A stretch of DNA of 64,000 nt from Octopus vulgaris (Eukaryota), in NCBI GenBank assembly GCA_951406725.2, contig OX597832.1, forward strand, positions 63,798,001 to 63,862,000, given 5' to 3'. The position numbers were made by a program, and so were the translations under genes. Under the pieces are notes generated by a model, which was not told where the DNA came from, made no database searches, and was given only the letters and a program-made list of their open reading frames with translations. The stretch's first letter is position 1. Each line of letters opens with the position of its first letter. Positions 1-64,000 of the stretch are shown piece after piece.

Positions 1-59
1 ATTATTTCCTCCTCAGCTATCCATTCTCTCTTATCTGTAAATATATCTTCACAACCCTC

Positions 60-63
60 TCCG

Positions 64-160
<97 letters not shown>

Positions 161-456
161 TATCTATCTATCTCTGCCTGTCTACCCACCTACCTACCTA
201 CCTACCTACCTACCTACCTACCTACCTACCTACCTACCTACCTACCTACCTACCTACCTACCTACCTACCTACCTACCTACCTACCTACCTACCTACCTA
301 CCTACATACCTACCTACCTACCTACCTACCTATATACCTACCTACCTACCTACCTACCTACCTACCTACCTACCTACCTACCTACCTACCTATATACCTA
401 CCTACCTACCTACCTACCTACATACATATATACCTATCTACCTACATATCTATCTA
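60..456. repeat. (TCTA)n/(CCTA)n compound microsatellite
   Basis: Directly visible tetranucleotide arrays. Confidence 0.97.
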
Positions 457-513
457 CATGCACTTCATATTTAAAAAAAAATTTTTCTTAGTCTTGTTTA
501 CACGCAAAACCCT

Positions 514-570
<57 letters not shown>

Positions 571-664
571 ACATTCTTTGTTTTGTCCTGTGCTGTCCAT
601 AATGTTTCTCTTCATGTAAAGCCTTCCGGTTAATAAAGAATTAATTATTATTATTATCGTCATC

Positions 665-1027
665 AAAGAAGTCGAGGGTGGAGAGGGAAGTGTTGCCTTG
701 TAAGTTTGTTGAAAAGTGGAGTTAGGCGATCTTCCGTTTTAGATTGCCGGCGGGTGAATGTTGGAAGAATGGCCAGTGTGAAAGGACCAATTCTGAGCAT
801 GCATCTGTAAAAGAAAGAAGGGCTCTTGCCCTGTTATTCAAGCACCATTGGCTTTTCTGGGGTTTTCCACGAGGACCTTAAAGCGCCTCCCCGGTTGTGA
901 ATTTTAGTTTTCCCAATTATTATTATTACGTTGTGTACGCGCGAAAACCCATTGTATCGTCCTGTTTTTGTCTTTTATGTTGTATGTCAATTAATGTTTT
1001 GTATGTGAGCTCTTGTGGCTAAAAAGA
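665..1027 (+). mobile_element. 3' remnant of a Tx1/L1-clade LINE (ORF2 C-terminus plus 3' UTR)
   Basis: Translates to KKSRVEREVLP..F...RRVNVGRMASVKGPILSMHL*, matching the C-terminus KTKVRIERQVLS..F...RWVNVAKMVRASDETTLSMIV* of the LINE at 2523-5143. Ends TTGTGGCTAAAAAGA, like that LINE's TGTGGCCAATAAAGA. Confidence 0.7.
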
Positions 1028-1845
1028 GAGTATTATTTTCTGATAATCTCTTTGATATACACACAAATTTCCAACGCTTCCTCACGTGAATTCTCCTTTC
1101 TCTTCGTTCCATCTTTAATCCCTAATGCACTCAATCAATCTCTCTCACTCACTCTCTCTCTCTCTCTCACGCACACTCTCTTAAATCTCTCTCTCTCTCT
1201 CTCTGTCTCCTTTCCTTACAACTTTATTGTCTACATCTTCCTCTTCTCTTCAATAACCACCACCACCACCACCACCACCTCCACCTTCATCCTTCTGTTT
1301 GCCACCCCTTCGCTACAACCTCCCCCATCTTCATTACGTTTATCCTCCCCTTCCTGCGATCCCTGTTTCCCTCTCTAATTCTCATGTATTCCTTCCACAA
1401 CCACCCCCAACCACCTTTCTTTCCTCCCCCACTCCTCCTTCCACTCATCATCATTACGCTCAGCCGCCCCTTTCCTCGATCCCTGTACCCTTCCCTCGTT
1501 CTCGTCTATTCCTTCAGCCCCTCCCCCCACTACCAACATCTCCACTCTCGTCGTCCTCCACCTCTTCCTACTCTTCTCCTCCTCCCTCGTCCGCACTTGC
1601 ACTCCGTTACTTAAAGTACGTCTTTATCGTCTGCTACTGCTTGTTCGTCGATCATCATCATCATCATCATCATCAGTGCCATTATCATCGCCATCATCAG
1701 TGTCATCACTATCATCATCATGACCCTCGTTATTACTATCACCATCATCACCATCCTCATCATCGTCTTTATTATCGACTGTATTAGCAGCTGTTGCTGC
1801 AGGAGTTATCGATATTGTGTATGTATGTGTATGATAGCCACGCGA

Positions 1846-1921
<76 letters not shown>

Positions 1922-1974
1922 TTGTATGTGCAATATATATACATACGCACACATGCAAACACAGTAATCTTTTA

Positions 1975-2296
1975 TCTTTTTTTTACTTGTTTCAGTCAGA
2001 CTGTGGCCATGCTGGGGCACCACCTTGAAAAATTTTTTTCTTAAGCCTGGTACTTATTCTATCGATCATTTTTGCTGAACCGCTACGTTACGGGGACATA
2101 AACACACCAACACCAGTTGTTAAGCGATGATGAGGGCACACGCACACATGCACGTGCGCGCGCGCGACGGGATTCTTTTAGTTTCCGTCTACCAAATCCA
2201 CTCACAAGGCTTTGGTTGGCCCGAGGCTATAGCAGAAGACACTTGCCATGCAGTGGGACTGAACCCGGGACCATGTGGTTGGGAAGCAAGCTTGTC
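1975..2296 (-). mobile_element. tRNA-headed CORE-like SINE (family A)
   Basis: Recurrent element: head GCTTCCCAACCACATGGT..GGGTTCAGTCCC, central GGCAAGTGTCTTCT, tail CCAGCATGGCCACAGTC..ACTGAAACAAGTAAA. More than 10 copies or fragments in the window. Confidence 0.85.
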
Positions 2297-2522
2297 TAAT
2301 TGTTTAACATATGTGGGTGTTATTGTAAACATTGATCTAAACATTCTCTAAATCTTTGTCCCATTTTGACCCTCTTATAAGCTAAACCCTGTCCATTTTT
2401 TTCTGATTGACCCAGCATTGCGAAACTTGCAAGTGATTGACTGTCTGTCTGTCTGTCTACCAATCTACCTGTCTTTCTATCTGTCTACCTGTCTGTCTAT
2501 CTACCTGTCTATCTACCCATCT

Positions 2523-5143
2523 AATGGCACCCGTCAATGCTCTCTAAGAGTTAAGAAATTAGAAGAGGCACTTAGAACTGGCATCGCGTCCAACGTACTG
2601 GCAGCGAGGTTGGCCCTCGACCAACACCTCAACGCCAAACACGAAGGAATCGTTGTCAGAGCTAGGATGCGTACTCTGAGGAGTTGGAGTCACCCGAGAG
2701 GCCCGAGTGGCGGAGGTACAACGAGGCAACAGAGCCACCATTAGGTCACTTACAGATGAACAGGGGCGCGAATTACTCGAGCCCGAAAGGATATGTGTGG
2801 CCTTTCAACAACACTTTGCCCGACTGTTTGGGACAACTGGTGGGTCAGAACGCAGAGTGACTTTAGTGCCTACCTGCATAGCCTGCCACGACTCTCACCA
2901 AGTGAGGCGGAGTGTTGTGAAAGACCCATCACAGCCGCGGACGTGCGGGATGCGATGACAGGCTGCGCGAGAGAGAAGTCACAGGCTTGGATGGTCTGCC
3001 CTACAAACTTTATTGTTATATGCCAGACTTGTTTGGAGGCGTCTTGACAGCTGTCTACTGCAACTGGCAGCAAAACGGGAGTATCCCTGTTTTTGTAAAG
3101 CGAGGAGCAGTGGCACTGCTAAAGAAAGATCCAAACAAGGGGAACGTCATAGATAAATTCAGGCCCATCACTCTGCTCAACGCAGATTTGAAAATTTTGG
3201 CCAAGGGGGTTAGCCGAGAGGTTGGCGCTTGTCATCGAGAAACTAGTCGACAAGGCTCAAACGTGCACCGTGCCGGGTAGGAGTATCCATGACAACCTCC
3301 ATCTGATGTGCTACATCATAGACAAGGTAGTTAAGGATCCTGGCATGGGTGGGGCGCTGATCAATTTGGATTAATCAAAAGCCTTCGATAGAGTAGACCA
3401 TCACTACTTGGAGGCTGTCCTTATAGCGGCTGGTTTCGGTCCCATCTTCCGCGGTTGGATCGCAGCCTTATACAGCGGCATCCGCTCGGTACTTCGCGTA
3501 AATGGTCATCTATCCAGACCATTTAACATCATGCGTTCGGTTCGTCAAGGATGCCCCTCCTCATCGCTTCTGTATATATTGACTCTTGAGCCACTACTGC
3601 GGAAGCTGGCGACGATGAGGGGCATCCCACGAGAGCTAGGATGCGGGAGGAGCGTGTCTATATACGCGGACGACGTCACCGTCATAGTGTCGAGCCACAA
3701 GCACATCGACTGGTCGGTGAGACACTAAAAGAACTGGGACGAAATAACGACAGGGCCACTCTCACCCAGCAACGGGACGAGAGGAAGCTATCCCTAAAAG
3801 GTCGGGCGGAGGTAGTGAACGCGTACATCGTATCCGTTATTGAGTACCGTCTGACCGTCGTGCCTTGTCCCGACCCTACCATCACCAAACTGGAACGCAT
3901 ACTCTTCCGCTTCTTGTGGAAGGGAAGCGTTCCGATGGTTAGGAGATCCATTTGCTGTCAACACCCGCTAAATGGAGGGCTAGGCATGGCGAGGTTGATG
4001 ATGCGTAGACATGCGCTGATACTGCGACATTTTCGGCGCTTCATAGACGATGGTGAACAGCTGTGGTCGCCGTTTGGGCGGCGCGCTTTCCCGCAGCTCG
4101 TCTCCTTGGTCGACCTGCAGTCGTGGATCAAACAGAGACCGAGGCTAGGCGAATGGCACCGCGAGTGTCGCGTTGCCCTGAAGCTACTCTGCCGTCCGTT
4201 ACCAAACTTGTGCGACTTCATTACAACAAAGGTGTTCTATAGAGGATTAGTGGAGGGGCGGTGTGACGACGTTCTCGGGCAGAATCTGGGCGTCGACGAG
4301 GAACACCTGACCCGCCTATTGAGGACAACTTTCGGGCCGGGACCTATGGACAAACACCAAAGATCCCTGGCCTGGCAGTGCTATCGAGAAGCATTACTTG
4401 TTCGGGATAAGCTCTATAGGCACGGTTCGAGACACACCGGGCCGACTTGCCCAAGATGCGGTCAGAGCGACGAAACCGTTCTGCACGCACTTGAGCAGTG
4501 TCCAACCATTTCAGACCTGTGTGCTTATACCGAACAGCTGTTGTCACGTGTGGGACGAGTCCGCCTGTCGGCCGAGTCTATCGTGACTATTGCTCCTCCA
4601 CCTTCCCTCAACCAGGAAAGCAAAGCAGTCTTCGTCGTACTGGCGGCCATGGTGAAAGAATGCGTGTGGTGTACTCGAGCGAAAGGATTAGAGACAAACA
4701 CTTACCTATCTGGCCAATCGCTCAATTTTTTCAAGTACCACTTGAAAACGAAGGTGAGAATAGAGAGACAGGTTTTGTCACGTGAAAGCTTCAAAAAAAA
4801 AAAAAAAAGGTGGGTGAATGTAGCAAAGATGGTGCGTGCGAGCGACGAAACCACTTTGAGCATGATCGTGTAAATCGAAAAAAAGAGAGGGAGAGTTTTT
4901 TGCTCTCATGTGTTTATCCCTTTCTTTCCACGGATAAACCTAATCTTGCTTTTTACATTTTAAAAATTTCTTCTGTAATACACGATCCCTTTTGATCACC
5001 TTTTTTTTTTTACCCCGATCTCTTTTGATCGGAATTTTACTTTCTTTTCTGTTTTTTCCCCTTTTCTCTTTCATTTTCGAAAAGAAAAGCCCTACATTTG
5101 TATTTGTCCCCTCTGTTCAGCCCTGTGTGGCCAATAAAGAAAT
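2523..5143 (+). mobile_element. 5'-truncated, frameshifted Tx1/L1-clade non-LTR retrotransposon (ORF2 reverse transcriptase plus CCHC knuckle)
   Basis: RT motifs across frames: DGLPYKLY, FRPITLLNADLKILAK, D*SKAFDRVDH, SVRQGCP..LLY, YADD. C-terminal CPRCGQSDETVLHALEQC, stop at 4873, T-rich 3' UTR ending AATAAAGAAAT. Apparent internal deletion shortly after YADD. Confidence 0.93.
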
Positions 5144-5203
5144 CTATCTATCTATCTACCTACTTACCTACCTACTTACCTACCAACTTACCTACCTACC
5201 TAC

Positions 5204-5278
<75 letters not shown>

Positions 5279-5383
5279 CCTACCTATCTGTCTACCTATC
5301 TGTCTACCTATCTACCTATCTACCTACCTATCTACCTATCTACCTACCTATCTACCTACATATCTACCTACCTACCTACCTAC

Positions 5384-5445
<62 letters not shown>
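5144..5445. repeat. (TCTA)n/(CCTA)n microsatellite flanking the LINE 3' end
   Basis: Directly visible; the same repeat type lies at 2440-2522 on the 5' side. Confidence 0.95.
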
Positions 5446-5939
5446 CTGACTGCCTGTCTTTATATCCTCCCTCTCTCTATCATCTCTCTCTTTACCCCTC
5501 TCCCTCTCTTTATCCCCTCTCTCTCTCGTTACACCCCTCTCTTTACACCCTCTCCTTCTCTTTACCCTCTCTCTCTTTGCCCCCTCTCTCTCTTTCTATC
5601 CATCCGTCCGTCCATCCGTCCATCCGTCCATTCATTCATTCGTTCTAAGTTAAATAGCTAAGGTGTCTGCAAGAAAGAAACAAGCAAGCAAAAAACCCAA
5701 CATAATGTGCTTGAGGGAGGGTAGGATTTCTAATTTTACATTAGAAAGTTTACAGAGCGCGCGCGCACACACACTTACACACATACACACACACACGCAC
5801 ATGTGTCTCGTGTATCACTTAAAGGACTTATTCTCAACGCAAGTAACTATGAACGGGATAATTTCATTTAAGAGAAGTGTATGATACATAATATAAAGCG
5901 TCCCATCCTTATAAGGCGTCATATATATATATATTTTTA

Positions 5940-6336
5940 GTCTTTTATTTGTTTCAGTCATTTGACTGCGGCCAAGCTGGATCACCGCCTTTAGTCGAGC
6001 AAATCGTCACCAGGACTTACTGTTTGTAAGCCTAATACTTATTCTATCGGTCACTTTTGCCTAACCGCTAAGTTACGGGGGCGTAAACACACTACCATCA
6101 GTTGTCAAGCGATGTTGGAGAGACAAATACTGACACACACATACACACACACTCGCGCACACACAAGTACATATACGACTGGCCTCTTTCAGTTTCCGTC
6201 TACCAAATCCACTCACAAAGCTTTGGTCAGCCCGTGGCTATAGTAGAAGACACTTGCCCAAGGTACCATGCAGTGGGAATGGACCCGGAACCATGTGGTT
6301 GGGAAGCGAGCTTCTCACGACACAACCTTTCCTGCG

Positions 6337-6338
<2 letters not shown>
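5940..6338 (-). mobile_element. SINE family A copy
   Basis: Full-length match to the other family A copies, including the internal (CA)n. Confidence 0.85.
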
Positions 6339-6375
<37 letters not shown>

Positions 6376-6462
6376 AAATACATATTAAGTACAGGACATC
6401 ACCAACGAGCGAAAAATACGTAAACACACAACCGGAGACAAATACGGGACAAAATACCAAAA

Positions 6463-6531
6463 GAAGTCTAACTTCTCTTCAGTTGTCGATCGTTTATTAC
6501 CATCTGTTTCGTGCTGTTAACGACAAGACAG
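6463..6531 (-). ncRNA. Candidate non-circularly permuted hammerhead ribozyme in a PLE-like fragment
   Basis: Minus strand reads CUGU-C-UUGUCG...C-GAAA-CAG...CGACAA-CUGAAGA-G. Stem III ACAG/CUGU, stem I UUGUCG/CGACAA, GUC triplet. Stem II is weak (only the G-C pair). Confidence 0.5.
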
Positions 6532-7013
6532 GAAAAATTCATAAGACAGCAGCATCCAGAAATTTTAGAAATATAAAATTTGTGGAGATTTAGGGCTTTG
6601 AACGAACAAACGACACAAGAGTGGACGTACGGAAGCGATCGACGAAAACAGACGTTTAGGATTGTGAGGCCAAGACGAATTGTAATGGGTAACGCCCGGG
6701 AGAAATTTTGAAAGGATATAGAATAAGTAGAAGAGAGAAAAAAAAAAAGATATCGAGAGGCGAGAAAAATGACGTCCGGTTATATGGACGTTAAAAAAAT
6801 CATTTCACTAATTGAAATCCATATAACTACGATTATTTCGTAGCCTTTATCATATAAAAACAATTTATTTGAGGGTATAATAAATTATTTTACTTGCCTC
6901 TATTAATGTATATAATATAAATTACATAATACAGTTGCATAATTTATAAATTACTATTGATAAAAAAAGTGCCACTGGATTAGTTAAATCCATATATATA
7001 TGTGTATATGTAA

Positions 7014-7345
7014 GGCGCATGGTTCAGTGGTTACAGCGTCGGACTCACAATAATGAAGTAGTGAGTTCGATTCCTGGACCGGACAGTGTGTTGTTTTCTT
7101 GAGCAAAACCCTTTATCCCACGTTGCCCCAGTTCACTCATCTATAGAAATGAGTTGCGACGTCACTGATACCAAGCTGTATTAGCTCCTTTGCTTTCCCT
7201 TGGATAACATCATTGGCGTGAAGAGGGGAGGCTGGTATGCATGGGCCATTGCTGGTCTTCCGTAAACAACCTTGTCCGGACTTGTGTCTTGAAGGGGAAC
7301 TTTCTAGGTGCAATCCCATGGTCATTCACCACCGAAGGAGGTCTT
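7014..7345 (+). mobile_element. tRNA-headed SINE family C (V-domain-like)
   Basis: A box TGGTTCAGTGG, B box GTTCGATTCC, central TTGAGCAAAACCCTTTAT...CCAGTTCACTCA. Related copies at about 7560-7790, 22757-22850 and 57505-57825. Confidence 0.75.
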
Positions 7346-7363
7346 AATATCTATGCATATATG

Positions 7364-7504
7364 CAGGCGCGGTCCCAGGAATTTTTCGAAGGGAGTGCAC
7401 AAGGTCAGAAAGGAATACAATTCCCGGAGAAAAGGGCATAATAGAAGGGCGCACTTTTCTTGAGGGGACCACGTTCCCCTCAGCTCCCTTTTGGTTCGTC
7501 CCTG
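7364..7504. mobile_element. Degenerate MITE (PIF/Harbinger- or hAT-like ends)
   Basis: CAGGCGCGGTCCCAGG ... TTGGTTCGTCCCTG imperfect terminal inverted repeats, about 140 bp. Confidence 0.5.
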
Positions 7505-7919
7505 GTATTTGTCTATATGTTTATGTGTGTGTGTGAATTTCTAAATGTTCGCTGGTGAAGGGGCGTGGCTTACTGGTTAGGGTTTACGGTTCCCGAGCTT
7601 TATTTTACTTTGCTCCAGCTGGCAAAAAAGAGTTGCACCTTGTCGCATTCTGTGTCACGCTGAATCTTCCCGAGAACTACGTCAAGGATATGTGTGTCTG
7701 TGGAATACTCAACCATTTGTTGGTTAATTCCAACGGCTGTTCTGTTGAACGGATCAGTTGCAACACATATCGTCAGGATCGACGGAGTGCTAGTACAGTG
7801 TGTGTGTGTGTGTGTGTATGTATGCGTACGTGCTCGTATATGCGAGCATGTGCGTGTGTGTGTGTGTGTGTGTGTGTATGCGTGTGTGTATGCATGTATG
7901 TATGTATATGCTTATATTT

Positions 7920-8116
7920 TATTTTATTGGTTTCAGTCATTTGACTGTGGCCATGCTGGAGCACTGCCTTTAGTCGAACAAATCGACTCCAGGACTTATT
8001 TTCTGTAAACCTATTACTTATTCTATCGGTCTCTTTTTGCCGAACCGCTAAGTTAGGGAGACGTAAACACACCAACATCAGTTGTCAAGCGATGTTGGGG
8101 GGACAAACACAGACTC

Positions 8117-8179
<63 letters not shown>

Positions 8180-8321
8180 TACTTGGAGGATAAGAAACGA
8201 TGCGAGGCGCTCAGTCATATAATAACAATTTTACAAATAAAACATATGCATACATACATACATATATGTACATAGATGTAGGTCTGTACATATATGTATG
8301 TATGTATGCATATGTTTTATT

Positions 8322-8363
<42 letters not shown>

Positions 8364-8516
8364 GATAGGTTTCTTCCAGCTTCCGTCTACCATATCCATT
8401 CACAAGACTTTTGTCGGCCCGTGGCTATAGTCGAAGACAGTTGCCCAAGGTGCCTCGCAGTGAGACTGAACCCGGAAGTATGTGGTTGAGAAGCAAGCTT
8501 CTTAGCACACAACCAC
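7920..8516 (-). mobile_element. SINE family A copy interrupted by (TA)n and a PLE-like fold-back fragment (8176-8326)
   Basis: The SINE halves resume on either side of the insert. Confidence 0.8.
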
Positions 8517-8735
8517 TGTGTAAAATATATCTTGTTTGCGCTTGCCGTTTTGTGCCTATATTCGTTTGTCATCGTTTGACAACCGGTGTCGGTTTGTTTA
8601 CGTCCATGTCTGCTTGTAGTTCAGCAAAAACGGATCGACAGAACAAATGCCATTGCTTAAAATAAGTACGGGAATCGGCTTGATTGGTCAAAACCTTCCA
8701 GTGAATAAAACCACACGCAAACAACAAAAGAATGA

Positions 8736-8792
<57 letters not shown>

Positions 8793-9313
8793 TGAATCGC
8801 AGGATGTGTTTCTTGTCAGTTGTAGCTGTTGCTACTGTGGTTATCGATATTGTTTATGATGTGTGGACGTGTATGTACGTGTCGGTGAGGGTCGGCTGAC
8901 GTCATATCGAATATTTTGTCTGGATCTGAACTTTTGTGAAATTGTTAGAGGGAAGAATCGGAAAAGAACAAAGCGGAGAGAGAGAGAGAGAGAGAGAGAG
9001 GGGGTGGGGGAAGGCAAGGGAGATAAAAGAGACAGAAAGAATTTCAGATGGACGTGAAAAAGAAAATGAAAGAAAGGAAGGAATGATAAATAAACACAGA
9101 AAATAAGGTAAGAAATAGAAGGGAGAGAGAAAGAGAGATGGTTTAGAAATACTAAGAAAAGAGAGAGAGGGAGAGAGAATATATATGAGTGGTGTTAAAT
9201 AGAGAAGTGATATAGGAGGAAGAGAAAATGAGAGATAGGGAGAGGAGAGTGAGTTGGGTGAGAGGTGACGAGAATAGGTAGTACGAGAAAGAGAGAGGAG
9301 GGAGAGTTGAATT

Positions 9314-9362
<49 letters not shown>

Positions 9363-9393
9363 CATATATATATATACGCACACAAACAAAAGG

Positions 9394-9619
9394 AAGAGAA
9401 GGAAGTAGACGAAAGAAGAAATGCGGTTGAGAAAAAGAGGCAACGAAGAAAAAGAAAAATCTGTGTGTATGTATGTATATAATCGTGTGTATACATGAAT
9501 ATGTTGAAATATTTTTGACCAATTCAACAGGGTCAAATAAATTATGCGTGATTTTGAAGACTCCATCATTGATGTGGCTGAAAATCCATTCTTTGGCAAG
9601 ATTTATAAAAGCCAGTTAG

Positions 9620-9658
<39 letters not shown>

Positions 9659-9779
9659 ATACTCACACATGCATGCACACACACACACACGTTCTCTTGC
9701 GCACACATGGATAATCCCTCAAACACGCATAGACTTGCACACACCATTCACTCTGTCTCCCTCTCACACACACACAACA

Positions 9780-9857
<78 letters not shown>

Positions 9858-10044
9858 TCAACTATTCCTTGACAACAAGAAGTTATGTTGATCTAAGATC
9901 GATCCTCTCAGAATAGTGGTTGGAAATCAATTTTCTGGATGGCGCAACATGTCCTTCGTACGAACATCTCTTCCAACAACTGGAGAGATAGCTTCAAGGC
10001 TCCAGAAACGTTGATTGAGTTTTCTAATCTTTGCCTTTCAACGA

Positions 10045-10131
<87 letters not shown>
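9394..10131 (+). repeat. Segment X, duplicated at 17574-18404
   Basis: Near-identical unique sequence with a few substitutions and different microsatellite lengths. Confidence 0.95.
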
Positions 10132-10134
<3 letters not shown>

Positions 10135-10137
10135 TTA

Positions 10138-10325
10138 GTCTTTTACTTGTTTCAGTCATTTTGACTGTGGCCATGCTGGAGTACCGCCTTTCAGTCGAAA
10201 AAATCGACCCCAGGACTTATTCTTTGTAAGCCTAGTACTTAATCTATCGGTCTCTTTTGCCGAACCGCTAAGTTACGGGGACATAAACACAACAACATCG
10301 ATTGTCAAGCAGCGGTGAGGGGGGA

Positions 10326-10386
<61 letters not shown>

Positions 10387-10785
10387 GCACGCACACATAC
10401 AACAACATACATATATACGACAAGCTACTTTCAGTTTCCATCTACCAAATCCAGTTTTGTTCGGCCTGAAGCTATTGTAGAAGACACTTGCTCAAGGTAC
10501 CACGCAGTGGGACTGAACCCGGAACTATGTGGTTGGGAAGCATACACTCATTGGGCTTCAGCCATGCTGGGGCACGATTTGAACGGTTTATAATCAGACA
10601 AATCGACCCCATTGCTTATTTTTTTTAAGGCAGGTACTTATTCTGTCTGTTTCTTTTGCCGAACCGCTAAGTTACGAGGACATAAACAAACCAACACCGG
10701 GGTTATAGTAGAGACTTTCCCAAAGTGCTGGGCGACAGGACTGAATTCAGAACCACTTGGTTGCATATTAACCTTAAGTACACAG

Positions 10786-10788
<3 letters not shown>
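10138..10788 (-). mobile_element. SINE family A copy plus an adjacent partial copy
   Basis: Family A head, core and tail motifs. Confidence 0.8.
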
Positions 10789-10857
<69 letters not shown>

Positions 10858-10861
<4 letters not shown>

Positions 10862-11040
10862 GTATGCATGTATAGGTCATGGGGGACAAACACATACACA
10901 CACACACATATGTATGCATGTATAGGTCAAGGGGGACAAACACACACACACACACACACACATATGTATGCATGTATAGGTCATGGGGGACAAACACATA
11001 CACACACACACATATGTATGCATGTATAGGTCAAGGGGGA

Positions 11041-11089
<49 letters not shown>
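10858..11089. repeat. About 58-60 bp tandem repeat x4 (ATATGTATGCATGTATAGGTCAWGGGGGACAAAC(AC)n)
   Basis: Directly visible units. Confidence 0.9.
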
Positions 11090-11091
<2 letters not shown>

Positions 11092-11263
11092 GGTATTTTT
11101 ATATAAGCTTAAAGCTTATGGCGATCACCGTGCAATAATTAAGGAAAATAGTCTAACAAGCCTTCTTTCTGCTGTCGAGGGCTTATATGCCCCCTTATTA
11201 GACTATATCCTTAGTCATTGCATGGTGATCGCCATAAGCTTTAAGCTTATATAAAAATACCAT
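11090..11263. repeat. Fold-back inverted repeat, arms of about 70 bp (11090-11160 / 11194-11263)
   Basis: ATGGTATTTTTATATAAGCTTAAAGCTTATGGCGATCACC... and its reverse complement. Confidence 0.9.
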
Positions 11264-11795
11264 TATTATTATTTACAGGATTGTAAATCACGGCGCCGAA
11301 ATAAAAAAAAAGCATTCGCATCGAAAGTATATATATATATACACACACATACACATATACGCAGGGCTTCTAAACTATTTCTGTCTAACAAATCTACTCA
11401 CAAGGTTTTGGTCGACCCCTGGGCCGAAGCTGCGTGCAGCTGGACTGGACCCAAGACCACATGGTTAGGAAGCAATCTTCTTCCACCATACAGCCATATC
11501 TTTCACCTGTAAGTATGTAGAGACATACTTACGAGTACGTGGATCGCAGGCGTGGATAGCATTACATATGTGGAGCACATTACGTGCTAAACTCTACGAA
11601 TGCTTTACATATTTTGACAGTATCTATAAGGCGTGTTCTTTTTGGTTTTTATGAATCCGTGTTTCTTAATCTGATGCAGACAGAATTAGTCATGTGGACT
11701 AATGTTCCAATAATTATTGGCAGAAATCTAAAATCATTGACCGGAGAGAATAACTGTAGATGTCTCATCGGTTCGTCATAGATACGTATGTTTGT

Positions 11796-12408
11796 AAGGC
11801 GGCGAACTGGCAGAAACGTTAGCACGCCGGGCGAAATGCGTAGCCGTATTTCGTCTGCCATTACGTTCTGAGTTCAAATTCTGCTGAGGTCGATTTTGCC
11901 TTTCATCCTTTCTGGGTCGATGAATTAAGTACCAGTTACGCACTGGGGTCGATATAATCGACTTAATCCGTTTGTCTATCTTTGTTTGTCCTCTCTGTGT
12001 TTAGCCCATTGTGGGTAGTAAAGAAATAGGTATTTCGTCTGCCGTTACATTCTGAGTTCAAATCCCGCCGAGGCCGACTTTGCCTGTCATCCTTTCGGGG
12101 TCGATAAATTAAGTACCAGCTACGCACTGGGGTCGATCTAATCGACTTAATCCGTTTGTCTGTCCTTGTTTGTCCCCTCTATGTTTAGCCTCTTGTGGGC
12201 AATAAACAAATAAGAAGCGTTAGCACGTCGGGCGAAATGCGTTGAAGTATTTCGTCTGCCGTTACGTTCTGAGTTCAAATTCCGCCGAGGTCAACTTTGC
12301 CTTTCATCCTTTCTGGGTCGATAAATTAAGTACCAGTTGCGTACTGGGGTCGATCTAATCGACTGGACCCCCCCCCAAATATCGGGCCTTGTGCCTAGAG
12401 TAGAAAAA
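11796..12408 (+). mobile_element. SINE family B, three-unit tandem array
   Basis: Head AAGGCGGCGARCTGGCAGAAACGTTAGC, B box GAGTTCAAATTC, repeated core GACTTTGCCTTTCATCCTTTCGGGGTCGATAAATTAAGTACCAG. Internal units end in the LINE-like tail; the last ends GGGCCTTGTGCCTAGAGTAGAAAA. Confidence 0.88.
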
Positions 12409-14211
12409 GGTGTGTGTGTGTGTATATGTGTTTCATTTCTCGATTGTCAATAGCGAATGACCAGTCTCTCACCTTGATCCATTGGAATTTTCACAACATG
12501 TTGTGCATGTTTGTGTGTACGTGTGCAAATATTTGGAGTCGGTCCAAGTGTAAATCTGTATGTTTTGTTTTATATGCATGTCTAGACTTATTCCTATGTA
12601 TTTATATGCTAAACTTGTACGTATGCTTACAATGGTGTATTGTAGATGTGGTATGTTGCCTTTCTCTTTTTCACTTCACGGTAGGTGTTGGCTTGTAACA
12701 AGGAAACGAAGACACATCATTAAAATTTAACAAAAAACATCAGTGAAAACATGAAATGAAATCTTTTTCTCTTCAAATTATGCATATTTTGACTGTTGTT
12801 TTTATAGATTTAATAAGCAACATACATGATGGTAGCTGGTCAATTTCTTTACCTGAAATCAACAGCTTTTAAAGATGGCCACTTAGACGCGTAGCGAGAA
12901 TGTTCAACAGCCAGATCACTTTTTCAACATAAGACAGCACTGCATTGTGAACGAAAACATCTGATAGTACTATGCAATCTAACCCAAATTTTTAATCTTG
13001 CATTTACCCTTTTCTAATGCATGCTTCTTTTATGCACTTCACGTCTGCAGTTCCTGCACTTTCGTTCAATTCACCGTGAACGGAGTTTTGAGTCATGTAG
13101 GGGAGATGTTCAGTAATCAGATCACTACACCTGATGTCGCGATTCGCTAGAATATTACCCACATGACCAACAAAATCTGACCAATCACGACTTCCCATAG
13201 AACTGGCTCCATCAACAATATCATATTTGCGCGCTTTTCTCTCTGAGCCTGTTTATTTAGCACACCTTAACTACTTGACAGACAGCATTGACAGATACCA
13301 TAAGAGGGCCAACAGAGATGACCGAACGATTGGTGACTAAAACACAACGACCAGCTGTTACTACAACTGCGCCAGTATCGTTAACATCCCAAACTCCCTC
13401 GATGTGTTGTCGTTCGTAGTAACGATAGTATTTGCTTTTTGTTTTTACGGGGAGAATAAAATATTGTTTATCAAAAATTTCAACAGATCTCGTCTTCTCC
13501 TTCGTAAACTCAGGTGCTGCCCCAAGTAACTCCGACTCGGAGTTGTAGCATACATGTCAGGGGCTCAGCTTTCGGTTAATTAGCATATAAGGGTTTGCCT
13601 ACCTCTACATATAAAGACTGGAACCGGTGTACTCTGCTGAAGAAACTTTAATGGTTCAACAGAAAGGAAGGCGTCTGCAGCAACGCATTACGAGGTGCAG
13701 AGAGCAAGATGAAGCAGTTAAGATATCTTGGTCGTCCACTGTATCCGTCTTCATCCCTAGTCGTCTTGATCCGGTCTTGCCACTGGACTGAAGATGGACA
13801 GAGGAGAGAGTGTATGTATGTAGACAGATATGTCAACGCAGCTTGGTTGAATGGTTAAAAAGATCCTTTCGATCACGGATTCGCAGTTTCAATCCCACTA
13901 CTAGTATCTTGGTTAAGAATTTTTTTATTTTATTGCATCCTCGACTCGACTCGTGCTATGCGAGTGAAATTAGGTAGAGGGAAACTGTGAAGAAGTCTTC
14001 CACTGGATTGTACTCATAATTCAATGGTCTATCCTTGTCGTACACCGCGTCACGCTGCTTCTGCTTGAGGATTACTTTAAGAGTACACATGTCTTTAGAG
14101 TACTCAGCCACATCACATGCTAATTCAATGAACAGCTGAGAGTTCAGTTAAGTGAACAACTGAATACTCACATGGTCGAAACCGACGGAGATCCACTGTA
14201 TGCCTTTTTTT

Positions 14212-14571
14212 CTCACTTGTTTCCGTCATTGGACTCTGGCCATGCTGGGGCACCGGCTTGAAAGGTTTCGAACAAATCGATCCCAGTATTTGTTAAGTAT
14301 ATAACTTATTCTGTCGGACACCTTTTACTGAACCGCTGTTTTGTCGGGGACGTAAACAAACCAACACTAATTGTTAAGCTAAGGGGGAACAGACACCCAC
14401 ATAAGGAAAATCGACGGGCTTCCGCACAGTTTTCGTTTACCAAATTCTTTCATAGGGCATTGATCAGTCCGGGGCTTTTGTAGCACTTTCCCTAGGTACT
14501 GCGTAGTTGGTTTGAACCCCAAAAGGTGTAGTTTCAAACCGAACGCCTTAACCACACAGCTATGTCTGCGC
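14212..14571 (-). mobile_element. Diverged SINE family A copy
   Basis: Family A tail and head motifs. Confidence 0.7.
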
Positions 14572-15636
14572 CTACGCATGTATAGCGTTTAAGCTTTTGA
14601 TTGAACTAGCGAATATGCTTTAGGGGTCCGATCTCGTTTGACTACATGCAAAAGAGGGCGGCTACATGGTCTTGTATTTATGGCTCCCTAATTGGTGGAA
14701 ACCTTGTTGTTTTCCGCTGTAAACACCAAACCACGTGACCACTCGCTTTTGCGTCTTCCAGGAGAACAAACAAAATCGCGCCTGCTAAAACGTACTTGCG
14801 GGTTCAAATGATTACTCAGTTACTTTCTAGTCTAGATTTTTTTAACCAACCTCTATATCAGACTCGTGGCCCCTTTGATGGGTGGTGCACCCGACCACGA
14901 CCATTTTATATGTATCGTACTTTATTTCCAATTGCTCCTAACGTTTGTTCAACTGATTTAAAAATATTTTTCAATCACTGTCACCCCTTTTATCAAGCTG
15001 TTCCAAATGTTTACTTTTCATAAACCCCCTCCTTTTCTTGTTTGCATTTAGAGAAAAGAGGGGAGGAAGAGAAAAGAGTTTTATCATGTGCAATTGACAG
15101 TTGTGTTATCTATCCCTAGGTGAAGTGACGTCCGTCCTTCATATCTCTGAAAATGACCTGGTTAGCAGATTTACTCTTTGAGGGCCTTGAGTTAGCTTAT
15201 TTCGGCCAATTTCGGCATGAAATCTATGAATTACAGTGAGACTACGTAACAGCAGAGTCGGGTCCCGGCGGATCCCTTGCTTTCCGTGCAGCCCTCTTCT
15301 CTTTAGTTTCTCTAATCATTTCTGTTTCTGAGTACTGTACTCTAGAATACACAACACTACGTCAAAGTGAGCAATCTCGAGTGTGACGTTCCCAAGTTGA
15401 TTGTTCTAAGTTACACTATTTCAAGGTCGTCTTGAGAGGGTCTTTTGCATCACCCCTTTGGTTCACCACGTGACCGAGAGTCAAATGCTTATTCATGTTT
15501 AGACAGAGATGTTATGTATTGCACCCGAAAGCTGACCACCGTGGTATTTGAACTCAGAGTGCAAAGAGCTGGAACAGACACCTTAAAGCATTCTACCCAA
15601 CTTCCTAACCATGCTGTCAATTTGCAGCACCACATG

Positions 15637-15675
<39 letters not shown>

Positions 15676-15679
<4 letters not shown>

Positions 15680-16175
15680 GTACTAGGAGAATAAGAACGG
15701 AACGAAGCGAATACTACACAAGGAAAAATCCCCTTCATCTTCTCGTATTGTATTTTCTTGTACATGTATTTTTATCTTGTATTTTATTTTGTAGTTTTAT
15801 TTGTATCGTTTTTACGTCCTGTTTGTGTTACATTTTTTTCTTGTTTGTTTTTACCCCTCTGCGAGGTAATTTTATTTTAATTCTCTCGCAGGAAGGATTA
15901 ATTTGGCGAGTCGTGTTCTGTCTTGCCTTCGAAACACGCTGGAGTCGAACTAGTGACAGCTGATGAAGGGGATTTTTCCTTGTGTAGTATGTCCTGTACT
16001 CTGTTTTTCTGTTGTAAAAAAATGGTTTTTCCGTTTTCGTTTCTCGTTGAGTTCTACGTCTAGTTGTGGTGTCCTGTACTCACGTATATATATTTATATA
16101 TGCATGTATATATACATGTAGATGTAGGTACGTACATATATGTTTGTATGTATGCATATATTTTATTTATTACAC
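15676..16175 (+). mobile_element. Penelope-like terminal fragment in (TA)n, with an inverted partial copy at its 5' end
   Basis: About 15711-15739 is the reverse complement of 15962-15990. The tail is shared with 8273-8325 and resembles 6380-6480 (minus). Contains an HHR-like core. Confidence 0.55.
15912..15981 (+). ncRNA. Candidate non-circularly permuted hammerhead ribozyme
   Basis: CGUGU-U-CUGUC-uugccuuc-GAAA-CACG-(16 nt)-GACAG-CUGAUGA-aGGGG. Stem III ACACG/CGUGU, stem I CUGUC/GACAG, possible stem II GGGG/CUUC. Confidence 0.6.
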
Positions 16176-16247
16176 TATATATATATATATATATATATAT
16201 AAGAGATGACACCGGAAAACCCCAAATGTTATGTAATGAACTTCATC

Positions 16248-16328
16248 GGCTTACAGCTGTTTCTGCTTTTAGATGTGGTGGACTCTTAGTTGAGTACCAG
16301 GATATGATCCTATAACTTCATTGGAGCC
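16248..16328 (-). ncRNA. Degenerate type I hammerhead (PLE-type)
   Basis: GGCU-cCAAUGA...agca-GAAA-CAGCUG-UA-AGCC. The CUGA box is mutated; palindromic stem III and stem I are intact. Confidence 0.45.
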
Positions 16329-16923
16329 TTGAATATGAAGTGCACTTTATTTGGGGGAACTACATTTTCAGAACAGGCGTCGTGAGTGATAAATGTTGAT
16401 GGATATAGAAAGCAATATTTAACGAATGTGACACGGGTCTTCCAATTACGACGAAAACGTCTGGCAATTATATAGATGAAGTTTTGTGTAAATTAATGAA
16501 AAACAATAATTAATTGCTTATTAACATGGCTATTTATTAAGCTGATTATAATATTAATCGTTACAATATATAAAGATATATGCAGCTGCGTCGAATAGTG
16601 TACGTGTGCACAGATTGTTATTTGTTGATGCAGTGAAATAGTCTTTGGTTTCATGGTTCATCGTGGAATACTACTTAGTAATTTTGTTTCATCCCTGTGA
16701 TTGCTAGGGAAGAAAAACCATTGTAAAAGGAATGTCTGCAACTTGAGACAACAAGGAGTCTACCTTCGCACACTTTAATGAACAGAGTTGTTGATTAAAG
16801 AGTTATTGTGATACTAACAGAGTTGTTGTGATACTGACGGGAGTTGCTGTCTGTCCAGAGATGATTGACCCAAAAAGGGGAAGACAGCTATTTGCTTGTG
16901 CTTTTATAACTTGCTGACTGAAG

Positions 16924-17356
16924 TCGGTCGAGCGAAAAATAGGATTATTCGTCTCTAGTTTGAGCCGTAAATTCCCCGGAAATGTCTGAGAGGTCAGCCA
17001 ATTCTCATTAATCTCTCATTGCAGAAAAGCTAAAACAGAGAGTCGAAAACTTGTTTGACAATGTGGATTCCATTTCGAATCGTAGCTTATCTATTCTATA
17101 GCTGTTTGTTATATATATATATATAATCTCATATAATAAATGCAAAAACTAATTTCTGTGTGTCAGTGTGCCGCACTTTGATTCCCTCTTTCACTATTCA
17201 ATGACACTTCTACTATTCCTCGTGCTGGGGTGAGAGTAATAGTAGGGATAAAGACGACGAGGGTGGTGGCGAAGAGAAAGAGAGACAAAGAAATTTAGGG
17301 TGAGTTGACGATGTTTTATTAAGAGTAGTAGTGTTGATGGTGGCAGTGGGAATAAT

Positions 17357-17418
<62 letters not shown>

Positions 17419-17572
17419 TGGGTATGTGAGAGAAATAGGGACTGAACACTGAACCAGCATGCTGAACTTACACACTGAACACTGATGGTAACGGGCTGAT
17501 AGTAATAGTATGAGCTGTAGTTGTGATACAGATGGAGGCATCGGTGATGGTGGTGGTAGCCGAGGCGGTCAG
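16924..17572 (+). repeat. Segment Y, duplicated at 18413-19109
   Basis: Near-identical direct repeat flanking the X copy. Confidence 0.95.
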
Positions 17573-17687
17573 AAAGAGAAGGAAGTAGACGAAAGAAGAA
17601 ATGTGGTTGAGAAAAAGAGGCAACGAAGAAAAAGAAAAATCTGTGTGTATGTATGTATGTATGTATGTATGTATGTATGTATGTATG

Positions 17688-17718
<31 letters not shown>

Positions 17719-17861
17719 TCGTGTGTGTGTGTATACATGAATATGTTGAAATATTTTTGACCAATTCAACAGGGTCAAATAAATTATGCGTGATTTTGAA
17801 GACTCCATCATTGATGTGGCTGAAAATCCATTGTTTGGCAAGATTTATAAAAGCCAGTTAG

Positions 17862-17941
<80 letters not shown>

Positions 17942-18057
17942 CTCACACATGCATGCACACACACACACACGTTCTCTTGCGCACACATGGATAATCTCTC
18001 AAACACGCATAGACTTGCACACACCATTCACTCTGTCTCCCTCTCTCACACACAACA

Positions 18058-18102
<45 letters not shown>

Positions 18103-18294
18103 AAATCAACTATTCCTTGACAACAAGAAGTTATGTTGATCTAAGATCGATCCTCTCAGAATAGTGGTTGGAAATCAATTTTCTGGATGGCGCAACATGT
18201 CCTTCGTACGAACATCTCTTCCAACAACTGGAGAGATAGCTTCAAGGCTCCAGAAACGTTGATTAAGTTTTCTAATCTTTGCCTTTCAACGACA

Positions 18295-18406
<112 letters not shown>

Positions 18407-18616
18407 TATTTTTCGGTCGAGCGAAAAATAGGATTATTCGTCTCTAGTTTGAGCCGTAAATTCCCCGGAAATGTCTGAGAGGTCAGCCAATTCTCAGTAA
18501 TCTCTCATTGCAGAAAAGCTAAAACAGCGAGTCGAAAACTTGTTTGACAATGTGGATTCCGTTTCGAATCGTAGCTTATCTATTCTATAACTGTTTGTTA
18601 TATATATATATATATA

Positions 18617-19466
<850 letters not shown>

Positions 19467-19713
19467 TCATTTCCTTTTTTTATATATCAACACGAGTTGT
19501 GATATATAAAAAAAGGAAATGAAGAAAATGCTGACAAAATAATTTAAGTAAGGGAGAGTGTATTTAATTAGGTGAAAGTTCTTTTTACCGGTTGCGCATT
19601 TGTTATGCTTATCAAAAGATATTTTTTAAAGAGAGATAGCGTTCCTTTCTGATATATTTTTTTTCTCTTATCTGACTTTATGTTGGGTTTGCTGTCTCTT
19701 ATATATATATATG

Positions 19714-19815
<102 letters not shown>

Positions 19816-20416
19816 GTATATATATATATATAAACACACACGTAAATGTCGAACGATGAAAATGAGTGCTCCACACTGCGTTGGTGGATAAAGTTTCTTT
19901 ATTTGTGTATTAAAGCTACCATTGGTTTCATGTTAAAAATATATTCACATGGACTCTGCCGTCGTAGGCGACGAATGAGGATTCTGCAGTTTGTTACTGA
20001 ACAACCGCATAAATTTATTTATAGTGATCAAATGTTTCCATTGCTCTTAAGCTCGCTCCTTCCATCATATCGACATTATCTGTGCAGGTGCACAACGTGC
20101 CACATGTCAAAGCGAAATGAAGTGCTTTGTTCAAGAACACAACGCAACACCCGGCCTGGGAATCGAAACCGCGATCTCGTAAATCGTGAGTGAAACACCC
20201 TAACTACTAAGCCATGCACCTTCCCTCGCCCCCCCTCTCTCTACAGTAAAAATAATTTAAAACTAACGATGTATATTAAATGACTCATCAAAGATAATAT
20301 GATGTAGCATTTATTTTTATAAATGGTCGAAATTTCTGCACAAAATCTTGGCTGGAAGAGCAGTTACATAATTCAAAATATTCCCCACCCAACGTACTTT
20401 AGTGTGTGTGTGTGTG

Positions 20417-20462
<46 letters not shown>

Positions 20463-20463
20463 C

Positions 20464-20499
<36 letters not shown>

Positions 20500-20621
20500 A
20501 GAAATCAAATACGCATAGTAATAAACAATATATATAGATACATACACCCACATACTTTAGACTATAATATTTAGGATATATGTGTATACATATACACACA
20601 CATACTTTGGTATGCAATATA

Positions 20622-20664
<43 letters not shown>

Positions 20665-20676
20665 TGGAGTACAACG

Positions 20677-20908
20677 CAGTAATCCCTTGCCATATCGCGG
20701 TTCACTTATCGCGGTTATTATTCAAGCTTACATCGATTCCTCCGTGGTGTTGTTTTGCATTTATGATAAAATAAATATATACAAATTATGAAAACAAAAA
20801 TATTATATACATTACAGCACTGTTTCCACTTTGCAGATTTTCACCTGTCGTGGTGGAGGTGGGGGGCGTGTTTGGAACGTAACCCTCGCGATAGTCGCGG
20901 GACTACTA
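20677..20908. mobile_element. pogo/Tigger-like MITE
   Basis: Imperfect TIRs CAGTAATCCC..ATATCGCG / CGCGATAGTCGCGGGACTACTA. Confidence 0.65.
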
Positions 20909-20967
20909 TACACACACACACATACACATAACACACATATATACACACATAAGCACGCATACTTTGA

Positions 20968-21015
<48 letters not shown>

Positions 21016-21098
21016 TATTTTTGAATATAATATATGTACACACACACACATACTTTGGAATATATATGTATATTTCTATATACACACGCATACTTTAG

Positions 21099-21185
<87 letters not shown>

Positions 21186-21417
21186 CATACATACATACAT
21201 ACATACATACATACATACATACACACACGTTAGAAAGTACACACACACATACGTATACACGCACAAACGTTAGAATACATACACACATATATACTCGCGC
21301 GCGCATACACCTTCGGATATAGTCATATACGCACGCACGTTAGAGCAGTAAACAGATGCAGAAATACTAGTAGATACCCACAGCCACATACGTGCACAAA
21401 CTTCAGAAAATATCAAC

Positions 21418-21473
<56 letters not shown>

Positions 21474-22644
21474 GTATATAGTAGATAGACTGATAGTTCT
21501 TCACGCAAAATCTATGATGGTAGAACAGTTACACATAGAAACATTCTAGATTCACCGCCACCACCACACAAAGGCCAGCCGATTGATTGGTAACTCTTCA
21601 TCGATCGTTCAATACACAATATCCACTGTAAAGGTGGTGAACTGACTTTAATTCATTAGACCGTTGCATAGAGTTGCTTGTCGATGTTCATATAGGTTCC
21701 TTGCTTCCTGAGTTCAAGACCGGCCGAGGTCTTCACTTCGCCTTTTATTATTCTCGGGTCGATAAATATACGATCGATCCACTGTTAGACTCGGTGTTTC
21801 TATCCTTGTCTTTCGATTGAACCTGTAATTCAAAGGTCGAGTTATGTCGCAATGTTGAGGCACGTTGATTCGGATTGAGAATTACGTTATGAGAATTAAG
21901 TATTCTAAAGGTTTCTATGATACTCAGCGATTGAAATAGATCAACTAAGAATGCGATTGACCGGACAACTTACCTCAGGCCTTCTATGATAAAGACCAAA
22001 GTTATTATTTCTAATTTTGGTGGAAGGTCAGCAACTTTAGAAAAAAAAAAAGGTGGTTAAGTTGATTACACGGATCTCAGTGCTTGACTGGTATTTATTT
22101 TACCGTCTCCGAAAGCATGAAAAGCATAATTGATGTCGGCGGATTAGAACTCAGAACGTACAGAGCCAGATGAAATGCTGCTAAGCATTCTAAGCATATT
22201 GTCTGACGCGCCAATGATTCTGCTGGTTCGCCGCATTTATAATAATAGTAATGATGATGATGATGTTTTTAATTTTGGTACGAGGCCAGTAGTTGTAGGG
22301 GTGGAGAGGAAATTAATCAATTATATTGTCCCCTCTAATGTACTTTATTTCCTCGACCCTGACAGACGAAAGGAAAAGTTGACCATGGCGGGATTTGAAC
22401 CCAGAATGTAAAGAACCGTAATATATGTCGGCAGACATTTTCCTGTCATTGTAACGATTGTGCCACTTTAGCACCCTTGTTTTTAATTTAAGCACAAGGC
22501 TAACAACTTTGAGGGGAAGCGATTAGTCAGCATCATCAATCCCCCCTGTCTTAACTAACCTTATAGAACAGCATTCCCACCTCGTTTCGAACCCTTCGCT
22601 CCTTTTTCACATTGACTATTTCTCTTCCTCTATACTTCTCTCTT

Positions 22645-22681
22645 GATTCTGAAAAAGGATTATAGACCGAAACGTTAAAAC
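22645..22681 (+). ncRNA. Degenerate minimal type I hammerhead remnant
   Basis: CUGAAAA-aGGauuauagaCC-GAAA-CGUU-AAAAC. Core mutated; palindromic AACGUU stem III. Confidence 0.35.
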
Positions 22682-22849
22682 ATTTTCCCAGTAAAGCGTT
22701 GAACTAATATCTTAATGTCAAACTTTGCTCCCCACCCTGTTCATTTGATCATTGTGAAGGCGTGTGGTTTAGTTGTTACGGATCGTAGGGTCGTGAATTC
22801 GATTCCCGGCGGAGTGTTGTGTCCTTGAACAAGACACTTTGTTTCACGT

Positions 22850-23300
22850 TATTAAAGAACGAACCAATTTCGACATCAAATGGAAATTCCTTTCCAAAAC
22901 CAAACCCTATAGCAACCGGTCAAAAGGATATTGTAAATGTTCTCTCGAGAAATTATATCTCTTAAAGAACTTAATGACTTCTAACGGTTACGTAAATTCC
23001 AGAAACGCGATTTCTTTTTTGTCTTCATTTTAAGAAACACATCATGGCTGAATAAAAATTAGGTCACCGGATACATCGTAAACCATTAATATCTTGTTTA
23101 TTTTCTTTTTGACATTTGTATATTGTAACGTTGGTTATCTCCCTTGTGTTTTTTCTTTCTGTCTTCTTCCTCATGAGCGTTCCTTGTTCAAAAGGTCATC
23201 TGCTTTAAAAGCAATCAATGTCAGTGTCTTTTCCTCACCTTGAAAAACGACGAAATAAATTAGTGTTTCGGCCACGAAACCCTGGACAGTTGTATTTCAC
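22850..23300 (+). pseudogene. Penelope-like element 3' remnant (GIY-YIG endonuclease C-terminal region)
   Basis: FDIKWKFLSKTKPYSNRSKGYCKCSLEKLYLL..VNSRNAI resembles the IKW.IL....PY...SK.C..C..EK..I...LN.R.E pattern of PLE endonucleases. Confidence 0.65.
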
Positions 23301-23382
23301 AAGACTTGTGGTTTACATTATAACACTAACTTTACTTTCTTAGCTGATCGAATGCGATCCTTCTTGTTGAAGCCTTACTACA

Positions 23383-23428
<46 letters not shown>

Positions 23429-25719
23429 GTATGTATTATCGATCTCGATGAAACAAGAGTAAATTTATGTAATAAAACAACTTACTCGCTCCATTCTACT
23501 TGTTAATAATTATATAAACTCTGCAGATATGGATTTTCGGAAATATGATCTGTAAAACGATCGGCTGTATTTGACAGGCTGCACCCGTTGCTGAGCTTAA
23601 TAAATTCCAGAATGAAATTGATATATATGTATGTTTGTGTTTGTCCCCACCCCCATCCCTGCTGTTAGTTTACGTCTCCGTAACTTAGCGACACGGTAAC
23701 GGGTACCGATAGAATTTAGTACCAGACTTCAAAAAATTCCTGGGGACGATTTGAAGGTGGTGCTTCAGCATGGCTGCAGTCCAATGACTGAAACTAGTGA
23801 AAGCTAAAAGATTGAATATGTCTAAATACACTTTTTCTGCTAACCTAGGGTTAAATAACAACAGCAATAACTACAATTCCCCCCTATACGATAGCCACCT
23901 AAAGTTGATTAAATGTGGTACATGAGAATTCTGTCTGCATCATTTCTGTTTTTTTTTGTCTGTCTGTGCTATGAATATTTTACAGTTGAAGTATGTAAAT
24001 CATATTTTTGTCTTCCATATTCTACCTATCACCCAGCCTGTGTAAAAAACGAACGTATACTCATGAATGCGTGCATATATGCATGTATACGTACATATAT
24101 ACTCATGTGGTATGTCTGTTTTTGAGTGTGACGATCGGTTGTATCTGATCGTTCTTTTGTGTTGCCGATAAAGTGTGGAGAAGCAGACGGTAGATTTGGT
24201 AGGTGCTGCTTCGAAATCAGTTATTTTGGAGCCAGGACTTTTGGTGATTGAAGTCGGAGTGGAGTAGTTGAACAGCACAGTGCCTGGGAGAGGTTGGTGG
24301 AAGAATAGGAGTGGTGTCATCTGCATATGAAGACTGTTGTACGTTCTGTAGAGGTGTGGGAAGGTCGTGTCTAAGTAGGTATATGTTATATAAAGAGTTT
24401 GACCAGCTATCATACGTGCTATAAGCCTGATCGATCGCGGTTGGGTGGGGAGATACACAATAGCAACAATAATATCAGGAACATCAACAACAACAGCAGC
24501 AGCAGTAGCAACATCTTTAAATAAAGCAGCAGTAACAACAAGTAGCAGAAAATAGGAGTAACTACAACATTAACTGCAACAGCTGTAACAGTTACAAGAA
24601 AACAAACTAATAATAGAAATAAGATGGTCGTCTGCTTAAATAAGAAATCAATATTAAAAAATAAGACAATAAATAAATGATACAAAATGGGGGAAAAATT
24701 AACTTTCTTGGCTGAGAGAAGTTGTAGGCATAGAAAATAATATGGAATTGAGCAAAATTGAACGAATATGAAAAATTGGACGAAATGGAAGAAAATTGAA
24801 CGCACGTGAAAAAAGAACAAACAAAATGGACGAAAGTAAAGTAAATGGAATTGATTAAAAGTATTTTCAGTTATTTTGTGCGAAAAAGAGAAGCAATGAT
24901 TGTTGTAGATACGATTGAAGGAATGTGGAAACTAATGAACACAACAGGAAGAAAATGAACGGCATTGAGAAAAAATAGCTGTATGGTTAAAAAGTTTGCT
25001 CTAAAACTACGTGATTTCAGGTTCGATCCTACTGTGTTGCACCTTTTAATAAGTGCATTTTCTATAAATTTCAGCTGATCAATACCACGGGAATGAAATT
25101 TGGTAGACGGAAACTGTGCGGAATCCCGTCGATTTTGTATGTATGTGTGAAGGAAATCGGTTCAGTAAAGAGGAAGACCATTGATTGTTCAACAGTTGCA
25201 AAATAAACAATTTTGTTTTCAGCCCGACTGATGATCTGCGGCTTTTACCACAGCTATCATATAAACGTCTCCTTTCAGTTAAATGCAATGCAGAATTATG
25301 ATATTTGGCATTGTGTACGGACATGTCATTTCAAATCACCAAAGACTTCGTGTGAGTGTGCTTACGTTTCTGTCTCTTTACTCATGACTGCGCTAACACT
25401 GCTCGAAAAATGTTTTTGATGTCCTGAAGAGCCTGATAAGTACCAAACTTTAAAATAATTACTCGGGGGGCAGATATTAATCGATTAACACTTGAAGGCG
25501 GCGCTTCATCACGGACGTAATTCTAGAGTAAAAAAAGTAAATCTGTGATCTAGTCTGAATAAAAGTGATTGAGATTGAACGAAATGAAATCTAAGGAAGA
25601 AAAATATATATTGATAAAAGAAGCATTAGAAAAAGGGTTAATAAGAGGATAGAAAAACACAAGGAAGATTGAGAGAAAATAAGGGAATACCAACCATTAT
25701 TTCGTAGACGTGCTTTCAT

Positions 25720-25783
<64 letters not shown>

Positions 25784-26317
25784 ACAGTCATTGCTCCTCA
25801 GAGCCTGCTGATTTCGTGCAACCGCTTTTCCTAGCACCTAGCGAACCATTATGTTTAGGTTTTCTTTTCAGAATGTTAGTGTTTTATGAATTTCCTCCTT
25901 GTCCATGTTGTTACGGAGCCGTGGGTCAATTCTAATGAAACAGATCAATGATCAAAGCATTCCAGCCTCGATCAGAGACGTTCACCCAACCAAGTCGGAC
26001 TGCTCGAGTGCAGCAGAAAAACAAAATCACGTTTAAAGCTTTCAACTTACCTGCAGAAGGTCATTCATAGCTGTGTCATCAGGACACTTTAGCGTGGCAG
26101 TAACAAAGACCGTCTATCTTGGACCAAGAGCGATATATTAGCTCCAACTTTGAAGAATGTTTTTGCAGTCCAGAGGCAGGAAATAACAAAATAATCGATG
26201 TATAAAAATGTAATTGAACACTGGACTGTGATGATTGATGCGGATTCAGAGGGGTTAACACCGAGAATAAGACCCACGTTACAAGCTGCTCTCTATAATG
26301 TCATCAAGACGAGACGT

Positions 26318-26459
26318 GATGTAGTGGCTTAAGCTTGCTTTGAAACCATATGGTCTCGGGTTCAATCCCACTGCGCGGCACCTTGGGCGAGTGCCTTCTA
26401 CTATAAACCTAGACCGATTAATGATTGTGAATTTGATAGATGGAAACAATGGAAGCCCA

Positions 26460-26520
<61 letters not shown>

Positions 26521-26539
26521 GTCTGTCTGTCTCTGTCTG

Positions 26540-26582
<43 letters not shown>

Positions 26583-26780
26583 TACACACGTATGAGTGCG
26601 TGTATCTGTGTTTGTACTCACAACCGTTTGACAGCCAGTGTTGGCTTGTTTATGTCCGTATAACTTGACGGTCCGACAAAAGAGAGCGATGGAATAAGTA
26701 CCAAAGTATAAAAAATAATCATCCAGGCGATGCCCCAGTATGGTCGCATCCCAGTGATTGAAACAACTAGGAATTAAAAG
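26318..26780 (+). mobile_element. SINE family A copy (plus strand)
   Basis: GGGTTCAATCCCACTGCGCGGCACCTTGGGCGAGTG head/core and family tail. Confidence 0.75.
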
Positions 26781-27326
26781 ATGTGCAGGGTTATACCTAC
26801 CCGATGAGATGGAAGAAGAAAAAAGCGGAATGTTCCAGTAAAATAGTCGCAACAGAGCAGACGGAATGATTTGGGACAGAGAAAAGAAAACGTGTGCAGG
26901 AATAGAAATTAGTTATTCAACAGACGTTAACATGTGAAAGATAAAAAGAAAATATTTACACCAGACTAATGAGAAAACTGCCGTTACTGCATTCTCACTC
27001 TAACTTTAGATTTATGTCTGAGATTATTGAGGAAAAAAGTTGCTTATGTAACCGACTTTCCTTATCTTCTTTTTCACCTTTTCCTTACTATAGTCGTTGA
27101 ACTGCGGCCATGCTGGGGCACCGACTTGGAGAGTTTTAGTCGAACAAATCGATTTCAGAATTTGTTTTTCTCTTTTTGTTTTAAGTCTGGTACTTATTTA
27201 ATTTGTTCTGTTTGTCGAACCGCTATGTTACGGAACTTAAACGAACTAGAATTAGTTGTCAGGCAGTTGTGGGGGAGAAACGTACGTGCACATACACATG
27301 TACGTGTGTGTGCGCGCGTGTATATA

Positions 27327-28499
27327 CAGAGTATGGACGGTGTATGAGGACAGATTTATGGTTTAAAAAACGATTACATTATAATAGTAAAAAAGAAACC
27401 TATTTTTTAATAAAAATAACATAAAGTTAAATCAATGTAATAATTTCATTCAATAAGACCATTCATAAGCAACAATAACTGCCTCTACGCAGGGTCGAAA
27501 TCATTTACAAGTTCGGATTAAGTGGTCCTTGTCCATATCGGACATGACTCGAACTATGGCGGCTTTCAAAGAATCTTTGGTGCTATGGGAGTGTTCATTG
27601 ATATTTTTGTCAACGATGCTCCATGTATAGTAGTCCAGTGGATTGAGATCTGGAGAATTAGGAGGCCAAATGTCGGGTGTGATGCGATCATGCAAATTAC
27701 CGGCTATCCATTTGAACCTTGAGTGGTGGTGCAGAATCTTGTTGAAAGACATGAGGCCTTCCATTGCATATACTGTAGATTCAAGGCTTAACAACTTTAT
27801 CCAGAACCTCAATATACGCAGCAGCATTCACTATAAAGCCTTGTGGAAAAAAGTGAGAAACAACATCCAAAACCATGACACGTGCGGGAAATTTTGTGAG
27901 CATTACTCTTGGACCCTCAGAAGGGTCTGCACATAGCCATCTGTCATTTCTTCTGTTAGTTTTCTGGTCCTGCTCAAAGTTTTTCTCAAATGAGAAAAAT
28001 TAAGTCACACTATCTTCTGATGGATTTTTAAGTTTGTTCAAAAGTCTTTTGGATCTGATTAAACGGTTTTCTTTTTTTCTTTTCCTGACGTGAATTGACC
28101 TCTTCTCATTACGTGAGATTCGTATCTGATATCTTCATGCACAACATTTCCGATCGTTTTTTTCTGGCATGAAATGTTTTTGTAATTAACCTCATTGATT
28201 TTCCTGGATTGTTTTGCTTGACTTACTGAATAAATTCAGGTGTCCTAATAGAATCAGAGCATTTGGAATGCTTTTTACTCATACCGAATCTTGTGCATAA
28301 AATATCTTGGAACTTTCAGAAAACGAGAAATTTCTAAATCACCATGCTTAGCCTTCAAAGCCACAATCACAGCATGCCTCTCAATTTCATTAGTAAGCAA
28401 AGGGCCAATCATTGTTATTTTCTGAAATAGAAGTTCAATAAAAATCAAATAAAATAATGATTAAAAATGCATGTGTCCTCAAATACCGTCCGCACCCTG
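27327..28499 (-). mobile_element. Tc1/mariner (DD37D/maT-like) transposon fossil with TA TSD, inserted into a family A SINE
   Basis: TIRs TA|CAGAGTATGGACGGTGTATGAGGACA and TGTCCTCAAATACCGTCCGCACCCTG|TA. Disrupted transposase from about 28412 (MIGPLLTNEIERHAVIVALK) including WPPNSPDLNPLDYYTWS. SINE halves at about 27095-27320 and 28502-28660. Confidence 0.88.
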
Positions 28500-29797
28500 T
28501 ATATATGATGGGTTTCAGCAGTTTCTGTCTGCCAAATACACTTACAAGAAAATGGGCAACCTGAAGCTATAGCAGAAGACATTTGGCCGAGGTGCAGCGT
28601 TGTGGAACTGAACCTGAAATCTTATGGTTGCAAAGCGATCTTCTTAATCACTCAGCCATGACTGAAAATAAGTACAAGAAGAAGCTGATGGTCACAAATC
28701 CAGAAAGGACGCGGTTAACTAAGAAATTATAATTGTAAGCCATTAAGAGAACTGTGGAAATATGCAAAACACTTTAGAAATTTAGCCAGCAGTAAGCACC
28801 TATGCGCAGGTATAAACATGAAAACATATATGTACACACCATTTGGTCTGGTCCCTCCTTTTGTTTCAACGAATGAGGATTTAGCAGGACACAGCTTAAA
28901 AAAAGGATCGTCATCCTATGGTCACCTGAAGGTAGGGTCAAAGCTGGAGAGTTTTAGTAACATAATCTACCTGTCCTCGTCACCTGTTTCTCCGTCAACA
29001 ATAGACTTGTGAAGAATGTGTGATGGTGTTGTGCTGGTGCTTTGGTTTACTGAACAACCTGCATGGTAACTGTTATTGTAGTTGGTATGGTTTCTGCAGA
29101 GTCAGTCCCACTCTGTCTTCGTTCAAACCTAGAATGGTCTGGTGCAAAAAATGTCAAGAGACCAGTAGTTACCAGAATGCAAAATTTGTAAGGAGTTACC
29201 TTCTCTTAGATGGGCAGCTAAAGAACTGAAGAGCCACGTCTACCCTGGGTCCTCTGGACAGTGATCTTCTTCTGGAGTAATTCCATGACATGCTAATTGA
29301 CCCATAGTTGGGATCTCGACAGGAACTACTATTTCTGGTCAGAATAAAAGTGACTCAGAGGTGGTTCCATATTCCTCGAAATCCTGGAACTCCCGAACAA
29401 GGGATCCACTACAAGATGCAGTTTAAAGTCCTCCTCACAACAAATATGCACCCATACGTACATCAAAACATAGGTTCATTGTGTCAATGACATGCTTATT
29501 AATATATGCTTATTTAGTTCCGGTAGTTTAAATTCTCATGAAAGAGCTTTCTTTCTAGGTTTGAAACTGGCTTCTGCCTTTTCCTCTATTGATGAAACAT
29601 AAAATAAGAGTAGAACAACATTTATATCCAAACATGACTGTCTCACCAAATATAAACACAATAGAGCCGGCAAAGTCGTCTGGAACAGATCAGTAGACAG
29701 AGAAGCTGTTTAGTAATAGAAACCAGATGTTCAACTGACTTGAACGTCTCATTCAGAATTTGTTGGAAGAAGGGCAGTTATGGACAGTTACATTCGG

Positions 29798-29857
<60 letters not shown>

Positions 29858-30370
29858 AACAAAATTTAATAAAACGCCGCGTTGCAGTAAAATTTAATAT
29901 TTCTCATTCTCTCTCTCCGTTGCCATATTGATTAGTTATGCTTCAGACTTAATATTTTTCGAGAACAACGCCAATATCTGATTCTAAATTAATTTTGTTT
30001 CGTTACAAAATTTCTAAACCAATACATGTACAGACGATACGTTGTTTTATTTATTTATAAGTTAAAATATGGTCAGTCAAACAAGAAATTTAAATTTCAC
30101 CAGTTTAACGATTTATATACAACAATATAATCTATACAATTAAAATTATATTAACAGTTTTGTAAATGATATATTTTTGTATTTGAGTGACAAAACCTTT
30201 TCAAGCAAATTTGATAGTAGTTTCAAATTTTGGCACAAGGCCAGCAGTTTCAGAGAGATTAAGTCGACCCCTAGTGTTTAACGAGTACGTATTTTATAGA
30301 TCCTGAAAGGATCAACCTTGGAAGAATTTGAACTCGGAACGTAAAGACAGACGAAACACCATTAAGCATT

Positions 30371-30466
30371 TTGCCAGCTCGCCGCCTTAACGAAGCAAAT
30401 TTGCCAGCTCGCCGCCTTAACGAAGCAAATTTGCCAGCTCGCCGCCTTAACGAAGCAAATTTGCCA
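30371..30466. repeat. Perfect 30-bp tandem repeat x3 at the 5' end of a minus-strand family B SINE
   Basis: TTGCCAGCTCGCCGCCTTAACGAAGCAAAT x3. Confidence 0.95.
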
Positions 30467-31141
30467 AAAAAAGTTGCAGAAGAACCAATGACAGGGACAC
30501 TTTCTATGTAAAGTGTCTTAAAGTCGCCCAACCGCTATGGAGTGGAAGTCATTGTTAGGTTCTTAGAGCCCAGACAGGTTAGCATGCACGCACGCGCGCA
30601 CACAATATGCATGGGAGGATACTTTTGAAAGGAAATCTCGTGGCAATCATAACTGGCCGATAGGAAGATGCCATCTTTAAGATGCTGGAGGCAAAACTCA
30701 TCAACTCCGGGATGAGACTCTTCAGAAAAGAACCCGATCGTCTTTCTGAGATTGTGATATTGTGGGATACAAACTCTGTATTAAGTAACTTGGGGATTCA
30801 GACCGATGCAGAACAATCATGCAGAGGGATGTTTTCCTCTTAATTGTCCAAAGGGCTCTACGAAAGCCAGTCAAGTTAATCCTATTTCTACTCACGTTTG
30901 TCGTAATGAAGCCAGCTTTGCTGAATGCTTAAGAAGTTTGATTTGCAATCACAAAGTCTCAAGTTCGATCCCATTACGTAGCATCTTGCCATGTGTCTTT
31001 CACCTTAGCCTTAAGACGACCCAAACCTTATGAGTGAAGAGTAAGATGTTGAACAGAAATCCATTGGATGGATTGTATCTGTATTTCATGGGTCCAGTCT
31101 GGTCTCTGTTTTGTCTCTCTGTCTGTCTTTCTTTCCTTCCT

Positions 31142-31172
<31 letters not shown>

Positions 31173-31576
31173 CTCACACGCACGCACTGTATCACCCTGA
31201 CTCTACCTTGAAGCTTACATTAAGCATACCCGTGGCTGTGGAATACTCAACCGCTTACATATTCAATGAACGGGTACTTCAGTTGATCGAACAGCTGAAT
31301 TAGTCATCGTCGAGACCGACTGAGATCTATTCACAGAGTCTGCTCGTTGCACATATAAATATAAGATATATCTTGTAATACATTTCAAGTTGTCCATATC
31401 CGGTGTTTAGTGCGTTGGCAATAAAACTGATAGAATACGTCTCGCCAGCATCGTAATATTTAATGAAAATCAGATTGAGCTTGACAATCCACTTGAATGG
31501 TTATTCATAAGCAACACTATATGTCTTTATAGTATGCGACTAAGAAAAGCACCTCTGTGCCGAAGAAGTTGATGTT

Positions 31577-32379
31577 AAAGGTGGCGAGCTGGCAGAAACG
31601 CTAGCATGCCGGGCGAAATGCTTAGCGGTATTTCGTCTGCCGCTACGTTCTGAATTCAAATTCCGCCGAGGTCGACTTTGCTTTTCATCCTTTCGAGGTT
31701 GATTAAACAAGTACCAGTTACGCACTGGGGTCGATGTAATCGACTTAATCCGTCTGTCTGTCCTTGTTTGTCTCCTCTGTGTTTAGCTCCTCGTGGGTAG
31801 TAAAGAAATAGGTATTTCGTCTGTTTTTACGTTTAGAGTTCAAATTCCACCGAGGCCGACTTTGCTTTTCATCCTTTCGGGGTCGGTTAAATAAGTACCA
31901 GTTACGCACTGGGGTCGATGTAATCGACTTAATCCCTTTGTCTGTCCTTGTTTGTCCCCTCCATGTTTAGCCCCTTGTGGGCAATAAAGAAATAAGGAAC
32001 GTTAGCACGCCGGGCGAAATGCTTAGCGGTATTTCGTCTGCGTTACGTTGTGAGTTCAAATTCCGCCGAGGTCGACTTTGCCTTTCATCCTTTCGGGGTC
32101 GATAAATTAAGTACCAGTTACGCACTGGGGTCGATGTAATCGACTTAATACCTATGTCTGTCCTTGTTTGTCCCCTCTGTGTTTAGCCCCTTGTGGGTAA
32201 TAAAGAAATAGGTATATCGTCTGTTTTTACGTTCTGAGTTCAAATTCCGCCGAGGTCGACTTTGCCTTTCATCCTTTCGGGGTCGATAAATTAAGTACCA
32301 GTTGCGTATTGTGGTTCGATCTAATCGACTGGCCTCCCTCCCACAAAATTTCGGGCCTTGTGCCTAGAGTAGAGAAGAA
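31577..32379 (+). mobile_element. SINE family B, four-unit tandem array
   Basis: Same units as 11796-12408. Confidence 0.9.
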
Positions 32380-33067
32380 TATGCGACTAAGAAACAAATC
32401 TCAGTAGCGAGGAAGTTGATGTTATAAAAAGAGCGTTCGACTTATCAGAAGAATTTGCAGCGTTTAAGACTGCAATAAAAGAATATGAGAGATTTGATGA
32501 AAAGTGGCCACGTGATAGAATTATTAGCGCGTCGGACAAAACGCTTAGCGCTATTTCTTCCGGCTCTTTACGTTCTGAGTTGAACTCCCTCCTTTCGGAG
32601 TCGATAAAATAAAGTACCAGTCAAATACTGGGGTCGATATAAGTAACTTGCCCCTCTCCTCAAAACTCAAATCCTGCAACAAACCGTGAGGAATGGTGTG
32701 ATTTGGGCTCCTTATACGCTAAATAACACCGGTAACAGATCTTATTAATTCTTGGGCTCGAGAAAAATAATTGAAGGAAAAAATTGGCCCTTAGACTAAG
32801 GCATTGAGAAAGGAAAATGAATCGAGATTCCAGAAAATCGTGCGGTTGATTTCAAGCAGTTTATAAGAATTAACGACATTATTTCTCAGCTGGAGACCAA
32901 ACTCGGGCGTAAACGAGTTCTCTGGAGACGGCAAGTATTAGGGAGGTTATTTAACAGGATTTCAGGTCTGTGGAAAATGAAGTAACCGTTATTTTTTCTT
33001 GCAAACTCAGGAATTTGAAATAGAAATTAAAATCGAGGCTTTGCTTCACTCACTCTCGAAGAGAAGC

Positions 33068-33130
<63 letters not shown>

Positions 33131-33131
33131 C

Positions 33132-33533
33132 ATTCTTTCTTTCTGCTATAGGCAAAAGGCCTGAAATTTGGGGGGAGGTGTTAAGTCGATTACATTGACC
33201 TTAGTACTCAACTAGCACTTAATCTATGGACCCCGAAAGAATGAAAGGCTAAGTCGACCTCGGTGGAATTTGAACTCAGAATGTAACGACAGGCGAAATA
33301 CCTGTTTCTTTACTACTCACAAGGGGCTAAACACAAAGAGGACAAACAAGGACAGACAAACGGATTAAGTCGATTATATCGATCCCAATGCATAACTGGT
33401 ACTTATTTAATCGACCTCGAAAGGATGAAAGGCAAAGTCGACCTCGGCGGAATTTGAACTCAGAACGTAGTGACAGGCGAAATATCGCTAAGCATTTCGT
33501 CCGGCGCGCTAACGATTCTGCTTGCTCGCTGCC

Positions 33534-33534
<1 letters not shown>
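33132..33534 (-). mobile_element. SINE family B, two-unit array between (TAA)n tracts
   Basis: Reverse complement of family B units. Confidence 0.85.
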
Positions 33535-33570
<36 letters not shown>

Positions 33571-35151
33571 TAATAATAATAATAATAATAATTATAAAGT
33601 TTTCAAATTTTGGTGAAGGGATCGTTTGTTACATCGACCACCAGTGCTCAACTGGTACTTATTTTATCAACTCCAAAAAGATGAGAGACAAAGTCGACCT
33701 CGGTGGATTTTCAAGTTAGAACGTAACCGGAAGTGGTGCCGCTAAGCAGTTTGTCTCACGTGTTAACGATTCTGTTAGTTCACCGCCTTACGAACCGGAA
33801 ATAATGATAATAAGGTTGGCAAACAGGAAGCAAAAAGCAGATTTTCTCAAACAGGGAGAAAACCTGAAGGGGGAAATGTGGTTTTAAACGAAGAAATACG
33901 GATATTATCAGAAAGGTTCGGATCAGAAAAAATAGAAACAAAAAACAAAACAAAAAACAAACAAAAAACAAAACAAAACAAAAAGGGTCGGGGGTGGGGA
34001 AATACAAACTTTTTCTAGCGGCCACAATCGCAGATCGTAAATCACAGGGTGTAGAAAATGAGATAGTATTTAGTTAATTAATTTCCTCAATATCAACAAC
34101 TGTTCTTATCTCATGATTAGCTTTACACGGAGATTGAAAAGCTCATAAAATATGAATTATCTACTTTAACAGCAGAAATCTGCCAATTTGCCAAAACATG
34201 AAAAAATATTTATCTCGGTTCAAGACATGAATCAATATGAAAGATATACATCATCAGAAACTGACATCAGCCCCGAGAATGGAGGGAATGTGAGCTGAAT
34301 AGATATACGGTTATTTATACGAACAGGAAGAACAAGAATGGACTAGGTGTGGTGTGTGTGTGTGTGTGTGTGGATAGACATTTTTTTTTATCGTGTAGTG
34401 AGAGAAAACATAACAGCTGCGAATGGCGAGTTTGAATGTCTCATAATAGAAATACAGGTAGAGAGAAAATAGGAAGGAACGAAATGTAATTGTCAGTCGT
34501 ATACAAAGAGCACCTGGATCAAATAATAAAATACTTGAAGAATGGAGGAAAAGAATGCTTGCGAAGACACTGCTGACGGTCTTCTTACGCACACACACAC
34601 ACAAAATGATGCGATACACGTTATGTTTGTTATTTGTGTTTCGGCTACGTGTTATCCCATAATGAACAGAGACGAACATAAGTGAATATATTAATATTTA
34701 TTGTAGATATTCATATGAATTTTTTTATGACAGCTGATAGAGATTTAGGAGATTAAGAGTCGAACATCAGTGTAACGAACGTCCTTAGCAATGGTTAGTA
34801 AGGCTCGAGAAACAAGCAGAAAGGAGTTGGTTTCTCAACCTTTATTCTCCTGGCTGAAATTCAGGAAAACTGGACGTTGTTTCTGCTATTCTCGGCCGCG
34901 TTCTGGCTTTCTTATGCCGAGAGGTGATAATGTACGCTTTCTGGTGGCTTCCTCAATCTCTGTAGTTGTTCTTAGCGGGTTTTCATTTTGATATACTGAA
35001 AAGCGCGGGAACCTTAAGGACATTGTAGATCGTGTTCATGATATGGCATGGTGTCGCCGCTAACCGAGTGATTGATAGTTAGGACAGATCGCATGTCATG
35101 AGAGCGATCTGCGCATTGTACGGGCCTCGCAACTGGAAATATGAAGCTCGA

Positions 35152-35220
<69 letters not shown>

Positions 35221-35221
35221 T

Positions 35222-35553
35222 TCGTTTCAGTCATTTGACTGCGGCCATGCTGGACCACTGCCTTTAGTCGAACAAATCGACCCCAGGACTTATTCTTTGT
35301 ACGCCTTATTCTATCATTCTCCTTTGCCGAACCGCTAAGTTACGGGCATGTAGACACGCCAACATCCGTTGTCAAGCGATGATGGGGTGGGGAGACAAGG
35401 ACAAACATATATACACGATAGGCTTCTTTCAGTTTCCGTCTACCAAATCCACTTACAAGGCTTTGGTCGGCCCGAGGCGATAATAGAAGACACTTGCCCA
35501 AGGTGCTACGCAGTTGGACTGAACCCGGAACCATGTGGTTGGTAAGCAAGCTA
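35222..35553 (-). mobile_element. SINE family A copy
   Basis: Family A motifs. Confidence 0.85.
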
Positions 35554-36090
35554 CAGCGAGAGCGGTAGTGGGGGCAATGTAATACTTGTACATACTTATT
35601 AAATGAAAATGTCTCTAAAATCGACTTGACCAGCAGAATCACATTGCCTCGTGCTTACTCCAACTAAGAATCTATACCTGAACGGTATGGAAGACTTTAA
35701 GTATATACTCAGAAACAGTATGGAAGACTATTATTGATAATATATTTGCAAACAGTATGGAAGGACAGGAAGGATAATTGATAATATATTCACAAACAAT
35801 ATGGAAGACAGTACAATAAATGGTATATTATTGAATGCTACAAGTCAGTGTTTCTCAATGTGGGTCCCATAAAACGTAAGTTGTGTCTAAAATTTTAGTT
35901 TCTAAAAAGAATAGTATTCACCATTTGTAAAATAAGTTATAGTTTTAAAAAATATTTTTTAATGAATGAATTCTCTCCGAAACACATAAATGACAATTTT
36001 GTTTGATACAACCTCGATAGCGTATACCGGATTTTTATCTAACCGGACAGCATATTCGCAACATCGAATAATGTTTTATTCTGTTTCATT

Positions 36091-37230
36091 TATTGGAGGC
36101 GACGAATCCTCGTCCGGCCACGTGACTGGCTGCGACTATTCGCCATTAAAAGGGTCCCAAAAAGCCGAAATACATCTTGCGTTCGCGCTGGCTGCTGCTG
36201 TGACGAACAGTGTTTCAATAAGATAAGTTACCGCACTACAAATCCCGTAGTAACTGGACTATCAACAGTATTTATACATTATATATGCTAGATAGATAAA
36301 TGGCTATTTTAAATTGTTTTTGTTTCATTTTATTGAAGTGGTGTGAATGGTCCTAAAAATATAGGTATGTGCTCTGAAAATGTTGGAAAATCGTTTGAGG
36401 GTTCCGCAACCGAATAAGCTTGAAAGCTACTCATTCAAAGGATCATCTGCTACTTTTTGTGGTGTGTGGTTGTGATTACAAGAGACTAAACGATGCCAGT
36501 GACTAAAAGTATAAAGAAATGAAAACAGAGTAAGTTCACGAGAACTTCAAAAATGAAATACTAAAGAAAATTAGAGAATATTGTACTCTGAAGTAATTAC
36601 TAACAAAGTGTGGGAAACATTTCTGGAAATATGTAAATCGTTGTACGGCAAAAATTAATGAAACTACAACAGAAATCGAAAATATACAGAGTAGTTCGTG
36701 TATCGGAAAAGGATTACGAAATAGTCGCAAAAATAATCTTTATGTTTTGCAAACAACTTGCACATATAAGTGTTACCAGTCGAGAGCTTCGCATACCGGA
36801 AGCCAGCAAGTGTATGGGAGAGAATGCGCGCCGTTTTGGGGCCTACCTCTCGACAGCATCAATGCGCACCTCCCCCCACTGATATGAGGTGAGGGCGGTG
36901 CTTGCTAGATCAACTGATTATCAAATAAAGCTCAATATACTTCTAGCCATCGCTCATCGTCTCTTTTTAACCAAATCCAGTGGCTAACCTTTTCCACCGC
37001 AGTTTAGATATCGGTCATGGTGGTATTGACTTCACGATGAGTTAGGCCAAACGATAACAATAGTTGTCTCACACTGTATCCAACAAGCTCCCTACATCCG
37101 ACTTAGATTGAAAAATGCTCCGCTTTCCAGCCTACGTCTTTACATTCCTCGAGGAATGCATTTCGGCCTTTGGGGGCCCTTTTAATGGCGAATAGTCACG
37201 TGGCCGGACGAGAATTCGTCGCCTCCAATA
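36091..37230. repeat. Inverted pair of ~80-bp GC-rich repeats (36091-36180 / 37155-37230); possible TIR element with TA TSD
   Basis: TATTGGAGGCGACGAATCCTCGTCCGGCCACGTGAC... and ...GTCACGTGGCCGGACGAGAATTCGTCGCCTCCAATA. Confidence 0.6.
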
Positions 37231-39059
37231 TAATCTCTATTATATAGCAAATTCATAAAGCATAGAAGCAGAAGTAGAAAATAAATATATAAATCATAAA
37301 AATATCTTAATAATTTGAGAATATGAAAGAAGGAAATGCTATAAATTATGAGAATAATAAAAATGTTGACGAAATGGCTCCTGAAGCACAAATTATCTTC
37401 AGTATTTTGTTAATAGTAATAAGACTAGAATTAAAATGATCTGGTCGATGATTTTTATTTATTCTTTATTCTTTGTATGTGTGAGACCAAAATTAAAAAA
37501 AGAAAAATATCGATGACTCTGATGCGACGGAAACTGGGATCCATGAGGATTGTGAGAATTAGCTAACCGAGTTCAATGTCTCTTATAGCAGTAAATCTGA
37601 GCATCGTTGCTAAAACGTAAGAACTAAAATTCTACTGATTGGAATTAAATTGCTCTGAAATAATAATCGAAGAAATCAACAGAAATCAATAACTCACGTC
37701 TGGGAATTGTCTTTTCAAAATGATGCATTTTCCAATCAAAAGGAAAATGACAAGTTCGAACAATATATAGCACTGGAGATAAATATCATTTTACGAATAG
37801 CTTGTTTCTTTACTTTGTCAGTTCTTCAAGATATTGGAAAAACGATAAACACCATTTTACGTTTCCAGTTCTCCAAGATATTGGAAAAGATAACTTTGGG
37901 AAGCAGAAATTAGTGACTGACAGTTAGTATGGATTCAGAGCGAATAGACCAAACTCTCTTGTCTCTAATTATTGAATTAATTGAAGACATTACTGTTTGA
38001 ATAGGCAACGTTTGCAGTGGAAATATTTGTACATCTAAAGAAAACGTTTGATTCCATTGATCACCAATACATTGCGATAAACTGGGAAGGGGTGACGTCA
38101 GAGACTCGATTGAAAAGCTCTTTAAGAAGCAGGCAACAGCTTGAAGAAAAAAAAAGGTGAGCACAAGGAACATGGAAAAAGGATGGGACATGGAGATGGT
38201 TGTTGGAGGAGAGGAGTGTTGAAAGTTGATTAAAAACTAAAAAATAGTAATAAATAAAAGGACAGTAACTATGAAATACCAGGTGGACCAAATGTCACTA
38301 AATATAACAATTCAGTTGGTACAACTGGGGAATCTGTTCGACTATGGCGAAAGATCATAATATGCAGCAAGACCTCGTTGCTTTTGGTCCACCCTGTATG
38401 TCGAACGGGTTTAACCTTTTAGGGTTGTTGATATTTAATCAACGTGTTTGTCCAGGTCACTTGAACCGGAAAAAACAGAAATTTGAAAATTTATTATTTT
38501 TGATAGAGAAATGCTGAATTTTAAAAATGGTTTGGCAATCTGAATTGCTTTATGAAGATATTCGTCTCTTCGCAAACTTCCGGGAAAGTATTGACGATCC
38601 TCGTGTTTTAAAAAGCTAAAGTGTGGAAGACTGTGATACATTTAAAGTATGGTAACATTTGATATATTTAAAATATCAGAAACTGTGGTATATTTAAAAT
38701 ATGGAAGATTGTAATGTATTTACAGTAGGGAAGAATGTAATATATGTAAATGGTGGAAGATTTATTTAATTATGGAAAATATATTTCAGACCACGTGAAG
38801 CTGCATTATACGAGGCTAATATGTTTAAACTATTGCAGAGTTACATAATCAAAATATGGAAGACTGTAACATCTTCAAAGAATCGGAGACTGAATATAAG
38901 TATGGAAGACTAATATATTGAAAGCTTAGAAAAGTAACATACTTTCAAGTACCCTAATTAATGTTGACGAGTGCTACTCTGGCTCGAGAAGAATAGGGGA
39001 AAATAATAATAATAATGTCTTCTTTTGGATATTTATACTATTTAGAAATTGTTTAATAA

Positions 39060-39492
39060 TCCTTCGTTATTTTAGCACAGGGACAGTAATTTTGAGGGGT
39101 GGGGAAATCGATTATACCGACTCCAGTACTCGATTGATTCTTACGTTACCAACCCCGAAAGAATAAGAGGTAAAGTCGACCTCGGCGGGATTTGAACTCG
39201 GAACATAAAAAGTAGGAAGAAATACCGCTAAGCATTTTACCCGGCGTGCTAACGATTCTTGTTTCTTTATTGCCCACAAGGGGCTAAACATAGAGGGGAC
39301 AAACAAGGACAGACAAAGGTATTAACTCGATTACATCGACCCCAGTGCGTAACTGGTACTTAATTTATCGAGCCCGAAAGAATGAAAGGCAAAGTTGACC
39401 TCGGCGGAATTTGAACTCAGAACGTAACTTCAGACGAAATACGGCTACGCATTTTGCTCGGCGCGCCAACGTTTCTGCCAGCTCGCTGCCTT
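39060..39492 (-). mobile_element. SINE family B, two-unit array
   Basis: Reverse complement of family B units. Confidence 0.82.
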
Positions 39493-40125
39493 CAAAATTT
39501 TATAATAATTAAAATGATTTCTTGCAGATTTATTTAAAATGATAAAGAATGATGACGTCAAAAGAAGAAAGAAAAAGAAGGAAAGAACAACGAAATATAA
39601 CAAACTGTCACATCAATGTATCGAATGTAGTTGATACTAACTGAAATAGATTGTAAAGTGCAAAACTATTGATTGCAGTCCTGGCCATAATTAGCTAATT
39701 AATTGGCCGGAAATAAATACGTTTGGTATAAGGCTCTTATTAAGACAGAAGGGATTGGCGGGAAAATTTGTTTGTCTGCCTGTATATCTGTTTATTTGCA
39801 TTTAATTTGCACGTACACAAACGAATATATATATATATAAAAAAAAAACACACAGTATGGTTTTTCTATCAAACAATTCTCCATAAGAAATTCTGTGTAT
39901 GATTGGATAATTCAACGTAAAACGCCCCAGACGCCAAAAATAAAATACAACAAATTCTAGACTGTTAAATTACAGGGCATCGCATATTTGATCTGGCCAT
40001 GTCTTTTAAGACTGTCGCTACTGTATTCTAAGACACTTTTCCTTTAGCAGACTTTCGAGAGAATAAAAATCACGTAAATAGGTTTGTGATAAATATGGTG
40101 TTATCATACGACTTTTTTTTTCCGG

Positions 40126-40221
<96 letters not shown>

Positions 40222-41089
40222 AAGAGAATCTTGACGAAATCTCCTTCTAGCTGACCGAATGTTAAATGGCAGCAGTAATTTTTCCCTTTTTTCCACTACA
40301 TATATGTAATGTTTATACATTAACTTGACTGTGTGCGTATAATTAGGACTTCGCTTCGAGAGGAAGTCTAATTTTTTTGTGATAAACTCTCACACACACG
40401 AACTCACACACATACACATTTTGTGCGGACGCACATTGTGAGAGTGTATCTTTGATGCAGGTCTGAGGAAGAGGTATTCTAATGTTTAAAACTGTAAATA
40501 TTACGTAAATTTTCATCTTGAACTTTCGCAGAGTTGGTACAGAAACAGAGTGAGAGAAAGAGTACAGCGGGGTTCACCACCACATACCCCCGCTGGAGCC
40601 TCGTGGAACTTAGGTGTTTTTGCTCAATAAACATTCACAATGCCCGGTCTGGGAATCGAAACCGCGTTCTTACGACAGCGAGTCCGCTATCCTAACCACT
40701 GGGCCATTGCGCCTCCACACTGCTGAGGTTGTTCTGCGTTAATAACGACAACGACGAGGAGGAGGAGGAAAATAGTGAAAGTAGCAATGGACATGACGCT
40801 GATGACGATGACGGCATATCTTATAAAAATGGAAATATTTTATATGTATGTATAGCATCATGCATGAATTTATTTTTGCATGGCTTTGAAAAGATGCAGA
40901 TGCTGTTTATACTGTGTTGCTTTGTTTCATAATTAGCGCTTTGTTGAGAAGAATCGATAAAATAAGTATGAAGTTGATGTAAGAACTAGGATCAATATGA
41001 TTGATGAAACTCTTCAAGGCCGTGTCCCAGCGAAAGGAAAAAAACACCAAATGAACGACAAAAAAAAATGCTAATGCATATAGACGCTT

Positions 41090-41163
<74 letters not shown>

Positions 41164-41381
41164 GCGCAAGCATCTTCTGACCAGATAATGTGCATGTATG
41201 AGGCATCGTATTCATCATCATTACTGACGCTGACGTCATCAGCAGCAACTTCTCCATTGCCACTTCCACCATTGTCCTTTTCCCCCCTTCTCATTTTGAC
41301 GTACAACACTAGCAAACGCCGGTATTGGCTGTCCCCGTGAATGTATTGCGAATGTATTAAAACCCAAGCTGTGTGTGTATG

Positions 41382-41426
<45 letters not shown>

Positions 41427-41674
41427 CCTTTTCAAGCCTAGCCAAGTTCATGGGCCTGGTTTCCCGGTTTCTATGGCGTATGGGTTCCCCCCAGCTGGAC
41501 GGGACGCCAGTCCATCGCAGCGTTACTCAAGAAACAGGAAGAAAGTGAGAGAAAGTTGGGGCAAAAGAGTACAACAGGGGTCGCTACCCCCCCGTGCCGG
41601 AGCCTCGTCGAGCTTTAGGTGTTTTCGCTCAATAAACATAGCGCCACTGTCCTAACCACTGGGCCATTGTGCCT

Positions 41675-41711
<37 letters not shown>

Positions 41712-42845
41712 ATGTTGTATATCAGTATACAGTATGCATGTATAATGTGTGTAAATTATGTGTCTTTGCATGTGTGTGTGTGTATCTGAAAATTTTGTAA
41801 AATATCTGTAAAATGTGCATGTGTATAAATTTTGATAGATGCTGAAATTCTATATATCATAACAGCGAGATTTGCCTGGTATGCGGTCACCTGGTGCAAT
41901 CCCACCGATAAGTTTCAAGAGAATGAAATCACGTGATATGGGAATCCCGGCGCCCATGGCAGACGAGTTTCGTCTGCTACTAACTCTATGCGGGGATTTA
42001 AGCGCCAAGCGCCTACACGAGAGGCTCTCTCAACGACTAATCGCACAGCGTTTGGTTTACTAACAAGGTGTCCATGTTTGATATATGGATTACCTTATAT
42101 CTATGTAAAAGCGAAAACTTGAGCTGCCTTTAAGCTACTAAAGGTTTTCTCTCGCCTATGCCTTCCTGGGTCTGAAGAAAAGGAAGGTTAAAAATATCTG
42201 AGTGAGAAAAATATGCAGTGCAGGCGTTGTCAAGTGATTCAGCTGCTCAAAAATGTTTCAGCGACTCAAAACTCGAACGGGTTCCCGCATCATTTATAGG
42301 CGTGAAGGATGATATAGTTGAGTTAATCTAGGGAGGTCATACGTTTTGTCCCATCAGAGCATTCATACTTATTCTCTCTCTCTCTACGTAACACACACAA
42401 ACACACACACACACACACACACACGTGTGTGTAAGGTATTTAAAAGGTATCAAATAGATATACACCAATATATGTGTGTGTGTGTATATATATAAATGTG
42501 TTTATACATATATATATGAATGTGTATATATACATGTATATATGTATATGTGTGTCTATGTGTATAAATATCTATTCATATGTGTATATATATGTATATA
42601 TATATATATATGTGTGTGTGTATGTGTACATATATATACCTGTCTGTATATATATGTCTATATATACCTGTATATATATGTGTATATATATATATATGTA
42701 TATAAATGCGTGTATATGTGTGTGTATATATATATGCATGTGTATATGTGTGTATATATATATGTGTGTGTATATATGTATATATATATATATGCATATA
42801 TATATATGTGTGTAAATATGTAGGTGTGAATATATATGTATGTAG

Positions 42846-42879
<34 letters not shown>

Positions 42880-42883
<4 letters not shown>

Positions 42884-43230
42884 CTTTATTGTCCACAGGG
42901 GCCTAAACATAGACCCCAGTGCGTATCTGGTACTTATTTAATCGACCCCAAAGGGATGAAAGGCAAAGTCGACCTCGGCGGAATTTGAACGCAGAACATA
43001 ACGGCAGACGAAATATCTATTTCTTTACTACCTACACGGGGCTAAACACAGAGAGGACAAACAAGGACAGACAAACGGATTAAGTCGATTATATCGACCC
43101 CAGTGCGTAACTGGTACTTATTTAATCGACCCCGAAAGGATGAAAAGCAAAGTCGACCTCGGCAGAATTTAAACTCAGAACATAAAGACAGACGAAATAT
43201 CGCTAAGCATTTCGCCCGGCGAGCAAACGA

Positions 43231-43234
<4 letters not shown>
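42880..43234 (-). mobile_element. SINE family B array terminating exactly at the LINE-like tail
   Basis: Minus strand ends ...CCTGTGGACAATAAAGAAAT followed by (AT)n. Confidence 0.85.
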
Positions 43235-43290
<56 letters not shown>

Positions 43291-43297
43291 GTATATA

Positions 43298-43370
<73 letters not shown>

Positions 43371-43570
43371 TATATAGCGTATGTATGGGTAAGGTATTTA
43401 AGGTATCATAAATATGCACCATACCATGTAATTTTCCCCCAGTCATAGTCATTTCGAATTTTATTCGTTTGCCTCTCCTTTAGCATTTAAATAATAATAT
43501 TTTAAACCTTTAATTTGGTACAAATTTGTTATTACACATTTTAAATATTATCTTTATTACTGTGCTTTAT

Positions 43571-43616
43571 GACAGTCTGACGAAGGCGTGAAATCCGGAA
43601 CTTCGAAGTCGCTCTC
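43571..43616 (+). ncRNA. Degenerate minimal type I hammerhead (PLE-type)
   Basis: GACAGU-CUGACGA-aGG..CC-GGAA-CUUCGAAG-UC-GCUCUC. GAAA is mutated to GGAA; palindromic stem III and GUC triplet present. Confidence 0.6.
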
Positions 43617-43718
43617 AAATATTTTTGGGGATAATTGATGTGAATTTTACTAATGAGTATTAAGTAATCCTTCAGTTAAATGTTAAATTCCTATGTGTAA
43701 CTTAACATAAACACACAC

Positions 43719-43788
<70 letters not shown>

Positions 43789-44442
43789 CTTATATATTTT
43801 AGAAAAACTTCCTCAGAGGTAAAGGAGAAAATTTTCATTGTCCTTTAAAGTGTACAGCCTGGTACAGCTACCCGGTGTTGCCCAGGCGACTGGCAGTTTG
43901 AACGCCCAAGATAGTAGAGTAGCTATTCTGGAGACCTTGAGCGCGATAGTGAAGGGGAGGGGGAAGTGTATGAAGGATGTGGTGGAGAGATGGATTGAAA
44001 GAAAGAGCGGGGAGATGTAACGTATATCAAGACCTTCAATTGGGCTCTACGGCCCTTTCAGTTCTTGGCTGGTTTATATTAATATCGAAGGGACTCTTGA
44101 ATTAATCTTCGCGCGCTCGCGCAAGGCAGTGCCCTGGCAGAATCGTTAGTGCACCGGACAAAGAGCTTAGCGACATTTCTTCCGGCCCTTTACGTTCTGA
44201 GTTGAAATTCCGCAGAGTTCGACTTTGCGATTCCTCATTTTGTGGTCGATAAAATAATTACCAGTCGAACACTGGGGCCGATGTAATCGACTTAACCCCC
44301 ACTCCAACATTATCAGGCCCTGTACCTACACCAGAAAGGATCATATATACATCTGTGTATACTATGATATCACACTATTATACACACGTAGGTATACTAT
44401 CACACCATTTGCTATTATCATAGTGCGATATCACACGCACTT

Positions 44443-44475
<33 letters not shown>

Positions 44476-44486
44476 CATATATTTGT

Positions 44487-44524
<38 letters not shown>

Positions 44525-44862
44525 ATATATATATATATATATATAATGTGCGTGTGTGTAATACCCTACAACCTTGTAATATCACCCATCATTTCAATAC
44601 CGCAGTATCACACAGTAATATTATCACCCTACCGCAATATCACACTATTCTTCTTCTTTTTATTATTATTATTACTATTACTATACCGCAATATCACATA
44701 GTAGTATCCAATGGAGAGTTGAATCGCCAATATATGATCAACGTCCTCGCTGGGAATTCGAATATTTATTTATAGAACAGCTGATATAGAAGATATCGTA
44801 TAACGGAATATCGGTTTGACGCATTGATATACTTAGTTGATGATTTTGACATTCCTTCCTAT

Positions 44863-44903
<41 letters not shown>

Positions 44904-46502
44904 TGTGTGTCATGTACGTATGTGTATGTTAATGTCTGTAGATTCGTGCATGTTTTGTGTGTGTGTTAATAAGTATGTGTATTCATGTATGTTAAGTGTG
45001 GGTGTGTAAGCGGGTGTATATGTACGTTGGGTCTATATGGGTATGTGTATATGTGTAAGGACGTATGCGGGTGTATATGCGTGTGTATATGGGGTGAGTA
45101 TATAGAGTGTATAAATTAGTGTATATATGTATATATGAATGCAAGTATATATGTGAATAGGCATATGAATCTGTGTATGTGCGTATTTGTGTGGGTGTAT
45201 ATCTATACTGAATATATCTATATACATACGAGTGTGGGCGAGTATGTATACACGTGCTCATTTTTGAATGTGTAAACATTTCTGCGCGTGTATATATATA
45301 TATATATACACATACACTCACAAAAAATGGAAACTTAGTGTGGCAATTCTCACCTTCAAACGTATCCTACCTAACATTGTGAACTACCAACGACAGTAAT
45401 GACCAGGCCCGCTAAAATGATGACCCACTAAAGCCTGAGGCTAAACAATGTCAACCACCAACCCACCTATTAGCTTCTCTATATTTTGTTTTCTTTCTAA
45501 AATAGGCACAGGGCCTGAAATTTTGTTGGGAGGGGCTTCGCTATTGCTTCGATTCCAGTGCTTAACTGGTACCTATTTTATCGACTCCAAAAAGCTGAAA
45601 GACAAAGCCAACCTCAGTTACATTTGAACTCAGGGCATAAAACCGGAAGAGATGCCGCTAAGTATTTTGTCCGGCGTAATAACGACCTACCTCCTTGCCG
45701 CTTTGAGCTGCTCTGTATTGAAAAATGAAAGTTAAGTGTCGCTGTAAAACGAACTCTGATCTCCGCTACACAAACGAACTGAAATTATTTGAGTCTGCAA
45801 TAAGATTGTAAAGGAATATTGTTCCAAGATTAGCAGAAAACATTATACTACGAACACAAGAATTAAAGCCGTTGGAGAGCTGTGTGTATAAAGACAAAAA
45901 GACAAGGAATAGTGATCGTTCACGGGAGATTGCTTGTTTAAATATTTAAAAGAAGAAAATGGATAAGGAAATTGATATGTCAGAGTTGACTTGCCATATT
46001 TAAGAGGAAGAAATTCTTGATAGAAATTATTCAAGGATGACAAGACGAGAAAAAGGAAAAACAAAACCCATTCATAATTAGTATTACCATATTTTAATAC
46101 AATGAATATAAAAAAAAACTCAAAACAATCTAATTTGAAATAACTATGCAGTGACGTAATGGCAATATTAGTAAACGCCAAATACGGATAGTAACTCCAG
46201 AAATGTTTCGTTCTTATTAGTCTTCCCCAGCGAAACAAACTTTATCTTACTTGCTGAAATATTGACGAGAGAATCACTAACATGATGTGCGATATTTTCA
46301 CTCAAATAGGAACAGAAAATTAGCATATTTTAGAAAATTAATTCCTGGGAGACATTATTCAGATACACCATTCACATGAATGAAAATACTCTAATTCATT
46401 TTTCCATATTTAATGCAGAAAGCATTAAAACACTAATTCAAAATAATTATACTGTATGCAGATAGCGTCCCTGGATAATATTTCTTAATTTATTGTCTAA
46501 AC

Positions 46503-48949
46503 CAGCGCTTCTTACACATTTTTCATCACGAGATTTTTCGCGATCCGAGGTATTAAAATATGAAATAAAACATACAAATAAATACATAGATCATTTATTT
46601 ATTTATTTTTTTGCTGAAAAATCTACATATAAAAAAAGTAGTTATATTATTTGTCAAAATAAAAGTAGTTTTAGGATTTGTTTCAAGTACAAAAATAAAA
46701 ACCAAAGTAAAAAAAAAAAACCAAAGTAAAAACCAATATGGTGGATGTGCTAGTTATTTGCTGCATAGCAAATTAAACCTTGGTGTAATATTTGATACTG
46801 CTGGAGGTAAAGCATCTTCTACATTTTTCAGCGTTGAACGATATTTGGTTTTAATAAGGGTTATAACTGAAAAAGTCGTTTCACATAGGTTTGTGGTGCT
46901 AAACAACAAAAGAACATGTAATGCCATTTCAGAAATTGTGAGTAATTCAGCTTTAGTTTCGATCCCGGCTTCAGTCAAAGATTAATTTGTAAATTCAGGT
47001 TTCAAATTTGAGTCACCCGATAGCTCAGCGAATTCCTCTTGGGCTTTATACGGCAGATGATTGATATCATCAATGTCAATTGAAAATGGTTTCTGAATCT
47101 AAGATAACTTTTTGAAATTAAAATTCGATTTGAAGTATTTGCGAAACTGTATTTCTAAGGTATTTAAGTGGTCTCTAATAATTGTAGCAATTAAAGTTTA
47201 ACAATTATTCTTTTCAATTATAAAATCGCCGGTAACCGGAAACATTTCGAATGAATCATTCTTCACCCTATTCTTCCAAATGTTGATCTTTTTAATAAAA
47301 CCCTCAATTTTATCATTCGAAGTAAATATATCGCTTTTCTTTCCTTGAAGAAACACATTGAGATCGTTTAGTTTCTCAAAAATATCTGACAAACAGCATA
47401 AATTTGAAAGCCATTAAGTCATTTTGAAAAAGAGCAGCAAGATCAGATTTTTTTCGGTTAAAAATATAATTTCGTCTTTTAACAACAATAATCTATTTAA
47501 ACTTTGCCCTCTTAACAGCCACCATTTTCCTGTGTGTATTAATAAGTTTTGGTATTCGGAGTCCATGTCTTTACAGAGATTCGAAAATAAACATCTGCTA
47601 AGGGCACGGCTTTTAATAAAATTTATAATTTTGATAACATCCTGAAGCACATCGTTTAATTCTGGTGCTAATTGTTTTTGCTGCAAGGGCCTCTCCATGG
47701 ATTATTACACGATTATTACCAGCGGCTTTGACAAACTATTTAAAACCAATATTTTCGCCCGTCATCGCTTTTGCATCATCTGTACATACTTCAATACATT
47801 TTTACCATTCCAAACCTACCGTTTTAAAGAATCCAACTTTACTATTTATGTATTTCCCTCTTGTATGTTCTTCCAAAGGATGACAAAATAACAATTCTCC
47901 ATTAGCGTTTTCTGACGTAGATTAACAATTAAGCCATTTTTGAAATATCAGTTGTCTCGTCCAACCGAATTGCAAATTTTGGGTTTTCTTTAAGTAAAGT
48001 AATGTTACTCAAACTGTTTGTTGTTAATTTCAGTCATTCTATTGGTGACAGTGTGGTTCGACAAAGGAATTTTCCGAATTTCATCACCATATTTACTTCC
48101 GTGAAGTATTTCTACCATCTTCATAGTAGCAGGTAATAAAAGTTCTCCCCCAGTGGTTTATGGGTTTAAAAAAATTTTTTAGCAATTAGATATGAAACTT
48201 CGTATGACGCTAATAAATATTTTTCGTTTATAGTCATAGATTTCTCAAAATTTTGTTTTTCTATATTTGAAGATATAAACAGCCTTTCAAAATATATCTT
48301 TGGTTTATTGACGTACGAGGGATGTTTGGATTCAAGATGCCTTTTTCTTTTAATTATGAGGGTTTCATACTCTCCACGGCCGAAATGTTATTGCAAATTA
48401 AACAAAGAGGTTGTTCCATACCACCGCTATTATCAAAAGTAAAGCCAAATTAGAGGAATGACTCGTCGTATTTTCTTTTTCGCGACTTAGGTGCCTCTCT
48501 CTGAGGTCATGCTTGAACAGACTTTGTAGCATTGCCATCTGCGTCATTACTTTTGTTGCTCAAGTTCAGTCATTTGTCCATGAGTAAAAATATTTTTATT
48601 TTCAAATATAAATAAAATAAGGTTTCATAAAATAATTATTACGGAATTATTTAAACAACAACCGACCGCAATCGAATAAAACAGTAACATGTATTGTTAT
48701 TTATACACTTATTAAGATGAACACAATAAACCAACTACACAGAAAATACATACATTGTCACTGCACTGGTGGTAACGGCGCCGCACGCGCGTTTTATTAC
48801 CGCAGCGCTTGCGTGGCGCATCACGTTAAATATTGTGCGTTTGTGAAATAAACTGAAATTCAAGTGTTTGAATTTAATTTTTGCGACTCCAGCACTTCGC
48901 GTCACGACCCCAAAATTTGGGGTCGTGACCCATAGTTTAAAAAGCACTG
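46503..48949 (-). mobile_element. Full-length dead hAT (Charlie/Buster, ZBED8/SCAND3-like) DNA transposon with 8-bp TSD GTCTAAAC
   Basis: TSD at 46495-46502 and 48950-48957. Ends CAGCGCTTCTTACAC / GTTTAAAAAGCACTG. Broken transposase from about 48581 to 46735 with a BED finger (PLCLICN..MKPS.LKRHLESKH), IKIINFIKSRAL, DIFEKLNDLN..LQG and FSTTNLCETTFS..IKTKYRS. Confidence 0.93.
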
Positions 48950-50169
48950 GTCTAAACTATTGTGCCAATTGTTAGGGCGTAGGTACAATATTGTCGTCTA
49001 ATGCTCTTTTAATCGCTTAACGAGGAAGAAGAGCAGTGCCTATGACTCTTTGCAATGCCCCTGAGACTCGTAGGAGGCAGAAGGGTGTCCTCAAACTGGA
49101 GACAGGGCTCAAATGCATGCCACAGATTGGACTCGTTCGCTGAAGGCATCTCAAAGACCGGATGGTGGTGTTAAACCGAGTGATGGTTCAAGTTAGTGAT
49201 TCTCTCACCTTGTCGGCAAGTATGAAGAAATCTCTTTTGGGCAAATGCTGTTGAAATCCATGCTTTTTTGAGGAGGTCTAAATCGACCAAAACGTAGCTG
49301 AAATTAACGTACTTACCGGAATAATTGAAATAAAAATTAGTCATTAGCAGGCGACGAATTGAGTCGTTAGTGCGTCGGATAGAACGCCATGCAATATTAG
49401 TCCCGACACTGTGCGCTCTGAGTTCAAATTCCACTGAAGTCAGTTTATAATGGTGCAAGGCCACAGCGTTTGGTTGAAACAAGTAAAAGTCGTTATCTGA
49501 TATTGCCTTTTTCTCATAAGTATTTCTGATTAGCATCTTTTTAATTCACATTTTATTAGATATACTTAAAACTAAATTAACTTGAAGAAGCATGGTAAAA
49601 AGAAGAATGAAAATGGCGTGTCAGATAACTGTAAGATCAATTGCTGGCTTAATCATTACGCAAACTGTCTTAACTAATTCTTCCAAGGCCACTACCGCGA
49701 TTCTGGCAATATCTTGACAGATGAGTAGGCAGCAAGGTTGAAAGAAAAGACGGGAGTATGCGGATTTGCCGAACAACTTATTTAATTAATAAATCTCTAG
49801 CTGTCTCAGGTAAAGCTTGTGACAGCATGACTTCATTGTAGAAAGGTCTTTGACTCCAATTCACATATCATGTTTGCTACAATCACTGTATTTGCCAAAG
49901 ATATCTGCAGACCGAATTGTCGTTATTGAAAAGCTGGCATCCCTAACCAGTATTACTGTTGTTACTGGAAGCACGAGAGATTTATCTGATGGGTGACTGT
50001 CTCTGATTCTCTGATGTGATAAGTTTCTTGAAATAGAAAAAAATTCTTCGGAAATAATATTTATTTTGCCAATTGTGATTTCTTTTTCAAAAAAAAAAAA
50101 AAAAGATAAGAAAATCCAGTGGTATATTGAGTAAAAACATTTTGCAATATTTTGGTAACTTATTTGCTT

Positions 50170-50454
50170 CATTCTTCAAATTACAACCCGGAATAAACTC
50201 CAGGAACTTGAGGGAGGCGAACTGATGCCACACCCAGCATATATCCCGGACCTGGTTCCTTCGGATTATTACTTGTTCCGGTCCAAGGCTCACTTCCAGC
50301 GCTTGTGACGTTTCATCAATCGGGTGGAGGTGGAAGCTTCAGTGAAAGAGTTCTTCACCTCAAAGGACAAGAACTGGAAACAGCGTGAGATCAAAGAACT
50401 GGCAGAAAATTGGATTCAGACGGTGCAACAAGATGGCTTCTACTTTGAATGCTA
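50170..50454 (+). pseudogene. mariner (DD34D) transposase C-terminal fragment
   Basis: HPAYIPDLVPSDYYLFRS (cf. HPPYSPDLAPSDYHLF) and FFTSKDKNW...IKELAENW..TVQQDGFYFE*. Confidence 0.8.
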
Positions 50455-50583
50455 GGCTGCTCTTGTTGCAACTTGAAGAACGAAGGAAATAAGTTAACAA
50501 AATTATTGCAAAAATTTTGAGTTAAGAAAATGGTGATAAGGAAATTAGCAATTATTTATTAATAACAAATTGGTCATCTTCAT

Positions 50584-50679
50584 TTCTTACAGCCGTTTCA
50601 ATTGATGCTCAATAATTGAATTACAAATTTGTACATTAAATTTGTATTTATGTGACATGAGCATAATTTCATCAGAGAG
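50584..50679 (-). ncRNA. Type I hammerhead ribozyme with long loop II (left arm)
   Basis: UCU-CUGAUGA-AAUU...AAUU-GAAA-CGGCUG-UA-AGA. Confidence 0.7.
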
Positions 50680-50786
50680 AATAAAAAATTACGTTAGGAT
50701 GTTATATGTGGACCTAACAATTCATTTCAGTAGACTGAAATGAATTGACAGGTCCACATGTAACATTCCAAGGCTCTTCTATTTTT

Positions 50787-50882
50787 TTCTCTGATGAAAT
50801 TATGTTCATGTCACATAAATGCAAATTTAATATACAAATTTGTAACTGAACTATTGAGTATTAATTGAAACGGCTGTAAGAA
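50787..50882 (+). ncRNA. Type I hammerhead ribozyme with long loop II (right arm)
   Basis: UUCU-CUGAUGA-AAUUA...UAAUU-GAAA-CGGCUG-UA-AGAA; intact core, GUA triplet. Confidence 0.75.
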
Positions 50883-51089
50883 GCGAAGATGACCAAATTG
50901 TTAATAATAAATAATTTCTAACTTCCTTATCTCCATTTTCTTTTCTTCTTCTAACTGGATATAAACTATATGCTTAATATATACCTATTGTTTTAAGGGA
51001 ATTTCATTCCCCATCAGTAACTAGGTATTGAACTAATATTTCCTTGGAAGCAGCCATCCCTTTACGAGGTTAACATATTCTCCTGTTAA

Positions 51090-51185
<96 letters not shown>

Positions 51186-51357
51186 TTTCGCACTGGATAC
51201 TAGATAACAGAATATTAGATAACAGCGTGATTAAGTAACACAATGTAAGGTATGGAAAAAATACGCCAGATCCACAATACTGTATAGTTTGATTAATACA
51301 CTTGTTTGTACCCAAAAACCATACTATATTTTTTGCAGAAATTGACTATCCTATATA

Positions 51358-51932
51358 ATCTTTTCTACTCTCGGTACAAGGACCGAAATTTTTTTATGAG
51401 GAGGGGGACCAGTTGATTAGGTCAATCCCAGTACGCAACTGATACTTAATTTATCGATCCCGAAAAGATAAAAAGGCAAAGTCGACTTCGGTGGAATTTG
51501 AACTCAGAACGTAAAGACAGACGAAATACCGCTAAGAATTTCGCCCGGCGAGCTAACGTTTCTGCCAGCTCGATGCCTTTTGAATATTCTTTTCTACTCT
51601 TGGCACAAGGGCCGAAATTTTTGGGGGAAGGTACCAGTCGATTAGATCGACTCTAGAACGCAACTGGTACTTAATTTACGACTCCGAAAGACAGACGAAA
51701 TACCTATTTCTTTACTACCCACAAGGGGCTAAACACAGAGAGGACAAACAAGGACAGACAAACGGATTAAGTCGATTACATCGACCCCAGTGCGTAACTG
51801 GTACTTATTTAATCGACCCCGAAAGGATGAAAGGCAAAGTCGACCTCGGCGGAATTTGAACTCAGAACGTAGCGGGAGACGGAATACCGCTAAGTATTTC
51901 GCCCGGCGTGCCAGCGTTTCTGCTAGTTCACC
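51358..51932 (-). mobile_element. SINE family B copies (two adjacent)
   Basis: Reverse complement of family B units. Confidence 0.85.
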
Positions 51933-52719
51933 ATCATGACTATCTTATATAGCAGTTGAACATTGCATGACTGAGTCTGTTTTGTTGTATTCTTGCTTGG
52001 TAGATGTAAGTTGCTATTTTCTCGAAAATTTCTGCTTTATGATGTTCTGTTGTTCGCATTCTTGTTCATATAAAGTTTGTATTCTTGTGCTTGCACTTAT
52101 CATTTGCGTTCTGTGTCATTTTGTTTCGCATCTCGAAGTCTTTCTACGATTCACACCTTAGTGCTATATTTTGTTGTTGTTGTTGGTGGCTGCCCTTGTA
52201 TGGCATTACTAGATATAAACTAGAAAACATCAAAAAGACGATGAATCATGCAATCCATTCGAAGATATGCTGTACAAGGTCTGTCTGATTTGTCAGATGT
52301 TTTACATCCACTTGTCTGATGAAGTGTATTGGACTGAATCAGGAGATAGGCTTAAATGGCTTCATATGTTTCCTCAATATGTCTCTTTTGCCACGTAAAG
52401 CAACAATTAGAACCGTTTATTCAAATGATAATCCCACAAATTTACAAATATGTCGACTGACGTATCTTGCAGTATCATAAATGTCAAACAGATGCTTCAT
52501 CATTCACTTACTGTGATATACAATATAATTTGTTGTGTTATTTGCAAATATCTTGCAGATAATTAGCTGTTATCTAATACGTCAAAATATATTTAGAAGC
52601 ATCCTTAATTTTTGTGTTCAGTCTAATGATCAGGACCGTATTTGCAGCGCACAGACATATCTTATACATCGTGTATGTGTGTGTATGAGATTTCTGTTCA
52701 TATGTGTACACACACACGT

Positions 52720-52819
<100 letters not shown>

Positions 52820-53397
52820 CATACATATATGCACACACATATATATGCATATATACACACACATGCATACATATGTATATATATACATTATACATATATA
52901 CATATATATATATATACATATATACATATATATATATACATATATGCATATATACACATACATATATACACATATATATATACACACACATGCATACATA
53001 TGTATATATATACATTATACATATATACATATATATATATACATATATACATATATATATACATATATACACATATATATACACACACATGCATACATAT
53101 GTATATATATACATTATACATATATACATATATATACATATATACATATATACATATATACATATATACATATATGCATATATACACATACATATATACA
53201 CACATATATATGTTTCCTCAATATGTCTCTTTTGCCACGTAAAGCAACAATTAGAACCGTTTATTCAAATGATAATCCCACAAATTTACAAATATGTCGA
53301 CTGACGTATCTTGCAGTATCATAAATGTCAAACAGATGCTTCATCATTCACTTACCGTGATATACAATATAATTTGTTGTGTTAATTGCAAATATTA

Positions 53398-53778
53398 TGT
53401 TATCAAAGAAGCTTGAGAGGCGGTTGGATGGAACCTACACTCGCCTCCTTATGAGAGCTCAAAATCTCTCGTGGAGGCGCCATCCAACCAAAATGCAAAT
53501 ATATGGGAAACTACCACCTGTGTCATCTCTTGTGAAAGGTAGGAGAGTCCAGTTTGCTGGACATTGTTGTAGAGCTGAAAAAAAGTAATTTCTACTCTTC
53601 TCCTCTGGAAGCCATCTACTCGCAATACCAGAGGGCGCACACTCTCCTACCCTGATGTAATCTCCAGGGATACAGGCATCCAGCAATAGAACCTCCGTAA
53701 TGCCATGATGGACCGTGAAGTCTGGCGTAGCATGGTAAATTCCATTGTCTCGACCACGGTCGAACAATGATGATGATA
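53398..53778 (+). mobile_element. 3' fragment of an RTE-type LINE
   Basis: LSKKLERRLDGTYTRLLMRAQNLSW..H....IYG.LP.VS..VK.RRVQFAGHC.R...LLWKP...GR..SY.D.I..DTG...L..AMMDREVW; ends in a (TGA)n tail. Confidence 0.85.
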
Positions 53779-54979
53779 TACATTATACATATATACACAC
53801 ACATATATATATACATATATGCATAGTTACACATACATATATACACACATGCATTTATATATTTACACACGCACACACATATACGTAAGCATATACATAC
53901 CTACACACGACACCCACACATTTAACTTGCATTAATGTTTGATCATCGAGTGAAATGTTATATATTCTAACAACATCAAATGGACGTCAGATAGTGATGG
54001 AAAAATGATAAGCGTATATATATAAATATGTCTGCCTGTGAGTAAGTGAATATGTATACGTGAGTGGATGTGTGTGTGTGTGTGTAGATGTATGTGCTGA
54101 TATAGGAAAGGTCAACATATTTGAGAGACAACAAGCTTTGGGTCATGTTATCGGATCAAACGGAATTTACTTTTCATGATAAAAGCATTGTAGATTTTGA
54201 TGAATTAACTCGATTATCAAAGATATTGCAAACTTTGACATCTTTGCGTCATTGCTGGCTGGCATTCCCATTATTTAGTGGAAGAGTCCATCCACTATGT
54301 GGGTATCTTCTTTGTATTTGTGTGTGTGTGTGTGTGTGTGGGGGGGGGCTGTGTGCAAAAGCCACACAACACACTTCGTATCCTGTTTGATGATCAGGAG
54401 CGTGAAATTCGAATAGCTAGATGTGAGTGCTATCTGTCATAATCACAAATAGCTCTCACCCCTCGGCATTGAGCAAAATTTTTTTATTTCTCACGTGTAC
54501 ACTTATATAACTTAGATAGGTTTCGGCCAGTATAGGTCGAGCCCATGTCTAACTTAATAACACCACCTGGTGAAGTCTTTTAGATCGTGATTCACACTTC
54601 AGTCATACATGGCCCACTCTAGCAAAGAGTTATTATTGTTGGAGACATATCCGGGATTCTTTGGAGAAATTTGAGCAAAGAACTTTTGAATTTTATGAGA
54701 TCTGTTTCCGTTTTGTTGTATTTTGGTGTAATATTAAATATTTAAAATGGATGTTCTGTTATAACACGGAATACTTCAATAGTTGCTCTGAGAGAACTTC
54801 TGATATGATTTTGTGGTGTATATAACCACTAATGTTTATATCGCTAGCAGGAGACAATCCCTGCCCTCACCGCTTCTAGGGTCACCAGATCACGCAATTT
54901 CGCCCTTAGCCTTGTCAGTGGAAGGCGTCTGACCAGTGGGAGTAGCAGCGGCTGTTCTGCTAACGATAGACAGTGAATC

Positions 54980-55244
54980 GAATCCAGGTAAAAAAAAAAG
55001 TCACAGGAAAAAAAACCCCCACAGAAAAAGTCACAGGGATTTTGTCTGGGGTAGAGTTTTATCCGAGGGAATATTGTCCTGGAGGGTTTTGTCCGGATCC
55101 CATAAATTGTGACTTTTTTCTTGTGACTTTATTACCGACCACCATAAATTAACTGAGACTTCTTTTCCTGTGACTTCTTTTTCCTAGACAAAATTGTGCC
55201 TTTATTACTGTAACTTTATTCCTGTGACTTTAATTACCGGTCAC
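54980..55244. mobile_element. Small non-autonomous Mutator/foldback-like element with sub-terminal GTCACAG/CTGTGAC repeats and a 9-bp TSD
   Basis: CAGTGAATC at 54971-54979 and 55245-55253; many AAAGTCACAGG / CCTGTGACTT motifs. Confidence 0.65.
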
Positions 55245-55558
55245 CAGTGAATCATAGGCCCTATTCAGGCGCTGGTGTCGTAAATAGCCAATGGGCTTCT
55301 TAAAAAAAAAGGAATTAAAGCAACAGAAGCCGTATTACAGCTAAAAAGCAATATTTATCATCCTTTAAAAGTGAGTGTTGTGTTAGAGCACTGAATACGG
55401 CGGAAGGTATCCTCTAATATGGTTTTGTGATTCGTATAAGCACTCCTGTTTACAATCTTTAGTGGGCGACAATCACCGCCGCCGTCCTAATACAGCATCT
55501 ATGTTTAAGCGGTGAAAAATATAAAAGTATTCATACTGCTTCTATCGTATGTATGTAT

Positions 55559-55610
<52 letters not shown>

Positions 55611-55694
55611 ATTCGAGACAAAACCACTATTTTAAAACCAAACAAGGAAAGACTTAATCAATACATAAAATTTTAATATAAATTAAATAAACCG

Positions 55695-55738
55695 CCACTA
55701 CAATTGTTTCATGTCTGCTACCGACATTCTTCAGGTGG
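55695..55738 (-). ncRNA. Minimal type I hammerhead ribozyme (PLE-type, intact core)
   Basis: CCAC-CUGAAGA-AUGUC-gguagca-GACAU-GAAA-CAAUUG-UA-GUGG: all three stems pair, stem III palindromic. Confidence 0.85.
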
Positions 55739-56349
55739 ATTTTCGATCTAAAAATATCAATATTTTAAAATATAATTTAAAATAATTTAAAATAATAAAA
55801 TAATAAAATTATCAATGAAAGAATATATATATAACTTCGAATCTGAGTCAATAATGTAACTAAAAGTGAAATATGAAACAGCTGTAAGCATAGGAAATTG
55901 AATATTTTTTCTTTTGCCTCTCACTTCTGGATTTTAAATTACATCTTAAATTTATTGTTACATGATAGCAGTTGGAGTGCTATTACGAGCTACTTTTGAT
56001 TTTCCGAATCGTGTGCGTGCGTATTAATCTTCTTCTGTGGAGTTAAGATTAAATCATTTGCTTTTTCTCTGGACAGAAAGAAAGTCTATCGTAAATTGAG
56101 GTTAACGTCAGAAGTCACACTGAGGAATTTGCCGTAGGAAATCCCGAAATTTATTGTTTAGATCTGCAAGAATTATTCTCAATATCAAACCTTATTTTTC
56201 AAGTGTATATGAATATGAGCATATGTATATGTGTGTAGATGTTTATGCACATATTGGGTGTATGGATATGTATATGTATGTGGTTGTATATATGTGTGTG
56301 TATATATATGTATATATATATATATATTGGTATACGTATATCTGTATAT

Positions 56350-56398
<49 letters not shown>

Positions 56399-57108
56399 CA
56401 CAAACGCGTGTGTGTGTATATGCATATGTATGTATATATACAAATATACACAAACACACGTGTGTGCGTGTGTGTGTGTATATGCATATATATGCCTGTG
56501 TGTAAATATATATATATATATATATGTATATTTCGTGTAACGTTAAGCGGTGGCAGATAAATCCTCTATTCATGTGGATGGAAAGCTAGTCCCTCGCTTT
56601 GATTTTCCTCGTAGAATATTTAATCTGAGCGCTGTATATCAAGGCAATTATCCTTGGTGTGTCCTTCATTTCAAACTATGCATTAAACTATGTAAGATGT
56701 AACCTCATGGACATTTACTTTCAGTGGTTCGCTACCTAGCATATGATATTTGCTTCCAGAAGTTTTGCACTCGGCATGAGTACATTATATACTTATATAC
56801 GTATAACATATGTATATATGTATACTGTTACGTCTGATGCACGAAATATTAATGTCTAGAACAATTTTAATTAGATTTACGTTTTAATAAATTGCAATAT
56901 AAATGATAATGTTTCCCCAGTACATTTAATGTATAACTACACACACGTTCACATATGTGCGTACCTGTACACACAGATATACACGAGTAGGCGGGTATAT
57001 GTATGTAAATACATATACACACACAATATATGCGTGTGTGTGTGTGTTTTTGTCGGCCTAACATAATACTTGACTTTTCACGTGAACTTGCAAGCTGCCG
57101 TAGGTGTT

Positions 57109-57158
<50 letters not shown>

Positions 57159-57178
57159 TCTCTCACTCTTTTTCTTTC

Positions 57179-57227
<49 letters not shown>

Positions 57228-57504
57228 GTCTCGTACCTGTGTGTGTGGTAAAAATCAATGGACTTCCGTCGGTTTCGTTGATGACTGTGTTCAATCAACT
57301 GGACTAGCTATTCATAGAACTGAGAGTAGCTGAGTATACCAGTCTTCGATTTGGTTGAACGGACTGCATTGATTTAATATCGACTCCTTGCACCCAATGG
57401 TAGTCTCTCGCAGTCCGAGAAAGACGCCCCCTAAATTCCTTACTGGACAAACTGCACGAATGATTTGTTTATAGTGATCAAATGCTTGTGCCGAAGAGTA
57501 GTGA

Positions 57505-57825
57505 AGGCGCGTGGCTTACTGGTTAGGACATTCGGCTCACGATCGAAAGGTCGTGAGTTCAATACCCAGCAATGTGTTGTGTCCTTGAGCAAGACACTTT
57601 ATTTCCCGTTACTCCAGTCCTCTCAGCTGGCAAAAGTGAGTTGTACCTGTATTTCAAAGGGGCCAGCCTTGTCATACTCTGTGTCACGTTGAATCTCTCT
57701 GATAACTGCGTTAAGGGTACACGTGTCTGTGAGTCACTTGCACATTAATTTCACTAATTTCACGAGCAAGCTGTTCCGTTGATCGTATCAGCTTGGACTG
57801 TCGTCGTCGTAACCGACGGAGTGCT
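57505..57825 (+). mobile_element. SINE family C copy
   Basis: tRNA-like head, TGTGTCCTTGAGCAAGACACTTTATTTC central motif. Confidence 0.75.
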
Positions 57826-58479
57826 GAACAGTAACTCACTCACACTCCATCAGATCGACTTTTGCTGAACATGTGATCCCGGAGCAGCGTGAGATTAAGT
57901 GTTTTACTCCAGAACAGAATGCACCACCCGGTCTAGGAATTGAAATCACGATCTCGCAATCGGGAGTGCAACATCCCTAACCACTACGCCATTCGCTCCT
58001 CACTGCGAAGTTTGTAGGTATACCAAAACATATTTTATGTAACGCAATGCAGATCCCTTTCAGACTGGGATAACTGGAGGATATTTTGAGAGTGGGTTAA
58101 CTGAGGGTATTTTGGAGAGTGGTCTGGCCGTAGAGGCTATTCGAAGAGTTGGCTAACTGTGGAGGATGCGGTTTGAAGGCACGAAAATAAAGTCGTTCTT
58201 ACCTCTCGACTTGCAATTGAGTAAAGCCAGCAGATTGCTCAATTGTTAACACGCGTTCTCACGACCTCTCTTCGTCACGTCTGGCTTCTATCACAGACAG
58301 ACTGAAAAAGAGCGAAACTTTTCTTCTGACTCGCCAACGTGACGTCATCTCTCTCCCTTTCCGGTCTTTCTTCCACCATAGAGGATAACTGGAGAGTAGG
58401 TTAGCCGTAGAAGATATCTTGGAGATTATTTACATTATTCACATTTGACGTATGTTTGTCCTCACCTTGTTTTGTTGTT

Positions 58480-58524
58480 AACACAACGTTTCAGCTGATA
58501 TGCTCTCCTCCTTCATCAGGTGTC
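58480..58524 (-). ncRNA. Minimal type I hammerhead, stem II degenerate
   Basis: GACAC-CUGAUGA-aggaggagagcauaucagcu-GAAA-CGUU-GUGUU. Confidence 0.55.
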
Positions 58525-58571
58525 TTGGGGAAATTTTAAACCTGGGTTCTCATTCCTAAAGTACTTTTCGA

Positions 58572-58637
<66 letters not shown>

Positions 58638-58734
58638 CATTCAGGTCACTGCCTGGAATCGAACTCGGAATCTTGGGGTTAGTAGTCCGCGCTCTTAACC
58701 ACTACGCCATATACCCGTGGTTAAGAGCACCATA

Positions 58735-58789
58735 TGGCATAGTGGTTAAGAGCGCGGGCTACTAACACCAAAATTCCGAGTTCGATTCC
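58735..58789 (+). promoter_or_regulatory. Pol III type 2 internal promoter (A box 58735-58745, B box 58780-58789) in a tRNA-derived head
   Basis: TGGCATAGTGG and GTTCGATTCC; mirror copy at 58655-58709 on the minus strand. Confidence 0.8.
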
Positions 58790-58868
58790 AGGCAGTGACC
58801 TGAATAATAATAATAATGACATCGGAAAATACCTTAGAAATGAGAATCCAGGTTCGAAATTTCCCCAA

Positions 58869-58914
58869 GACACCTGATGAAGGCTGGAAAGTATATCAGC
58901 CGAAACGTTGTGTT
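58869..58914 (+). ncRNA. Minimal type I hammerhead ribozyme
   Basis: GACAC-CUGAUGA-a-GGCUG-gaaaguauau-CAGCC-GAAA-CGUU-GUGUU. Stem I GACAC/GUGUU, stem II GGCUG/CAGCC, palindromic AACGUU stem III. Confidence 0.82.
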
Positions 58915-59514
58915 AACAACAAACAAGGTGAGGACAAACATACGTCAAATGTAAATAATGTAAATAATTCCTCATCTCTAAAATATAGAACTGTAATATC
59001 TTGGAGAGTGGGCTAACTGTGGAGTGTATTTCCTCGTATGAGCCCAATTTCTTCTATATATATATGTGGATGCATGACTGGGTGTGCGCGACTATGTGTT
59101 TGTGTGTGTGTGCAAATCTGTGGGTGATATGCGTGGGTGTATGTGTGTGTGTGAGATCTCGGTAAAGTGCTTCTCTGGTTTACAATTCCGTTATATGCTC
59201 CAGAGACTCGTAAAATTTTACGCACAAACATTATTGCATTCATATATTCATGTCCCCAGATAAGCTTTGTCTTTACTCATTTCTTTACACTCAATCAAAT
59301 ACACACACGCACAACTATTCGCTTAAAAACATACAGAAACGAGCACACACACATTTTGACACAGACCGTTACACGCAAACATACATTCATATACATATTG
59401 TCGTGACTCTTTCATATCTCACGAAACTCCACATTTTCACACACACACTATATATATATATAGATATATATATATAGATATATATATATAGATGTATATA
59501 TATATATATAGATG

Positions 59515-59552
<38 letters not shown>

Positions 59553-59721
59553 TATATAGATATATCTCCGCACATACTATTATGTAGATATACACACGCA
59601 CTCACATGTCCACACATACGTAACCTCACATACACACACTATATATAAATATATATGTATATACGCACATACAGTTATGTAGATATATACACGCACTTAC
59701 ATATATCGATACATTACGTAG

Positions 59722-59757
<36 letters not shown>

Positions 59758-59758
59758 A

Positions 59759-59793
<35 letters not shown>

Positions 59794-59863
59794 TGTATGT
59801 ATGTATCTATCTATCTACCTATCTTTATATATATATATGTATGCATATATGTATGTATGTATG

Positions 59864-59897
<34 letters not shown>

Positions 59898-60005
59898 TGT
59901 ATGTATGTATGTATGTATGTATCTATCTATCTATCTGTATATATTTATGTATGTATGTATGTATCTATCTATATATATTTATGTATGTATGTATGTATCT
60001 ATCTA

Positions 60006-60041
<36 letters not shown>

Positions 60042-60079
60042 TGTATGTATGTATGTATGTATGTATGTATGTATGTATG

Positions 60080-60193
<114 letters not shown>

Positions 60194-60780
60194 CATACCT
60201 AACTGTATGTGCATATATATCTGCACATACAGTTATATAGATATACACACGCACTCACTCAGACAGACAGACACGCGCGCGTTTACTTTGTGTTTTGCTT
60301 ATGAGAACGCCTTAGACGATGACGTTGGGAGATTGGGAAATGACTTCCGGCATCGGCATTTGATGTCGGAATCCTTTGATATTGTCGAATCACTTCAAAG
60401 GGAATTGATTATTTCAGCTCAGATACTTAACGCTCAGATGTCTCAGGTATAAAACAGATAGTAAAACACTAATATCAGACAAAACTAGTGATGTACCGTA
60501 TGATAGCTGTGCATGCGTGCGTGTCTGTTATTGACACACACACGCAAACGTTTCCTTTGTCTTCGGTTTTTACACTGCTGACATATGAAATTAGTCTAGA
60601 ATCTCTTGTGTTCGAAGCATTGAATACGCACACACATACAAGCACATGCATACATACCCACGTACGCACATACACCAACACACTCGTAAACACACATACA
60701 CACAGTATCGTGCACCCCACACATAAATAGAAGAAATTGGGCACATATGATGAAAGTATATATAACATAAGAAACAAATA

Positions 60781-60847
60781 GAAAAACATTCTTTCATCAG
60801 CTGTCTTTTGGAGATCATTGTGGTTTCGAAGCCTTAAGACAGCATCG
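60781..60847 (-). ncRNA. Degenerate copy of the permuted hammerhead-like motif
   Basis: CUGUCUU-aaggcuuc-GAAAC-(14 nt)-AAGACAG-CUGAUGA; stem I is 7 bp but stem III and the triplet are broken. Confidence 0.35.
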
Positions 60848-61377
60848 TTAGCCCAATGCTGTCAACAACTACCAGAAAGGGGTGTTAGGGAGTATTATGA
60901 TAGAGACGAAATATACAGGATACAAAATAACGATATATATAAGGTTTTGAGATTCGGACAGAAAAACGAAAAGCATTGCAATTTTTCGATTAAACAAAAG
61001 AGTAGAAGACAATTGTGTACCAGAACAACATTGCAAAAATGAGGAATAATAAAATTAGTTGCATGAACAATATTCGTTCAACAGAAGGAAGAGATAAAGC
61101 AGTTACTGAAGACGGTGCATTCTCGAAGAGAACTCAGGTCGAAGACAAAGGATAATAGATCGGATTGACAGTAGGAAATGAAGTGGGAGAATTGCATTAT
61201 GGAAAAAGAAAGGAACAGAGATAGAGGGAGAGAGAGAGAGAGAGAGTAGAAAGGAAGAGAGAGGAGAGATATATAAGAGCATTTATTTGGTGTCAGTGAA
61301 CGTTACTTGTCTGATGTTGCATAATCGACGTACGAAACCCAAAATTATAATGTTTTTTGTATATACACTCGTATATA

Positions 61378-61439
<62 letters not shown>

Positions 61440-61773
61440 GTGTGTGTGTGTATTTCCTTCTACCTCTGTATCGTAATCTCCCTTTTAGGTTCATGGTACC
61501 AAGCTTAGAAGATAAGTGATGAGGTGATCGAGCGTGTGCAGGTGCGTCGTCCTCTCCCATTTTTCTATATGTTCCTCAGTCCTCCTCCTGTCTCACTCTA
61601 AGCATGTGTGTTTACACCCCACCCATACGCCTCATGCATCCAAACACATCTTCCCGCTCCCTCCCCCCTCTCTCCGTTCCTTTCTTTTTCCAGAATGTAA
61701 TTCTTCCTATTATCGTTTTCGTTCGAGTAAACCCTTCCATGCACTGCCTCCTGTGCAATGACTGAAACGATAT

Positions 61774-61867
<94 letters not shown>

Positions 61868-62740
61868 GAATGTAATTATATAACATCCTATTATATAACA
61901 CTATACATCATTCATTCATTGCACCCCACCAAAAAAAAAAAAAAAACCGCAATCCACTGGTCCGTTCAAATCCTCCAGAGACAGAGAAACAATCAAGCTA
62001 CCGTTATTATCACCTGGTGTTGTTATATTTGATTTGCAAAACTCGCCTCTATTTTCTTTCCACCTCACTGCAGTTTTTTTTCTTTATCCATTATATTCTA
62101 CTTCGATTTATATTCTCTTGTCTCCCACCTCACCGCCGCCATTCTTTTCCATTCAATTGTCGTTTGTTATTCCTTCATTCTCCTTGTCGCTATCATATTT
62201 TATTAATTCTCTTTCATATTTATTCAACCGCTTAACAAAACACACACTAACACGCCATTTGCCTTTTACACCTGCTGTTTTCATTTCTGAAACACATCTC
62301 TCCGCTGCTGCCTATCGTTGCCTCTCTCGCCTTTTCTCTTTCTAATTCTGCCTATCAATTTATCTCTGTATCCACTAATCGATTCAGATCAATTGATTTG
62401 TTTGTCAGTCCTCTTGTCCTTGACCGGTTTCTGTCTGTTTGTCTGTCATTTTTGTCTGTCACTATATTCCATCAGTCCGTCTTTGTGTGTGTGCATGCGC
62501 GCACGTGCGTATGAATATATACACACAGATAATATATCTGCGTATATGCACTTAAATATACGCATGTGTGTACATGTGCTTTTTGTGTATGTGTGCGTTT
62601 GTGCGAATGCATGTACGTTTCTGCAAATGTATATATATATGTACGTATACCTCTGTATGTGTGTGTATATATGTAGATATTTTTATGTACCTATATATGT
62701 ATCACTTGCATATTTATATGTGTATGTGCATATGTGCATA

Positions 62741-62826
<86 letters not shown>

Positions 62827-63288
62827 AAAGCAGGTTGATATCGGTGTTCCACCAAAACTGAATTTTCAAATTCAATTCCAAGAAGGAAATTAATTTCATT
62901 TGTAGAAAGATAAGAGGTAAGAAAAACGGTGAGAAAGCTTAGTGAAGAGCGAATTTTAATTAACGCTAAATTACGAACAATGATCACTAAGAAATAGGTA
63001 GGGAGAGGCTGCGCTAAGTATGCGCGCGCGCGTGTGTGTGAAGGCGACTTACCAAACACTAATAAAAACCAATTTCTGTCTGTTCCCAAGCGATTAAAAC
63101 CTTATTTATGGCGTGTATTTGAATGATAAACTTTTTTTGTATCTTTGTAAGTACGAATGATACCTGCTTTAGTGAGCAGACGTACGTGTACACATACACA
63201 CACAGACATGCACCTGTATGTACGTGTGTGACTGTATATGTATGTATGTAGTTGTACATGTATGTATATGTTTATGTATGTATGAGTG

Positions 63289-63320
<32 letters not shown>

Positions 63321-63882
63321 CAGACGTATTCCCATACATAGATAAGCATTCATTGATCAACAGCAATATGTGGGAAAGATTTACTATAACCATTGAAATC
63401 TGTTCGGTAGAATTATCTTTATCCAGACACAATGCGAACAAAACCACTCATACGACTTCAGTATTTAAATAAATTCTTTGACCCACATTAGCACAATTCT
63501 TATCTATGGTGATGCCATAACACATTCGATGTCATTTATCTTAAGAGCTATTTACGTTTGTTATGCAATCTCTGACGATTTGATAATGTAATCCTCTTTA
63601 TAAGTTTTTTTTTCCTTATTCCCATAAGGAATACGGCAATTAACGAAACCCGTGGAAGATGGCGTAATTAAACAATTTATGAACCGACACTCCGTTTTTT
63701 GTTTCTTATATTTACTTTGTTCTTATGGAGACTATTGAAAGGAAACGGAGGAAAATGCACGTTATTTACGCAGTTTTCTCTTTCGATTTATGAAGAAAAT
63801 GAAATTCTAAAAACTTGTCACACATCATACAATTTCAATTCTACTATACGATTATACATACGTGCATACAGAGAGAGAGAGA

Positions 63883-63924
<42 letters not shown>

Positions 63925-64000
63925 TGAAATTATGTATGTATATTCGGATGTATATGTATATACATGTCTGTATATATGTATATGCATATATGTATATGTA

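What the first reader, a model, noticed from the sequence alone, without database searches (positions are those of the whole stretch)
58426..58995. tRNA-promoter SINE fused to a hammerhead ribozyme, inserted as a head-to-head inverted dimer: candidate Penelope-dependent ribozyme SINE
Seen: each arm has a tRNA-like head with consensus A and B boxes (anticodon-like loop CTACTAA, reminiscent of tRNA-Ser), a (TAA)n spacer, then a minimal type I HHR with a palindromic AACGUU stem III. No TTTT terminator lies between head and ribozyme on either transcribed strand. The arms diverge from a 14-nt spacer that repeats part of the head (GTGGTTAAGAGC). ATATCTTGGAGA flanks both sides, though the flank is a degenerate minisatellite, so the TSD call is tentative. 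Established: minimal HHRs with palindromic stem III and inverted terminal copies are hallmarks of Penelope-like elements, whereas classical SINEs borrow LINE tails. Inference: a Pol III-transcribed, self-cleaving, non-autonomous retroelement mobilised by a PLE reverse transcriptase, in which the ribozyme rather than a terminator or poly(A) defines the RNA end.
Basis: partly seen in the sequence, partly recalled or inferred. Interest (0 to 1): 0.9.

Follow-up and report, generated by a model that had tools for sequence, protein, structure and literature searches.

The report
Penelope retrotransposon with tRNA-derived promoter
This is a head-to-head pair of short end-pieces of a common Penelope-type jumping gene that carries a tRNA-derived promoter sequence in its own terminal repeat and is likely copied into RNA by the polymerase that normally makes tRNAs, which would be unusual for a protein-coding jumping gene.

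Summary
Head, (TAA)n and hammerhead together form the pseudo-LTR of a ~2.6-kb Penelope/Poseidon element (RT + GIY-YIG). The head follows the ORF stop in 29 of 30 endonuclease-anchored loci, and the ribozyme overlaps the ORF's first codons. The inverted dimer, one arm 27 nt longer, and the 12-bp TSD are family-wide, known PLE behaviour. Copy ends lie 59 and 86 nt past the cleavage site, so the ribozyme does not define them. The head resembles tRNA-Arg(ACG), not Ser, and the left ribozyme is broken. What is unusual: an ORF-bearing PLE with A/B boxes as its pLTR. Most copies stop at tRNA +1, a 5- to 10-fold copy-number step. The whole unit lacks sense-strand TTTT, against 1 of 61 control PLE ORFs, and 0 of 20 control pLTRs have such a head. 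Best reading: a captured Pol III promoter, with reverse transcription starting inside the promoter-proximal pLTR, mass-produced over 10,000 SINE-like copies. Pol III use is inferred, not shown.

The parts
58414..58425 (.). left target-site duplication, 12 bp
   Evidence: identical at 58996-59007; family mode 12-13 bp
58426..58721 (-). left arm: inverted pLTR copy, head -5 to the short 3' end (no tail)
58480..58524 (-). left minimal hammerhead; core intact, stem II broken, likely inactive
   Evidence: alignments
58551..58553 (-). predicted ORF start codon in left arm; frame stopped at codon 6
58572..58641 (-). (TAA)n spacer, about 23 units
58644..58716 (-). left tRNA-Arg(ACG)-like head; A box 58709-58699, B box 58664-58655
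58718..58730 (+). inversion junction: GTGG microhomology plus a patch copied from head +15 to +27
   Evidence: sequence; similar junctions
58731..58800 (+). right tRNA-Arg(ACG)-like head starting at head +4; A box 58735-58745, B box 58780-58789
58803..58819 (+). short (TAA)n spacer
58840..58995 (+). first 52 codons of the PLE ORF, open, running through the ribozyme; homologous to the N-terminus of full-length PLE protein P0003
   Evidence: E 3e-5, two-sequence comparison
58869..58914 (+). right minimal type I hammerhead: stem I 58869-73/58910-14, core 58874-80, stem II 58882-87/58896-901, palindromic stem III, predicted cut after 58909 (GUU)
   Evidence: same architecture in control PLE loci; cleavage untested
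58969..58995 (+). 27-nt PLE 'tail', present in only one arm of a pair
   Evidence: 79 of 86 pairs are long+short
58996..59007 (.). right target-site duplication

Best explanation
The locus is one insertion of two head-to-head pseudo-LTR pieces of a Penelope/Poseidon retrotransposon whose own pLTR holds a tRNA-Arg-like A/B-box head, likely used as an RNA polymerase III promoter. Shown: the monomer (~2.6 kb) is head - (TAA)n - ATG - hammerhead - tail - rest of ORF (RT, GIY-YIG) - stop - about 30 nt - next head. Shown: most copies end at head +1, have two 3' end classes 27 nt apart, and carry 12-13 bp TSDs. Inferred mechanism: (1) Pol III starts at about head -6 to +1 of a partial-tandem source copy and, meeting no TTTT, can run through the ORF into the next pLTR. 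(2) The PLE endonuclease makes a staggered double nick. (3) Each 3'-OH primes reverse transcription at one of two internal start sites downstream of the ribozyme, as shown in vitro for the anole PLE. (4) Priming in the promoter-proximal pLTR runs off the RNA's 5' end after only 240-270 nt and gives the SINE-like copies; priming in the downstream pLTR gives the rarer ORF-containing copies. (5) The two cDNAs are joined at their head ends by microhomology, giving the inverted dimer. The ribozyme is uncleaved in the templates that were copied.
For: The head follows the EN stop in 29 of 30 EN-anchored loci (one is the query's own locus) and 16 of 18 RT-anchored loci. The tail continues in frame into the ORF. 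Tandems L140 and L142, and copies that start at head +1 and run into the ORF (L134, L152), occur; L149+L389 is a whole monomer plus its 3' pLTR. RVT_1 hit; the C-terminus aligns to the GIY-YIG region of P0069. Of 58 arms reaching head +12, 45 stop at -20..+12 and 13 continue: stop rate 0.045/nt against 0.004/nt inside the head. Exact-match counts genome-wide: head 20-mer 5148, 20-mer at -44 1038, at -486 374, controls 0, although the upstream words are better conserved. Copies with no inverted arm also start there. Zero TTTT on the sense strand of the 2.4-kb majority ORF and in 7 of 12 decayed natural copies, against 1 of 61 control PLE ORFs of 1.5 kb or more. 20 of 21 control pLTRs contain TTTT and 0 of 20 have a tRNA-like head. 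Loose ends of RNA-seq reads fall at head -7 and at both 3' ends.
Against: No direct evidence of Pol III use. The family looks dead: non-CpG divergence is 4-5%, and no full ORF appeared among the 131 and 54 candidates scored. RNA-seq reads lie about 1:1 on both strands with no pile-up of molecule starts, which fits read-through of genomic copies; library strandedness is unknown and the runs carry a species label that may differ from the window's. A short palindrome sits at head -7..+5, and palindromic pLTR 5' ends are known without tRNA heads (PMC3846280). TTTT absence is only P=0.05 against a codon-usage shuffle (P=0.002 against a composition null), and GGGG is absent too, though GGGG absence is common in controls (17 of 61). 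How an uncapped Pol III RNA would be translated is unexplained. Controls are 28-50% identical to P0003 and come from other organisms, so they are distant.
Confidence: 0.68

Rival explanations
1. Same PLE anatomy, but the head is a passive old tRNA or SINE insertion. RNA comes from Pol II read-through, and the 5' pile-up is caused by the palindrome at head -7..+5 (RT stop or fold-back) or by RNase P-like cutting of the tRNA-like fold.
For: The palindrome is present and is used at many inversion junctions. Palindromic pLTR ends are described in rotifer PLEs (PMC3846280, passages). RNA-seq shows no strand bias.
Against: Copies without an inverted arm stop at the same place. The stem is only 4 bp. 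The head does not fold better than shuffles (z 0.3) and its acceptor and T stems are degenerate while the A and B boxes match consensus. This rival does not explain the TTTT-free unit.
Confidence: 0.17
2. One reading: the short head+ribozyme copies are a self-propagating SINE lineage, transcribed by Pol III from their own boxes and mobilised in trans by the parent PLE.
For: Short copies outnumber ORF-linked ones 5- to 10-fold and each carries an internal promoter. One variant differs in frequency between ORF-linked and short copies (11 of 38 against 7 of 112, P=6e-4). Arms of a pair share private variants more than chance (28 of 86 against 12%; the window pair shares 4), so there were several source copies.
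Against: No variant above 8% is confined to short copies, and divergence is the same (4.8% against 4.2%). The head is part of the ORF-bearing element. The anole PLE needs ORF RNA to +172, beyond its RT start sites (PMC11167929), whereas these copies end at ORF +156 or earlier; transfer of that rule to this family is an inference.
Confidence: 0.12
3. Retrozyme-like cycle: ribozyme cleavage sets the RNA ends, and circular or cleaved monomers are the template.
For: The ribozyme core is intact in the right arm. The one free core position (N7) is the one that varies between subfamilies (21 of 139; linked to a head variant, P=0.003). Internally deleted tandem derivatives with two ribozymes exist (L128, L133, L135, L137).
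Against: Copy ends are 59 and 86 nt past the cut site and do not cluster at it. Copies are mostly solo or inverted, not head-to-tail. Cleavage was not needed for insertion in vitro in the anole PLE (PMC11167929).
Confidence: 0.03

Closest known systems
Penelope/Poseidon PLEs, e.g. PAc of Anolis (PMC11167929, parts 1-2 of 4 read) and Adineta Pen2 (PMC3846280, passages)
   Same: RT + C-terminal GIY-YIG ORF; pLTR overlapping the ORF start; hammerhead at the ORF start; optional ~30-nt tail; inverted 5' pLTR; short TSD; partial tandems.
   Different: The pLTR here holds a tRNA-derived A/B-box head (the rotifer pLTR is described with TATA and Inr-like motifs). The sense strand is TTTT-free. Most copies are pLTR-only and end at the head.
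Minimal PLE hammerheads (Cervera and de la Pena 2014, PMC4209133, parts 1-2 of 4 read)
   Same: CUGANGA core, extra nucleotide before stem II, short stem I, palindromic stem III; solo and opposite-strand pairs 100-700 bp apart are described.
   Different: No tRNA-like promoter next to the motif in the parts read.
Schistosoma Sm-alpha / Sj-alpha SINE-like elements (passages in PMC6765202, PMC2770079)
   Same: tRNA-derived (Gln) Pol III promoter and hammerhead in one short, high-copy repeat.
   Different: Sm-alpha is non-coding, works as head-to-tail multimers cut by the ribozyme, and no coding parent sharing the promoter is mentioned in the passages seen; here the parent PLE carries the promoter and cleavage does not set the ends.
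TRIMp3: Helenus, Ajax, Cassandra (PMC10886601, passages)
   Same: A small-RNA-derived Pol III promoter captured into a terminal repeat, proposed to come from a SINE insertion.
   Different: Those are non-autonomous LTR elements, and the author argues that their autonomous partners must use Pol II and not share the repeat. Here an ORF-bearing PLE has the promoter.
Animal non-LTR retrozymes (PMC7229834, passages; bioRxiv 10.64898/2026.07.22.740005, part 1 of 5 and passages)
   Same: Non-autonomous, type I hammerhead, PLE-related.
   Different: Retrozymes are tandem repeats with circular RNAs; the bioRxiv text has no 'tRNA' or 'Pol III'.

Membership tests
EN+ Penelope-like element (Penelope/Poseidon) | single ORF with RT and C-terminal GIY-YIG endonuclease | tested here: met
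   RVT_1 E 3e-6, just under the curated cut-off; no direct Pfam GIY-YIG hit, but 40% identity over 575 aa to P0069 including its GIY-YIG stretch; copies are decayed
EN+ Penelope-like element (Penelope/Poseidon) | pLTR by partial tandem, overlapping the ORF start | tested here: met
EN+ Penelope-like element (Penelope/Poseidon) | hammerhead in pLTR; inverted 5' copy; tail at one end; TSD | tested here: met
EN+ Penelope-like element (Penelope/Poseidon) | no extra Zn-finger linker between RT and EN (unlike Neptune/Nematis); placement in the clade by tree | tested here: inconclusive
   no extra Cys motif seen by eye in the L107 ORF; no tree with named reference elements was built
tRNA-derived SINE (SINE2) | tRNA-derived head with A and B boxes at the 5' end | tested here: met
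tRNA-derived SINE (SINE2) | head absent from the autonomous partner; only the 3' tail shared | tested here: not met
   head present after the ORF in 29 of 30 and 16 of 18 loci
tRNA-derived SINE (SINE2) | own lineage of short source copies | tested here: inconclusive
   variants shared with ORF-linked copies, one frequency difference
tRNA-derived SINE (SINE2) | transcribed by RNA polymerase III | not testable with these tools
   indirect only
non-LTR retrozyme | head-to-tail tandem of ribozyme-bearing monomers, ends set by cleavage | tested here: not met
   inverted or solo copies with ends 59 and 86 nt past the cut site
hammerhead ribozyme, minimal type I | self-cleavage | not testable with these tools
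   core and stems I-II intact in the right arm only

The most novel reading that the evidence does not exclude
An autonomous, protein-coding retrotransposon transcribed end to end by RNA polymerase III: after capturing a tRNA-Arg promoter into its pLTR, this Penelope lineage lost every TTTT terminator from a 2.6-kb unit, and internal RT initiation next to the start site made it produce its own SINE-like family in cis - a route to SINE-like repeats that needs no separate SINE.
Probability: 0.4. Interest if true: 0.85.

Novelty: new variant of a known kind. Interest (0 to 1): 0.62.

Why it matters
PLE promoters and replication are poorly understood. This family gives a sharp, sequence-marked candidate start site and over 10,000 arms. 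Their ends support, in a genome, a two-nick, two-start-site insertion: 79 of 86 inverted pairs are one long and one short arm, with 12-13 bp TSDs. If Pol III really transcribes the full unit, it would be a rare case of an ORF-bearing mobile element driven by Pol III, and it raises a testable question about translating an uncapped RNA. It also warns that some 'tRNA SINE' annotations in such genomes may be PLE pLTR fragments. The locus itself is one ordinary, decayed copy.

Tried and rejected
Rfam and ARAGORN found no tRNA or hammerhead at the locus; Rfam gave only below-threshold miRNA hits caused by hairpins and microsatellites. 'Chance nesting at one locus' is rejected. A separate SINE body behind the head was not seen: 24 of 30 head-anchored loci have the ribozyme region downstream, and the other 6 are truncated or run from (TAA)n into flank. 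tRNA-Ser origin is rejected (with the caveat on the comparison set). Run search: no RNA holder listed on record. A search for a second PLE family in G000 as an in-genome control returned top hits largely at places already known for this family, and the others were not fetched; controls were taken from metagenome contigs instead. The dimer fold could not be scored: the cofold gave a self-paired misfold and the hand-made dimer structure was not evaluable. The pair count used a misregistered structure string, and the left-arm fold used a mis-set window; neither is used. The A/B-box regex missed its positive control and was replaced by a profile search that passed two positive controls. No structure model was obtained. 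Counting T-runs in a paper's supplement was uninformative. The 'TAA' end class (32 arms) is inflated by my chaining limit and is not interpreted. Literature: ten searches listed no paper describing a PLE with a tRNA-derived promoter. Repbase, Dfam and the octopus repeat libraries were not available, one octopus genome paper was not held, the 1994 octopus SINE paper was seen only as a citation, and the GenBank-format supplement of PMC11167929 and bioRxiv supplements could not be read, so prior annotation cannot be excluded. Earlier scan findings: none.

Full report
Setting. The window lies in G000, 2.8 Gb in 227 contigs, and is rich in microsatellites. It is probably an octopus; this is inferred from size and repeat make-up and was not tested.

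Observation. Two diverging arms are present. Each has a tRNA-like head with T8, A14 and G53-T54-T55-C56 at tRNA spacing, then (TAA)n, then a minimal hammerhead. The right ribozyme is intact (stems I and II in the minimum-energy fold, z -2.7). The left has a broken stem II. The head matches this genome's tRNA-Arg(ACG) best among 11 classes for 3 of 3 heads (tRNAs); no true Ser tRNA was in the set. Rfam and ARAGORN do not detect either motif.

Family. The unit has 5172 first-look candidates, and the 40 scored are near full length. An exact ribozyme 26-mer occurs 4070 times and a head 20-mer 5148 times, with controls at 0. With exact-match fractions of 12 of 40 and 33 of 112 this suggests roughly 14,000-17,000 arms. 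The head is followed by the ribozyme region in 24 of 30 position-ordered loci. Non-CpG divergence is 4-5%.

It is the pLTR of a PLE. Three of the first 30 loci run 5' of the head into an endonuclease-like frame. Anchoring on that frame, 29 of 30 loci have the head about 30 nt after the stop; anchoring on RT, 16 of 18. The longest open frame examined (569 aa) hits RVT_1, aligns over the GIY-YIG region of P0069, and has homologs of up to about 850 aa. At the other end, the 'tail' continues in frame into the ORF N-terminus. The 52 codons in the right arm (58840-58995) align to the N-terminus of P0003. Tandems, copies that start at head +1 and enter the ORF, and a whole monomer with its 3' pLTR exist. 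The monomer is about 2.6 kb. No intact full ORF was among the candidates scored.

Insertion structure. I fetched 90 loci from the first 100 listed ribozyme matches (all on contig C1) and dropped 4 as second members of a pair. Of the 86, 52 have an inverted 5' arm. In a wider set of 86 de-duplicated pairs whose arms both reach the 3' end region, 79 have one long and one short 3' end, 6 are short/short and 1 is long/long; 55 have a junction repeat of 8 bp or more (control 4.6%), with a mode of 12-13 bp. The window's 12-bp TSD is therefore typical. The two end classes lie about 59 and 86 nt past the cleavage site. This matches published PLE features: tail, inverted pLTR and TSD (PMC3846280 and PMC8557442, passages), and two internal RT start sites with nicking of both strands and no need for ribozyme cleavage (PMC11167929, parts 1-2 of 4). 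Minimal ribozymes in pLTRs, including opposite-strand pairs, are described in PMC4209133 (parts 1-2 of 4).

What is unusual. (1) 5' ends pile up at the head start. Of 138 arms, 45 end at -20..+12, 13 run into the ORF, 19 end inside the head, 29 downstream of the spacer, and 32 in a poorly resolved (TAA)n class. The stop rate is about tenfold higher at the start than inside the head. Genome-wide counts fall from 5148 (head) to 1038 at -44 and 374 at -486: a raw 5-fold step, or about 8-10-fold after correcting for conservation, followed by only about 2-3-fold over the next 440 nt. (2) The sense strand has no TTTT in the 2.4-kb majority ORF built from 102 fragments; P is 0.05 against a codon-usage shuffle and 0.002 against a composition null. 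Among 80 control PLE loci, 1 of the 61 ORFs of 1.5 kb or more has none (median 3.7 per kb), whereas 7 of 12 decayed natural copies of this family have none. (3) Of the control loci with a ribozyme after the ORF, 20 of 21 have TTTT in that stretch, and 0 of 20 pLTR regions tested have a tRNA-like sequence, with 2 of 2 positive controls found.

Against and open. About 6% of three RNA-seq runs, plus one contig set, laid on L056 show the family on both strands equally and no pile-up of molecule starts; their loose ends repeat the genomic boundaries. This neither shows nor excludes past Pol III transcription. GGGG is also absent from the majority ORF. A 4-bp-stem palindrome coincides with the boundary. 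The controls are distant relatives. Short and ORF-linked copies share their variants and age, apart from one frequency difference, so an independent SINE lineage is not supported but not excluded.

Mechanism. Shown: anatomy, end classes, TSDs, copy-number step, TTTT absence. Inferred: Pol III initiation at the head; read-through into a downstream pLTR; staggered double nick; two cDNAs primed at the two start sites and joined by microhomology; short copies as run-off products of the promoter-proximal pLTR. Unknown: how the ORF was translated, and what the ribozyme does.

Comparison and verdict. The element is a member of the EN+ Penelope-like elements and works like a SINE source, but it fails the SINE test that the head be absent from the autonomous partner, and it fails the retrozyme test. 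A tRNA promoter with a hammerhead is known in Schistosoma Sm-alpha (passages), and Pol III promoters inside terminal repeats are known in non-autonomous TRIMs (passages). Ten searches listed no paper on an ORF-bearing PLE with such a promoter, and PMC13282606 has no 'hammerhead' in its text or held supplement; repeat databases were not checked. The A/B-box consensus, hammerhead numbering and the TTTT terminator rule are recalled knowledge. Verdict: new variant of a known kind, interest 0.62; 0.85 if full-length Pol III transcription is shown.

Noticed in passing
window about 55690-55740, minus strand: A second minimal-hammerhead-like motif (CUGAAGA core, stems I and II, palindromic stem III) in AT-rich sequence unrelated to this family; possibly a solo pLTR of another PLE.
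   Followed up: no
L128, L133, L135, L137: Internally deleted tandem derivatives: two independent loci each share the same breakpoint about 232 nt past the tail, joined back to the head (L128, L133) or into the ribozyme region (L135, L137); candidate non-autonomous subfamilies with two ribozymes.
   Followed up: partly
86 inverted pairs in G000: The two arms share private non-CpG variants more often than random arms (28 of 86 against 12%; two or more in 8 of 86 against 1%): same source copy, or conversion between arms.
   Followed up: partly
window 3641-4873 (+): 410-aa ORF with a weak zf-RVT hit, likely the C-terminal part of a LINE.
   Followed up: partly
window 57500-57750; 11846-12212; 31627-32210: Other SINE-like repeats: a tRNA-headed one at 57500 and 184-nt tandem units; family names not tested.
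   Followed up: no
window 58058-58162, 58385-58425, 58996-59022: The insertion landed in a degenerate ~27-nt minisatellite.
   Followed up: yes
coded runs X1-X20: The stretch is held (27-59% of sampled words) by runs under six organism labels, so the family may predate a species split; only X1 of these was laid.
   Followed up: no
G000:C2:211887730-211907126: Tandem array of tRNA-Arg(ACG)-type motifs, many about 206 bp apart.
   Followed up: no
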